This document shows positions 1-64,000 of a DNA stretch of 64,000 nucleotides, piece by piece. The stretch spans positions 3,249 to 67,248 of the forward strand of contig DASXEN010000068.1 in assembly GCA_036490095.1 (NCBI GenBank), written 5' to 3'. Both the position numbers and the translations under genes were made by a program. The notes below the pieces were generated by a model. It was not told where the DNA came from and ran no database searches. It was given only the letters and a program-made list of their open reading frames with translations. Source of the DNA: Caulobacteraceae bacterium (GTDB lineage: Bacteria > Pseudomonadota > Alphaproteobacteria > Caulobacterales > Caulobacteraceae). How positions within the stretch are numbered: the stretch's first letter is position 1; every line of letters begins with the position of its first letter.

Positions 1-223
1 GGCGGCGCCGGCCGCCAGGCCGGCCCCGAAGACGACGCTCGTCAATCCGACCGAGATCGTCGGGCAGACGCTGGAGCGGGCGCTCGATCCGCTGCGCACG
101 GCCTGGAAGGCCGCGACCCTGCGGCGCGCCGACCGCCAGGCGCGGCAGTTCGCCGAGGCGCCGCCCGCGCCGGCGCCCGCCGCGCCGCCCGGCAAGCCCG
201 GCCTGGCGGTCTCGCCCAACGCC

Positions 224-1435
224 GTGCCGATGCCGGCCATGCCGCCGATCGCCGGGGTCGAGCTGGGGATCGGCCGCGCCGGCCTCTACCGGCACGAGCG
301 GCCGGACGTGCTGGTGATGCGCTTCGCCGAGGGCACGACCTGCGCGGGCGTCTTCACCCGCCACGGGGTCGGCTCGGCCCCGGTCGACTGGTGCAAGCGG
401 CACCTGGAGGCGAGCGGCGGGCGCGACGTCCGCGCCCTGGTGGTCAACGCCGGCTGCGCCAACTCCTTCACCGGCCGCCCCGGCGCCGACGCGGCCCGGC
501 GCGTCGCCTCGGCCGTCGCCAAGCGCTTCGACTGCCGCCAGGGCCAGGTGATGATGGCCTCCACCGGTGTGATCGGCGAGCTGCTGCCGGACGCCAAGAT
601 CACCGCCCGCCTGCCGGAGATCGAGCGGGCGCTGTCGCCCGACGCCTGGCCCGACGCCGCGCGGGCGATCATGACCACCGACACCTTCGCCAAGGGCGCC
701 TGCGCGGAGGCGCAGATCGACGGCGAGACTGTGCGCATCGCCGGCATCGCCAAGGGTTCGGGGATGGTCGCGCCCGACATGGCGACCATGCTGGCCTTCG
801 TCGCCACCGACGCGGCGATCGCCCCGGCGGCGCTGCAGGCGCTGGCCAAGCTCTACGTCCACACCACCTTCAACGCGGTGACCGTCGACGGCGACCGCTC
901 CACCAACGACACCCTGCTGCTGTTCGCCACCGGCCAGGCCGCCGCGCCGAAGGTCAGCCGCGCCGGCGACGCGCGCTTGGCCGACTTCCGCGCCAAGCTC
1001 GAGGGCGTGCTGCTCAGCCTCGCCCAGCAGCTGGTGCGCGACGGCGAGGGGGCGACCAAGTTCGTCAAGGTCAGCATCAGCGGCGCCCAGTCGGCCGCCT
1101 CGGCCCGCAAGATCGCCCGCACCGTCTGCGAGAGCCCGCTGGTGAAGACCGCCTTCGCCGGCGAGGACGCCAACTGGGGCCGCATCGTCATGGCCGTCGG
1201 CCGCGCCGACGAACCGATCAACCGCGAGCGCCTCAGCGTGCGCTTCGGCCCCCTCTGGGCCGCCCGCGACGGCCGCGTCTCACCCGACTACTCCGAGGCG
1301 AAGATGAGCGCCTACATGAAGAAGAAGGAGCTGGAGGTCGCCGTCGACGTCGGCGTCGGGCGCGCCTCCGCGGTGATGTGGACCTGCGACCTCACGCACG
1401 GCTACATCTCGATCAACGGCGACTACCGCAGCTGA
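224..1435 (+). CDS. argJ: Bifunctional glutamate N-acetyltransferase / amino-acid acetyltransferase ArgJ
   Basis: Full-length ArgJ-like sequence with the autoprocessing region (ATMLAFVATDA) and the TNDT motif. The frame stays open back to base 2, so the true start may lie upstream (for example near LAVSPNAV, about 200). Confidence 0.9.
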   Translation: MPMPAMPPIAGVELGIGRAGLYRHERPDVLVMRFAEGTTCAGVFTRHGVGSAPVDWCKRHLEASGGRDVRALVVNAGCANSFTGRPGADAARRVASAVAKRFDCRQGQVMMASTGVIGELLPDAKITARLPEIERALSPDAWPDAARAIMTTDTFAKGACAEAQIDGETVRIAGIAKGSGMVAPDMATMLAFVATDAAIAPAALQALAKLYVHTTFNAVTVDGDRSTNDTLLLFATGQAAAPKVSRAGDARLADFRAKLEGVLLSLAQQLVRDGEGATKFVKVSISGAQSAASARKIARTVCESPLVKTAFAGEDANWGRIVMAVGRADEPINRERLSVRFGPLWAARDGRVSPDYSEAKMSAYMKKKELEVAVDVGVGRASAVMWTCDLTHGYISINGDYRS

Positions 1436-1507
1436 CCTCCGCTCCCCAAAGGGGGTGCAGAATTCCGGCTCACTTCCCCCAAGGGGCCCTTTGTCGGAAG
1501 GGTCTGG

Positions 1508-3427
1508 TCAGCGCAGGTCCGGCGGCGTCGCTTCCGTCGCCAGCATGGCCGCGGCTTCCTCCAGCGTCACCACGGTCTGCGCCTGAGAGCCCAGCCGGCG
1601 CAGCGCCACCTTGCCCTCTTCGGCCTCGCGGCGGCCGACCACGGCGATCACCGGGACCTTGGCCAGCGAGTGCTCGCGCACCTTGTAGCCGACCTTCTCG
1701 TTGCGCAGGTCGGTCTCGACGCGCAGGCCCGCCTGCTTGAGCCGCCTGGCCGCCTCGGCCGCATAGTCGTCGGCGTCCGAGGTGATGGTGGCGACCACCG
1801 CCTGCACCGGCGCCAGCCACAGCGGGAAGGCGCCGGCGTGGTGCTCGATCAGCACCGCCAGGAACCGCTCCATCGAGCCCAGCACCGCGCGGTGCAGCAT
1901 CACCGGCGTGTGCTTCTCGCCGTCCGGGCCGATGTAGGCGGCGCCCAGCCGCTCGGGCACCACATAGTCGAGCTGCAGCGTGCCGCACTGCCAGGTGCGG
2001 CCGATGGCGTCGCGCAGGTGGAACTCCAGCTTCGGCCCATAGAAGGCGCCCTCGCCCGGCAGCTTCTCCACCTCTATGCCGGCCGAGCGGGCCGCCGCCT
2101 CCAGGTCGCGCTCGGCCGCGTCCCACACCTCGTCGGAGCCGAAGCGCAGGTCGGGCCGCAGCGCCAGCTTCACCGAGTGCAGCTCCACCTCCAGGTCGGC
2201 GTAGATGCGCGTCAAGAGGTCGATGAACGCCTTGGATTCCGACTCGATCTGCTGCGGCGTGCAGAAGATGTGGCCGTCGTCCTGGGCCATGCCGCGCACC
2301 CTGAGGAGCCCCATCAGCGAGCCGGAGCTCTCGTAGCGGTGCAGCCCGTCGAACTCGGCGTAGCGGATCGGCAGGTCGCGGTAGGAGCGCTGGCCGTGCT
2401 TGAATATCTGCACGTGGCCCGGGCAGTTCATCGGCTTGACTGCCAGCTGCTCGCCCTCGGGCGTCTCGCAGACGAACATGTTGGCGTGGAACTTCTCCCA
2501 GTGGCCCGACTGCTCCCAGAAGCTGCGGTCGAGGATCTGCGGCCCCTTCACCTCCTCGTAGCCGGCTTCCTCCTCGCGCCGCCGCACATAGTTCTGCAGC
2601 GTCCGATAGAGGGTCCAGCCCTTGGGGTGCCAGAACACCATGCCCTTGCCCTCTTCCTGCAGGTGGAAAAGGTCCATGGCCGCGCCGAGCTTGCGGTGGT
2701 CGCGCTTCTCCGCCTCCTCGATGCGCTTCAGGTAGGCTTCGAGGTCGGCCTCGCTGGCCCACGCGGTGCCGTAGATGCGCTGCAGCTGGGCGTTCCTCTG
2801 GTCGCCGCGCCAGTAGGCGCCGGCCAGCTTGGTCAGCTTGAACGCCTGGCCGACGTGGCGCGTCGACGGCAGATGCGGGCCGCGGCAGAGGTCCTTCCAG
2901 TCGCCCTGGCGGTAGACCGTGATCGGCTGGTCGCCGGGGATGCCCTCGATGATCTCGGCCTTGTAGGCCTCGCCGATCTCCTTGAAGTGCTTGATCGCCT
3001 CCTGGCGGTCCCAGACCTCGCGGGTGATCCGCTCGTCGCGCTGGACGATCTCGCGCATGCGCTGTTCGATCACCGGCAGGTCGTCGAGCGAGAACGGCTC
3101 GCCCCGGGCGAAGTCGTAGTAGAAGCCGTCCTCGACGTTGGGGCCGATGGTCACCTGCGTTCCGGGGAACAGCTCCTGCACCGCCTCGGCGAGCACGTGG
3201 GCCGTGTCGTGGCGGATGGTGTCGAGCGCTTCAGGCGCGCCCCGCGTGACGATCTCGATCGCCCCGCCGTGCGGCAGGGCGCGGTCGAGGTCGAGCACCT
3301 GGCCGTCGAGCTTGGTCAGCAGGGCGCGTTTCTCCAGCGAGGGCGAGATCGAGGCGGCGACGGCCCGGCCCGTCACACCGTCCTCGTAACTTCGGCTGGA
3401 GCCGTCGGGGAACTTCAGGTCGATCAT
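1508..3427 (-). CDS. thrS: Threonine--tRNA ligase
   Basis: 639 aa with TGS N-terminus, class II aaRS core and anticodon-binding C-terminus. The ATG overlaps the yidD stop (ATGA). Confidence 0.96.
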
Positions 3428-3684
3428 GTCTCACACTTCCAGTCCGGCCGTTTCGGGCCCGGACGCGGCGGGACCGGGTCATAGCCCGATCCGCCGAAGG
3501 GGTGGCAACGGCACAGGCGCCGCGCGGCGAGCCATCCGCCGCGAACCGGCCCGTGCAGGACGAGCGCCTCGGCCGCATAGTCCGAGCAGGTCGGCAGAAA
3601 GCGGCAGGAACGCCCGATCCAGGGCGAAAGCGTCAGCTTGTAGGCGCGGTGCGCGAGGCCGACGCAGCGTTCGTAAAGGGTCAT
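3424..3684 (-). CDS. yidD: Membrane protein insertion efficiency factor YidD
   Basis: 86 aa containing [15 protein letters not shown] and [12 protein letters not shown], which are typical YidD motifs. Confidence 0.9.
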
Positions 3685-3744
3685 GCCGGCGGGTGAGGCG
3701 GTGAGGGAAACGAGGCGGCTTATGGCGCCGCCCTCAGAGGCCGA

Positions 3745-4218
3745 TCAAGCCGCGCCGGCGCGGCTAGTTCGCCCGGTGGCCGTTTCGGACGCGCGGGCGA
3801 GGGCGATGCGGCACGCCTCCGCCGTCGCCTCGAACGCGAGCATCGTCGAGGCGTGGCGCGGCGGGTAGTCCTTGACGGGCGCCAGCATGGCCAGATCCGC
3901 AAATCGTCCTTCGGGCGGGGGTCCGCCTGTCTTCAACATAGCACGCAGTGCATCCCGCGCGCTTTCGATTTCCTCAAGGCTGGCGCCGAGGGCGTGCTCG
4001 CCGAGGATGGCGGCCGCCGCCTGGCCGAGCGCGCAGGCCTTCACCTCCTGGGCGTAGTCGGCGATGCGGCCGTCCTTGAGCGTCACGTCGACCAGCACCC
4101 GGCTGCCGCACAGCTTGGAGACCTTCTCGGCGCTGGCGTCCGGGTGCGCCAGGCGGCCGGCGCGCGGCATGTTGGCTGCGGCCTTGAGGATCCTGGCCGA
4201 ATAGAGGTCGTCGATCAT
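3745..4218 (-). CDS. IscU/NifU-like iron-sulfur cluster assembly scaffold protein
   Basis: 157 aa with conserved Cys positions (KLCGSR, KACALG) in an IscU-like N-terminal-domain pattern. Confidence 0.75.
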   Translation of the reverse strand: MIDDLYSARILKAAANMPRAGRLAHPDASAEKVSKLCGSRVLVDVTLKDGRIADYAQEVKACALGQAAAAILGEHALGASLEEIESARDALRAMLKTGGPPPEGRFADLAMLAPVKDYPPRHASTMLAFEATAEACRIALARASETATGRTSRAGAA

Positions 4219-4694
4219 CAGGCGGCTGATGTGGCGTCTGGGTGCTCGGCTTTCCAGGCCGCCTCGACGCGGTCGCGCACCGTCTCGCCCAGCGCGGTGA
4301 AGCCGGCCTTGATCGCCCGCCGCTGCTTCCTGCCGATCAGCCCCAGCAGCGGGCCTTCGAAGATCTCGCCGTTGGAGAAGATGCAGTTGCCGTTGTCGAG
4401 CGTCTCGATCTCAAGGTAGCGGGTCGAGCGCAGCAATCCGCCGAGCAGCGACAGTGACCAGATGATCTGGTCGCCGGGCGTCCAGTCCTGGATCACCGGG
4501 CGGATCGCCCGCGGCTTCTGGCCCGGCAACGCCACCTCCAGGTCGAGGCGCTCGCCGAACTGGATCACGCCGCTGGCCTTCGGATAGAGCGGGTTCCAGG
4601 CGCTCCAGCGGTTGATGTCCGAGATCAGCTCCCAGACCGGCGCGGCCGGCGTCTGGATCCCGATCCGGTGCTCGATTTTGATCGGTAGAGCCAT
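4218..4694 (-). CDS. SRPBCC (START/polyketide-cyclase-like) family protein
   Basis: 158 aa with SRPBCC-like composition. It overlaps the downstream IscU-like start by 1 nt and is first in the SRPBCC-iscU-like-yidD-thrS gene string. Confidence 0.6.
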   Translation of the reverse strand: MALPIKIEHRIGIQTPAAPVWELISDINRWSAWNPLYPKASGVIQFGERLDLEVALPGQKPRAIRPVIQDWTPGDQIIWSLSLLGGLLRSTRYLEIETLDNGNCIFSNGEIFEGPLLGLIGRKQRRAIKAGFTALGETVRDRVEAAWKAEHPDATSAA

Positions 4695-4760
4695 CTCTCA
4701 TTCCGTTTTTCCCCGCGGAGCGGGGACCCAGGGGTTTTATCGTAGGGTGCGGCGGCCGGC

Positions 4761-4799
4761 AGAAAAAGCCTGGGCCCCGCTCTCGCGGGGGAGAGCGGG
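4761..4799 (-). terminator. Candidate rho-independent terminator downstream of cysS
   Basis: On the minus strand, stem CCCGCTCTC / GAGAGCGGG (4776-4784 / 4791-4799) is followed 7 nt later by CTTTTTCT. The spacer before the U-tract makes it non-canonical. Confidence 0.35.
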
Positions 4800-4804
4800 T
4801 TTTG

Positions 4805-6187
4805 TCAGGCTCGTTCCTTGATCCGCCAGGTGGCCCCGGTCGCGTTGTCCATCACCTCGACGTTCAGCGCCGTGAGCTCGGCGCGGATGCGGTCGGCGCT
4901 GGCCCAGTCCTTGGCGGCGCGGGCGGCGACGCGCTCGGCGATCAGGGCGTCGATCCGGGCTTTCAGCGCCGGGTCGGCCGCGCCCTGGAACCAGCCCTCG
5001 GGATCGGCGCCGAGGAAGCCGATCAGCCGGGCCGAGGCGATCAGCTCGCCCTTGGCGGCGGCGCGCTCGGCCCCCGTGGCGGTCTCCACCCGGCCGGCCA
5101 GCGCATGCAGCTCGGCGAAGGCGCGCGGGGTGTTGAGGTCATCCTCCAGCGCCTCCAGGAAGGCGACGCTTGGCCCCAGCGCCAGCGCGTCGACGTCGCC
5201 GGCGCGGCGCAGCGCGCCGTAGAGCCGGTCGAGCGACTTGGTCGCCTGCTCGATCAGCTCCTCGGTCCAGGCCAGCGGCTGGCGGTAGTGGGCGCTGAGC
5301 AGCGCCCAGCGGATCGCCTCGCCGCGCACCCGCGTCACCAGGTCGTGCACCAGCACCACGTTGCCGAGGCTTTTCGACATCTTCTCGGCGCCGAAGTTGA
5401 GGAAGCCGTTGTGCAGCCAGTAGTTGGCGTAGGCCGGCGCGTGGTCGGCGCACAGGCCCTGGGCCATCTCGTTCTCGTGGTGCGGGAAGATCAGGTCGTT
5501 GCCGCCGCCGTGGATGTCGATCGGCAGGCCCAGCGTCTGCTCGATCATCGCCGAGCACTCGATGTGCCAGCCGGGCCGGCCGGGGCCGAACGGGCTCGCC
5601 CAGACCGGCTCGCCGGGCTTCGACGGCTTCCAGAGCACGAAGTCGGCGGGGTTCTGCTTGTAGGGGGCGACGTCGACCCGGGCGCCGGCGATCATGTCGT
5701 CCATCGAGCGGCCGGAGAGCTTGCCGTAGTCGGAGTAGGCGGCGACGTTGAAGAGCACGTGGCCCTCGGCGGCGTAGGCGGCGTTGTTGCGCACCAGCCG
5801 CCCGATCATGGCGATGATGGCGTCCATCGTGCCGGTGGCCCTGGGCTCGAAGGTGGGCTTCAGCGCCCCCAGCTCCGACATGTCGGCATGGTAGGCGTCG
5901 AGGTAGCGGGCCGTGATCGTCTCGATCGGCACGCCCTCGGCGATGGCCTTCTGGTTGATCTTGTCGTCCACGTCGGTGACGTTGGCGGCGTAGAGCACCT
6001 GGGCCTCGCCGTAGATGCGCCGCAGCAGGCGGAACAGCACGTCGAACGCCACCACCGGCCGGGCGTTGCCGACGTGGGCGTAGTTGTAGACCGTCGGTCC
6101 GCAGACATACATCGTCACCCGCTCGCGGTTGACGGGCACGAAGGCGCGCTTGGCGCGGGTCAGGGTGTCGTAGAGCTTCAGGACCAT
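4805..6187 (-). CDS. cysS: Cysteine--tRNA ligase
   Basis: 460 aa with HVGNAR (HIGH-type) and KMSKSLGN (KMSKS) class I aaRS motifs. Confidence 0.96.
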
Positions 6188-6436
6188 GCGCGCTTCATAT
6201 CATCCTTCGCCCGCCGCGGGAGAAGGATGCCTGATCGCGGCCGCCGCGGCGGCCGCTGCGCCCCCATGCCGCCCCGACGCCGCCTGGGCGTCGCGTTGAC
6301 TTCAGGGGGGGCGCTGCTTAAGTCACCGCGAGCGCCGCCAAGCGCGGATTTTCGAGCAGGCGAAGGGTTTTGACCGGGGCCATGCGCGCCCGCCTTCTCA
6401 AGATCAAAGCCCCCATTGTGGACTGACGCCCGCCCG

Positions 6437-9196
<2,760 letters not shown>

Positions 9197-9258
9197 CGCG
9201 CTAGTCGTCGCCCGCGATGACGCGGCCTTTGCGCCCCCTCCGTCTCGTCGCGCTTGCA

Positions 9259-9366
9259 GCGCGCCGATCCACCTCCCCGTACTCTTCGGTACGGGTGAGG
9301 AGCGAGAGCTTCGTTCCTGCCCCGCGAAGCGGGGGAGGGGGACCACGGCGCGAAGCGGCGTGGTGG
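9259..9366. repeat. GC-rich palindromic extragenic repeat cluster
   Basis: Successive hairpins in the secA/pgsA convergent spacer: CCCCGTAC-TCTTC-GGTACGGG, CCCCGCGAAGCGGGG and CCACGGCGCGAAGCGGCGTGG. Confidence 0.6.
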
Positions 9367-9401
9367 AGGGGGCGCAACGCCGCGCCACGGACCTATCAGG
9401 C

Positions 9402-9998
9402 TCAACTCGCGCTCAGCGCCCTATAGGCCTGCGCCAGATACTGCGCGCCGGTGAGCAGCGTCACCGCCGCCGCGATCCAAAGCAGGCCGTGCGCGCCGCC
9501 GGTCAGCGCCGGCGATCCCGCCGGCAGGCCGAACGCCGGGCCACCCGCCGCCAGCATCTCCGCGCCCAGGGCCACGAGCTGGATCGTGGTCTTCCATTTG
9601 GCCAGCAGCGTCACCGGCAGCTTCACGCCCTTGCCGGCGGTCACCTCGCGCAGCGCGCTGACCGCGAACTCGCGGAACAGGATCAGCGCCGCGGGGACGA
9701 TCAGCGCCAGGCTCGGCGCCAGCGCCATCAGCCCCAGCACCGCGGCGCAGATCAGCACCTTGTCGGCGATCGGATCGAGGATCGACCCCCAGACGCTGAC
9801 CGCCCCCCACCGCCGCGCCAGCCAGCCGTCGAAGAAGTCGGTCACCGCCGCGACCACGAAGGCGGCGAAGGCGGCCTGTTCCAGGCCCGCGCGGGCCGCG
9901 TCGGCCGGCGCCAGGCGCCCCGCGGCCGCCAGCGCGCCGAACACGATCAGCGAGAGGACCAGGCGCAGGCCGGTCAGCAGGTTCGGCAGCTGCTTCAT
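9402..9998 (-). CDS. pgsA: CDP-diacylglycerol--glycerol-3-phosphate 3-phosphatidyltransferase (CDP-alcohol phosphatidyltransferase family)
   Basis: Start taken at MKQLPNLLTGLRL. The CDP-alcohol motif DFFDGWLARR...G..LDPIADK is present. The ATG overlaps the stop of the upstream DUF218 gene. Confidence 0.88.
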   Translation of the reverse strand: MKQLPNLLTGLRLVLSLIVFGALAAAGRLAPADAARAGLEQAAFAAFVVAAVTDFFDGWLARRWGAVSVWGSILDPIADKVLICAAVLGLMALAPSLALIVPAALILFREFAVSALREVTAGKGVKLPVTLLAKWKTTIQLVALGAEMLAAGGPAFGLPAGSPALTGGAHGLLWIAAAVTLLTGAQYLAQAYRALSAS

Positions 9999-10783
9999 CG
10001 TCCCTTCCCGGCCATGGCGTTGGCCTGGTAGGCCCAAAGCCCGATCCATTCATGCGCCGCCTTGTCGAGGCGGGCGAGGTGGCCGGAGATGTCCAGGTAA
10101 CCGATCAGCCGCCGGCGATGCTCCTTCGGGGCGGTCAGATAGTCGGTCGGCCACGGGACCAGCGGCCAGCCGATCCGCCCGGCCACCGCCATGGCCCGCG
10201 GCATCTGGCTCGCCGAGGTGGCGAGCAGCCACACCTCCCCCGGCTTCGGCCGCGCCAGCGCCTTGCTGAAGGCGAGATTCTCGTAGGTGTTGCGCGAGCG
10301 CGATTCCAGCGTCAGGCGGGCGGGATCGAGCCCCATCTGGCCGAAGGCGTAGGCGGCCGCCGCCGCGTCGGGCGAATCCCCCCAGCCGCCGGAGAAGACG
10401 ATGCGGGCGTTCGGATAGCGCCGCGCCAGCTCGAACGTCGAGACCAGCCTCGTCTCCGCCGCCTCGCCCGCCGGCGCATGCCGGGTCACCAGCACCTCGT
10501 CGCCGAGCCCGCCGCCCAGGGTGAGGATGCCGTCGACGTGCGCCGGCGCCGCCGCCGGCCGCGGATACCGCGCCTCCAGCGGCCGCGTCAGCCATGTGCC
10601 CAGCGGCAGCACCCCGAACACCACGAACAGCCCCACCGTCAGGACGGCCAGCCGCCGGCCCAGCCGCTCCCGCTTCAGCAGCAGCGCCGCCGCGCTCGCC
10701 ACCGCCGACCAGAACAGCAGGTGGCTCGGCGCGAACACGCTCCAGGCGAGCTTGGAGGCGGAGAAGAACGAGTCGGCGTCCAC
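9995..10783 (-). CDS. YdcF/ElyC (DUF218) family protein
   Basis: 262 aa with an N-terminal TM region and DUF218-like motifs (ILTLGGG, IVFSGG, NTYENLAFS). GTG start. Confidence 0.8.
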   Translation of the reverse strand: MDADSFFSASKLAWSVFAPSHLLFWSAVASAAALLLKRERLGRRLAVLTVGLFVVFGVLPLGTWLTRPLEARYPRPAAAPAHVDGILTLGGGLGDEVLVTRHAPAGEAAETRLVSTFELARRYPNARIVFSGGWGDSPDAAAAAYAFGQMGLDPARLTLESRSRNTYENLAFSKALARPKPGEVWLLATSASQMPRAMAVAGRIGWPLVPWPTDYLTAPKEHRRRLIGYLDISGHLARLDKAAHEWIGLWAYQANAMAGKGR

Positions 10784-10842
10784 GAGGGCTCCGGGCGGCT
10801 GCGCGGTGGACCATAGCCGATGCGCCGCCTACGGGTAGCGGC

Positions 10843-11847
10843 GTGACGAACACGGCGCTGATCATCGGCGGCTCGGGACAGATCGGCCAGGCGGCGGCGC
10901 GGCGGCTGCTGGCCGACGGCTGGCGCGTGCGGCTCGCGCAGCGCACCGGCGCGCGGCTGCCGCCGGACCTCGCCGCCGGCGCCGAGCTGGTCGCGCTCGA
11001 CCGGGAAGTCCCCGGCGCGGTCGCGCAGGCGGTCGGCGGCGGCGTCGACGCGCTGATCGACACGGTCGCCTACGACGCGGGGCACGCGCGCCAGCTGCTC
11101 GCGGTCCAGGCCGGCGTCGGCGCGTTCGTGGTGATTTCCTCGGGCAGCGTCTGCCGCGACGAGGCCGGGCGCACGCTCGACGAGGCGCGCCAGACCGGCT
11201 TTCCTCACTTCCCGGTCCCGATCGGCGAGGACCAGTCGACCGTCGAGACCGGCCCGGCCACCTATTCGACCCGCAAGGCGGCGCTGGAGCAGGCGCTGCT
11301 GCAGGGCGCGCGGGCGCCGGTCACCATCGTGCGGCCGTTCGCCATCCACGGTCCCGGCTCGACCCATCCGCGCGAATGGTGGTTCGTCAAGCGCCTGCTC
11401 GACGGGCGCCGCCGCATCCCGCTCGCCTGGCGCGGCGAGAGCCGGTTCCACACCAGCGCCACCGTCAACATCGCCGAGGTGATCCGCGCCGCCCTGGCGA
11501 CGCCCGGAACCCGCATCCTCAACGCCGCCGACCCCGAGGCCCCGAGCGTCGCCGAGATCGGCGCCATCATCGCCAGCCTCTATGGCGCGGCGCCGGAGCT
11601 GGTGCTGCTGGACGGCGCGCCGGCGGGCGGCGTCGGCGGCACGCCGTGGAGCACGCCGCTGCCGATCATCGCCGACATGACCCGGGCAGAGGCGCTCGGC
11701 TACCGGCCAGCGGCCAGTTTCGCCCAGTCGATCGGCGGCGCCTGCCGCTCGGCCGAAGCGCTGGCGCGCGCCGGCGTGCCGTTCGTCCCTTATCTGTCGG
11801 CGATGTTCGACTACGCCGCCGAGGACGCCGCGCTGGGCGCCGGCTAG
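10843..11847 (+). CDS. NAD-dependent epimerase/dehydratase family protein
   Basis: Rossmann motif IIGGSGQIGQAAARRL lies directly after the GTG at 10843. The longer ORF upstream is Arg/Pro-rich shadow sequence. Confidence 0.75.
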   Translation: MTNTALIIGGSGQIGQAAARRLLADGWRVRLAQRTGARLPPDLAAGAELVALDREVPGAVAQAVGGGVDALIDTVAYDAGHARQLLAVQAGVGAFVVISSGSVCRDEAGRTLDEARQTGFPHFPVPIGEDQSTVETGPATYSTRKAALEQALLQGARAPVTIVRPFAIHGPGSTHPREWWFVKRLLDGRRRIPLAWRGESRFHTSATVNIAEVIRAALATPGTRILNAADPEAPSVAEIGAIIASLYGAAPELVLLDGAPAGGVGGTPWSTPLPIIADMTRAEALGYRPAASFAQSIGGACRSAEALARAGVPFVPYLSAMFDYAAEDAALGAG

Positions 11848-12054
11848 CGAGGGCGCAGTATCGACCCACGACTCAGTTGACTATCGAAGATTGCAGCAAA
11901 ATACTCGCATGAGGCGAGAGGCCCAGAAAGGCCCCCTAGAGGCCCGCCAGCGGCCTTGGTGACGTTACGGCTAGTACCCTACCGGCCACCCTCCGCAAGC
12001 GGCCTCAGCGGCGTTCCTAGAGCCTTACAGGGGCATTCCAGCGTCGTTCCGCCG

Positions 12055-12852
12055 TCACCGCCCCTGGAACACCGGCTTGCGCTTTTCGAAGAAGGCCGTG
12101 CGCGCCTCCTTGGCGTCCTCGCTGGCGAAGGCGATGCGGATGTTGCCGACCTCGTAGCGCAGCTGCTGTTCCAGGTCGTGGGTCTCCAGCGACTTGACCA
12201 TGCCGCGCTTCAGCAGCCGCAGGGTGATCGGCGACCATTCGCACAGCTGCGCGCAGTATTCCGCCAGCCGCGCGGCCAGCTTGTCGTCGTCGGCCGCCTC
12301 GCCGGCCATGCCCCAGGCCACCGCGTCGTCGCCATTGGCCGTGCGGTTCTCCATCATGAAGCGCAGCGCCCGCTCGTAGCCCATCGCCTGCGGCAAGGTG
12401 ACGGTCAGGCCGGCGTCGGGCGAGCCGCCGATGCGGGTGTAGCCGGCCATCAGCCGCGCACCGCGGGCGACGATGCGGGCGTCGGTGGCCATGGCGAGGC
12501 CGAGGCCGGCGCCCACCGCCGCGCCGTTGATGCCGCCCACCACCGGCTTGTCGCAGCGCTTGCGGATCGCCAGCAGGAAATGGCCGACCCAGCCGATGTC
12601 GTCGAGCTGCGCGGCCATCGGCGTGCCGGGATGATAGCGCTCGCCGCTGGGCGACAGGTCGAGCCCGGCGCAGAAGGTGTCGCCGGCCCCGGTCAGCGCC
12701 ACCACCCAGACGTTGTCGTCCTTGGCCGCCGCCTCGATCGCTTCGATCACGCCCCAGGCCAGCTCCGTGGAGAGCGCGTTCTTCTTCTCGGGGCGATTGA
12801 GGGTGACGGTTCGGACGTGCCCCTGGTCGGACACCTGGACGAGCTCGGACAT
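12055..12852 (-). CDS. Enoyl-CoA hydratase/isomerase (crotonase) family protein
   Basis: 265 aa with a crotonase fold signature (LNRPEKKNAL, GAGDTFCAGLDL, GGINGAAVGAG). Confidence 0.9.
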   Translation of the reverse strand: MSELVQVSDQGHVRTVTLNRPEKKNALSTELAWGVIEAIEAAAKDDNVWVVALTGAGDTFCAGLDLSPSGERYHPGTPMAAQLDDIGWVGHFLLAIRKRCDKPVVGGINGAAVGAGLGLAMATDARIVARGARLMAGYTRIGGSPDAGLTVTLPQAMGYERALRFMMENRTANGDDAVAWGMAGEAADDDKLAARLAEYCAQLCEWSPITLRLLKRGMVKSLETHDLEQQLRYEVGNIRIAFASEDAKEARTAFFEKRKPVFQGR

Positions 12853-12989
12853 GACGGCCTCCTGTGGTCGCGGACGAGCGTAGTGTCCGACGCCGCGCGC
12901 ATCAACGCGGGGGCCGGCGCGGCGTCAACACTCGAAGCTGACGCCAGCGCCTGGCCTCTCGCCGCCGCGACTATGCGGCGGGCATACGC

Positions 12990-14129
12990 TCAGGCTGCGG
13001 CAACCGGCGCTGGGTGGCGCATCTGGTGCAGCCGGTGCAGGCCGAAGAACAGCCCCGCGCCCACCACCAGAAGCGCGATGCCGATCAAGGGCCTGAACGC
13101 GATCCAGGCGAGCGCCACGACCACCAGGGTGATGGGCACGGAAATCACCACCGCCGCGAACATCGCCGCGCCCCGGGCGATCGAGCCGAGGAACGGGATC
13201 ACCGCCGCGAAGGTCGAGATCGGACCGAGGAACATCGAGAAGCCGGACACCATGGCCACGAAGCCGATGACCCGCAGCAGCCAGGTCATCGTCGACTCGC
13301 TGCCCCGCTTGGCCGCGAGCATCAGCGGGGCGGGCTGGTTGCCGTCCTTTACCATCTCGATCTGGTAGCCGTTCTTGGTCTGGAACGGCGCGAAGCCGCC
13401 GTGACTCTGGTCGGCCAGCACCGACAGCGTCGATCCGCTCGCCAGGCCGAGGTAGCTCACCTTCAGGTCGCCCGCCTTCGGCGCGTCCGGGTCGCCCTTG
13501 TAGAGCGCGCCGCCGACGGCCTGCCAGTGCTTCGGCGCGTCCGCCTGCAGTGGGCTGGTCACGTCCGCGAGCTTCAGGACGTCGGGATCGAGCGTGTACC
13601 CGCCGAGCTTGGCGTCGCTGGCGCTCCAGCGGGTGCTGGTCACCGCCATGTCCGGATTCTGGTGCCCGTCCGGATGCTTGAATTTCGACGAGTCCGGCGG
13701 GCTGGCGAGCCAGGCCTGGTCGTAGGTGTAGGTCGTGGTCGTGGTGCGGCCGCCGCCCAGGTTGTCGTGCGTGGTCTGGCGTTGTTTCTCCTCCCAGGCG
13801 TACATCTGCGCCGTTCGCCCCACGGCCACCTGGTCCTTGAACTTCACCCCGACGTCCGGATCTTCGATCGGCGTGGCCGCGGTCGCCGGTCCCACCACGT
13901 GCACCAGCTTGCCCTCGTTGGCGGGCGAGACCGCGTTGGCGCTCGCCTCGACCAGCGACTTCGAGGCGTCGCCGAGCCCGCTCAGCGCCTGCACGGCGCG
14001 GCCCTCGTTCCAGGCCAGCAGCCAGATGGCGCCGATGATCAGCAGCGGCCCCAGCAACAGCCCCGCCAGCGAGCTGCCCAGGCGCGAAAAGAAGCCTTGG
14101 GTCGTAACTTCGGTATATTGATCTGACAT
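12990..14129 (-). CDS. TMEM43 (DUF1625) family membrane protein
   Basis: Start taken at MSDQYTEVTTQGFFSRL. There is one N-terminal TM and several C-terminal TMs. WNEGRAV is a motif typical of the family. Confidence 0.7.
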   Translation of the reverse strand: MSDQYTEVTTQGFFSRLGSSLAGLLLGPLLIIGAIWLLAWNEGRAVQALSGLGDASKSLVEASANAVSPANEGKLVHVVGPATAATPIEDPDVGVKFKDQVAVGRTAQMYAWEEKQRQTTHDNLGGGRTTTTTYTYDQAWLASPPDSSKFKHPDGHQNPDMAVTSTRWSASDAKLGGYTLDPDVLKLADVTSPLQADAPKHWQAVGGALYKGDPDAPKAGDLKVSYLGLASGSTLSVLADQSHGGFAPFQTKNGYQIEMVKDGNQPAPLMLAAKRGSESTMTWLLRVIGFVAMVSGFSMFLGPISTFAAVIPFLGSIARGAAMFAAVVISVPITLVVVALAWIAFRPLIGIALLVVGAGLFFGLHRLHQMRHPAPVAAA

Positions 14130-14230
14130 GCCGCTCCCCCGAGTTCGGAGGAACAATAAGCGAACTCAAGCTGGCTCGTCCAGGGGTTTTGTCGGGCCGA
14201 CGTTGCGCGGCAGGAGCGGCCCGCACATTT

Positions 14231-14482
14231 ATTGAACCACGGAAAACACGGAGGGCACGGACGGGGAACCATACTCCGAACCCGACCTCCACGCTCCCAT
14301 GTCGTCCCGGAGAGCCCCGCCGTCAGGCGGGACTCATCCGGGATCTGCTTCCACGGCGGCGAGGAGATCCCGGACGACTCCTCCCGGATCAAGTCCGGGA
14401 GGGTCTCCGGGATGACATGGGAGGGAGTGTGAAGGGGCGGGTGGCCGCGTCCGTGCTTTCGGTGTTTTCCGTGGCCCAAAAT
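14231..14482. repeat. Gene-less inverted-repeat-bounded structured element (CACGGA-repeat termini)
   Basis: Left arm ATTGAACCACGGAAAACACGGAGGGCACGGACGGGG (14231-14266). The reverse complement of 14445-14482 matches it at 26 of 30 positions in the core. An inner 20-bp stem (14295-14314 / 14404-14423, 19 of 20) encloses three hairpins. Confidence 0.8.
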
Positions 14483-14495
14483 CCCCGGTGCGCCC

Positions 14496-16400
14496 CTAGC
14501 TCTTGCGGAAAAAGTCGAAAACCCGCTGGGCCAGCGCCTCACTCACCCCCTCCACCTTGGCGAGGTCGTCCACCGACGCCCGCGACACGCCGCGCGCCGA
14601 GCCGAAAGCGTGCAGCAAAGCCCGCTTCTTCGCCGCGCCGACGCCGTCGATCTCGTCGAGCGGGTTGCGGCGCATCTCCATCGAGCGGCGGGTGCGGTGG
14701 GTGCCGATTGCGAAGCGGTGGGCCTCGTCGCGCAGGCGCTGCAGGTAGTAGAGCACCGGGCTCTTCGGCTCGAGCATGAAGGGCGGCTTGCCAGGCAGGA
14801 AGAAGCGCTCCAGGCCGGCGTCACGGTCGGGGCCCTTGGCGACGCCGACCACGGCGATGTCGTCGACCCCGAGGTCGGCCATCACCTCCAGCGCCGCCGC
14901 CAGCTGGCCGGCCCCGCCATCGACCAGCACCAGGTCGGGCCTGGGCGGGCTCTCGCCGGCCTCCTCCTCCTTGGCGAGGCGGGCGAAACGCCGGCGCAGC
15001 ACCTCGTTCATCATCCCGTAGTCGTCGCCGGGGGTCAGCTCGGTGCTCTTGATGTTGAACTTGCGGTACTGGTTCTTCTGGAAGCCCTCCGGCCCGGCCA
15101 CGATCATCCCGCCGACCGCGTTCGTGCCCATGATGTGGCTGTTGTCGTAGACCTCGATGCGCTCGGGCGTGGTCTCCAGGGCGAAGGTCTCGCAGACGGC
15201 GGCCAGCAGCTTCGACTGGGCCGAGCTTTCGGCCATCTTGCGGCCCAGCGCCTCGCGGGCGTTGGTCAGCGCGTGGTCGACCAGCTCGCGCTTCTCGCCG
15301 CGCTGCGGGCGGGCGATCTCGATCTTGCGGCCGGCCTTCAGCGCGAACGCCTCACTGATCAGCTCGCACTCCTCGGGCGCGACGCTGACCAGGATCAGGC
15401 GCGGGATCGGCTTGTCCTCGTAGAACTGACCGAGGAAGGCGGCCATCACCTCCGGGTCGTCGTTGCTCTTGTCGACGCGCGGGAAGTAGGCGCGGTTGCC
15501 CCAGTTCTGGCCGGCGCGGAAGAAGAACACCTGCACGCAGGCCTGGCCGCCCTCGGCGTGCAGGGCGAAGACGTCGGCCTCGTCGATGGTCTCGGGATTG
15601 ACCTGGGTCTCCTGCGCCACCGACGACAGCGCCCGGATGCGGTCGCGAAGCCGAGCGGCGCGCTCGAACTCCAGGTCGTCGGCGGCGGCCTGCATGTCGC
15701 CGGCCATGCGCGCCATCACCGTCCGGCTCTTGCCGCGCAGGAAGGCCTCGGCCTCGTCGACCAGCTTGGCGTAGTCCTCCAGCGAGATCAGCCCGGTGCA
15801 GGGCGCCGAGCAGCGGCGGATCTGGTGCAGCATGCAGGGCCGCGTGCGGCTCTCGTAGACGCTGTCGGAACAGGAGCGCAGCAGGAAGGCCTTCTGCAGC
15901 GTGTTCAGCGTCCGGTTCACCGCCCAGGCGCTGGCGAACGGGCCGAAGTAATCGCCCTTGATGGCGTGGGCGCCGCGGTGCTTCTTCAGCTGCGCCGCCG
16001 GGTGCTCGCGGCGGATGACGATCTCGGGGAAGCTCTTGTCGTCCCTCAGCAGCACGTTGAAGCGCGGCTTCAGCTGCTTGATCAGGTTGATCTCTAAGAG
16101 CAGCGCGTCGGTCTCGGTGCGGACGGTGGTGAACTCCATCGACCGGGTGAGGTCGACCATCAGGGCGATGCGCTGGGTGTGGAAGCGGCCCTGGGCGTAC
16201 TGGATGACGCGCTTCTTCAGCGAGCGCGCCTTGCCGACGTAGAGCGCCTCGCGGTCCTCGCCGAACATGCGGTAGACGCCCGGCGCGTCGGGCAGGCGCC
16301 TCACCTCGTCCTTGATCAGGGCCGCGCCGACCAAGGCGGCGGGGGCGGAAACGTCGTCGGCCATGACCGCCAATATAGGCGAGTCCGCCGCGCCGCTCAC
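14496..16400 (-). CDS. uvrC: Excinuclease ABC subunit C
   Basis: 634 aa with GIY-YIG N-terminus (GVYRMF...LYVGKA), UVR domain and C-terminal HhH. An alternative start is MADDVS at 16364. Confidence 0.95.
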
Positions 16401-16453
16401 CTGGGCGATGGCAGCATGCTAGCATTGCCGGCCAGCTTGAGGAGGGACAGGCC

Positions 16454-16825
16454 ATGGATGGCTGCCGGCCTTTGTTCAACGTCGCCGACGTGGGCGCGAG
16501 CCTGGCGTTCTGGCGCGACGCGCTGGGCTTCACCGAGGTGGCGCGCTTCGACTACGAGGGCCGCCTCGCCTTCGCCCGGCTGATGCGCGGCGAGACCGAG
16601 GTGATGCTGAACGGCCGCGGCGGCGACCCAGCCCCGCGCCGGGCGCGCCCCCACTACACCGAGGCGGTGTTCTACTTCCGCGTCGACGACGTCCACGCCC
16701 TGCACCGCGAGCTCCTCGCCAAGGGCCTCGCCCCCACCGAGCCGGAGCGGCAGGACTACGGCCTCGACGAGATCTACCTGCGCGACCCGGACGGCTACGA
16801 GCTGGCTTTCACCAGCCCGGTCTAG
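16454..16825 (+). CDS. VOC (glyoxalase/bleomycin-resistance) family protein
   Basis: 123 aa with a VOC-like pattern (FNVADV...FWRDALGF...LRDPDGYELAF). Confidence 0.8.
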   Translation: MDGCRPLFNVADVGASLAFWRDALGFTEVARFDYEGRLAFARLMRGETEVMLNGRGGDPAPRRARPHYTEAVFYFRVDDVHALHRELLAKGLAPTEPERQDYGLDEIYLRDPDGYELAFTSPV

Positions 16826-16839
16826 CCGGGGTCCGTCCG

Positions 16840-17037
16840 TCACCGCCGGCGCATCGCCACCATCGGGGCCGGGTCGGCGGCCATGGCGTTGGCGGCCGGG
16901 ATCACCAGCCGCTCCACCAGCGCCTCGCCGCCGTCGGCCTGCAGCCGCGCCATCGCGCCGCTCACCGTCTGGGCGGCGACGGCGGCGCCGAGGAAGACCG
17001 CGATCACCGCCACCAGGAACCAGTCCAGCCTGCGCAT
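16840..17037 (-). CDS. Small single-pass membrane protein coupled to the SPFH gene
   Basis: 65 aa with one TM (WFLVAVIAVFLGAAVAA). Its start lies 1 nt after the SPFH stop. No recognised family. Confidence 0.45.
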   Translation of the reverse strand: MRRLDWFLVAVIAVFLGAAVAAQTVSGAMARLQADGGEALVERLVIPAANAMAADPAPMVAMRRR

Positions 17038-17038
17038 C

Positions 17039-18043
17039 TCACCCCCCGATGACCGGCCCGATGTCCGGCGCTGGCGGGCGCCGCCTCGCTCCGCGCGCCC
17101 GGGTCGCCGGCGCCGCGCCGCCGGCCGAGGCTGCAGGCGCGGGCGGCGCCGTTTCCGCCACCGCCGCCGCCGGACCGCCGGCCAGGCCGGCGAGGGCCAT
17201 GACCGCGCCCGGGTTCATCGCGTCGACCATGGCGCTCGGCATCAGGATGGTGGCGCCGCGCTCCTTGGTGGTCTCGTAGATGATGTTCATGGCCCGCAGC
17301 TGCAGGGCCGCCGGGCTCCTGGCGTAGATCTCCGCCGCCTCGACGAACTTGATCGCCACCTCCTGCTCGGCCTGGCCGAGCAGGACGCGCGCCAGCCGCT
17401 CGCGCTCGGCCTGGGCCTGGCGGCTCATGGCGTCCTGCAGCGCGGCGGGCACGCTGATGTCGCGGATCTCGACGCTGAGCACGGCGATGCCCCAGTCGGC
17501 GATCTTGCGGGCGATCGCGTCGCGCAGCACCTCGTCTTCGCGCTTGCGGTCGGCCAGCAGGCTGGTCAGCAGCGACGAGCCGACCATCTCGCGCAAGGAG
17601 GTCTGCGCCACCCGGGAGATGCCGGAGCGGTAGTCGGTGATCTCCAGCGCCGCCCGCTCGGGATCGTGGATCTGCCAGAACACCACGGCGTCGATGTTCA
17701 CCGGCACCGTGTCCTTGGAGAGCGCCTGCTCGGCGTTGAACTCGGTGGTCTGGATGCGCTGGTCGAGCCAGGTGGCGACCCGGTCGATGATCGGCACGAT
17801 CCAGAACACACCCGGCCCCTTGATCGCCTGCAGCCGGCCCATGCGCAGCACGACGGCGCGCTCCCACTGGTTGGCGATCATCAGCGACTGCGGGATGAAG
17901 ACGCCGATCACCACCAGCGCGATGGCGACGCCCACCGGGATCGGCTCGTTCGGCCCCCGCGACAGCGCCACGGCGGCCAGCACGAACATCAGCAGCATCA
18001 GGAAGGTCGCCGGACGGTTTCCGGCGCCGCGATAGCGGTTCAT
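17039..18043 (-). CDS. SPFH/band 7 (stomatin-like, slipin) domain protein
   Basis: 334 aa with an N-terminal TM, an SPFH core (RAVVLRMGR...GPGVFWIVPIID...) and an Ala/Pro/Gly-rich C-terminal tail. Confidence 0.88.
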   Translation of the reverse strand: MNRYRGAGNRPATFLMLLMFVLAAVALSRGPNEPIPVGVAIALVVIGVFIPQSLMIANQWERAVVLRMGRLQAIKGPGVFWIVPIIDRVATWLDQRIQTTEFNAEQALSKDTVPVNIDAVVFWQIHDPERAALEITDYRSGISRVAQTSLREMVGSSLLTSLLADRKREDEVLRDAIARKIADWGIAVLSVEIRDISVPAALQDAMSRQAQAERERLARVLLGQAEQEVAIKFVEAAEIYARSPAALQLRAMNIIYETTKERGATILMPSAMVDAMNPGAVMALAGLAGGPAAAVAETAPPAPAASAGGAAPATRARGARRRPPAPDIGPVIGG

Positions 18044-18486
18044 GGATTGGATTCCTTGGAGGTGGTCAGGGCGGCGATGCGCTCGGCGAGGTCCAGGGGA
18101 TCGACCCCCTGCGCCTGCGCCATGGCCAGCGCCTGCCGGGCCAGGTTGTCGGTCTGGGCGGCTCGTGCGGGCGGATCGATCAGCGGCGGGGCGTCGGCGA
18201 CGAAGCTGCCGCGTCCCCGCTGCAGCCGGATCGCGCCGGCCCGCTCGAGCTCGTCATAGGCGTGACGCACGGTGTTGAGGTCGACTTTCACGGCGACCGC
18301 CACCTGGCGCATGGTCGGCATCTGGTCGCCGGGCGCCAAGACCCCCGCGCCGATGGCGCGAAGGAGCTGCTCGCGCAGCTGCACATAGATCGGCACACCG
18401 GATTCGCCGAGCTGCAGGTTGGTCAGGACGGTTTGCTGGTGTGTATGCATACTCTCATACAATACCCCACCCCGCGGCGCTGTCAA
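18040..18486 (-). CDS. GntR family (YtrA-like, short) transcriptional regulator
   Basis: 148 aa with a winged-HTH (PIYVQLREQLLRAIGAGVLAPGDQMPTMRQVAV...RGRGSFV). Its stop overlaps the SPFH ATG (ATGA). Confidence 0.85.
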   Translation of the reverse strand: MTAPRGGVLYESMHTHQQTVLTNLQLGESGVPIYVQLREQLLRAIGAGVLAPGDQMPTMRQVAVAVKVDLNTVRHAYDELERAGAIRLQRGRGSFVADAPPLIDPPARAAQTDNLARQALAMAQAQGVDPLDLAERIAALTTSKESNP

Positions 18487-18505
18487 GGTTGCCGGATACC
18501 CGCTC

Positions 18506-19141
18506 TCAAGGGGCCGCAGACGCGCCCGGAACGCAGGCGTGAAGCGCTCCCACTCCAGCGGCGGGGAAGCCAGCTTGCAGGACCTGCCATGCCGCCTGCT
18601 CTGCCGTGATCAGCGAGGTGTCGATCAGCAGGTCGGCGGGCAGCCGCTCGTGCAGGTCGAAGTGGCCAGCCACCAGGCCGGGCGTGCGATGGATGGTGCG
18701 CGCGTCCTCGCGCCGCTGAAGCTCGGCGAGCGGCGCCGTTAGCCGGACGAGCAGGGTCGGCGCGTCGGCCAGGGCGTCCTGCCAGTCTGCGAGCACCGCC
18801 TCGTCCAGCAGCATGTCGTCGACCACGACATCGACGCCGAACCGCGTCTGCGCGGCGGCGGCGCAGTGCATGCCGCGAAGCATCCGCCAGCCGGTGTCGC
18901 CGTACCCGATCCGCCGAATCGCGCCGGATTGCCCTTCGGCGCCTGACAGCCACTCGTAGCGGAACCCCTCGGACGCCAGCGCGCCCTGTCCGCCCCATCG
19001 GTCCGGCACGCTGGCGAACAGGCCATCCAGGGACACGCTCACAAACGGGGTGGGCGAAGCGGCCTGGAGGGCTTTCGTCAGCGTCGACTTTCCAGCACAG
19101 GAGGGTCCGACGATCAGGACCACCCGTCCTTGCTCCGCCAT
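18506..19141 (-). CDS. Chloramphenicol-phosphotransferase-like (CPT family) P-loop kinase
   Basis: Start at MAEQGRVVLIVGPSCAGKSTL (Walker A). Overall CPT-like layout. Confidence 0.65.
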   Translation of the reverse strand: MAEQGRVVLIVGPSCAGKSTLTKALQAASPTPFVSVSLDGLFASVPDRWGGQGALASEGFRYEWLSGAEGQSGAIRRIGYGDTGWRMLRGMHCAAAAQTRFGVDVVVDDMLLDEAVLADWQDALADAPTLLVRLTAPLAELQRREDARTIHRTPGLVAGHFDLHERLPADLLIDTSLITAEQAAWQVLQAGFPAAGVGALHACVPGASAAP

Positions 19142-19269
19142 CGCAGTCCCCGCTTCCCGCGCCAGCCCGATCGTAAGCCAGGTGGGTGGGCGTGTCTGCA
19201 AATGGGCCGGGTTCGCCTTGGCTCCTCTCCGCAGCCCGACATGCAGCTGCCTGGCCGCGATCGAAGCGC

Positions 19270-19797
19270 TTATGGCGTCGCCGAATAGACGACGTGGCGG
19301 CGCAGGGGATGATCGGTGGCGAGCGCCGGGTGGTCGAAGTCGCGGGCCGCGTCCCGCCGCATGCCGATGCGCTCCATGACGGCGCGGGAGCGGGCGTTGG
19401 TTTCGGCGGTGAAGGCGAGGATTTCCGCCAGCGCGAGGTCGCCGAACCCGAAGGCGAGCAGGGCGCGGGCGGCCTCGGACGCGTAGCCGTGGCCCCAGGC
19501 CGGGCGGGCGAGCCGCCAGCCGATCTCATGGCCGGGGGCGACGGGTAGTCTCGGATTGACCGCCATCAGCTCGGCGGCCCCGACGAACACGGCGTCGGAG
19601 CGGCGCTCCACGGCGAAGAGTCCGTAGCCGTTCGCCCCCAGCTCGGCGTCGAGCCGGTCGATCGAAGCAAGCGCGGCCTCGCGCGCCGGCGCCGACCCGA
19701 GCCAATAGTTGACCTCAGGATCGGTCATCATCGCCGCGTAGGGCTCGCGGTCGTCCGGCCGCCAGCGGCGGAGGATCAGGCGCTCGGTGGTGATCAT
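19270..19797 (-). CDS. GNAT family N-acetyltransferase (RimJ/RimL-like)
   Basis: Start at MITTERLILRRWRPDD, which is typical of RimJ-like GNATs. The GHGYASEAARALL acetyl-CoA region is present. Confidence 0.82.
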   Translation of the reverse strand: MITTERLILRRWRPDDREPYAAMMTDPEVNYWLGSAPAREAALASIDRLDAELGANGYGLFAVERRSDAVFVGAAELMAVNPRLPVAPGHEIGWRLARPAWGHGYASEAARALLAFGFGDLALAEILAFTAETNARSRAVMERIGMRRDAARDFDHPALATDHPLRRHVVYSATP

Positions 19798-19958
19798 GGG
19801 CGCATCTCTCCCGTCCCTTGACGGCCACGGCAAGGGTAGGTGAGGCTCGGGGTTGAGGCGGTGGCGCATGGCTGAGACGCTCGATGATCCACGACGGTCG
19901 CTCGCGGCGGCCTACGACGCCGCGGCCGACGGGGAATCGCTCCCTGATCGTTCGCGGC

Positions 19959-20711
19959 TCAGGTCGTCGAGGTGATCGGCGCGACGGTCATGATGTAGTT
20001 CACGTCCGCGTCGGCGGAGCGGGACCAGCGGCCGGACAGCGGATCGAAGGCGACGCCGAACGGGCCGTCGACCGCGTAGGGCTCGCCGGACAGGAAGCCG
20101 CGGATCTCGTCCGGCCGCAGGAAGCGGCGCCAGTCGTGCGTGCCAGCCGGCACCCAGCGCAGCAGGTACTCGGCGGCGACCTTGCCGAGCGCCAGGGCCT
20201 TGAGGGTGCGGTTGAGGGTGGCGAGGATCATCAGCCCGCCGGGGGCGATCAGCCGGGCGGTGTCGCGCAGGTACTGGCCGGGGTCGGCGACATGCTCGAT
20301 CACCTCCATGTTCAGCACCACGTCGAACGGGCCGGCGCCTTCGCCCAGCAGCGCTTCGGCGGTGGCGCAGCGGTAGTCGATGGCGAGCCCCACCGCGGCG
20401 GCGTGCGCCCGCGCCGTGCCGACGTTGCGCTCGGCCGCATCGGCGCCGGTGACCGCGAAGCCCAGCCGCGCCATCGGCTCGCTGAGGAGGCCGCCGCCGC
20501 AGCCGATGTCGAGCAGGCTCAAGTCCGCGAACGGCCGCCGCGCCGCCGGATCGCGCCCGAACCGCGCCAGCGCCTGCTCGCGGATGAAGGCGAGCCGCAC
20601 CGGGTTGAACCGATGCAGCGGCGCGAACTTGCCGCGCGGATCCCACCACTCGGCCGCAATCGCCGCGAACTTGGCGACCTCGTCGGCGTCGATGCTGGTG
20701 GCTTGGCTCAT
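19959..20711 (-). CDS. ubiG: Bifunctional 3-demethylubiquinol / 2-polyprenyl-6-hydroxyphenol O-methyltransferase UbiG
   Basis: Start at [40 protein letters not shown] motif [13 protein letters not shown]. Confidence 0.9.
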
Positions 20712-20743
20712 CGACGGCGTGCTGGACCCGCCGGCCTCGGGCG

Positions 20744-21127
20744 TCAACGGATCAGCGTGACTGCGACGCCGAGATCGAGCGACGCCCAACGGCGGTCGGC
20801 CGTGAGCGCGGGCGCGGCGACCGCCTTCGCCAACGCCAGGCAGAAGGCGTCGCCAAGCGAGACGCCCTGGCGCCGACTCCTCGCATGCAGCAGGCCGGCG
20901 AGGGCCGCCTGCCGCTCGTCGACGGGGGCGACTTCGACGTCGAAGCTGTGCACGGCCGCAATCGCGTCATGTTCGGCGATGCCGCGCACAACGAGCTTAC
21001 TGATCGCCTCCGCGACGTTGACCGCCGACATGACCGCGTCGCCCATTGCGCCTAGCGTCACGTCGGCGCCCGGCTCGCCGTAGAGCACCGCCAACAGCGC
21101 GGAAGCGTCAATCACCGCCTTCGGCAT
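20744..21127 (-). CDS. vapC: Type II toxin VapC (PIN domain ribonuclease)
   Basis: PIN acidic residues in context ([27 protein letters not shown]). It overlaps the upstream antitoxin-like ORF. The start could also be 21136. Confidence 0.85.
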
Positions 21128-21656
21128 CGGCATCATCCTCCCCCCACATGGCGCGGCGTCCGGCGATGAATTCGTCAACTACACTGCGCCCCGGCGATAT
21201 GTGCTTGCGAACCAGGGCCTGGGCATCGGCGAGGGCGGTGTCGCCGCTGACGATTTCGAGCCGCCCTTCCTTGAAGGTCGCAAACACGCGGCGGCCCATG
21301 GTCAGTTGCAGCGCCTCCGCGACCTCCCTCGGGAGCAGCAGCGAACCGTCCGAGCGGGGCTTGAGCCAGTAGACACCCTGGCTGCGGCGGTCGACCCATT
21401 CGGCCTCGTTTTCGTCCCGCTCGAAGGCGCGCGGTCCCTCCCGCACCCCGCTGAGGTCAGCCTTGCCGAGCACGTACCCGCCGCCGCCGCTCTGCGCGTC
21501 GCCCTCCAGCACGTTGCGCACGTGCTGGTAGCGCTTGCCGAGGAAGCGGGCGATCTCGGCGCGCGGCACGCCCTCGCCGGCGAGCGCCCGGATCTTGTCG
21601 GCGACGGTCGCGTGCGGGGCGGCGATCCGCGCCAGTCGTTCGGTGTCGTCAGGCAT
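21108..21656 (-). CDS. Two-domain VapB-like antitoxin (N-terminal HTH-like region plus C-terminal AbrB/SpoVT-like swapped-hairpin domain)
   Basis: 182 aa. The C-terminal part (LLLPREVAEALQLTMGRRVFATFKEGRLEIV ... DEFIAGRRAMWGED) looks like AbrB/MazE-type VapB. The N-terminal 55 aa (IRALAGEGVPRAEIARFLGKRYQHVRNVL) looks like an extra HTH. It overlaps vapC. Confidence 0.7.
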   Translation of the reverse strand: MPDDTERLARIAAPHATVADKIRALAGEGVPRAEIARFLGKRYQHVRNVLEGDAQSGGGGYVLGKADLSGVREGPRAFERDENEAEWVDRRSQGVYWLKPRSDGSLLLPREVAEALQLTMGRRVFATFKEGRLEIVSGDTALADAQALVRKHISPGRSVVDEFIAGRRAMWGEDDADAEGGD

Positions 21657-21675
21657 AGCCCGACTCCTCGGTTAG

Positions 21676-21695
21676 GCAGGTAGGCAGTCAGGTAG
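21676..21695 (-). promoter_or_regulatory. Candidate TA operator: direct repeat CAGGTAGG x2
   Basis: CAGGTAGG occurs at 21676-21683 and 21688-21695 (12-nt period), 20-40 nt upstream of the antitoxin start codon. Confidence 0.3.
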
Positions 21696-21786
21696 GAAGC
21701 GCAGGCGAGCCCGTCAACCTTGTTCCGCCGCATCGGCGTCGCTAGAAGGGCCGCCTTCGCTGTTCCAACCGCGCGACCTTCAGCCC

Positions 21787-23037
21787 TTGTCCCGCATCGT
21801 GATGAAATTCGGCGGCACCTCCGTCGCCGACCTGGAGCGCATTCGCCGTGTCGCCCAGCTGGTGGCGGCCGAGGCGCGCGCCGGCCATGAGGTGGCGGTG
21901 GTGTGCTCGGCGATGGCCGGGCGGACCAACGAGCTGGTGGCCTGGACCGATGGCGCCGGCCCCGCCGCGCCGGGCCTTTCGCCCTCGGATGAGGAGTACG
22001 ACGTGGTGGTGGCCTCCGGCGAGCAGGTCTCGGCCGGGCTGCTGGCGATGACCCTGCGCAACCTCGGCCTGGAGGCCCGCTCCTGGCTGGGCTGGCAGGT
22101 GCCGATCATCACCGACGACGCCCACGGCAAGGCCCGCATCGACGAGGTTCCGCCGGAGAAGCTGGAGGCCTCGCTGGCGGCCGGCGAGATCCCCATTGTG
22201 GCCGGCTTCCAGGGCGTCGACCGGGCCGGCCGGCTCGCGACGCTCGGCCGCGGCGCCGGCGACCTCTCGGCGGTGGCGGTGGCGGCGGCGCTGAAGGCCG
22301 ACCGCTGCGACATCTACACCGACGTCGACGGCGTCTACACCACCGACCCGCGCATCGAGGAGCGCGCCCGGCGGTTGCCGCGGATCTCCTACGAGGAGAT
22401 GCTGGAGATGGCGTCGCTGGGCGCGCGGGTGCTGCAGAGCCGCTCGGTGGAGCTGGCCATGGCCCAACGGGTGCCGCTGCGGGTGCTCTCCAGCTTCGCC
22501 GAGCCCGGAACCACCGACAACGTCGGCACCATCGTCTGCGACGAGGAGGAGATCGTGGAAAAGCGGATCGTGAGCGGCGTCGCCTACAGCCGCGACGAGG
22601 CCAAGATCAGCCTCTTCGGCCTGCCCGACCATCCGGGCGTCGCCTCGGAGATCTTCGGGCGGTTGGCTGAGGCCAACGTCAACGTCGACATGATCGTGCA
22701 GAGCCACTCGCGCCAGCCCGGCTCGGCCAACATGGAGTTCACGGTCGGCAAGCGCGACGCCGCCCGGGCGCTGGAGCTGGTGCTGTCGGCCAAGGGCGAG
22801 ATCGGCCTGGAGGACGCGGAGCTCGACGACAACGTCGCCAAGGTGTCGGTGATCGGCGTCGGCATGCGCTCCAACACCGGCGTCGCCCAGACCATGTTCA
22901 AGGCGCTGGCCGAGAAGGGCGTCAACATCCAGGTGATCTCCACCTCGGAGATCAAGATCAGCGTGCTGATCGACGCCGCCTACACCGAACTGGCGGTGCG
23001 GGCGTTGCATGCGGCCTACGGGCTCGACAAGGCGTAG
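21787..23037 (+). CDS. lysC: Aspartate kinase
   Basis: 416 aa with N-terminus (M)SRIVMKFGGTSVA and C-terminal ACT domains. Apparent TTG start. Confidence 0.95.
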   Translation: MSRIVMKFGGTSVADLERIRRVAQLVAAEARAGHEVAVVCSAMAGRTNELVAWTDGAGPAAPGLSPSDEEYDVVVASGEQVSAGLLAMTLRNLGLEARSWLGWQVPIITDDAHGKARIDEVPPEKLEASLAAGEIPIVAGFQGVDRAGRLATLGRGAGDLSAVAVAAALKADRCDIYTDVDGVYTTDPRIEERARRLPRISYEEMLEMASLGARVLQSRSVELAMAQRVPLRVLSSFAEPGTTDNVGTIVCDEEEIVEKRIVSGVAYSRDEAKISLFGLPDHPGVASEIFGRLAEANVNVDMIVQSHSRQPGSANMEFTVGKRDAARALELVLSAKGEIGLEDAELDDNVAKVSVIGVGMRSNTGVAQTMFKALAEKGVNIQVISTSEIKISVLIDAAYTELAVRALHAAYGLDKA

Positions 23038-23065
23038 GGTCGCGACCTCGTCGAGGAGGCGGAGC

Positions 23066-23470
23066 ATGGCCACGGTCGAAGGCGGCTGTTTTTGCGGCGC
23101 AGTGCGCTACCGGATCGGGGCGGCGCCGAAGGCGAGCCTCGTCTGCCATTGCCGCTCGTGCCGGCGGGCCGCGGCCGCGCCGGCCGTGCCGTGGATCACG
23201 GTCGCCGCCGACGCCTTCGCGCTGAGCGCCGGCGCGCTGCGCTTCCACCGCTCCTCGCCGCCGGTGCGCCGCGGCTTCTGCAAGGCCTGCGGCACGCCGT
23301 TGACCTACCAGCACGACGGCCGCCCCGCCGACATCGACGTCACCACCGCCTCGCTCGACGATCCCGAAGCCTTCCCGCCCGCCTACCACGTGCAACTGGG
23401 CGACGAGCTCACCTGGGTCCGCCTCGGCGACAGCCTGCCCGCCTACCGCGGCTGGAAGAGCGAAGGTTGA
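23066..23470 (+). CDS. GFA (glutathione-dependent formaldehyde-activating / CENP-V) family protein
   Basis: Start at MATVEGGCFCGAVRY. Cys motifs CHCRSCR and FCKACGT are present. Confidence 0.85.
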   Translation: MATVEGGCFCGAVRYRIGAAPKASLVCHCRSCRRAAAAPAVPWITVAADAFALSAGALRFHRSSPPVRRGFCKACGTPLTYQHDGRPADIDVTTASLDDPEAFPPAYHVQLGDELTWVRLGDSLPAYRGWKSEG

Positions 23471-23475
23471 GCGCC

Positions 23476-24093
23476 ATGGCCGCCGCCAGGTCCCCGGCCG
23501 TCGGCAACCTCCGGCAGCGGGCGCTGGCGGCGGCGCACCGGATGCTGGAGACGCGCGGCGAGGCGGGGCTGACGCTGCGCGCCATCGCCGCGGAGCTGAG
23601 CTCCGGCGCCGGCGGCCTCTACCACCATTTCGCCAACAAGGACGCGCTGCTGGCCGAGCTGGCCGTCGACGGCTTCGCCGAGCTCGGCCGCTGGATGGCC
23701 ACGGCCGCCGCCGCGCCGGCGCCCGGACGCACGCCGTTCAACGCCTGCGCCCACGCCTACCTCGGCTTCACTCGCCACCGGCCGGCGCTCTACGCCATCA
23801 TGTACAACGAGCGGCTGCTGGCCAGCCACGCGGGCGTCCGCCGGGCCGAGGCCGAGGCGTTCGAGGTGTTCCGGCGCTCGCTGGATCGCGGCTGCGTCGT
23901 CGAGGCGAAGGCCGACGACGTGGCGCTGGCCTTCTGGGCGCTTGGCCGCGGCGTCGCCGCCATCTCCTGCCGCGCCGACAGCGACCGGCCGGGCGCGGCC
24001 CGGGATATCGTGGTGCGGGCGATGCGCGGCCTGGAGGCGCTCGCCGGCCACCCGCTGGCGCTGATCGGCCCGATCGCCGACGACGCGGCCTGA
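23476..24093 (+). CDS. TetR/AcrR family transcriptional regulator
   Basis: HTH region LTLRAIAAELSSGAGGLYHHFANKDALLAEL. ATG at 23476. Confidence 0.85.
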   Translation: MAAARSPAVGNLRQRALAAAHRMLETRGEAGLTLRAIAAELSSGAGGLYHHFANKDALLAELAVDGFAELGRWMATAAAAPAPGRTPFNACAHAYLGFTRHRPALYAIMYNERLLASHAGVRRAEAEAFEVFRRSLDRGCVVEAKADDVALAFWALGRGVAAISCRADSDRPGAARDIVVRAMRGLEALAGHPLALIGPIADDAA

Positions 24094-24174
24094 CGCGCCT
24101 ATCGGAAGCGCGCTTGTGGAACGGCGTTCCAACCGCGCCAGATGCGGCCCCGCGCACCGCCGGGAGGGGCCGCC

Positions 24175-25212
24175 ATGCCGAGATTGACCGCTATCCTCGT
24201 CCTGCTGGGCCTGGCCGCCGCGCCGGGCCTCGCCGTCTCGGCGCCGGCCGCGCACGCCGGCGGTGACTACCTCTACGCCGGCAGCATCGACATCGGCGCG
24301 CCGGGGGCCTGGGACTACGCCAGCTTCGATGCGGCCAGCGGGCGGCTCTACATCGGCCACCGCGACAAGATCGCCGTCATCGATCCGGCGGCGCGCAAGG
24401 CTGTGGGCGAGGTCGGGCCGCTCGACGAGGCGCACGGCGCGGCGATCGACGCCGCCATCGGCCGCGGCTTCGCCACCAGCGGCGGCGACGGCCTGCTGAA
24501 GGAATTCGACCTGGCGAGCCTGAAGGTCGTCAAGGAGGTCCCGGTCGGCCGGGACGCCGACGGGGTGATCTTCGATCCCGGGACCGGTGCGGTGCTGGTG
24601 GCCGTCGGCGACGCCAAGCAGCTGGCGATCGTCGATGCCAGAACCGCCGCCGTCACCCACCAGGTCGAGCTGCCGGGCGCGCCGGAGTTCCTGGCCGCCG
24701 ACGGCCACGGCAAGGTCTTCGTCAACCTCGTGTCGACCAGCCAGATCGCCAAGGTCGACATCGCCGCCGGCAAGGTCGAGCAGGTGTGGCCGCTGACCGG
24801 CTGCACCCGTCCGCACGGCCTCGCCTACGACCATCGCACGCGCCGCCTCTTCGTCGGCTGCGCCAACGCCAGGCTGCTGGCCGTCGACCCGGCGAGCGGC
24901 CGCATCCTGGCGAGCCTGCCGGCCGGTCCGCAGAACGACGCGGTGGTGGTCGACGAACGGCGCGGCCGGGTGTTCTGCCCCAACGGCGACGGCACGCTGA
25001 CGGTGGTCGCCGAAGGGCCGGGTGACCACTACTCGGTGCTGCGCACCATCCCGACCTTCCTCGGCGCCCGCTCGATGGCGATCGATCCGCGCACCGGGAC
25101 GCTCTTCCTCACCTACGGCGCCATCTCGATCAAATCGACATTCCGCGATCCGAACGGAATCCGCTTCGGCTGGGACAGCGCCAAGGTCGCCGTCCTGACG
25201 CCCAACGACTAG
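24175..25212 (+). CDS. YncE-like beta-propeller repeat protein (secreted)
   Basis: Signal peptide MPRLTAILVLLGLAAAPGLAVSA, followed by repeated propeller-blade-like segments. Confidence 0.65.
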   Translation: MPRLTAILVLLGLAAAPGLAVSAPAAHAGGDYLYAGSIDIGAPGAWDYASFDAASGRLYIGHRDKIAVIDPAARKAVGEVGPLDEAHGAAIDAAIGRGFATSGGDGLLKEFDLASLKVVKEVPVGRDADGVIFDPGTGAVLVAVGDAKQLAIVDARTAAVTHQVELPGAPEFLAADGHGKVFVNLVSTSQIAKVDIAAGKVEQVWPLTGCTRPHGLAYDHRTRRLFVGCANARLLAVDPASGRILASLPAGPQNDAVVVDERRGRVFCPNGDGTLTVVAEGPGDHYSVLRTIPTFLGARSMAIDPRTGTLFLTYGAISIKSTFRDPNGIRFGWDSAKVAVLTPND

Positions 25213-25224
25213 GGGGCGGGCGCA

Positions 25225-25950
25225 ATGTCCGCGCGCCGCCTCCTCACGGCCCTGGCGCTCGCGGCGGCGCCGCTCGGCGCCCGCGCCGGCCCGCCCTACG
25301 TTACCGACGACGCGCAGCCGACCGACGCCGGCCACTGGGAGGTCTACGGCTTCGCCACCGCGACGCAGACGCCGGGCGACCTTGCCGGCGAGGCCGGCCT
25401 CGACATCAACTACGGCGCGGCCAGGAACCTGCAGCTGACCGCCGTGATCCCGGCGTCGTTCGAGAACGGCGACCGTTTCGGCGCCGGCGATATCGAGCTG
25501 GCGGCCAAGTACAAGCTCCTCGCCCAGTCGCCCGGAAGCTGGCTGCCCGACCTCGCCATCTTCCCGCGCGTCTTTCTCGACACCGGAACGAGGTTCACGC
25601 CGGCGCGGCCGGGCCTGTTCCTGCCGGTCTGGGCGCAGAAGGACTTCGGGCCGTGGTCGGTGTTCGGCGGCGGCGGCTGGCAGTTCAACCCGGGTCGGGG
25701 CGAGCGCAATTTCTGGCAGAGCGGCGTGGCGGTGACCCGCAGCTTCGGCGAGCGCGCCTCGCTGGGCGTCGAGGTGTTCCACCAGACCGCGCCGGACTTC
25801 GCCTCCCGCGATTTCACCGGCGTCAACGTCGGCGCGACCTACAGGCTGAGCCGCCACTGGACGCTGATGGCCTCGGGCGGGCCCGGCGTCGAGCACGCCC
25901 GCGAGGCCGGCCAGTTCGACTTCTACGCCGCCCTGCTGGCGACCTACTGA
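25225..25950 (+). CDS. Outer-membrane beta-barrel 'transporter' family protein (MetA-pathway-like)
   Basis: Signal peptide, PYVTDDA motif, alternating beta-strand pattern and a C-terminal aromatic residue (ATY). Confidence 0.55.
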   Translation: MSARRLLTALALAAAPLGARAGPPYVTDDAQPTDAGHWEVYGFATATQTPGDLAGEAGLDINYGAARNLQLTAVIPASFENGDRFGAGDIELAAKYKLLAQSPGSWLPDLAIFPRVFLDTGTRFTPARPGLFLPVWAQKDFGPWSVFGGGGWQFNPGRGERNFWQSGVAVTRSFGERASLGVEVFHQTAPDFASRDFTGVNVGATYRLSRHWTLMASGGPGVEHAREAGQFDFYAALLATY

Positions 25951-25961
25951 GGGAGGCGGCG

Positions 25962-26756
25962 ATGACCCGCGACGCGAGCGATCCCGGCCGCCAGCTGCTC
26001 AGCAAGGTCCCCGAGGCGACGCTGGTGTTCTGGATCGTCAAGATCTGCGCCACCACCGTCGGCGAGACCGGGGGCGACGCGCTGTCGATGACGCTCAACC
26101 TCGGCTACGCGGTCAGCACGCTGATCTTCCTCGGCTTCTTCGTCTTCGCCCTGATCGCCCAGCTGGCCGCCACCCGCTACCATCCGTGGATCTACTGGCT
26201 GGTGGTGGTGGCGACGACCACCGTCGGCACCACCACCTCGGACTTCCTCGATCGCAGCGCCGGGCTCGGCTACGTCAAGAGCACCGCCGTCGAGCTGGCG
26301 GCGGTGATCGGCATGCTGGTGATCTGGCGCTTCGCCACAGGCCGGATCGCCGTCGACCACATCGTCGACCGCAAGAACGAGGCCTTCTACTGGCTCACCA
26401 TCCTGATCTCGAACACGCTGGGCACGGCGCTGGGCGACTTCACCGCCGACCAGGACGGTGGCGGCCTGGGGCTGGGGTTCGAGACCGGCGCGCTGATCTT
26501 CCTCGGCCTCCTGGGCCTCGTCGCCGGCGCCCGCACCTTCACCCGCACGGCGCCGGCGATCCTGTTCTGGGCCGCCTACGTGCTGACCCGCCCGCTCGGC
26601 GCGACGCTCGGCGACACCCTGACCAAGCCGCTGGCCCAGGGCGGCCTCAACCTCGACCGCTTCGCCGCCACTGGCGCGATCGCCGTGGCGATGGTGCTGA
26701 TCCTGGTGGCGAGCCACTGGCGGCGGCGGACCAGGCCGGGCGAGGTGTTGCCCTAA
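25962..26756 (+). CDS. Integral membrane protein (COG4705-like)
   Basis: Start at MTRDASDP. Two similar halves are each rich in TM helices and contain the GETGGDALS / LGTALGDFTAD motifs. Confidence 0.6.
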   Translation: MTRDASDPGRQLLSKVPEATLVFWIVKICATTVGETGGDALSMTLNLGYAVSTLIFLGFFVFALIAQLAATRYHPWIYWLVVVATTTVGTTTSDFLDRSAGLGYVKSTAVELAAVIGMLVIWRFATGRIAVDHIVDRKNEAFYWLTILISNTLGTALGDFTADQDGGGLGLGFETGALIFLGLLGLVAGARTFTRTAPAILFWAAYVLTRPLGATLGDTLTKPLAQGGLNLDRFAATGAIAVAMVLILVASHWRRRTRPGEVLP

Positions 26757-28183
26757 GCGGCCGCCGCGCGCACCGCCGTGCGCGAGAGGCTGACAGCCGC
26801 GGCCAGCGCCGCGCAACCGGCGGCGACCCACAGGCCGATCACCTCGCCGGCGTCGTGGAACAGGTGCAGGAAGATCGCCGTCGCCACCGCGCCGAAGGTC
26901 TGGCCGGTCAGCCGCGCGGTGCCCAGCATGCCGCCGGCCGCGCCGGCCCGCTCGCGCGGCGCCGAGGTCAGCATCATGCGGTTGTTGGGCGACTGGAAGA
27001 GGCCGAAGCCGACGCCGCAGACCGCCATCCGCCAGCCGATGTCGAACGCGCCGGGCGCGCCGGGCAGCATCGCCAGGCCCACGAGGCCGGCGCAGAAGAT
27101 GGCGAGGCCGACCGCGCAGAGGATGGCCGTCGACATCCGGTCGGCCAGCCAGCCGGCCAGCGGCGCTGTGACGCCCACGGCGGCCGGCCAGGGCGTCAGC
27201 AGCAGCCCGGTCTCCACCTGGTCGAAGTGCAGGTGGTTCTCGAAGTGGAACGGCAGGGCGACGAAGGCCAGCATCTGCGCGGCGAACGAGGCGATCGAGG
27301 TCAGCACCGAGAGGGCGAACAGCCGGTCGCGCAGCAGGTCGACCGGCACCAGCGGCCGCGGGCGCGGCAGCTCGCGCAGCACCAGCAAGGCCCCGATCAC
27401 CAGCCCGCCGATGGTCTCCAGCGCGCCCAGCAGCCGCGCCCGGGTGCGGGTCAGGACGTCGATACCGCTGATCACCAGGCCGAAGGTGAAGGCGTTCAGC
27501 ACCGCCGAGGTCCAGTCGAAGCGCCGCTCTGAGAGCTGGTTGTCCGGCAGGGTGCGCCAGGCGAGCGCCAGCGCCACGAGGCCGACCGGGATGTTGACCC
27601 CGAACAGCCACTGCCACGGCCCCAGCGCCAGGATGCCCGAGGCCACCGTCGGCCCCACCGCCGAGGAGGCCGAGACCACCATGGCGTTGAAGCCGATCCC
27701 CTGGCCGAGCCTGGCCTGCGGATAGATGTGGCGCACCAGCGCGCCGTTGACGCTCATCACCCCGGCCGCGCCCAGCCCCTGCGCCACGCGCGCCGCCGTC
27801 AGCATGGCCATGGTGTGCGACAGCGCGCAGGTCAGCGAGGCGAGGGTGAAGAGGATCAGGCCGCCGCGGTAGACGCGCTTGAACCCGACGATCTCTCCCA
27901 GCGAGGCCAGCGGCAGCAGCGAGATGACGATCGCCAGCTGGTAGGCGTTGACGATCCAGATCGCGTCCGACGGCGCGGCGCCGAAGTCGTGGGCGATGGT
28001 CGGCAGCGCCACGTTGGCGATGGCGCTGTCGAGCACCGTCATGGCGATGGCCACCCAGACGGCGATCGCCGCGTACCAGAGACGCGGCGACGGCAGGCCG
28101 TCGGCCTCCGGCGGCGCCACGGGCGGCAGGCTCGCGGCATGGTCGGTGGCGGCGAGGGGCGCCGGGCGGGACATGGGCGTCAT
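26753..28183 (-). CDS. MFS transporter, DHA2 (EmrB/QacA, 14-TM) family
   Basis: Real protein starts at MTPMSRPAP. DSAIANVALPTIAHDFG is a typical DHA2 N-terminal motif. The 936-aa ORF in the track is an upstream shadow extension. Confidence 0.88.
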   Translation of the reverse strand: MTPMSRPAPLAATDHAASLPPVAPPEADGLPSPRLWYAAIAVWVAIAMTVLDSAIANVALPTIAHDFGAAPSDAIWIVNAYQLAIVISLLPLASLGEIVGFKRVYRGGLILFTLASLTCALSHTMAMLTAARVAQGLGAAGVMSVNGALVRHIYPQARLGQGIGFNAMVVSASSAVGPTVASGILALGPWQWLFGVNIPVGLVALALAWRTLPDNQLSERRFDWTSAVLNAFTFGLVISGIDVLTRTRARLLGALETIGGLVIGALLVLRELPRPRPLVPVDLLRDRLFALSVLTSIASFAAQMLAFVALPFHFENHLHFDQVETGLLLTPWPAAVGVTAPLAGWLADRMSTAILCAVGLAIFCAGLVGLAMLPGAPGAFDIGWRMAVCGVGFGLFQSPNNRMMLTSAPRERAGAAGGMLGTARLTGQTFGAVATAIFLHLFHDAGEVIGLWVAAGCAALAAAVSLSRTAVRAAAA

Positions 28184-28242
28184 GGACCGTGGAACGGGCC
28201 CGCGGTCAACGCCTTGCGCGGCGGCGCCGGGTCGGCGGCGCC

Positions 28243-29508
28243 TCAGTTCCTGGCGCTCGTCTTCTTCGTCCCCGCCTCGGCGAGCGCGGTCTGGCCGGGG
28301 CGGAAGCCGCCCAGCTGCGCGGCGAGGTTGTTGGCGTCCAGCGTCAGCCGCTTCAGCCGGCCGCCGCCCATCTTGTTGACCGCCAGGAAGACGCCGATCC
28401 GCCGCGCCGGGTCGAGCACGATGTAGGTCATGAAGCCGTAGCCGCCGCCGGTCTTCTCGATCAGCCGCGGGTGGCCGCCGTCGGGATCGAGCTGGATCCA
28501 GGCGAGGCCGATGCCGCTGGCGGGGCCGGCGACGTCGATGCCCTCGGCGCTGGCCAGGGTGCTGCGCGGCACGTAGATCGCCTGGCTGATCTTGCGCGCC
28601 GGGTCGGGCAGGCCGGCCGCCATCTGGCTCTGCATCCACAGCGCCATGTCGGCGCCGGTCGAGTAGACGCCGCCGCTGGCCGCCTGGAACGACTGGTCGT
28701 TGCACGGCGGCGGCGAGTAGCCGGGATCGCCGGCCATCATCCGCGCGCACTGTTCGGGGGTCGGGTCGGCGCTGGTGTCGCGCATGCCCAGCGGCTCGGT
28801 GATCCAGGCCTTCAGCGCGTCGTCGTAGCTGGACCCGGCCGCGTCGGCGAGGGCGTCGCCCAGCAGGTCGAAGCCGACGTTGGAATAGTGGGCGACCGGT
28901 TGCGGCGGCAGCTTCGCGCCGCGGGCCGCGATCCAGGCCCAGCGCTCCGCCAAGGCCTGGCCGGCCGCCGGCGGGTCGACCGAGACCGAGTAGGGCGGAT
29001 TGCGCGGCAGCCCGGCGGTGTGGGTGGCGAGCTCCACCAGGGTGATCGGCGTCGCGACGTGCGCCCTCGGCGCCCAGCCGGGCGGCGCGTGCAGGGTCAG
29101 GGGATCGGTCAGCGCCACGCGATGGGTCGCCGCCAGCTTGGCCAGCAGCTGCGAGGTCAGCAGCTTGGAGATCGAGTCGAGGCGCACCAGGGTTGCGCCG
29201 TCGGGCGTGCGCGGATCGCCGGGTCCCATGTGGCCGTAGCCCTGGATCACCGAGTCGTCGCCGCGGACCACCGCCATCACCATGCCGCCGGCGGCGCTGT
29301 CGGCGAACAGCGTCCCCATGCCGCCGGCCGCCTCGCGGGCGAGGTCGGAGGGGTGCGGCGCCGGCCTGGGGCCCTGCGTCGTCGCCTGCGTGCAGGCGCT
29401 CATGGCGATGGCCAGGGCCACCGTCGCCAACCGCCACCTTCTTCGGCGCCGTATCGCCAAACCGCCTAACCGACTCAACGCGAACATCCCAGCCAGGAGC
29501 ACGCTCAT
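28243..29508 (-). CDS. Serine hydrolase (class C beta-lactamase / D-Ala-D-Ala carboxypeptidase-like), probable lipoprotein
   Basis: SxxK motif (DSISKLL). Lipobox-like LAIAMSAC near the N-terminus. Confidence 0.82.
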   Translation of the reverse strand: MSVLLAGMFALSRLGGLAIRRRRRWRLATVALAIAMSACTQATTQGPRPAPHPSDLAREAAGGMGTLFADSAAGGMVMAVVRGDDSVIQGYGHMGPGDPRTPDGATLVRLDSISKLLTSQLLAKLAATHRVALTDPLTLHAPPGWAPRAHVATPITLVELATHTAGLPRNPPYSVSVDPPAAGQALAERWAWIAARGAKLPPQPVAHYSNVGFDLLGDALADAAGSSYDDALKAWITEPLGMRDTSADPTPEQCARMMAGDPGYSPPPCNDQSFQAASGGVYSTGADMALWMQSQMAAGLPDPARKISQAIYVPRSTLASAEGIDVAGPASGIGLAWIQLDPDGGHPRLIEKTGGGYGFMTYIVLDPARRIGVFLAVNKMGGGRLKRLTLDANNLAAQLGGFRPGQTALAEAGTKKTSARN

Positions 29509-29639
29509 AGCGCTGCGGCGCTTCGCGCCAAATCACAAGCGCTCCAACTGCGAAAGCGTTCAAAGGCCGCAGGAGGCGCCGGCCCGGGAAAACCTGCTAT
29601 AGCGCGCGGCCACAGAACGGGAGAAAGCGCCCCTACGTC

Positions 29640-31907
29640 ATGTCCCTTCCGCCCGGCGTCTCCATTCGCGGTCCGAGAAGCCTGCTTCGCCAGATCCGCG
29701 AAGCGATGGCGGGCGCGCGTCCGGCGCAGGCCAAGCTCGACCTGGTGGCGCGCACCATCGCCGTGTCGATGGTGGCCGAAGTCTGCTCTCTCTACCTGGC
29801 GCGCAAGTCCGGCGAGATGGAGCTGTTCGCCACCGAGGGTCTCGATCCGGGCGCCGTGCACGTCACCCGGATGAAACCGGGCGAGGGCCTGGTCGGCGAG
29901 ATCATGCGCATGGGCCGCCCGCTCAACCTCTCCGACGCCCCGGCGCATCCGGCCTTCTCCTACCGGCCGGAGACCGGCGAGGATCCGTTCCATTCCTTCC
30001 TCGGCGTGCCGCTGCTGCGCGGCGGCCGGGCGATCGGGGTGCTGGTGGTGCAGAACCGCACGGCCAGGGTCTACGGCGAGGACGAGGTCGAGGACCTGCA
30101 GATCATCGCCATGGTGCTGGCCGAGATGGTCTCGGCCGGCGAGCTGATCGACCCGACCCAGCTGAAGGACGTCGAGCTGGCCCCGCAGCGGCCGGAGCGC
30201 ATCCGCGGGGTGAAGCTCGCCGACGGGTTGGCGCTCGGCGTCGCGGTGCTGCACGAGGCGCCGGTGGCGGCCAGCAAGCTGCTCAGCGACGACCCGGCGG
30301 CGGAGGAGGCGCGGCTGCAGCGGGCGATCGCCGGCCTGCAGGCGCAGATCGACGAGATGCTGGAGGGCCACCAGACGGTGCTGGGCCCCTCCTACGACCT
30401 GCTCGAAACCTACAAGATGCTGGCCTACAGCCGCAGCTGGAACCACGCGCTGATCGAGGCGGTGCGCGATGGCGTCACCGCCGAGGTCGCGGTCGAACGG
30501 GTGCGCAACGAGCACCGCGCCAGCCTCGGCCAGGCCCGCGACCCCTACCTGCGCGAGCGGGTGCACGACCTGGAGGACCTCAACGACCGGCTGCTGCGCC
30601 ACCTCGCCGGCGACGGCGGCAAGGCGCGGCTGCTGCCTGACGACGCCATCCTGATCGCCCGCAGCCTCGGCCCCGCCGAGCTGCTGGAATACGACCGCAC
30701 CAAGCTGAAGGGCCTGCTGCTGGAGGAGGGCTCGCCGGCCAGCCATGCGGCGATCGTCGCCCGCGCCCTCGACATCCCCTGCGTCGGCCGCCTCGCGGCC
30801 CTGCGCGACAAGGTCAGCGAAGGCGACGCGGTGATCGTCGACGCCGAGAGCGGCGAGGCCTACCTGCGCCCGCGCCCGGACGTGGTCACGGCGCTGAAGA
30901 CCCGGCTCGGGGCCCGCGACCAGCGGCGCGCCGAGTTCGCGCGGCTGCGCGACACGCCGGCCTTCACCCGCGACGGCGCCAAGATCACCCTCCTGATGAA
31001 CGCCGGCCTGGCGGTCGACCTCGACTCGCTGGCCGAGACCGGGGCCGAGGGCATCGGCCTCTTCCGCACCGAGTTCCAGTTCATGGTCTCGGAGGACCTG
31101 CCGCGCTTCAACGCCCAGGCGGCGCTCTATTCGCGGGTGATGGAGGCGGCTGGCGACCGCCCGGTCACCTTCCGCACCCTCGACCTCGGCGGCGACAAGG
31201 TGCTGCCCTACCTGGAGGCCGAACGGGAGGACAACCCGGCCCTGGGCTGGCGGGCGATCCGCATGGGGCTCGACCGGCCGGCGCTGCTGCGCCTGCAGCT
31301 GCGGGCGCTGATCGCCGCCGGGCGCGGGCGGCCGCTGAAGATCATGTTCCCGCTGGTCTCCAGCGTCGACGAGTTCCGCGCCGCCCGGGCGCTGGTGGAC
31401 CACGAGGTGGTGTGGGCGCAGCGGCGCGGCCGCCCGCCGCCGTCGCGGCTCGACGTCGGGGCGATGATCGAGGCGCCGTCGCTGGTCTGGCACCTCGACG
31501 CCCTGCTGCCGATGACCGACTTCGTCTCGGTCGGCACCAACGACCTGATGCAGTACCTGTTCGCCGCCGACCGCGGCAACCCGCGCGTCGCCGACCGCTA
31601 CGACACGCTTTCGCCGCCGGCGCTGCGGGCGCTGAAACGCATCCAGGAGGCCTGCGTTGAAACCGGAACGCCGGTCTCGGTGTGCGGCGAGATGGCCGGC
31701 CGGCCGCTGGAGGCCTTCGCCCTGGTGGCGCTCGGCTTCGACGGATTGTCGATGCCGCCGGCCGGCATCGGCCCGGTCAAGCAGATGGTGCTGTCGTGCG
31801 ACCGCGAGGCCGCGCGGCGCGGCATGGAGGCGCTTTTGAAGTCGACGCAGGGCTCGGTGCGTGGCGAACTGGAGACATTGGCCCGGAAGCTTTATGTCGC
31901 AGTGTGA
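29640..31907 (+). CDS. ptsP: Phosphoenolpyruvate--protein phosphotransferase PtsP (EI-Ntr, GAF-containing)
   Basis: 755 aa with an N-terminal GAF domain and an EI PEP-utilising core (GSPASHAAIVARAL, GIGLFRTEF, SVGTNDLMQY). Confidence 0.95.
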   Translation: MSLPPGVSIRGPRSLLRQIREAMAGARPAQAKLDLVARTIAVSMVAEVCSLYLARKSGEMELFATEGLDPGAVHVTRMKPGEGLVGEIMRMGRPLNLSDAPAHPAFSYRPETGEDPFHSFLGVPLLRGGRAIGVLVVQNRTARVYGEDEVEDLQIIAMVLAEMVSAGELIDPTQLKDVELAPQRPERIRGVKLADGLALGVAVLHEAPVAASKLLSDDPAAEEARLQRAIAGLQAQIDEMLEGHQTVLGPSYDLLETYKMLAYSRSWNHALIEAVRDGVTAEVAVERVRNEHRASLGQARDPYLRERVHDLEDLNDRLLRHLAGDGGKARLLPDDAILIARSLGPAELLEYDRTKLKGLLLEEGSPASHAAIVARALDIPCVGRLAALRDKVSEGDAVIVDAESGEAYLRPRPDVVTALKTRLGARDQRRAEFARLRDTPAFTRDGAKITLLMNAGLAVDLDSLAETGAEGIGLFRTEFQFMVSEDLPRFNAQAALYSRVMEAAGDRPVTFRTLDLGGDKVLPYLEAEREDNPALGWRAIRMGLDRPALLRLQLRALIAAGRGRPLKIMFPLVSSVDEFRAARALVDHEVVWAQRRGRPPPSRLDVGAMIEAPSLVWHLDALLPMTDFVSVGTNDLMQYLFAADRGNPRVADRYDTLSPPALRALKRIQEACVETGTPVSVCGEMAGRPLEAFALVALGFDGLSMPPAGIGPVKQMVLSCDREAARRGMEALLKSTQGSVRGELETLARKLYVAV

Positions 31908-32043
31908 ATTTTAGGCTACAGCGTTGGAATCACGCGCCTTAGTTGATATCCACAAGGAAGCGTTAACCCGCGTCGCCATAGCGTTGCCTGACCAGCGCGC
32001 CGGCGGGCGCAGGCTAGGTTGCAGGTCGGGGACTTAAGGGCGC

Positions 32044-32991
32044 ATGCCTCTGGATACGGGCGCCTTCCAGGACGAGCCGGACGCGGGCCGGGTGACGCCG
32101 CCGCCGTCGCGTCCGCGTGTCGGCCTCGACCCCAACCTCGCCATCGGCCAGGCGCTGAAGGTGGCCCGCCAGAGGCAGGGGCTGACGCTGGCCGACATCG
32201 CCGAGACCACCCGGGTGCGCGAGCGCCACCTGGAGGCCATCGAAGCCGGCGAGTTGGCGCAGCTGCCCTCGCGGCCGTTCACCATCGGCTACGTGCGCGC
32301 CTACGCCAAGGCGCTGGGCGTCGACGCCGACGCCACCATTTCGCGCTACCGCACCGCATACCCGAGCCCGGACGACGATCTGCACGGCCCGGTCGGCGTG
32401 CGCCACGACCGCCAGCGCCGCGGCGGCCTGATGCTGGCGGTGCTGGGCGCGGCCGGCGCCGCAGTGCTGGGCTGGAACGTCTTCCAGCACGTCACCGCCC
32501 ACCAGCCCGCCAGGGCCTCCGCGGCCGTCACGCCGCGCGCCGTCGCTATCGCCCAGGTCAACTCGGCCAGGGGCGGCGCCTTCAACGTCGACGCGCCGCT
32601 GCCGGCGCCGCCGGAAGCGACCGCGCCCGCGCCCTACATCACCCCGGTGGTCGGCAACGACGCGCCGCTGAACGCCCCGCCGCCCAGCGCCGCGCCCGCC
32701 GCCCAGGCCAGCACGACGCCGTTCGTGGCCCAGGGCGCCGTTTACGGCGACGCCAAGGGCGCCTCGCCGCTGATCATCCAGGCCCGCAAGTCGATCTCGC
32801 TGGAGGTGCGCGGCCCGGGCGGCGTGGTCTATTTCGCCCGCCAGCTCGCCGCCGGCGAGGCCTACCGGGTGCCGGCGCTGCCGAACCTCACCGCCGAGGT
32901 CTCCAACCCTGCCAGCGCCGAGCTGTTCGAAGGCGGCGTCTCCGAGGGGCTGTTCACCGCCCCGCAGATACCGCTGAAGACGGGCGGCTGA
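32044..32991 (+). CDS. rodZ: RodZ-like cytoskeleton/HTH domain protein
   Basis: XRE-type HTH (LKVARQRQGLTLADIAETTRVRERHLEAIE), one TM and a Pro/Ala-rich C-terminus. It lies upstream of ispG, a conserved rodZ-ispG arrangement in many proteobacteria. Confidence 0.7.
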   Translation: MPLDTGAFQDEPDAGRVTPPPSRPRVGLDPNLAIGQALKVARQRQGLTLADIAETTRVRERHLEAIEAGELAQLPSRPFTIGYVRAYAKALGVDADATISRYRTAYPSPDDDLHGPVGVRHDRQRRGGLMLAVLGAAGAAVLGWNVFQHVTAHQPARASAAVTPRAVAIAQVNSARGGAFNVDAPLPAPPEATAPAPYITPVVGNDAPLNAPPPSAAPAAQASTTPFVAQGAVYGDAKGASPLIIQARKSISLEVRGPGGVVYFARQLAAGEAYRVPALPNLTAEVSNPASAELFEGGVSEGLFTAPQIPLKTGG

Positions 32992-33042
32992 AGCGTCCGG
33001 CCACTGGCGAGCGGCGGCGCGCTCGCCTATCCTAGAGGCGTC

Positions 33043-34182
33043 ATGACCGCTGATCACACCCACGTGCGCCCCTGGCGCGCGATCGAGCGCCGCAAGAGCC
33101 GGCAGATTCACGTCGGCAATGTCGCCGTGGGCGGCGATGCGCCGATCTCCGTCCAGTCGATGACCAACACGGTCACCGCCGACGCCAACGCCACCATCGA
33201 GCAGGTGCGCCAACTGGAGGAGGCGGGCGCGGACATCGTGCGCGTCTCCTGCCCGGACGAGGCGTCCACGGCGGCGATGCCGGCCATCGTCAAGGCGTCG
33301 AAGGTCCCGATCGTCGCGGACATCCACTTCCACTACAAACGCGGCATCGAGGCCGCCAAGGCGGGCGCCGCCTGCCTGCGCATCAACCCGGGCAACATCG
33401 GCTCGGCGGCGCGGGTGAAGGAGGTGGTCGACGCCGCCCGCGACCACGGCTGCTCGATGCGCATCGGCGTCAACGCCGGCTCGCTGGAGCCGCACCTCCT
33501 GGAGCAGTACGGCGAGCCCTGCCCCGAGGCGATGGTGCAGAGCGCCCTCGACCACGCCAAGATCCTGCAGGACCTCGACTTCCACGAGTTCAAGATCAGC
33601 GTGAAGGCGTCCGACCTGTTCCTGGCCGTCGCCGCCTACCAGCAGCTGGCCGAGGCGATCGACTGCCCGCTGCACGTCGGCATCACCGAGGCGGGTCCCA
33701 CCCGCTCGGGCACCATCAAGTCGTCGATCGGCATGGGCTCGCTGCTCTGGGCCGGCATCGGCGACACCATCCGCGTCTCCCTGGCCGCCGACCCGGTCGA
33801 GGAGGTGAAGGCCGGCTTCGACATCCTCAAGTCGCTGGGCCTGCGCCACCGCGGGATCAACATCATCGCCTGCCCCTCCTGCGCCCGGCAGGGATTCAAC
33901 GTCATCGAGACGGTCGGCAAGCTGGAGGAGCGGCTGGCGCACATCTCCACGCCGATGAGCCTCTCGATCATCGGCTGCGTGGTCAACGGCCCGGGCGAGG
34001 CGCTGCTCACCGACGTCGGCTTCACCGGCGGCGGCAAGGGCGCGGGCATGGTCTACCTGGCCGGCAAGGCCGACCACAAGATGGACAACGGCCGCATGGT
34101 CGACCACATCGTCGAGTTGGTCGAGGCCAAGGCCAAGGAGCTGGACGCGGCCGCGGCCGCGACGCTGCAGGCGGCGGAGTAG
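33043..34182 (+). CDS. ispG: 4-hydroxy-3-methylbut-2-en-1-yl diphosphate synthase (flavodoxin) IspG
   Basis: 379 aa with IspG/GcpE motifs ([33 protein letters not shown]). Confidence 0.96.
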
Positions 34183-34186
34183 GCGT

Positions 34187-34341
34187 CTTCTCTCTTCCCC
34201 CCAGGGGGAAGTGGCCCGAAGGGCCGAAGGGGGTCTACAGCGCCGGCGGGCATAGCGCGTGGATTCCCACCGGCCGCCTGGGCCGTTGACCCCCATCCGC
34301 TCGCCTGGCGGCGAGTCGCTTCCCCCTTGGGGGAAGAGAGG
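34187..34341. repeat. Palindromic extragenic repeat element
   Basis: Termini CTCTCTTCCCCCCAGGGGGAAG ... CTTCCCCCTTGGGGGAAGAGAGG are inverted copies. GGCCCGAAGGGCCGAAGGGGG hairpins lie inside. Confidence 0.65.
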
Positions 34342-34436
34342 CCGAGTGGAATTTCCAATGTTGACGCCGGCGTCACCCTTGCGCGGCTTCGCGCGGCCTG
34401 CTTAGGGTTGCGCCGCCAACTTGGGAGCGAAACCAC

Positions 34437-34730
34437 ATGTCCGCCGACGGCAGCTGGAAGACCACGATCAATTCGCCGATGGGCGTGCAGCAGGGCACGC
34501 TGACGATCAAGACCGATGGCGCGGCCTTCACCGGCTCGATGGCCAGCGCGCAGGGCACGCAGGAAATCTCCGGCAAGGTCGACGGCAACACCCTGACCTG
34601 GGGCTCGAAGCTGACCCAGCCGTTCCCGATCGACCTGGAGTTCACCGTCACCGTCGACGGCGACGCCATGACCGGCTCGGTGAAGGCCGGCGCGTTCGGC
34701 TCCTCGCCGCTGAAGGGCGAGCGGGCTTAG
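34437..34730 (+). CDS. Small conserved-looking hypothetical protein (beta-rich, 97 aa)
   Basis: Clean codon usage and an internal repeat pattern (TLTIKTDGAAFTGSM / EFTVTVDGDAMTGSV). No family recognised. Confidence 0.55.
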   Translation: MSADGSWKTTINSPMGVQQGTLTIKTDGAAFTGSMASAQGTQEISGKVDGNTLTWGSKLTQPFPIDLEFTVTVDGDAMTGSVKAGAFGSSPLKGERA

Positions 34731-34791
34731 CATTTCCGAGACGCTCCTCTCCGCCTGGAAGGCCGCCACGGCGCGGCTGGCCGAGGCGGGT

Positions 34792-35610
34792 GTGGAAAGT
34801 CCGACCATCGACGCGCGGCTGCTGCTCGAGGCGGCCGCGCCGGTGAGCCGCGCCGACATCCTCGCCGACCCGCGCCGTGCGCTGGACGCCGAGGCCCAGG
34901 CGCGGCTCGACGGGTTCGTGGAGCGCCGCGCCCGGCGCGAGCCGGTCAGCCAGATCCTGGGCCGCAAGGGCTTCTGGACGCTGATGCTGAACGTCTCGCC
35001 CGGCGTGCTGACGCCGCGGCCGGAGACCGAGACCATCCTCGACGTGGTGCTGCCGGCCTTCCCGCCGGAGCGCGCCTTCAGCGTGCTCGACCTCGGGGTC
35101 GGCTCCGGCGCGATCCTGCTGGCGATCCTGGCCGAGCGGCCGAAGGCCAGGGGGCTCGGCGTCGACGTCTCCGAGACGGCGCTGGCGGTGGCGCGCGACA
35201 ACGCCGCGGGGCTCGGCCTCGAAGCCAGGGCCGCGCTGCTGCGCACCGACTGGACGGCCGGCCTGGCGGACGCCAGCTTCGACCTGGTGGTCGCCAATCC
35301 GCCCTACATCCGCAGCGCCGAGATCGAGACCCTGGCGCCGGAGGTGCGCGACTACGATCCGCGCCTGGCGCTCGACGGCGGCGCCGACGGGCTGGAGGCC
35401 TATCGCCGCCTCGCGCCGGAGATCCTGCGGGTGCTGAAGGCCGGCGGCCGCTTCGCGGTGGAGATCGGCCACGACCAGGCGGCGGCCGTCTCGGCCCTGT
35501 TCCGCGACGCCGGCGCCGAGGGGGTTAGCGTGCACCGCGACCTGGCCATGCGCGACCGGGTGGTGGCCGGCGACAAGAAAGCCCTTGGAAACACCGGGTC
35601 GAGTCGCTAA
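34792..35610 (+). CDS. prmC: Release factor glutamine N5-methyltransferase PrmC
   Basis: SAM motif VLDLGVGSGAI and the catalytic NPPY (VVANPPYI). The homologous N-terminal region appears to begin at 34732 (ATT), upstream of the first canonical start (GTG 34792). Confidence 0.9.
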   Translation: MESPTIDARLLLEAAAPVSRADILADPRRALDAEAQARLDGFVERRARREPVSQILGRKGFWTLMLNVSPGVLTPRPETETILDVVLPAFPPERAFSVLDLGVGSGAILLAILAERPKARGLGVDVSETALAVARDNAAGLGLEARAALLRTDWTAGLADASFDLVVANPPYIRSAEIETLAPEVRDYDPRLALDGGADGLEAYRRLAPEILRVLKAGGRFAVEIGHDQAAAVSALFRDAGAEGVSVHRDLAMRDRVVAGDKKALGNTGSSR

Positions 35611-35847
35611 ATCAGGTTCGTCTCCTCCTAGAACCGTCGGAGTCGAGGTCGAGGCGACGGCCCGTGAGCTGTCGCGGCAGGCGCTCCGACAGGCGGCGCA
35701 CAGCGCGCCGGGCGCTCGCTGGAGACAGGGAACCACAAGCGTTTTCGGACACTCAACCGGGCAGGATCGCCCGCTTCTAGATGGAACCGCAAGGCAGCCG
35801 CAGGCGATGTCCCGCGCGCCAGGCGATCCGCAACAGGTCGGCCAAGC

Positions 35848-36882
35848 ATGAGAGATTTCAAGGGGATGAAGCGCCAGCGCAACCGCGGACGCGGCGGCGG
35901 TGGGGGTGGCGGCGGAAACGGCAAGCCGCAGCACAACGCCAACCGCGCGTTCGACTCCAACGGGCCGGACGGCGTCAAGGTGCGTGGCGCCGCCCAGCAC
36001 ATCTACGAAAAGTACCAGCAGCTGGCCCGCGATACGTCGGCGCTCGGCGACCGGGTGCTGGCGGAGAACTACCTGCAGCACGCCGAGCACTACTTCCGGG
36101 TGCTGCGGGCGATGCAGCCGCAGCGGCCGGTGACCGAGATCATCGGGCGCGACCAGTTCGCCTCCGGCTACGACATCGATTTCGAGGACGAGTCGCAGAA
36201 CGTCGAGGAGCCGGCCGAGGCCGAGGTCGAGACGGCCGGCGACGGCCGCCAGGGCCAGTGGCAGCGGGACGACCGCCAGCCGCGCGAGGAGCGGCCGCAG
36301 AATGACTATCGCCAGCAGGGCGAGTACCGGCAGCAGGGTGACCGCGGCCAGGGCGAATATCGCCAACGCGACGACCGTCCGCAGGGCGAGTACCGCCAGC
36401 GCGACGACCGCTACCAGGGCGAGCGCCGCGAGCGCTTCCAGCGCGACGACCGGCCCCGCGACGACCGGCCCCGCGACGACCGTCCGCGTGACGATCGGCC
36501 CCGGGATGACCGGCCCCGTGAGGACCGCCAGGGCGGCGGCCGTTACCAAGGCGACCGCCCGCAGCGCCAGGACCGCGACTACCGGTCCGAGCGGGGCGAT
36601 CGCGACCCGCTGACCGTCATCGAGCCGCAGGCGACGCCGCTGACCGCCCAGGCCACCGCGCCGGCCGCCTACGAGCCGCCGCGTGAGGGACCTTCCGGCG
36701 TGCTGCGCGGCGAGGACGGAACCACCAGCCACGCCCCGGCCTTCCTGCAACCGCGCGCCGAGCCGCGGCCCGAGGCGGCCGAGGACGAGCCGGCCGAGCC
36801 CCGCCGTCCGCGCCGCCGCCGCGCGCCGCGCACCTTCGAGGCCGGCGAAGCCGCCGCTCCGGCGGAGGCCGACGAGGGCTGA
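35848..36882 (+). CDS. DUF4167 domain protein with Arg/Asp/Gln-rich repetitive C-terminal half
   Basis: N-terminal Gly-Arg tract followed by AQHIYEKYQQLARDTSALGDRVLAENYLQHAEHYFRVL (DUF4167-like). The start may be MKRQRNRG at 35866. Confidence 0.8.
   Translation: MRDFKGMKRQRNRGRGGGGGGGGNGKPQHNANRAFDSNGPDGVKVRGAAQHIYEKYQQLARDTSALGDRVLAENYLQHAEHYFRVLRAMQPQRPVTEIIGRDQFASGYDIDFEDESQNVEEPAEAEVETAGDGRQGQWQRDDRQPREERPQNDYRQQGEYRQQGDRGQGEYRQRDDRPQGEYRQRDDRYQGERRERFQRDDRPRDDRPRDDRPRDDRPRDDRPREDRQGGGRYQGDRPQRQDRDYRSERGDRDPLTVIEPQATPLTAQATAPAAYEPPREGPSGVLRGEDGTTSHAPAFLQPRAEPRPEAAEDEPAEPRRPRRRRAPRTFEAGEAAAPAEADEG
36442..36531 (+). repeat. 15-bp in-frame tandem repeat (about 6 units) inside the DUF4167 gene
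   Basis: CGCGACGACCGGCCC-type units encoding RDDRP x5 plus REDRQ. QGEYRQRDDRP-type longer repeats precede them. Confidence 0.85.
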
Positions 36883-36961
36883 CGAGGCGCGGCAAGGCGC
36901 CGCGCTTGACCATCGTGTCACCTATAGGTTACATCGCGGCTTCGAACCTGGAGTCCCGCTG

Positions 36962-37636
36962 ATGTCGCCCGCCCATACGCCGATCGACCCGCCGCGCACG
37001 CGCCGCAACAGACCGTTGATCTGGGGCGCGCTGCTGTTGATGTCGATCGGGCTCGGCCTGTTCGCCGTCAGCTCCGGCGGTCCGGATACGCGCGAGGACC
37101 AGGCCCACCTGGTCGTGCTCGGCTCCTGGGTGGTCCTCGCCGGGGCCTACGCCTGGATGCGGTTCAGGCCGCGCAAGCCCTACGGCGATGCGGCGCGGCC
37201 GAAGTCGGAGGCCTTCCAGCGCAAGCGCGCGCGGCTGCTGATCCTCTGCGCCGGCTACCTGGCGCTGGTCGTCACGCCGATGGAGATCTGGCAGTCGCTG
37301 ACCAGCCTCGCCCACGCCTCGACGGTCGACCGCATCTTCTATGCAGCCATGTTCATCGGCTCCAGCGCCCTGGTGCTGGGCCTGGTGACCACCGGCATCT
37401 ACTCGCGCCAGTGGAGCGCGCTGGTGGACGACGAGCTTAGCCTCGCCAACCGCCTCGCCGCATTCCGGGCCGGCTTCTGGGTGTTCGCCGGTCTGGGCGC
37501 GACCGCCCTGGTGGTCAGCTTCCTGAGGCCCGAATGGGCCGTGGCCGCCATCCCGGCCGTCGCCGGCCCGGCTGTCGCCGCAGCCGGCCTGAGGTTCGCG
37601 CTGCTCGAGCGCGCCGCCGCCGGCTCGGATGAGTGA
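36962..37636 (+). CDS. Hypothetical multi-pass membrane protein
   Basis: Start at MSPAHTPIDPP. Four to five predicted TM segments. The 3' end overlaps the following XRE gene by 8 nt. Confidence 0.6.
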   Translation: MSPAHTPIDPPRTRRNRPLIWGALLLMSIGLGLFAVSSGGPDTREDQAHLVVLGSWVVLAGAYAWMRFRPRKPYGDAARPKSEAFQRKRARLLILCAGYLALVVTPMEIWQSLTSLAHASTVDRIFYAAMFIGSSALVLGLVTTGIYSRQWSALVDDELSLANRLAAFRAGFWVFAGLGATALVVSFLRPEWAVAAIPAVAGPAVAAAGLRFALLERAAAGSDE

Positions 37637-37847
37637 GCGGCGCCTCGGCAACCGGCTGAAGGAGGCGCGCGCGGCCCGCGGCTGGACCCAGGCGGACCTG
37701 GCGCTAGCGGTCAGCGTCTCCCGCAAGACCATCAACACCATCGAGAACCAGGTGTTCGTCCCGTCCACGGTGCTGGCGCTCAGCCTGGCGCGGGCGCTGG
37801 AGACGACGGTCGAGGCGCTGTTCTTCCTGACCGAGGCCGAGCCCTAG
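37629..37847 (+). CDS. Short XRE-family HTH transcriptional regulator
   Basis: 72 aa. LKEARAARGWTQADLALAVSVSRKTINTIEN is a classic HTH_3 motif. Confidence 0.88.
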   Translation: MSERRLGNRLKEARAARGWTQADLALAVSVSRKTINTIENQVFVPSTVLALSLARALETTVEALFFLTEAEP

Positions 37848-37897
37848 GCTTGCCGCCGCGCCGCCGTGACGTAGCATGGCGGCGCGGAGGGACCGGG

Positions 37898-39424
37898 ATG
37901 CGGCGGCTCGGATGGATGGCCTTGGCGCTGGGGTTGGCGCTGGCCCGCGCGGCCTGGGCCGAGGACCCGGTGGGCGACTGGACCGGCGCGCTGACGAGTC
38001 CCGGCGCCACGGTCAATCTGGCTTTGCACATCCGCCGCGGCGCCGGCGGCGTCCTCGGCGCGACGCTCGACAGCCCCGACCAGGGTTTCGGCGACATCCC
38101 CGTGCCCACGGTCACCGCGACGGGTACGACACTGTCGCTGTCGATCCCGCTGCTGCACAGCGCCTACAAGGCGAGCTGGGACGCCGCCGGCCGCAAATGG
38201 ATCGGGACCTGGACGCAGAGCGCGCCGCTGCCGCTGGTGCTGACCCGCGGCCTGCCGCCACGTCCGGCGCCGACCTGCCCGGAAACGGCGTCAAGCGCCG
38301 CACCCACCACGGGCCCCAAGTGGTGCGACATCCTGATCTGGACGCCCGGGCAGCAGGCCGCCGCCTACCGGGCGATGGACAGGAGCTTCGACGTCCGCAC
38401 GGTCCATCGCGGCGGATCGGTCGCGCAACTGCCGCATCTGCCGCGTCCGCTCGCGCCTGCGTTCCAGGTCGAGGGCGAGACCTGGACGATGGACGACTTC
38501 ATGCGCCGCGCCCACGTGGCCGGCGTGCTGGTGCTGAAGGGCGGCGCGGTGTGGCTGGAGGGCTATGGCCTGGGCATGCGGCCCGGCGACCGCTGGATCG
38601 GCTTCTCGGTCACCAAGTCGGTCACCTCCACCCTGATCGGCGCGGCGATCGAGGACGGCGCGATCAAGTCGCTCGACGCGGCGGTCACCGACTACCTGCC
38701 GGAGCTGAAGGGCGGCGCCTACGACGGCGTCACGGTGCGCCAGCTGATCACCATGACCACCGGCGTGCGCTGGAACGAGAACTACGGCGACCCGAAGGCC
38801 GACATCGCCAACTACGACCGCGGCGCACCCGGCCCGAACGGCGAGAGCCCGGTGCTGGCCTATATGGCCAAGCTGCCGCGCGCCGCGCCGCCGGGGACCA
38901 GGTTCAACTACTCGACCGGCGACGCCACCCTCGCCGGCCTGCTGGTGGCGCGTGCGACGCACAAGTCGCTTTCCGACTACCTGTCCGAGAAGATCTGGTC
39001 GCGGCTGGGGATGGAAACGGACGCCGCCTGGGTGCTGCAGCACGGGACGGCGCAGGAGCAGGGCGGCTGGGGCCTCTCGATGGACCTGCGCGACGAAGGC
39101 CGCCTCGGCCTCTTCGTGCTGGACGGCGGCGTGATCGGCGGCCGGCGCGTGCTGCCCGAGGGCTGGGTCGCCGACGCCTCGGCCAACCACATCGAGGGCC
39201 GTCCGCCGGGCCAGGGCTACGGCTACTACTGGTGGATGCGGCCCGTCGGCTTCAGCGCCGTCGGCGTCTACGGCCAGTCGCTCTACATCGACCCGCAGGA
39301 CCGGCTGGTGGTGGTGATCCAGAGCGCCTGGCCGTTCACCAGCGACGTCCTCGCCGGCGAGGCGCAGACGGCCTTCCTCACCGCCGTCGTGCAGGCGGCG
39401 CGCGCGCCGCAGCCGCTGAAGTGA
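37898..39424 (+). CDS. Serine hydrolase (beta-lactamase family) with N-terminal extra domain, secreted
   Basis: Signal peptide MRRLGWMALALGLALARAAWA. SxxK motif (FSVTKSVTS). YSTGD motif in the Tyr-x-Asn position. Confidence 0.82.
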   Translation: MRRLGWMALALGLALARAAWAEDPVGDWTGALTSPGATVNLALHIRRGAGGVLGATLDSPDQGFGDIPVPTVTATGTTLSLSIPLLHSAYKASWDAAGRKWIGTWTQSAPLPLVLTRGLPPRPAPTCPETASSAAPTTGPKWCDILIWTPGQQAAAYRAMDRSFDVRTVHRGGSVAQLPHLPRPLAPAFQVEGETWTMDDFMRRAHVAGVLVLKGGAVWLEGYGLGMRPGDRWIGFSVTKSVTSTLIGAAIEDGAIKSLDAAVTDYLPELKGGAYDGVTVRQLITMTTGVRWNENYGDPKADIANYDRGAPGPNGESPVLAYMAKLPRAAPPGTRFNYSTGDATLAGLLVARATHKSLSDYLSEKIWSRLGMETDAAWVLQHGTAQEQGGWGLSMDLRDEGRLGLFVLDGGVIGGRRVLPEGWVADASANHIEGRPPGQGYGYYWWMRPVGFSAVGVYGQSLYIDPQDRLVVVIQSAWPFTSDVLAGEAQTAFLTAVVQAARAPQPLK

Positions 39425-39427
39425 GCC

Positions 39428-40768
39428 TCAGAAGTAGGCGGCGTCGGTGTAGAGGCCGCGCTGCGAGGCGCCCTCGGGCACGTGGATTCCCGGCGTCCAG
39501 GTGAAGAAGTCGCCGGTGGCGCGGCCGAGGCCGTTGATCAGCGCCGAGCCCGACGAGGCCGGCGAGGTGTAGATGATCAGGGTGTCGATGCCCTGCGCCG
39601 TCAGAGCCCCGCACCAGGCGCGCAGCAGCGCCTCGAGCTCCGCCTCGGCGCCGGGCGCGAAGGCATAGTCCATGACCACGCCGGGCGTGGAGACGGTCTG
39701 CACGCCGCCGGTCTCGGTGACGCTGCGCAGCGCCCTGCCGGCCGGCCAGACGCCGACGAGTGCGCCGTCGGTCAGCCAGACCTTGTCCCAGCCGTAGAGG
39801 TCGGGCGCCCGTTCCACCCGCCTGGCGAACCCGTCGGCATCGTAGGGCACGAACATTTCCTCGGGCCCATGGAAGGCGTTGAGGCGCGCGGCGATCTCGC
39901 CGGCGTCGGCGGACGTGGCGGGGCGGCCCGTCATCGGCCCGGCCAGCGCCGCGCAGTCCAGCTCGACGCGCTGGACGATCTGGTCCCACTTGTCGGGGGT
40001 GCCCTGGAAGCCGTGCTGCATGCCGAGATTGGCGACCGCGATGTAGGCCTGCGAGCCGTCGACGCGGTCCCGGTATTTGTTCAGTGCGCTGTTGGCGGCG
40101 CCCCACAGGCCCTTGCGCTGGTGCTCCGGCAGCACCCGCAGGTGCGAAACCACATAGAGCCGCTTCAGCTCGCCGCCGACGCGGATCACCCGCTCGGCGC
40201 CGCAGCTGATCGCCGCCGGCACGCCGTCCACCGAGGCGAGGCCGACCGTGCACTCCTCCAGCAGCCGCGAGAAGGCGAAATAGTCGGCCCCGCGGTCGAA
40301 CCACACCGAGGTGTCGCCCATCACGATCGGGCAGCGCCGTTCGATGTCGGCGACGGTCAGTGCGTCGTCCGGCCCGGCCTCGCGCACCTCCAGCTTGAAG
40401 TCGTGGCGGCGCTCGAACAGGAAGTGGTCAATCCGGTGCGGCGGATCGGGCTCGACCCGCAGGTCGATCGACAGCTTGCGGTCTTTCGAGGTGCGCGCCA
40501 GCGCCACGATGGCGAGGTCGGCGGCCGACCCGATGCTGAGCTCGACGATGTCGCCCATGCGCGCGTGGTCGGCGCGGAAGATCCCGGCCAAGGTCTCGGC
40601 GGTATGCTCGCCGCCGAACCGCTTCAGCATCGCCGGCCCGTAGCGGTCCCAGTCGGCCAGGCTGACGCCCTCGCCGTCGCGGGCGTGCTGCGTCATCCAC
40701 CAGGCGAGCTGGCGGCCGGCGGGCGTGTCCGGGATCTGGCGGAGCAGCGGCTCGGGATCGTAGCTCAC
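39428..40768 (-). CDS. Hypothetical 446-aa protein with central GNAT-like acetyltransferase core
   Basis: VSHLRVLPEHQRKGL resembles the GNAT motif A (Q/R-x-x-G-x-G/A). The N- and C-terminal regions were not recognised. Confidence 0.55.
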   Translation of the reverse strand: MSYDPEPLLRQIPDTPAGRQLAWWMTQHARDGEGVSLADWDRYGPAMLKRFGGEHTAETLAGIFRADHARMGDIVELSIGSAADLAIVALARTSKDRKLSIDLRVEPDPPHRIDHFLFERRHDFKLEVREAGPDDALTVADIERRCPIVMGDTSVWFDRGADYFAFSRLLEECTVGLASVDGVPAAISCGAERVIRVGGELKRLYVVSHLRVLPEHQRKGLWGAANSALNKYRDRVDGSQAYIAVANLGMQHGFQGTPDKWDQIVQRVELDCAALAGPMTGRPATSADAGEIAARLNAFHGPEEMFVPYDADGFARRVERAPDLYGWDKVWLTDGALVGVWPAGRALRSVTETGGVQTVSTPGVVMDYAFAPGAEAELEALLRAWCGALTAQGIDTLIIYTSPASSGSALINGLGRATGDFFTWTPGIHVPEGASQRGLYTDAAYF

Positions 40769-40829
40769 GGCGGTCCTCGTTGAACGAGGACGCAGTCTAC
40801 TCGCGCGGCGCGGCGCGGTCCAAGCGCCG

Positions 40830-41780
40830 CTAGGCCCCGACGGCCTCGCCGGGCGGATGAACGTCGGCGGGCTTGCGCATCAGCCACGCCAGGCTGGGCC
40901 GCGGCAGCGTCGGCAGCCTGAAGGCCGGCTTCGGCAGCGCGGGGGCCGGGATGCAGCGCTCCAGCACGTCCATCAGCACCTCGACCGGGCCGTCGTTGAG
41001 GAAGTGGTTGGCGCCCGGCACGCAGATGAAGCTCATCGGACCGCGGCAGCTGGCTTCCTCGACCAGCCGCTGCGCATGCTCGATCGGCGCGAAGTCGTCG
41101 GCGTCGCCGTGGATCACGTGCACCGGCACGTTGAGGCGGCGCAGCGCCTGGCGCATGTGCGCCAGTTGCGGGGCCTGGCCGCTGACCTCGAGGATGGCGT
41201 TGCGCAGGTCGCGCGGGATCAGGTTCAGGGCGCGCAGGCCGAGGTTGACCAGGAAGCGGGCGGTGGGGCCCGGCTCGCCGAGGAAGCTCGACAGCAGCAC
41301 CACGCCGGCCAGCGACTTCGGCTGGCGCGCGGCCATCACCGTGGCGATCGCCGCGCCGTAGGACTGGCCGACCAGCAGGATTTTCTGCCCCGGCGCGGCC
41401 TCCAGCAGCGGCGCGAGGGCGACCGCCTGCAGGCGGATGTCGGGGACGCAGGTGGCCGGCTCGCTGGCGGCGAACCCGGGGCGGTCGACCACGATCATCT
41501 CGCGGTCCTGCGGCAGGGCGGCCAGCAGCGGCGCCCAGTACTCCGCCCAGGAGGGCGCGCCCGGAATCACCACGATCTTCAGCGGCGCGGACGTCTCGCG
41601 CGGGGTGACCAGGGCGGAGATCTTCCAGCCCAGCCCGCCGCCGGCGGTGAAGGTGGTGCGGCGCACCACGTCGTCGGGATAGTCAAGCGATGTCGGAACA
41701 TGTTCGGTCCGGCCCGCGGCCGCGCTTTCGAAGCACGCCCAGCCCAGTTCCAGAACGCCTTTCGGCCTCCTCCTCGCCAT
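40830..41780 (-). CDS. Alpha/beta hydrolase
   Basis: Start at MARRRPKG. Nucleophile elbow LVGQSYGAA (GxSxG). C-terminal His region (GANHF). Confidence 0.82.
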   Translation of the reverse strand: MARRRPKGVLELGWACFESAAAGRTEHVPTSLDYPDDVVRRTTFTAGGGLGWKISALVTPRETSAPLKIVVIPGAPSWAEYWAPLLAALPQDREMIVVDRPGFAASEPATCVPDIRLQAVALAPLLEAAPGQKILLVGQSYGAAIATVMAARQPKSLAGVVLLSSFLGEPGPTARFLVNLGLRALNLIPRDLRNAILEVSGQAPQLAHMRQALRRLNVPVHVIHGDADDFAPIEHAQRLVEEASCRGPMSFICVPGANHFLNDGPVEVLMDVLERCIPAPALPKPAFRLPTLPRPSLAWLMRKPADVHPPGEAVGA

Positions 41781-41986
41781 GGCGCACCTCCTTTCGTGCC
41801 TGGCGTTTGTGCAACGCGGCAGAGCCGCGCCGGTTCGCCATATTTCGCAGCGAACTTGCAGATGTTGCGCCTTCACCACTGAAGGAGCGCTGAGCGACCC
41901 GTTGCCGGGCGTTCAGAAAAGGGGGCGGCGCGTCGCCGCAGGGCCAGTCTTTCCCTCCGCAGGGGCGGCGTGGCGGATCGTCGCGC

Positions 41987-42013
41987 GGAAGTGATTCTCA
42001 CCACCAAACGGTT
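41987..42013 (+). promoter_or_regulatory. Candidate EcfG-type (general stress response) promoter upstream of the HWE kinase
   Basis: GGAAG-N17-CGGTT compared with the established consensus GGAAC-N16/17-CGTT. It lies about 45 nt upstream of the kinase start. Both elements are imperfect matches. Confidence 0.25.
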
Positions 42014-42057
42014 AATCATCATCTCGAAACCGATTCCGTGAGGGGGAATACGGGGAC

Positions 42058-43083
42058 GTGACGAAGATGACCTTGCCAGCGGCAGACTACCGGCCGTCCA
42101 ATTCTGCAACCGCGCTGACCGGCGCGGAGGCCCGCTATCGCGCGATCGTCGACACCGCCGTCGACGCGATCCTGGTGGTCGACGACGGCGGCACGGTGAT
42201 CTCGTTCAATCCGGCCGCCGAGCGCCTGTTCGGCTACCGCGCGGACGAGATCATCGGCCGCAGCGTGCGCCTGCTGGCGCCGCCGGGCCATGCCTGCGCG
42301 CGCCGCGACCACCTGCCGGACGGCGAACGCCCGGCGGTCGGCGGCGGGCGCCGGGTCGAGGGCCTTCGCAAGGACGGCTCGGTGTGCCCGCTGGAGCTGT
42401 CGGTGGCCGAATGGCGCGCCGACGGGCGCCGCTACTTCACCGGCGTGCTGCGCGACATCTCCGAGCGGCTGCGCGCCGAGGAGAGCCAGCGGCTGCTGCT
42501 CGGCGAGCTGAACCACCGGGTGAAGAACAGCCTCGCCACCGTGCAGGCGGTGGTCGGCAACACCCTGCGCCACGCCACCGACCTCGAAGGCGCCCGCGAG
42601 GCGCTGAACGGCCGGCTGCTGGCGCTGGCCAAGGGCCACGACATCCTGACCCGAGAGAGCTGGGAAGGCGCCGACCTCGCCGACGTCATCGACGAGGCCA
42701 TCGACACCCACGGCGAGCCCGAGCGCTTCTCGGTCGAGACGCTGCGCCAGCGGCTGTCGCCGAAGGTGGCGCTGGCCATGTCGATGGCGCTCTACGAGCT
42801 GTGCACCAACGCCGCCAAGTACGGCGCCCTGTCGGTCGAGGGTGGCCGCGTCTCGATCGCGGTCACCCGCCAGGGCGGCGCGCTCAACATCGTCTGGCGC
42901 GAGATCGGCGGACCGCCGGTCGAGCCGCCGACCCGCCGCGGCTTCGGCTCGCGCATGCTTCAAGGCCTGGCCCGCGACCTCGAAGGCGCGGCCCGGCTCG
43001 ATTTCGCCCCGGACGGCCTCGTCTGCGTCATCACCGCGCCGCTGGCGCAGACGCGGGGCGGGGATGGTCCAGCGGGCGCCTAG
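42058..43083 (+). CDS. PAS-domain HWE/HisKA_2 family sensor histidine kinase (soluble)
   Basis: PAS S-box (YRAIVDTAVDAILVVDDGG). H-box ELNHRVKNSLATVQAVV. HWE-type ATPase region (LYELCTNAAKYGA ... GFGSRM). Confidence 0.9.
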   Translation: MTKMTLPAADYRPSNSATALTGAEARYRAIVDTAVDAILVVDDGGTVISFNPAAERLFGYRADEIIGRSVRLLAPPGHACARRDHLPDGERPAVGGGRRVEGLRKDGSVCPLELSVAEWRADGRRYFTGVLRDISERLRAEESQRLLLGELNHRVKNSLATVQAVVGNTLRHATDLEGAREALNGRLLALAKGHDILTRESWEGADLADVIDEAIDTHGEPERFSVETLRQRLSPKVALAMSMALYELCTNAAKYGALSVEGGRVSIAVTRQGGALNIVWREIGGPPVEPPTRRGFGSRMLQGLARDLEGAARLDFAPDGLVCVITAPLAQTRGGDGPAGA

Positions 43084-43417
43084 GCGGGTCCTGGTCGTCG
43101 AGGACGAATCGCTGGTCGCCATGTTGCTGGAGGATGTGCTCGGCGACCTCGGCTGCGAGGTGATCGGCCCGGCCGCCAGCGTCGAGCAGGCGCTGGCGCT
43201 GATCGCCGCGGGCGGCTTCGACTTCGCCCTGCTGGACGTGAAGCTCGGCGCGGCCGCCACCTCCTTCCCGGTCGCCGACGCCCTGCGCGCGGCGGGCGTT
43301 CCCTTCGCCTTCGTCACCGGCTACGGCGCCGAGAGCCTGCGCCCCGACCTGCGCGACACCCCGGTGATCGCCAAACCCATCGATCCCGAGGCGATCGCGG
43401 CGCTGCTGGCAGGGTGA
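43064..43417 (+). CDS. Single-domain response regulator (receiver only)
   Basis: RVLVVEDESLVAMLLED, the phospho-acceptor context FALLDVKL and the AKP motif. It overlaps the kinase 3' end by 20 nt. Confidence 0.88.
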   Translation: MVQRAPRRVLVVEDESLVAMLLEDVLGDLGCEVIGPAASVEQALALIAAGGFDFALLDVKLGAAATSFPVADALRAAGVPFAFVTGYGAESLRPDLRDTPVIAKPIDPEAIAALLAG

Positions 43418-43452
43418 CGAGTCGCCGTATCTCGCTCTATGGCCCAGGTGGT

Positions 43453-43498
43453 ATTGAACCACGGAGGACACGGAGAAGGCACGGAGGGCACGGAGTGG
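43453..43498. repeat. Left arm of the 46-bp inverted repeat flanking the GxxExxY gene
   Basis: ATTGAACCACGGAGGACACGGAGAAGGCACGGAGGGCACGGAGTGG, built from four tandem CACGGAG-containing units of 9-11 nt. Confidence 0.9.
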
Positions 43499-43872
43499 AG
43501 GACGACCAGTTAGGGGAGCTGATTCTCCGTTGCGCGCTGACCGTTCACAAGGCCCTTGGCCCGGGACTGCTTGAGAACGTCTACGAAGCCTGCCTGGCGC
43601 ACGAATTGTCGAAGTCGCAAATTCATTTTGACCGGCAGCTGGCGCTGCCGGTCGCCTACGACGGTATCACGATCGAAGCGGGCTATCGGATCGACCTTCT
43701 GATCGCGAAGCGGGTGGTGGTCGAAGTGAAGGCGGTGGAGCGTCTGGCGGAAGTGCACCGGGCGCAGCTTCTGAGCTACCTGAAACTCGGCGGCTATCGC
43801 TTGGGCTACCTGCTCAACTTCAATGTCGCGCTGATGAAAAACGGCATCGTCCGCATGCTGAACGGCTACTAG
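43495..43872 (+). CDS. GxxExxY family protein (PD-(D/E)XK nuclease-like fold)
   Basis: LGPGLLENVYEACLAHEL carries the G-x-x-E-x-x-Y signature. YRIDLLIAKRVVVEVKAV has the D...E-x-K pattern. The likely GTG start at 43495 gives about 125 aa. The longer ORF from 43414 translates the repeat arm. Confidence 0.85.
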   Translation: MEDDQLGELILRCALTVHKALGPGLLENVYEACLAHELSKSQIHFDRQLALPVAYDGITIEAGYRIDLLIAKRVVVEVKAVERLAEVHRAQLLSYLKLGGYRLGYLLNFNVALMKNGIVRMLNGY

Positions 43873-43914
43873 CGCGAAGCGCACGCACACGTGTCAGCGG
43901 ACTGTCGGTCGCCT

Positions 43915-43960
43915 CGACTCCGTGTCCTCCGTGCCTCCTCCGTGACCTCCGTGGTTAAAC
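43915..43960. repeat. Right arm of the 46-bp inverted repeat flanking the GxxExxY gene
   Basis: The reverse complement GTTTAACCACGGAGGTCACGGAGGAGGCACGGAGGACACGGAGTCG matches the left arm at 40 of 46 positions (counted by eye). Confidence 0.9.
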
Positions 43961-43982
43961 TTTTCGACCTCCGTCGCCCGCC

Positions 43983-44010
43983 CTTGTGTGGCCATGGCGC
44001 CACACTACAT
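43983..44010 (+). promoter_or_regulatory. Candidate sigma-32 (RpoH) heat-shock promoter for clpB
   Basis: CTTG-N18-CTACAT compared with the alphaproteobacterial sigma-32 consensus CTTG-N17/18-CYTATNT. It lies about 65 nt upstream of the clpB ATG. Confidence 0.3.
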
Positions 44011-44074
44011 CGGAGCGGCAGGGCCTGCGCTTGATCAAGGCGGGCCCGGCGCATCCGCCTATTAGAGGGGATTC

Positions 44075-46666
<2,592 letters not shown>

Positions 46667-46736
46667 CCGCGCCCGTTGCCAAGCTCCCCGGCGACGTGCG
46701 AGCCTCGCGGCTGCGCGATCGCCGGGGACGGATGGG

Positions 46737-47273
46737 ATGGCTGAGCGCCGGGCCGCCAAGGGCCGCTGGGCCGCGACGATCGCTGCGGTGGCTGCGCTCG
46801 CCTGCCTCGCCACCGGCCTCCGCGCAGCCCCCGATAGCGACGAGGTGGTCGGCGTGCCGGCCATCGTCCGCGGCGCGCCGTCGGTCCGCGAATTGCTCGC
46901 CGCCGGCTCCGGTCAGCCCGTTATTCTCTTCCACTACTTCGACGTCGGCCCGTCCTGCGCGCCGACCGAGGTGACGATCCGGGTGGTCAGCGCCCCGGCG
47001 CACGGGAGCCTCGCCTTCGAGGACGGCGAGGAGCGGCCCTACGCCGACGGCCATCCGCTCTACGCCGCCGCCGACCCCCGCCACGCCTGCAACGACCGCC
47101 TCGCCCCGACCAAGGACGCGGTCTACACCGCCCAGCCGGGCTATTCGGGCCGCGACGAGGCGGTGGTCGAGGTCACCGAAGCCGGCGTCGCCACCACCGA
47201 CACCATCGAGATCACCGTGCTGTCGCTGGCCAAGCCGGTGTCGACCGTCAAGACCGCCCGCGCGCGCCACTGA
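46737..47273 (+). CDS. Hypothetical secreted protein, Ig-like beta domain
   Basis: Signal-anchor AATIAAVAALACLATGLRA. The C-terminal segment (YSGRDEAVVEVTEAGVATTDTIEITV) resembles cadherin/Ig-like repeats. Confidence 0.5.
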   Translation: MAERRAAKGRWAATIAAVAALACLATGLRAAPDSDEVVGVPAIVRGAPSVRELLAAGSGQPVILFHYFDVGPSCAPTEVTIRVVSAPAHGSLAFEDGEERPYADGHPLYAAADPRHACNDRLAPTKDAVYTAQPGYSGRDEAVVEVTEAGVATTDTIEITVLSLAKPVSTVKTARARH

Positions 47274-47286
47274 CGCCTGGGCGTCA

Positions 47287-48375
47287 CTAGGCCGGCCCCC
47301 TTGCTAGGAGGGCCGCGGCCGCGGCCGGAATATCGAGACCGTCGACGTCGACGGGCAGGCCGACGTCGTGCAGGCGGCCTTCGGTCAGCGCGCCGCCGGC
47401 GACCGCCAGCAGCTCATCCCTTGAACGACCTTTCAGCGGATCGCCCGGCTCCGCCCAGGCGCCGCCGTCGCCGCGCGAGAGGATACGGCGGGTGAGCTCC
47501 GCCTCGCCGACGCGGAGCCGCCGCCAGGACCAGCTCGCGCGCGGGAGCGCCTGCTCGTAGAGCCGCGCCTCGGCGCGGGTGGCGACCCGGCCCACGACGA
47601 TCGCCCGCCCCGCGCCGGCGTCATGAAAATTGGCCCACAGGGCGGCGAGGTTGCGCGCCTTGAGCGCATGATCGTCCGGCGCCGTGCTGCAGAAGCCGAT
47701 CTGTCCGACGTCGACGTAGGCCGCGCACTGGCCCGAGCTGAGGACATCGAGGTAGGCGCGAAAGGCGATCGCCGACTTGCCTACGCCGGTGGCGCCGGTT
47801 ACCGCGAGGATCTCGCCGCCCGCCTCCGTGCGGTCACCGGGAGCGGGCGAGGGCGGCCGCTGCGTCCCTGCCGGCGGCCAGGCGCCGGTCTCTGCCAGGA
47901 CGCAGGTCGCCGCCTCGCCGATCGACACCCCGCTGGTGTCGATGCAGACGTCCGCGAAGCCGCTGTGGTCGAGCGCCCGGGCTGCTTCCACCGCGGCCTC
48001 GTGCTCGTCGGACGGTCCGTCTCTCTGGAGCAGCCGCGCGCGCAGCTCATCCGGGTCGGCCCGCCGCCGGGCGACGGCCAGGCGCGGGCCGCCGAGGGTC
48101 CCACTGTCAGGCCCGCGCAGGGCGTCGACCACCCCGGACACGATCAGGGTCCGCGCGCCGGCCGCCGCGAAGTTGGCGCGCAAGGCCGCGACGTTACGCG
48201 CTTTCAGCGCATGTCGGTCCGGGTCGCCTGCGAGCGGCGGGTAGCAGATCCCGAGCTGGTCGACGTCGACGTAGGCCGGCTTCGCGCCGGCGACTTGGAG
48301 GCGCTGGTAGATCTCCCAGCCGACGGCGGTCTTGCCGACGCCGGGCGGGCCGCTCAGCCAGAGAACCGGGATCAT
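47287..48375 (-). CDS. Hypothetical protein made of two tandem P-loop kinase-like domains
   Basis: There are two Walker A motifs (GPPGVGKTAV, GATGVGKSAI). Both halves share AYVDV-Q(L/I)G-C ... D-HALKARN(V/L)AAL-ANF ... AGA. Confidence 0.65.
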   Translation of the reverse strand: MIPVLWLSGPPGVGKTAVGWEIYQRLQVAGAKPAYVDVDQLGICYPPLAGDPDRHALKARNVAALRANFAAAGARTLIVSGVVDALRGPDSGTLGGPRLAVARRRADPDELRARLLQRDGPSDEHEAAVEAARALDHSGFADVCIDTSGVSIGEAATCVLAETGAWPPAGTQRPPSPAPGDRTEAGGEILAVTGATGVGKSAIAFRAYLDVLSSGQCAAYVDVGQIGFCSTAPDDHALKARNLAALWANFHDAGAGRAIVVGRVATRAEARLYEQALPRASWSWRRLRVGEAELTRRILSRGDGGAWAEPGDPLKGRSRDELLAVAGGALTEGRLHDVGLPVDVDGLDIPAAAAALLARGPA

Positions 48376-48408
48376 GGCCGCGCCTCCCCGATCCAGCCCC
48401 GGCGCGCG

Positions 48409-49095
48409 CTAAGGCGTGCGGCTGGGCGGGCCGCCTTCGCTGACCGAGCCGGGCTTCAACGCCGCGGCTTCGGCGGCGAGCACGCGGTCGATCAGGAAAT
48501 AGTAGGTGGCGACCTCGCCCTTGGCGTTGACGGTGCGCAGGGCGTCGTAGGCGTGGCCGCCCTCGTGGATCAGCGACTGGTCGGTGACCTTGCGGCCCAG
48601 CGCGCGCATCACCGCATACTCCTCGTCGACGTCGATCGGCGTGAAGGCGGTGGCGGGGGTGAGGCCGTCGCCGGTCTCGATCGAGGCGACGAGGCCGGCG
48701 CCGACGTCGCGGTCGAGGCGGGCGGCGTCGGCCTGGCCGGCGTTCTCCTCGCAGAAGGCCGCGATCATGTGGGCGTCGATATCGACGTAGGCCTCTTCGA
48801 TCGCCGCCTTCGCCGCCGGCAGCGCGACCGCGCAGTCGCTCTTGCCCGCCGCCTCCAGCATCTGCCGCCGCGCGTCGCTCTGGGAGAATATCCGGAAACC
48901 GGGGCGGCTGGCGTAGGCGATGCGCAGCGCCTGCCAGTCGGCGTTGGGGGCGCTGGCCTTGGCGCTGGCGAGCAGCGCCTGGTAGCGCGCTTCCGGCTCG
49001 GCCTGCGGCGCGGTGGCGATAGGCTGTGCCCGCGCGGCGGCGCAGACGCCGAGTGCGAGGGTGACGGCGAGGAGCGCGCGCATGCAGGGCCTCAT
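48409..49095 (-). CDS. Secreted hypothetical protein (DUF4919-like)
   Basis: Signal peptide MRALLAVTLALGVCAAARA. The helical N-terminal part and the EEYAVMRALG...YD segment resemble DUF4919. The assignment is tentative. Confidence 0.5.
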   Translation of the reverse strand: MRPCMRALLAVTLALGVCAAARAQPIATAPQAEPEARYQALLASAKASAPNADWQALRIAYASRPGFRIFSQSDARRQMLEAAGKSDCAVALPAAKAAIEEAYVDIDAHMIAAFCEENAGQADAARLDRDVGAGLVASIETGDGLTPATAFTPIDVDEEYAVMRALGRKVTDQSLIHEGGHAYDALRTVNAKGEVATYYFLIDRVLAAEAAALKPGSVSEGGPPSRTP

Positions 49096-49150
49096 CCTTC
49101 CGCCGCCGCGCGAAAAGACGTCAAATCCGCGTCGATGAAAAGGCGTGGCG

Positions 49151-49447
49151 TCAGGCCGCGGCGACGGCCGCCGTCTTGGCCTTGACCTGCTTCTTGATCT
49201 TCAGCGCCTTGGCCGACAGCCCCTCGTCGCGCGCGCCGAGCAGGAAGGCGTCGAGCCCGCCCTTGAAGTCCACGGTGCGCAGCGCCGCGTTGGTGACGCG
49301 CAAACGGAAGGTCTGGCCCAGCGCCTCGGACTGCAGCGAGGCCGGTGACAGCGCCGGCAGGAAGCGACGCTTGGACTTCACGTTGGAGTGGCTGACGTGA
49401 TGGCCGACCATCGGCCCGACGCCCGTGAGCTCGCAGCGGCGCGACAT
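49151..49447 (-). CDS. rpmB: 50S ribosomal protein L28
   Basis: [33 protein letters not shown] is a canonical L28 N-terminus. Confidence 0.95.
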
Positions 49448-49631
49448 CTTGCAGAACCTTCCGGCGTAACGACAAGCGCGCGGGGAGGTGAGGCCCCGCG
49501 CGGGAGCGGGCGATATAGTCGGTGCAGCGCCCGCCCGTCAAGGCGAGCCGGCGCGGGGTAGTGTCTCAGTTTGAATTTTGGCCCCGTTGACAAGCATGGC
49601 GCCCAGCCAGGCGCGCGGCTATCTTCGGGGC

Positions 49632-49808
49632 ATGGCAACCGAACGTCACATCCTGGCGATTGCGGACTGCGCCAAGTGCGGCGCGACTGACTCGTGCGGC
49701 GAGATCGGTGAGGTTGCGCGCGAAGGTGAGCTGCGTTGCGCCGTGTGCGGCCATCCCACCACCTTCGACCAGCAACTCGAATTGGTGCCTGATGCCCAAG
49801 GGTCCTAG
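49632..49808 (+). CDS. Small zinc-ribbon protein (58 aa) inside the IS-like element
   Basis: Two CxxC pairs (CAKCG ... CAVCG). Its position and Zn-finger recall IS1 InsA N-termini. Coding status is uncertain. Confidence 0.4.
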   Translation: MATERHILAIADCAKCGATDSCGEIGEVAREGELRCAVCGHPTTFDQQLELVPDAQGS

Positions 49809-50019
49809 AGGCGAGAAGCGTCCCGGCGATGTGCTCGGCGCGGCTATCATGGTCGCCAAGATCGCGACTGGCGAAATTGAAGAAGATGTGAAACAACCGT
49901 CAGTGGCGGCCCAGCTTGGCCGCAAGGGTGGGAAAGCTAGGGCCGAAAGCATGACGCCAGAACGTCGCGCTGAGATCGCCCGTAACGCTGCGAAGGCCCG
50001 CTACAGCAAGCGCGACTAG
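49792..50019 (+). CDS. Small basic conserved hypothetical protein (MPKGPRGEKRP... / ...GGKARAESMTPERRAEIA...)
   Basis: 75 aa. It resembles a small protein family I recall as recurring in alphaproteobacterial accessory DNA. It overlaps the previous ORF by 17 nt. Confidence 0.5.
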   Translation: MPKGPRGEKRPGDVLGAAIMVAKIATGEIEEDVKQPSVAAQLGRKGGKARAESMTPERRAEIARNAAKARYSKRD

Positions 50020-50026
50020 GCCCGCT

Positions 50027-50320
50027 TTGGCCGGGAACACGCCTGAGTCACCGTCGCTCCTTGCGCCCGGATTCCACCCGCTTGATCTACCCGGCTTGCG
50101 CAGGCTTTGCGTCGCGCAGTTTGCCAACCACGTTCACGCGCTGGCGCTCTACTTCATGTTTTACAACTTCGTTCGCATCCATAAGACGCTCAAGGTCACG
50201 CCTGCGATGGCGGCGGGGATTTCTGCTACGCTGTGGACGATGGAAGACATTGCCGAGCGGATAGAAGCGCGCCGGCCGCAGCCCGCCAAGCGCGGGCCAT
50301 ACAAGAAGCGCAGCGCCTAG
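50027..50320 (+). pseudogene. Truncated transposase C-terminal fragment (IS1-family-like)
   Basis: LALYFMFYNFVRIHKTLKVTPAMAAGISATLWTMEDI matches the conserved C-terminal block of IS1-type transposases. No DDE catalytic region is present upstream. Confidence 0.65.
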
Positions 50321-50322
50321 CC

Positions 50323-50541
50323 GTGTTCTGGCTCATCGGAATTGCGACGCTCGTGGGCATGGGCGCGGTCCTGTGGCTGGCGCTGAAGCGCGGCCGGACG
50401 GATTTCTGGTTCTTCGGGTTTGCCAACACCCGCGACGAGCGCCCAATCCTCTACTGGTTCCAGATCGCCGGCTACGCCTTCGCTATGGCGCTTGTCGCCT
50501 ATGTCGTCGGGGCTTTCGCGCTGGCGGCAATTTCAAACTGA
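50323..50541 (+). CDS. Small two-TM membrane protein at the right end of the IS-like element
   Basis: VFWLIGIATLVGMGAVLWLAL and YWFQIAGYAFAMALVAYVVGAFALAAI form two hydrophobic helices. It ends inside the right terminal repeat. Coding status is uncertain. Confidence 0.35.
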   Translation: MFWLIGIATLVGMGAVLWLALKRGRTDFWFFGFANTRDERPILYWFQIAGYAFAMALVAYVVGAFALAAISN

Positions 50542-50776
50542 GACACTACCCGGCGCGGGGCGGCGCGGCGCGCCCGGCGGCGGCGGCTTGGCGGACGGGG
50601 ACTGGCCTAGTGGCCAAAAGCGATTCAGATACAAGGGCTTGTGGTGAACAAAGGTCGAATCGCGGGAGGTAAGTGATTCGGACACGGTTCGTTTCGCGGG
50701 CGTTCCGTCTGTTAACCATATGCATTTACGGCTCGTGAACCCTTTGTTCGCCGGGCCGAGCCGGCCCGGCATTGCG

Positions 50777-50798
50777 GCTAACTGACCCGAGGGTTAGC
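50777..50798. promoter_or_regulatory. Candidate TetR operator palindrome
   Basis: GCTAAC-N10-GTTAGC lies directly upstream of the TetR start codon (50807). Confidence 0.3.
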
Positions 50799-50806
50799 AA
50801 TCCCGC

Positions 50807-51454
50807 ATGGCCGCCGCCGCACCGCGCTGGCGCCGCCGCAAGGCCGCCAGGCCCGCCGAGATCGTCGCCGCCGCCCTCGACGTGTTCGCCGAGCGCGGCT
50901 TCGCGGCCGCGCGGCTGGAGGACATCGCCGCCCGCGCCGGCGTCTCCAAGGCGGCGCTCTACCTCTACTTCCCGACCAAGGAGGATCTGTTCCGCGCCGT
51001 GGTCGCCGAGGCGGTCGCGCCGAACCTGGAGCGGATGCGCGCGGCGGCCGCCGCCTTCGAAGGCTCGTTCGCCGCCCTGGCCCGGGCGCTGCTTCCAACG
51101 TTGGCGGCGACGCTCGCCGATGGACCCCTCGCCAGCGTGGTGAAGATGGTGGTCGGGGAATCGCGCAACTTTCCAGAGCTGGCCCGCGTCTGGCACGACG
51201 ACCTGGTCGAGAAGGCGCTCGCCGTCGTCGGCGGCCAGATCGAGCGGGCCCAGGCGCGCGGCGAGGTGAAGCCCGGCGATCCGCGCATCTATGCGCTCGG
51301 CCTCGTCGCTCCGATGCTGCTCGCCCTGCTCTGGCGCGAGACCTTCGTGCCGATCGGCGCGCCGCCGTTCGACGTCGAGGCTGTGGCGCGCCAGCACGTG
51401 GAGACGGTGCTGGGCGGCATGCTGGCCGGACGGGGCGAGGGCAGGTTGGATTGA
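50807..51454 (+). CDS. TetR/AcrR family transcriptional regulator
   Basis: HTH FAAARLEDIAARAGVSKAALYLYFPTKEDLF. Confidence 0.88.
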   Translation: MAAAAPRWRRRKAARPAEIVAAALDVFAERGFAAARLEDIAARAGVSKAALYLYFPTKEDLFRAVVAEAVAPNLERMRAAAAAFEGSFAALARALLPTLAATLADGPLASVVKMVVGESRNFPELARVWHDDLVEKALAVVGGQIERAQARGEVKPGDPRIYALGLVAPMLLALLWRETFVPIGAPPFDVEAVARQHVETVLGGMLAGRGEGRLD

Positions 51455-51498
51455 ATGGGCGGCCTGGTAGGATTAAATCCTATCCAGGGAGTTCTTCC

Positions 51499-51783
51499 AT
51501 GCGCGCAACTCGCCAACTCAGTATCACCCTGCCGGTGGAGATGGCCGAGCTCGTGAAAGCCAAAGTCGCTTCCGGCGACTACGCCTCCGAGAGCGAGGTC
51601 ATTCGCGAGGGCCTGCGAACATTGAAGGACCGCGATGCCGCGATTGACCGATGGCTGCGGGAAGAGGCCGTGCCGACACTCAAAGCGCATGAGGCCGATC
51701 CCACACGAGCGATTCCCATCGATGAGGTGTTCGACAGGGTGATCGGCCGCATCCAGGCCAGGCGCGAAGCAAAGGCGGGATGA
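51499..51783 (+). CDS. parD: Type II antitoxin ParD (ribbon-helix-helix)
   Basis: MRATRQLSITLPVEMAELVKAKVASGDYASESEVIREGLRTL is a canonical ParD/RHH. Its stop overlaps the parE ATG (ATGA). Confidence 0.9.
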   Translation: MRATRQLSITLPVEMAELVKAKVASGDYASESEVIREGLRTLKDRDAAIDRWLREEAVPTLKAHEADPTRAIPIDEVFDRVIGRIQARREAKAG

Positions 51784-52088
51784 CCCACAGGGTCGTCTTC
51801 GATATTTCGGCCGAGGACGATCTGGTCGACGTCGGCGCGTGGATCGCCGAAAACGCGAGCATCGTTGTCGCAACCCGTTACGTCGAGCGGCTCACGGCGT
51901 ATTGCCGGCGGCTGGATGTGTTCCCGAAGCGCGGAACCGCTCGCGACGACATCTTTCCAGGTTTGCGAACAATTGGCTTCGAGCGACGGGCGCTCATCGC
52001 CTTCGCGGTGAGCGAGGAGACGGTCACGATCTTGCGCATCTTGTCTGGCGGCCAGGATGTCGAGGCTGCGCTTCGCGACCTCGGCTGA
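51780..52088 (+). CDS. parE: Type II toxin ParE (RelE/ParE superfamily)
   Basis: 102 aa. FPKRGTARDDIFPGLRTIGFERRALIAF and ILRILSGGQD are typical ParE. Confidence 0.88.
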   Translation: MTHRVVFDISAEDDLVDVGAWIAENASIVVATRYVERLTAYCRRLDVFPKRGTARDDIFPGLRTIGFERRALIAFAVSEETVTILRILSGGQDVEAALRDLG

Positions 52089-52131
52089 TCGCGCCGTTGC
52101 CACGGCTTGAGTCCCGGGCCACATCAGGCTG

Positions 52132-54673
<2,542 letters not shown>

Positions 54674-54681
<8 letters not shown>

Positions 54682-54970
54682 CGCGGCGGCCAGGGCCGAC
54701 GAGGCCGTGCGGGCCGACGTCTGGCTCTGGCGCGCCCGCTTCTGCAAGACCCGCAGCCTCGCCGCCCGGCTGATCGACGAGGGCCGCGTGCGCCTGACCC
54801 GCGCCGGCCAGGAGAGCCGCCTCGACAAGCCCGCCCGGCCGGTCAAGGTCGGCGACGCCCTGGTCTTCGCCATCGGCGGGCGCCTGCACGCAGTCAGCAT
54901 CGAGGCGCTCGGCGCGCGCCGCGGCCCGCCGGCGGAGGCGCGGGCGCTTTATTCGGAGCTTGGGAGCTGA
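54674..54970 (+). CDS. S4-domain RNA-binding protein (Hsp15-like)
   Basis: VRADVWLWRARFCKTRSLAARLIDEGRVRL is an S4 domain. It overlaps the helicase 3' end by 8 nt. Confidence 0.85.
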
Positions 54971-55078
54971 CCCTGCGACCGGCTGTAAGCAAACCTAATG
55001 ACGTATCCAGCCTCTCGGCATTGACAACCCGTGGGCGCGGCTGACAAACACGCCCGCCCGGGGCCCCCAGAGCGTCAG

Positions 55079-55420
55079 ATGACCTATATCGTCACCGATC
55101 CCTGCATCAAATGTAAGTACATGGACTGCGTCGAAGTCTGTCCGGTGGACTGCTTCTACGAAGGCGAGAACTTCCTGGTCATCAATCCGGACGAATGCAT
55201 CGACTGCGGCGTCTGCGAGCCGGAGTGCCCGGTCGACGCCATCAAGCCGGACACCGAGGACGATCCGGACGGCAAGTGGCTGAAGGTCAACACCGACTTC
55301 GCCAAGGTCTGGCCGAACATCACCCTCAAGGGCGTGCCGCCGGCCGACGCCGACGACTTCGAGCGCGAGACCGACAAGTTCGACCGCTACTTCAGCGAGA
55401 AGCCGGGCCAAGGGTCCTGA
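55079..55420 (+). CDS. fdxA: 7Fe ferredoxin (3Fe-4S plus 4Fe-4S) FdxA
   Basis: [29 protein letters not shown] and [12 protein letters not shown] cluster motifs. Confidence 0.94.
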
Positions 55421-55463
55421 TCGGCTCCCGCCCAGAGGAAATCCAGGGTAGAGCGCGGGACGT

Positions 55464-55499
55464 CACAAACCTTTCAATCATCTAGGGTTTGTGTTATGT
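55464..55499 (+). terminator. Candidate terminator hairpin after fdxA
   Basis: CACAAACC-N14-GGTTTGTG followed by TTATGT. The loop is long and the U-tract weak. Confidence 0.3.
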
Positions 55500-55724
55500 A
55501 GAAGGCGACGTCGGGGTAGGCGGTGTGCTGAGCCCTCGTCGCAATGACAACAACGAACCCGATCCTTCTCTTCGAGCCTCTTCGGAGACGAGGGCGTCCT
55601 GTTGCGGGGCGACTCCGATCTCGATGCGACGGCTGCGCCGCCCTGGCCGCGGAACGCCAGCCTGTTGCGCGCGACGGATAAGGACGGGACGCCGCGGGTG
55701 GGTGCGGCGCACGGAAAGGACCTG

Positions 55725-56237
55725 ATGGACATGAGCCCCAAGAGCGAACTCGACTTCAAGATTGGCGACTCCGTCGTCTACCCGGCCCACGGCGTGGGCT
55801 CGGTGGTCGGCGTCGAGACCCAGGAAGTCGCCGGCATGTCGCTTGAGGTCTATGTGATCACCTTCGACCACGAGAAGATGACCCTGCGCGTGCCCACCAA
55901 GAAGGCCAAGACCGCCGGCCTGCGCTCGCTGGCCGCCGGCAACGTCGTCTCGCAGGCGCTGACCACGCTGAAGGGCCGCGCGCGCGTCAAGCGCACCATG
56001 TGGAGCCGCCGCGCCCAGGAATACGAAGCCAAGATCAACTCCGGCGACCTGATCTCGATCGCCGAGGTGGTGCGCGACCTGCACCGCTCGGAGAGCCAGC
56101 CGGAGCAGTCCTACTCCGAGCGCCAGCTCTACGAATCGGCGCTGGACCGCATGGCCCGCGAAGTCGCCGCCATCGAGCAGATCGACCGCGAGGCCGCCAT
56201 CGGCATCCTGCACAAGAACCTGCAGAAGGCCGCCTGA
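55725..56237 (+). CDS. cdnL: CarD-family RNA-polymerase-binding regulator (CdnL-like)
   Basis: FKIGDSVVYPAHGVGSVVGVETQEVAGMSLEVYVI is a CarD_CdnL_TRCF domain, followed by the C-terminal helical domain. It is preceded by a structured leader of about 300 nt. Confidence 0.9.
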   Translation: MDMSPKSELDFKIGDSVVYPAHGVGSVVGVETQEVAGMSLEVYVITFDHEKMTLRVPTKKAKTAGLRSLAAGNVVSQALTTLKGRARVKRTMWSRRAQEYEAKINSGDLISIAEVVRDLHRSESQPEQSYSERQLYESALDRMAREVAAIEQIDREAAIGILHKNLQKAA

Positions 56238-56313
56238 GGCGCATCGCGCCGAGGCTTTGCAAGGCCCCTCCCGTTTGCGCGGCAAGGGGCTTTTGCCTGG
56301 CGGAGACCAATCC

Positions 56314-56787
56314 ATGGCCCGACGCGTGAACATCATGCTGACGGTGCGCGCGCTGCACAGCTACATCGGCGCCTTCGTCGCTCCGCTGGTGCTGTTCCTC
56401 ACCTTCACCGGCTCGTTGCAGGTGTTCAGCCTGCACGAGGCGCACGGCGGCTACACGCCGCCGGCGCTCCTGGTGCGCCTGTCGCGCGTCCACAAGGACC
56501 AGGTGATCGCGCTGCCGAAGGCGCGTCCGCAGTCCGACGCCGCGCCCAGGCGCCAGCGTGAGCACGCCGCCGCGCCCGCGCCCCACAAGGCAGCGCCCCA
56601 CAAGGCAGCACCCTGGGCGGTGACGGCGCTGAAGTGGCTGTTCGTCGCGGTCGCCGCCGGCCTCGCGCTCTCGACGCTGCTCGGCCTGTGGATGGCCTTC
56701 ACCTTCGGTCGCCGCAAGCGGCTGATCCTCGCCTTGCTGATCGCCGGCGCCGCGCTGCCGATCCTGCTGGTGGCGCTGCAGGGCTAG
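56314..56787 (+). CDS. PepSY-associated TM helix-type membrane protein
   Basis: Start at MARRVNIMLTVRALHSYIGAFVAPLVLFLTFTG. There is a second TM at the C-terminus and a Pro/Ala/His-rich linker. Confidence 0.6.
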   Translation: MARRVNIMLTVRALHSYIGAFVAPLVLFLTFTGSLQVFSLHEAHGGYTPPALLVRLSRVHKDQVIALPKARPQSDAAPRRQREHAAAPAPHKAAPHKAAPWAVTALKWLFVAVAAGLALSTLLGLWMAFTFGRRKRLILALLIAGAALPILLVALQG

Positions 56788-56877
56788 CGCGGCCGAGCGG
56801 CAGATTGACTTCGCCAAGGCCCGTCTCTATATCCGCGCCCTCCCGATCAGCCCCTTCCAGACGACGCGTCCCGCCCC

Positions 56878-57003
56878 ATGAAAGTCCGCAGTTCCCTGAA
56901 GTCGCTGAAGACGCGCCACCGCGACTGCAAGCTCGTGCGCCGCAAGGGCCGCATCTACGTCATCAACAAGACCGACCCGCGCTACAAAGCCAAGCAGGGC
57001 TGA
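56878..57003 (+). CDS. rpmJ: 50S ribosomal protein L36 (non-zinc, YkgO-type)
   Basis: 41-aa [44 protein letters not shown]. It is absent from the ORF track because it is below the length cut-off. Confidence 0.9.
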
Positions 57004-57017
57004 GCCGCCGCCCGGCC

Positions 57018-57623
57018 GTGGCCATCCGCGGGGTCGTCTTCGACGTCGGCAATGTCATCGTGCGCTGGAGCCCGCGCACCCTCTATTCCAAGATCTTCGC
57101 CGATCCGGCCGAGTGCGACTGGTTCCTCGAGAACGTCTGCACCATGGCCTGGCACATGCGCCATGACGCCGGCGTCTCCTTCGCCGATAACCGCGCGCCG
57201 CTGGTCGCCCGGTATCCCACCTATGCGGCGGCGATCGTCGCCTGGGAGACGCGCTGGTGGGAGATGTTCTCCGGCCCGATCCCCGAGACCGTGGCGGCCA
57301 TCGAGGCGCTGCACGCCCGCGGCGTGGTGCTGGCGGGCCTGACCAACATGCCGTCCTCCACCCGCGACGGCACCTTCGCCATGAGCCCGGCTTTCGCGCG
57401 GCTCTCGGCCATCGTCGTCTCCGGCGACGTGGGCCTCGCCAAGCCCGATCCCGCCATCTTCGCCCTCACGGCCGAGCGGGCCGGCCTCGCGCCGGCCGAG
57501 CTGCTGTTCGTCGACGATTCGCCGCGCAACATCGCCGCGGCGATCGCCTGCGGCTACGACACGCACCTGTTCGAAGACCCTGCGGCGCTGCATCCCGCCT
57601 TGCAGGCGCGCGGTCTGTTGTGA
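57018..57623 (+). CDS. HAD-superfamily hydrolase (subfamily IA)
   Basis: GTG start. VVFDVGNV is motif I (DxG variant). GLTN is motif II. KPDPAIF and FVDDSPRNI are motifs III/IV. Confidence 0.8.
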   Translation: MAIRGVVFDVGNVIVRWSPRTLYSKIFADPAECDWFLENVCTMAWHMRHDAGVSFADNRAPLVARYPTYAAAIVAWETRWWEMFSGPIPETVAAIEALHARGVVLAGLTNMPSSTRDGTFAMSPAFARLSAIVVSGDVGLAKPDPAIFALTAERAGLAPAELLFVDDSPRNIAAAIACGYDTHLFEDPAALHPALQARGLL

Positions 57624-57689
57624 GCCGGCGCCCGCGCCGCTAGGGTCGCGCCGTCCTCTCAACCCCATGCCCAGCGAGCTGCAGTTCCC

Positions 57690-57956
57690 ATGGCCGACGA
57701 TTCCTCCAGCCTCGACACCCTCGGCGTCACCGCGCAAGGCAAGCTGAAGAGCTTCGTCGAGCGGATCGAGCGGCTGGAGGAGGACAAGGCCGCGGTCGCC
57801 AGCGACCTGAAGGAGGTCTACGCCGAGGCCAAGGGCGAGGGCTTCGACACCAAGATCCTGCGCAAGGTGGTGCGCCTCAGGAAGGCCGACTCCGCCAAGC
57901 GCGAGGAGGAAGAGGCGCTGATCGAGCTCTACATCTCGGCCATCGGAGGGCTGTGA
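57690..57956 (+). CDS. gapR: DUF2312 nucleoid-associated protein GapR
   Basis: 88 aa. LKSFVERIERLEEDKAAVASDLKEVYAEAKGEGFDTKILRKVVRLRK is the DUF2312/GapR signature. Confidence 0.9.
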   Translation: MADDSSSLDTLGVTAQGKLKSFVERIERLEEDKAAVASDLKEVYAEAKGEGFDTKILRKVVRLRKADSAKREEEEALIELYISAIGGL

Positions 57957-58267
57957 ACCGAAAGCCGCCCGATCGGCGCGCGCAGGCCAAGCGGGCCGCG
58001 CTCAACGCCCTGAGACGCGCCCGCCGCGCCGCCGAGCGCGCCGGCGTCGCCCTCTCCGACTGGGAGGGGGAGTTCCTCGGCTCGGTGGCCGAGCGGGTCA
58101 CCAGCTACGGCCGCGCCTTCGCCGACCCGGAGAAGGGCGCGCCGGGCGCCGCGCTTTCGATGCGCCAGGGCGTGAAGCTCAAGGAGATCGCCGCCAAGGC
58201 CAAGGGCAAGCCGCGAGGGAATCTCAAACGCCGGACTCCGCTTGGGAAATCCGCCGATCAGGATTAG
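57953..58267 (+). CDS. Hypothetical basic protein translationally coupled to gapR
   Basis: 104 aa with a GTGA start/stop overlap with gapR. Arg/Lys-rich ends. No family recognised. Confidence 0.5.
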   Translation: MNRKPPDRRAQAKRAALNALRRARRAAERAGVALSDWEGEFLGSVAERVTSYGRAFADPEKGAPGAALSMRQGVKLKEIAAKAKGKPRGNLKRRTPLGKSADQD

Positions 58268-58312
58268 GGATACTTACAGGGGCGGGACCCACGGGGACAG
58301 CAGGGGATATTT

Positions 58313-59362
58313 GTGCCGACATCCGCGGTTTTGCTTTCGCTTGCGTGCGCTTCGCCCCCGCACGAGTTCCTGCAAGCAGAGGTGGCCACCCAGGCGCGCC
58401 GCCTGTTCGGCCCCAAGTTCCGCGATTTCGAGCGCCTCTTTCCGGTGTTCCGCAACACCGGCATCCGCTCCCGCCAGGCGGTCCTGCCGATGGAATGGTA
58501 TTTCCAGGACCGCTCCTGGCCCGAGCGCACCGCGGCCTATCTGGAGGGCGCGGTCGACCTCTTCTGTGACGCCGCCTCGCAGGCGCTGGAGCGCGCCGGC
58601 TTGACCGCCGCCGACATCGATACCGTCGTCACCGTCTCCTCCACCGGCATCGCCACGCCCAGCCTGGAGGCGCGCGCCGCCGGCCGCCTGGGCTTCCGCG
58701 AAGACGTGGCCCGGGTGCCGGTGTTCGGCCTCGGCTGCGCCGGCGGCGTGACGGGCTTGTCGATCGCCGGGCGGCTGGCGCAGGCCCGGCCCGGCTCCAA
58801 CGTGCTGATGGTGGCGGTCGAGCTCTGCACCCTGGCCTGCCGCCTCGACGAGATGACCAGCGCCAACATCGTCGCCACCGCCCTGTTCGGCGACGGCGCG
58901 GCGGCCTGCGTGCTGCGCGCCGGCGCCGGCGAGGGCCTGGCCGAGATCACCGGCGCGGCCGAGCACACCTGGCCCGACAGCCTCGACATCATGGGCTGGA
59001 ACGTCGACCCGCTCGGCTTCGGCGTCATCTTCGACCGCTCGATCCCCACCTTCGCCGAGGCCAACCTGCGGCCGGCGATGGACGGCTCGCTGGCGAAGAT
59101 GGGCCTCGGCCTCGCCGACGTCGACCGCTTCGTCTGCCATCCGGGCGGCGCCAAGGTGATCGAGGCGCTGGAGAAGTCGCTGGACCTCGGCCAGGGCGCG
59201 CTGACCTGGGAGCGCGAGGTGCTGGCCGACCACGGCAACATGTCCGCGCCGACGGTGATCTTCGTGCTGGAGCGGGCGCTGGCGGAGAAGGCGCGCGGCC
59301 GGCTGGTGCTGACCGCACTCGGGCCCGGCTTCACGGCGTCCTGCGTCTCCCTGGCGGCGTGA
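58313..59362 (+). CDS. Type III polyketide synthase (chalcone/stilbene synthase family)
   Basis: Catalytic triad contexts FGLGCAGGV (Cys), CHPGGAKV (His) and HGNMSAPTV (Asn). Confidence 0.9.
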   Translation: MPTSAVLLSLACASPPHEFLQAEVATQARRLFGPKFRDFERLFPVFRNTGIRSRQAVLPMEWYFQDRSWPERTAAYLEGAVDLFCDAASQALERAGLTAADIDTVVTVSSTGIATPSLEARAAGRLGFREDVARVPVFGLGCAGGVTGLSIAGRLAQARPGSNVLMVAVELCTLACRLDEMTSANIVATALFGDGAAACVLRAGAGEGLAEITGAAEHTWPDSLDIMGWNVDPLGFGVIFDRSIPTFAEANLRPAMDGSLAKMGLGLADVDRFVCHPGGAKVIEALEKSLDLGQGALTWEREVLADHGNMSAPTVIFVLERALAEKARGRLVLTALGPGFTASCVSLAA

Positions 59363-59886
59363 TCCTCGCAGTCCTGCTGCTGGCGCTCGTCACCGCCCAG
59401 CGGCTGGGCGAGCTGGTGCTGGCGGCGCACAACACCCGGCGGCTGAAGGCGCAGGGCGCCTACGAGGTCGCGCACGGCCACTATCCGCTGATCGTCGTCC
59501 TGCACGGCGCCTGGCTCGCCGGCCTCTGGTGGCTCGCCTGGGACCGGCCGCTCAGCCTGCCGCTGGCAGGGCTGTTCCTGGTGGTCGAGGGTCTGCGGGT
59601 CTGGGTGCTCACCAGCCTCGGACCGCGCTGGACCACCCGCATTATCATCCTGCCGGGCGCGCCGCTGGTGCGCCGCGGACCCTACAAGGTCTTCCCGCAC
59701 CCGAACTACGCGGTGGTCTGCGCCGAAATCCTGCTGCTGCCGCTGGTGTTCGGCCTGTGGATCTACGCGCTGGTGTTCACCGTGCTGAACGCGGCGGTGC
59801 TGTTCGTGCGGATTCGTGCGGAGAACGCGGCGCTGTCGGTGGGTCCAACAGCCGACGCTCGATCCCCTCACCTTCCCACGCCCTGA
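59359..59886 (+). CDS. Isoprenylcysteine carboxyl methyltransferase (ICMT) family membrane methyltransferase
   Basis: Multi-TM protein. GPYKVFPHPNYAVVCAEILLLPL is the ICMT motif. GTGA overlap with the PKS gene. The last 8 codons lie inside repeat element 59861-59950. Confidence 0.85.
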   Translation: MILAVLLLALVTAQRLGELVLAAHNTRRLKAQGAYEVAHGHYPLIVVLHGAWLAGLWWLAWDRPLSLPLAGLFLVVEGLRVWVLTSLGPRWTTRIIILPGAPLVRRGPYKVFPHPNYAVVCAEILLLPLVFGLWIYALVFTVLNAAVLFVRIRAENAALSVGPTADARSPHLPTP

Positions 59887-59950
59887 CGGGCGCGGGCCCC
59901 TTCCTCTCCCGACGGGAGAGGTGAAGAGGGATGGGAGGGTGAGGGGATCG
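59861..59950 (+). repeat. Nested palindromic repeat element, short copy
   Basis: GATCCCCTCACCTTCCCA ... TGGGAGGGTGAGGGGATC forms an outer stem, with an inner CCTCTCCCGACGGGAGAGG hairpin. Confidence 0.85.
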
Positions 59951-59962
59951 CCCCTCGGCCGT

Positions 59963-61195
59963 TCACCCAGCCGCAGCCAGCTTGCGCGCCTTCGCCACGT
60001 CGGCCGGCCGCACGGCCGAGGCCTGGTTGCCCCAGGCGTTGCGGATGTAGTTGGCGACGTCGGCGATGTCGCCGTCGCTGAGCTTGTCGCCGAACGCCGG
60101 CATCGCCTCGGGCTTCGGGTGGGCGGCGGTGACGGGCGTCTTCGAGCCGGCGAGGACGTAGCGGATCACCGTCGCCGGGTTGGGCGCCTGGGTCAGCGCG
60201 CTGCCGGGCAGCGGCGGACCCCGCTCGGGGCTGGCGTTCGCGCCGTGGCAGCGGGCGCAGCTCGCTTCGAATACGGCCTGGCCGCGGGCCTGCGAGGCTG
60301 CGTCCGGCGCGGGCGTGACGCTCGCCGGCGGCGTGGCCGGCAGGCTCTTCAGGTAGGTGGCCACCGCGCCGATGTCGGCGTCGTCCCACTTCGAGGTCGA
60401 GCCGGCGACGACGCCGGCCATCATCCCGCCGGCGGCGGTGAAGCGGTTCTGGCCGGTCTTGAGGAAGAGGGCGATGTCGCCGCGGCTCCAGGCGCCGAGG
60501 CCGGTGCGCGGCTCCTGCGTCAGGCTGGGCGCGAACCAGCCCTCGACGGCGCCGCCCTGCAAGGCCCGGTCGCGGTCGTCGGCCTGCAGCGAGTTCTTCG
60601 GCGTGTGGCAGTCGCCGCAATGGGCCAGCGCCTGGACGATGTAGGCGCCGCGGTTCCACTCGGCGGTGCGGTCCGGGTCGGGCCGGAACGACCCCTCGTG
60701 GAAGAACAGCAGGTTCCAGACGCCCATGATGGCGCGGATGTTGAGCGGGAAGGAAAGCTGGTCGCGCTTCGGTTCGTTGCGGATCGGCGGCGCGGTGCGC
60801 AGGTAGGCGAAGAGGTCGTCGGCGTCCTGGCGGGCGATGTTGGTGAAGTAGGGATAGGGGAAGGCCGGATAGAGGTGGCCGACCTTGCGGCTGACCCCGG
60901 TGTGCAGCGCCCGGTAGAAGTCGTCCTGGCTCCAGGCGCCGATGCCGGTGGCCGGATCGGGGGTGATGTTGGCGGAGCCGACAGTCCCAAGGCCCGAGTG
61001 GAAGTTGCGGCCGCCGGCGAACGGGCCGGCCTCGGCCGAATGGCACTCGGCGCAGCCGCCGAGCAGCGCCAGGTACTTGCCGCGGGCGACCGGGTCGTCG
61101 CCGGGCGATTGGGCGGGGCTGGGGCCGCTCAAGGCGACGGCGCAGAAGCCGGCGAGAACGGCGAGCGGCCGCAGGTGGCGGCGGGACGCGGGCAT
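59963..61195 (-). CDS. Tri-haem c-type cytochrome (dehydrogenase cytochrome c subunit-like)
   Basis: Signal peptide and three CxxCH motifs (CAECH, CGDCH, CARCH). Confidence 0.88.
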   Translation of the reverse strand: MPASRRHLRPLAVLAGFCAVALSGPSPAQSPGDDPVARGKYLALLGGCAECHSAEAGPFAGGRNFHSGLGTVGSANITPDPATGIGAWSQDDFYRALHTGVSRKVGHLYPAFPYPYFTNIARQDADDLFAYLRTAPPIRNEPKRDQLSFPLNIRAIMGVWNLLFFHEGSFRPDPDRTAEWNRGAYIVQALAHCGDCHTPKNSLQADDRDRALQGGAVEGWFAPSLTQEPRTGLGAWSRGDIALFLKTGQNRFTAAGGMMAGVVAGSTSKWDDADIGAVATYLKSLPATPPASVTPAPDAASQARGQAVFEASCARCHGANASPERGPPLPGSALTQAPNPATVIRYVLAGSKTPVTAAHPKPEAMPAFGDKLSDGDIADVANYIRNAWGNQASAVRPADVAKARKLAAAG

Positions 61196-61301
61196 GCCTG
61201 GGCACTCCCTGGGAGGGACGGGTTACGCCTCCTCACGTCCCTGCCGAGGCGGTCAACTTCGCTGCGCGACCATCGGTTCCGCGGGGCGCCGGCGAAGGCC
61301 C

Positions 61302-61448
61302 GATCCCCTCACCTTGCCACGCCATGACGGGCGCGGGCCCCTCCCTCTCCCGATGGGAGAGGTGAAGAGAGGGCGCCGCTGCTCACACCTCTCCCATCGG
61401 GAGAGGGAGGGGCCCAAGCGCGAAGCGGTTGGGAGGGTGAGGGGATCG
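61302..61448 (+). repeat. Nested palindromic repeat element, long copy
   Basis: It has the same termini as 59861-59950 and the same orientation. The inner part is expanded to a perfect 30-bp inverted repeat (GGGCCCCTCCCTCTCCCGATGGGAGAGGTG ... CACCTCTCCCATCGGGAGAGGGAGGGGCCC). Confidence 0.85.
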
Positions 61449-61473
61449 GGCGCTGGCCGATATGGGCTCGGCG

Positions 61474-62946
<1,473 letters not shown>

Positions 62947-63071
62947 GCAAAGACACCCACCGAATGCGCCGCGCCATCGATGGGCGCGGCTTCTGTTTTG
63001 TGCCTTCCTGATACAGGCGGCCGGTAAAGGCGGGGTTTCGCAGAGCTGAGCGGCGGGTTAACGCGCGGTCG

Positions 63072-63644
63072 TCAGTGGATCGCCCCCTGCAAGGCGGCGA
63101 AATAGAGCGTCCAGGACGCGGCCACGACCACCGCCGCGGCGATCTGCGCCCAGCGGGCGCGCCAGATCACGGCGATCACGCCGGCGACGACCATCGGGAT
63201 CACCGCCAGGTTCTGCTCGTCCCAGGTGATCACCCCGAAGACGCGGCCGTAAACCGCGTTGGCGACGAGGGCGATAATCGCCAAGACCAGCCACGAGCCG
63301 ACGATGTCGAGCCGGTGCTCGGCCTGGAACGCCACCAGGTCGATCGGTCCATCCGGCTTGACCTCCGGCGAGACCAGCGCCGCCATCAGGTAGTTGGCGA
63401 AGGCGATCAGGAAGGTGAAGAAGATCGTCGCCACGTCCCAGCGCGGCAGGGCCCGCAGGTCCCAGAAGCTGATCCAGTTGGCCACGATGGCGACCAGCGC
63501 GTTCAGCATCCAGAAGGCGTGCAAGGCGGAGAAGCGCACCTCGCGGCGGCGGCGCAGCAGCATGGCGACGGTGGTCAGCAGGTGGCCGATCGCCAGCGCG
63601 TAGACGAACGAGAGCAGCAGGATGATGTGATCGAAGGCGCCCAT
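63072..63644 (-). CDS. Hypothetical multi-pass membrane protein
   Basis: Start at MGAFDHIILLLSFVYALAIGHLL. About six TM helices. No family recognised. Confidence 0.55.
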   Translation of the reverse strand: MGAFDHIILLLSFVYALAIGHLLTTVAMLLRRRREVRFSALHAFWMLNALVAIVANWISFWDLRALPRWDVATIFFTFLIAFANYLMAALVSPEVKPDGPIDLVAFQAEHRLDIVGSWLVLAIIALVANAVYGRVFGVITWDEQNLAVIPMVVAGVIAVIWRARWAQIAAAVVVAASWTLYFAALQGAIH

Positions 63645-63672
63645 GCCGTCCCCAAAGCCCGCTCTGTCAGTC

Positions 63673-63687
63673 TCGCATGCGCGCTTC
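63673..63687 (-). promoter_or_regulatory. Weak sigma-54 promoter-like element
   Basis: The minus strand reads TGGAAG-N5-ATGC with correct GG/GC spacing, against the consensus TGGCAC-N5-TTGC. It lies about 30 nt upstream of the membrane-protein ATG. Confidence 0.2.
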
Positions 63688-63750
63688 CACGCCGCGAGGC
63701 GGATTTCGGATGGGTTTGCGGGCGCCGGGCGAGGGTCTAAAGCCCGCGGC

Positions 63751-64000
63751 ATGAACGCCCCCGTCAAGCCGCCCGCCAACGCCCTGCCCGAGTGGCGCCT
63801 CGACGACCTCTACGCCGGCCGCGACGACCCGCGCATCGAGGCCGACCTGGCGGCCGCCGCCAAGGTCAGCGCCGACCTGGCGGCGCTGAAGGGCGCGTTC
63901 GTGGCCGCCCGCGCCGAGCCGGCCAAGCTCGGCACGCTGATCGACCAGGGCGTCAGCCTCTACCAGCGCGCCACCGACAAGCTCTGGGGCGTCGGCGCCT
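63751..64000 (+). CDS. M3-family oligoendopeptidase F-like protein, 5' partial (runs off the window)
   Basis: MNAPVKPPANALPEWRLDDLYAGRDDPRIEADL resembles PepF-type N-termini of alphaproteobacteria. Only 83 codons are visible. Confidence 0.55.
   Translation, partial: MNAPVKPPANALPEWRLDDLYAGRDDPRIEADLAAAAKVSADLAALKGAFVAARAEPAKLGTLIDQGVSLYQRATDKLWGVGA

Follow-up and report, generated by a model that had tools for sequence, protein, structure and literature searches.

The window analyzed here is a 64,000-nucleotide stretch of DNA from a Caulobacteraceae bacterium, and the element under study takes up 252 bases of it (14231-14482) in the spacer between two genes read from the minus strand. The upstream gene on the transcribed strand is uvrC (14496..16400, minus strand; TIGR00194, E 8e-164), and the downstream gene belongs to the TMEM43 family (12990..14129, minus strand; PF07787, E 9e-62; 100% identity to P0001 from a Caulobacteraceae MAG), so the profile matches of both neighbours bear out the TMEM43-like/uvrC location given in an initial annotation of this DNA. 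The element is entirely intergenic, with the uvrC stop codon 13 nt from one end and the ATG of the TMEM43 gene 101 nt beyond the other.

The element is built in two layers, an outer one of nonamer arms (ACACGGAnn units ending in TTGAAC) and an inner palindromic repeat. The left outer arm (14231..14266) starts with the terminal (A)TTGAAC and continues with the 9-nt units CACGGAAAA, CACGGAGGG and CACGGACGG, while the right outer arm (14445..14482) is inverted, is made of TCCGTG-type units and has the end GGCCCAAAAT, a degraded GGTTCAA terminus (GGCCCAA). The TTGAAC cap with CCACGGA is thus exact at the left end and degraded at the right end. The inverted terminal arms of the initial annotation were recovered as 35 nt at 83% complementarity (14232-14266 against 14445-14479), and the left-arm nonamer units, which span 14238-14261, are matched at 14450-14473 by inverted counterparts that carry 2 mismatches apiece. 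Each unit of about 9 nt has the form C-R-C-R-R-A plus 3 filler bases, and at least three of them stand in tandem with their inverted complement opposite. Between arm and core lie a left spacer (14267..14293) and a right spacer (14424..14444). When aligned and compared by eye, the left spacer is homologous to the spacers of composite elements at two other loci (L108 and L124) and also to the flank of an arm-less copy of the core (L121). As a side observation, the 83% arm complementarity is such that the window copy may be old and inert.

The inner repeat (14294..14423) consists of a closing stem (14294-14316 against 14401-14423; 23 nt, 91% complementary) around three hairpins. The 20-bp inner stem first described was found again as 20-23 bp. 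All three hairpins are likewise present, and a count by eye confirmed six TCCGGGA/TCCCGGA motifs. The first hairpin (14312-14335) pairs GAGCCCCGCC with GGCGGGACTC, the second (14337-14374) has the form TCCGGGATC-N20-GATCCCGGA, and the third (14380..14402) reads CCTCCCGGA-TCAAG-TCCGGGAGG. In the alignment, the third hairpin is exclusive to the window copy, and the homologues show a short CCGC-TTCG-GCGG hairpin in its place. The core also holds two GANTC sites, the CcrM methylation motif, both of them GACTC in the window copy: the first (14331..14335) is kept in 8 of 9 core sequences and the second (14376..14380) in 9 of 9, and these two columns are conserved while the N position varies (GACTC or GAGTC). 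The window overall is poor in GANTC, with 1.19 per kb against 2.6 expected.

Homologues of the core (L108 and L120-L126) identify it as an alphaproteobacterial repeat of about 120 nt, with 108-118 nt between TGTC.TCCC.GAGA and TCTC.GGGA.GACA, that is present at eight independent loci including the window copy and that adjoins unrelated genes. Seven of the homologous loci (L120-L126) are metagenomic; five of these have no arms, these five contigs representing four independent loci, and two have CACGAA-type arms. At the remaining locus (L108), the core is enclosed by CACGGA arms, so that with the window included the core lies inside CACGGA or CACGAA arms at 4 of the 8 independent loci. Judged by these sequence comparisons, the interior is a separate dispersed palindromic repeat that is independent of the arms. 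The same composite of arms, spacer and core recurs at unrelated loci in other genomes (L108, L123, L124), and from this we conclude that the composite spread as one unit. The view that the element belongs to a family of modular cassettes was right about the modularity, and what had been taken for a different cargo is a nested or fused second repeat with GANTC sites rather than a functional module.

The core fits the CIR elements in its size, intergenic position, host group and GANTC sites, although it was likened to CIR1-CIR4 by description and not by sequence. The CIRs are the CcrM-associated intergenic repeats of Caulobacter (Chen & Shapiro 2003). As summarized in PMC2229807 and PMC10969869, they share with the inner core only, not with the arms, a length of about 110 bp, an intergenic position, multiple hairpins, hosts among Caulobacter-type Alphaproteobacteria, and phylogenetically conserved GANTC motifs. 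In these summaries, CIRs are described without terminal inverted repeats and CACGGA arms are unmentioned, whereas half of the core loci here are arm-enclosed.

Comparison of the uvrC-proximal spacer among relatives, which the initial annotation had proposed, showed that the element is missing from the nearest syntenic relative (L127; TMEM43 73% identical), where the uvrC-TMEM43 spacer is 146 nt long with neither arms nor core and where similarity to the window flank stops at the element start. In the one other assembly of the same strain, the sole one found, the element is present too, and a BLAST search of plasmids gave no match to the 252-nt sequence. By eye, no target-site duplication was seen around the window element, its composite homologues or the other complete elements, and where flanks do match, they prolong the inverted repeat. 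We saw no transposition event, and among close strains no pair of empty and filled sites.

A gene-bearing sibling of the element lies in the same window at 43453..43960 on the plus strand. Its left arm (43453-43494) runs right up to the GTG with which a GxxExxY gene starts (43495-43872, plus strand; TIGR04256, E 1e-41; PF13366), and its right arm extends over about 43917-43960, so this genome carries a GxxExxY gene within arms of the same kind. The shared terminus was correctly recognized at the outset: ATTGAACCACGGA occurs at 14231-14243 and again in the cassette (43453-43459+), and counting the preceding T, 14 nt are identical. With up to 1 mismatch allowed, the window holds 3 occurrences of TTGAACCACGGA, where 0.09 would be expected. 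The resident cassette stands upstream of clpB, a position conserved in three Caulobacterales, which speaks for long vertical inheritance and against recent mobility. The left arm stops exactly at the start codon, with GGAGG inside the arm, in four Alphaproteobacteria-type cassettes.

The GxxExxY protein has about 125 aa and is of the PD-(D/E)XK class (PF13366, TIGR04256). GxxExxY/PF13366 is listed as a family of unknown function (PMC3424549). The similarity to Cas4 that PADLOC reported is weak and agrees with a PD-(D/E)XK fold but with no defence system. Sequence and profile searches of the PDB found nothing, and the AlphaFold model had a mean pLDDT of only 59.7, at which Foldseek matches are meaningless, so these were left unused. 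A scan of viral contigs for GxxExxY relatives and a tblastn search of phage genomes were both without a match.

To follow the arms across genomes, we used a terminus pattern of 21 nt with 19 specified bases, a scan that selects for one exact terminus. The pattern gave at least 126 matches in at least 119 loci, against about 4 expected by chance in 596 Gb by an arithmetic estimate, and among the matches listed, all run on as CACGGA nonamer arrays. The arm family is found in at least ten phyla, including Verrucomicrobiota, Planctomycetota, Bacteroidota, Chloroflexota, Acidobacteriota and Gemmatimonadota, and also in Beta- and Gammaproteobacteria, so the range of Caulobacterales and Sphingomonadales in which homologues had been expected was too narrow. 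From the matches listed, we drew 94 paired elements, the proportions of which describe this sample and are no census. Most are short (87 of 94 below 300 bp) and without a gene (90 of 94). Seven are longer, and four of these hold GxxExxY, namely the window cassette, L024, L025 and a frameshifted copy in L036, the other three having non-coding cargo. All four paired elements that carry an ORF therefore hold GxxExxY (PF13366), with no other protein cargo seen among the 94 sampled. Across the family, a long open frame covers 43% of the elements, compared with 83% of segments taken at random. A search of the literature for the arm or core sequences, GxxExxY and PF13366 returned no description of the arms, and the nonamer-arm hairpin family is apparently both very widespread and undescribed.

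The association holds equally when it is approached from the protein, as 7 of 7 GxxExxY genes picked by protein alone lie between nonamer arms or complete hairpins. Inverted nonamer arms surround the gene in L134, L135, L136, L144 (Bacteroides), L145 (Sphingomonas) and L146 (Bernardetia), and in Gemmatirosa the gene stands between two complete hairpins, with at least 8 further hairpins in the 150 kb sampled. Two loci from the same MAG (L083 and L085) have related interiors and different flanks, and thus represent copies at different loci of one genome. In L134, an intact cassette is followed by a 187-bp derivative that retains the arm and the GTG start, from which we conclude that gene-less forms can arise by deletion. 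The loops also take foreign inserts, among them the CIR-like core and, in L006 and L104, extra or interleaved arms. Members of the family occur within housekeeping operons, at fabD-fabG, radA, upstream of clpB, and uvrC.

The initial annotation had offered a structured RNA carried in packaging arms as one reading of the element and had proposed the folding of both strands as a test. Both strands lie far below all shuffles, the plus strand at -176.6 kcal/mol (z = -11.8) and the minus strand at -165.0 kcal/mol (z = -11.2), with 0 of 200 shuffles as good in either case. So stable a fold (z about -11 to -12), in a co-directional spacer where the element is probably transcribed, would suit a functional RNA under selection for its structure, be it an sRNA or an element that regulates the uvrC-TMEM43 transcript in cis or takes part in its processing, and related arms are indeed altered on both sides with complementarity kept (CACGGA/TCCGTG versus CACGAA/TTCGTG). 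Over its full length, the element also weakly resembles the Caulobacter sRNA CC3552 (RF01529), the best sub-threshold Rfam match in permissive mode, at 22.3 bits against a gathering score of 50 and E 0.1; we judged this to be chance or at most shared repeat content and rejected the identity. However, equal folding of the two strands is how a DNA palindrome behaves, and Rfam at the gathering threshold has no family for the window nor for 18 loci from other phyla. None of 40 predicted core pairs shows a compensatory change in a nine-sequence alignment that is shallow and made of very similar sequences, and by a hand count the mismatches in the window arms are balanced between G-U and A-C across the strands (2 versus 2), with no signal of a selected strand. 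The core is repeated elsewhere beside unrelated genes, the orthologous spacer in L127 lacks the element, and neither a promoter-like site nor a canonical terminator-like site was found that belongs to the element. We regard selection on an RNA structure as quite improbable. Because both strands fold alike, the core has no compensatory changes and no Rfam family matches, we conclude that the element beside uvrC is non-coding dispersed repeat DNA and not a locus-specific RNA gene. The early judgment that coding is unlikely agrees with this conclusion, since a Pfam search of the reading frames that cross the element gave no match. An intrinsic terminator was dropped as well, as there is no U-tract after the stem.

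A different origin would be a GxxExxY cassette wrecked in situ, the gene having been lost by internal deletion in this spacer. The terminal identity with the resident cassette and the deletion derivative beside the intact cassette in L134 speak for such an event, but a search inside the element for a GxxExxY remnant found none even at E 10, a CIR-like repeat fills the interior, the composite of arms, spacer and core also exists elsewhere, and the arms are built of AAA-type units, as in the gene-less Caulobacteraceae copies L074, L091 and L104, rather than the GGA-type units of the cassettes; we therefore think a local wreck very improbable. The hairpins could also be the primary, self-standing repeat, REP-like and either tolerated or used by the host, with GxxExxY as a secondary invader that targets loops or as a domesticated partner and not as the mobilizer, for example a toxin-like nuclease silenced by 5'-3' pairing that hides its Shine-Dalgarno sequence and start codon. 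Arms that end at the start codon and contain GGAGG are what such silencing would look like, the loops do accept foreign inserts, the cassette has kept its place upstream of clpB, and 125 aa is small for a transposase. Against this, random invasion of loops should bring in other genes too, yet GxxExxY is the sole protein-coding cargo found and arms surround every GxxExxY gene sampled; a specificity that runs both ways between arms and GxxExxY, and does so across phyla, is to be expected of an enzyme and its cognate substrate. Self-standing hairpins with a later nuclease are in our judgment unlikely. Two further candidates were set aside: an integron attC site, as the gene is inside the palindrome and not beside it and the termini are only loosely like core sites, and a CsrA/RsmE sponge, as the CACGGAKG motif, which resembles the CsrA/RsmE binding motif, is buried in duplex and the hosts belong to the wrong phyla for it. 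We also considered, and dropped, the idea that GGTTCAA is of tRNA-like origin.

We consider it likely that the element is a non-coding, non-autonomous, two-layer dispersed repeat that belongs to a cross-phylum hairpin family associated with GxxExxY. Its outer layer is a foldback of inverted ACACGGAnn 9-nt arrays capped by TTGAAC, the inner layer a palindromic repeat of about 120 nt that has two conserved CcrM (GANTC) sites and fits the CIRs. Most members of the family are gene-less hairpins of 50-250 bp, and the rare gene-bearing members enclose the gene for the nuclease of about 125 aa or flank it with hairpins. At the DNA level, the element is probably selfish or neutral repeat DNA that is copied without obvious target-site duplication. 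The most plausible agent would be the resident GxxExxY nuclease, which would act in trans on hairpin or cruciform arms, in parallel to REPINs and RAYT. More tentatively, and short of an even chance, the nonamer-arm hairpins and the GxxExxY PD-(D/E)XK protein may form an undescribed cross-phylum pair of replicator and helper, like REPIN/RAYT with another enzyme class, in which the nuclease would read the ACACGGAnn units and copy or excise the element. The units would be recognized while extruded as hairpins or cruciforms, or else within the dsRNA stem, and the copy beside uvrC would travel as a composite passenger, having also acquired a CcrM-site repeat.

Of the known systems, REPIN/RAYT comes closest to the element family as a whole, with a PD-(D/E)XK nuclease seeming to replace the tyrosine transposase. 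Both systems (PMC3116915, PMC3337134) have short, intergenic, hairpin-forming inverted doublets that are multicopy and non-autonomous; both have one small gene flanked by the same repeats, the Gemmatirosa gene having a complete hairpin on each side; and in both the gene often keeps the same place on the chromosome and target-site duplication is not evident. They differ in that the protein here is the PD-(D/E)XK GxxExxY protein and not an HUH Y1 transposase, the arms here are tandem 9-nt units while a REP there carries a GTAG or CGTC tag, the gene here lies within a single large hairpin in many lineages, and mobilization here is inferred from association. The initial annotation had proposed that the element is related to the GxxExxY cassette as a MITE-like, non-autonomous form. 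The relatedness stands, with gene-less copies as the rule and GxxExxY as the sole protein cargo, and the element has terminal inverted repeats, small size and no coding capacity; the target-site duplication and the parent insertion sequence with a transposase, which are classical MITE traits, are not found. Compared with classical MITEs (PMC10969869), the family is similarly small, non-coding, multicopy, intergenic and sometimes nested, but the sole gene with matching arms is GxxExxY rather than a recognized transposase, the arms are internally repetitive, and the family spans many phyla.

At the RNA level, minus-strand read-through from uvrC would give a hairpin of about 250 nt that is almost fully paired. 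A long stem of 5' and 3' flanks whose loop holds a small gene or is empty is also the arrangement of the ORF-bearing intervening sequences of 23S rRNA and of the hok mRNA fold-back, where RNase III cutting or a buried ribosome-binding site is expected of the stem; unlike the 23S rRNA intervening sequences, the elements here are in ordinary intergenic spacers. By analogy with Correia elements, the read-through hairpin would be expected to serve as a substrate for RNase III and as a stabilizer of the 3' end that uncouples uvrC from the TMEM43 gene. The Correia elements (CREE or NEMIS) of Neisseria are likewise small elements with long terminal inverted repeats; they are 100-160 bp long and co-transcribed with neighbouring genes, and their terminal hairpins are bound or cleaved by RNase III, which alters the expression of the neighbours (PMC2649163, PMC10969869). 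The effect suggested above for the RNA level is modelled on this behaviour. The sequences are unrelated, TA duplications, an IHF site and outward promoters are features of the Correia elements, and the latter are confined to one genus and have no known associated nuclease gene.

On its own, the uvrC-side copy is an ordinary intergenic repeat and a warning against annotating its ORFs or calling it an sRNA. The family is of more interest than the copy, as the same hairpin architecture is found around GxxExxY genes from Bacteroides to Caulobacter to Gemmatirosa, and hairpins without any gene are far commoner than gene-bearing ones. If the nuclease does service the hairpins, PF13366, with its thousands of members, would gain a first function, and a second REPIN/RAYT-like system with different chemistry would be open to study, for which cultured hosts are at hand in Bacteroides finegoldii, Sphingomonas parapaucimobilis, Gemmatirosa kalamazoonensis and Iodobacter arcticus. 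Since elements lie in housekeeping operons, any effects on mRNA processing could touch the expression of essential genes. A Logan contig terminates inside an arm of the element, which suggests that such elements may break short-read assemblies.

The element at 14231-14482 is a non-coding composite repeat that belongs to a family of foldback elements with nonamer arms (inverted arrays of 9-nt units) tightly tied to GxxExxY genes, and its loop holds a CIR-like repeat. It lies where the initial annotation placed it, in the spacer between uvrC and the TMEM43-family gene, 13 nt past the uvrC stop codon and 101 nt ahead of the TMEM43-family start codon, with both genes on the minus strand. The TMEM43-family protein has a 100% identical counterpart (P0001) in a Caulobacteraceae metagenome-assembled genome, from which the window comes. 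The termini are indeed shared with the gene-bearing cassette: ATTGAACCACGGA is present twice in the window, at 14231-14243 and at 43453-43465, with 14 nt identical if the preceding T is counted. With up to one mismatch allowed, TTGAACCACGGA has three occurrences in 64 kb where 0.09 would be expected, and all three are ends of the element or the cassette. The inverted arms, inner stem and three hairpins described initially were all recovered, with outer arms at 14232-14266 and 14445-14479 (35 nt, 83% complementary) and an inner stem of 14294-14316 with 14401-14423 (23 nt, 91% complementary) inside which all three small hairpins are found. Either strand gives a single nearly fully paired hairpin, at -176.6 kcal/mol (z = -11.8) for the plus strand and -165.0 kcal/mol (z = -11.2) for the minus strand. 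The ORFs drawn across the element match no Pfam family, in keeping with the initial view that coding is unlikely.

To place the arms in a wider setting, we scanned a genome collection with TTGAACCACGGANNACACGGA and obtained at least 126 matches in at least 119 loci, where about 4 matches would be expected by chance (an arithmetic estimate for 596 Gb, both strands). Among the matches listed, every one runs on as a tandem array whose 9-nt units are ACACGGA with two variable bases added; hosts include Verrucomicrobiota, Planctomycetota, Bacteroidota, Chloroflexota, Acidobacteriota, Gemmatimonadota and Alpha-, Beta- and Gammaproteobacteria, and the filler bases vary by lineage (GGA/GAA in Betaproteobacteria, TTA/TCA in Planctomycetota and Verrucomicrobiota, AAA/ATA elsewhere). 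When each left array was paired with the next inverted array, these listed matches yielded 94 elements, 87 of them 49-267 bp and seven 348-504 bp long. Four of the seven long elements contain a GxxExxY (TIGR04256) ORF (the window cassette, the genome loci L024 and L025, and L036, where the copy is frameshifted), and the other three carry non-coding cargo in which we found no GxxExxY remnant. Thus, among the matches listed, the gene-less form is the commonest in the family and not an oddity, and the element is a gene-less sibling of the cassette in the usual form. The elements are under-represented in long open frames, with 43% inside one versus 83% of size-matched random segments.

The tie to GxxExxY also holds in the other direction. 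GxxExxY genes picked by protein similarity alone all lie between inverted nonamer arrays, with arm units of CACGGAG in two Caulobacterales loci (L134, L135), CGCRGAG in a soil metagenome (L136), CACAGAG or CGCAGAG in Bacteroides finegoldii (L144), CGCGAAG in Sphingomonas parapaucimobilis (L145) and CACAGAG in Bernardetia (L146). Because all retain C-R-C-R-R-A, these variants differ by transitions only. The first of the two initial readings of the element, a MITE-like, non-autonomous relative of the cassette, is supported. In Alphaproteobacteria-type cassettes, the start codon abuts the left-arm end (CACGGA then GTG) and GGAGG lies within the left arm, so that the ribosome-binding site would be hidden when the arms pair. 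The genes sit between housekeeping genes and are co-directional with these neighbors, which include radA, fabD-fabG, adenine deaminase and clpB; the runs in L145 (NZ_CP155749.1, 1480-1945), L144 and L146 read fabD-GxxExxY-fabG, radA-GxxExxY-FAD protein and ade-GxxExxY-mannose-1-phosphate guanylyltransferase. The annotated Sphingomonas ORF extends into the right arm. Directly upstream of clpB, the cassette is found in three Caulobacterales (window 43453-44076, L134 1463-2316 and L135 1460-2088; proteins about 74% identical), and because this position is conserved it looks to have been vertically inherited for long. Between cassette and clpB is a conserved CTTGTGTGGC...GCCACACTACATC block, which we take to resemble a heat-shock-type promoter.

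The interior of the element is a second, independent repeat. A homologue of the core (14294-14423) lies in L108, within CACGGAAAA arms and with the third hairpin absent, and a metagenome scan with TGTCRTCCCRGAGA-N65-95-TCTCYGGGAYGACA gave seven further loci, five without nonamer arms (L120, L121, L122, L125, L126) and two within CACGAA-type arms (L123, L124). Since L122 and L126 represent a single locus shared by two relatives, the independent core loci number eight, four with arms. The initial idea of modular cassettes stands for arms with differing interiors, but the interior of the element is a CIR-like repeat that also occurs outside them. In the window, L108 and L124 the arm-core spacers share homology, which extends to the flank of the arm-less L121, so the composite seemingly arose once and then spread; afterward, both of its arms seem to have switched from CACGGA units to CACGAA units. 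The nine cores (mean identity 77%) conserve two GANTC sites, in 8/9 and 9/9, with a variable middle base (GACTC or GAGTC). The 64-kb window has 76 GANTC sites, or 1.19 per kb, less than half of the 2.6 expected from base composition, which is consistent with a CcrM-bearing host. Judged by their published description, CIR elements resemble the core in being about 110 bp long and intergenic, in host group and in having conserved CcrM sites (Chen & Shapiro 2003, as summarized in PMC2229807, PMC10969869), and the core is probably this known kind of element. A full-length, sub-threshold match to RF01529 (Caulobacter sRNA CC3552) covers 14313-14408 on the minus strand (22.3 bits versus gathering 50); the CC3552 sRNA might overlap a CIR-type repeat.

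The initial annotation offered as its alternative a dedicated structured RNA in packaging arms, and we disfavor this reading because both strands fold equally well, no family reaches the Rfam gathering threshold, RNAalifold finds 0/40 compensatory pairs in the nine-core alignment, and the homologues adjoin unrelated genes. It is also opposed by the nearest relative of the same gene order (L127, TMEM43 protein 73% identical), whose uvrC-TMEM43 spacer lacks both arms and core and measures 146 nt, compared with 366 nt in the window. Past the uvrC stop codon, the two spacers cease to resemble each other about at the element start, and in remoter relatives other genes separate uvrC and TMEM43; this polymorphism is consistent with insertion, short of proof. 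An origin as a cassette deleted in situ is disfavored, since the interior holds no gene remnant and the composite recurs at other loci of other genomes. Deletion is nevertheless one route from gene-bearing to gene-less, as L134 1980-2166 is a 187-bp gene-less derivative right after an intact cassette that keeps the left arm and GTG start, followed by the right arm.

At the DNA level, the composite repeat and its family would propagate without target duplication: none was seen in the flanks of examined elements, and where flanks match, the similarity prolongs the inverted repeat. In two copies from one Burkholderiales MAG (L083, L085), the interiors are related and the flanks are not. As helper, the leading candidate is the GxxExxY nuclease, because of the two-way specificity across phyla and a layout like that of REPIN/RAYT, where a gene lies between repeats amid many gene-less copies (PMC3116915, PMC3337134). 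A single GxxExxY gene (L149 33594-34267) was found on the 1.1-Mb plasmid 1 of Gemmatirosa kalamazoonensis KBS708, a cultured strain; it is not inside a single hairpin but has a complete one of about 85 bp on either side, and the 150 kb sampled hold at least eight more complete hairpins. That gene was matched by tblastn in two pieces and may be frameshifted. GxxExxY could possibly be a passenger or silenced toxin and not a mobilizing enzyme; PF13366 is listed as of unknown function (PMC3424549). At the RNA level, uvrC read-through would give a duplex-rich hairpin of about 250 nt, a predicted RNase III substrate and 3′ stabilizer parting uvrC from the downstream gene, by analogy with Correia elements (PMC2649163, PMC10969869). 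The window copy may be inert, because its arms are imperfect. A further reservation is that the cassette next to clpB seems to have been passed on vertically for long.

The outer family is similar in behavior to REPINs and MITEs and differs in arm architecture and associated protein. A literature search of incomplete coverage on GxxExxY, PF13366, TIGR04256 and the arm and core sequences returned no description of it, and we provisionally regard it as undescribed. In an independent short-read assembly of the window's strain (L148 1-132), the arm is present and the contig ends about 30 nt inside, which suggests that such hairpins break assemblies. For about 30% of left termini among the matches listed, a right arm is missing from the adjoining 3.5 kb; some of these termini directly precede an ORF, as in L063 and L065 (contigs from a single MAG, with identical flanks). 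Left arms are tandem or duplicated and right arms fewer at L006 6130-6600, L047 304-380 and L043 727-900. Two arm types appear interleaved, and not cleanly nested, at L104 138-360: the CACGGAAAA left arm is followed by a left array of CACGAAC type, and past the CACGGA right arm comes a GTGTTCGTGAGG motif.
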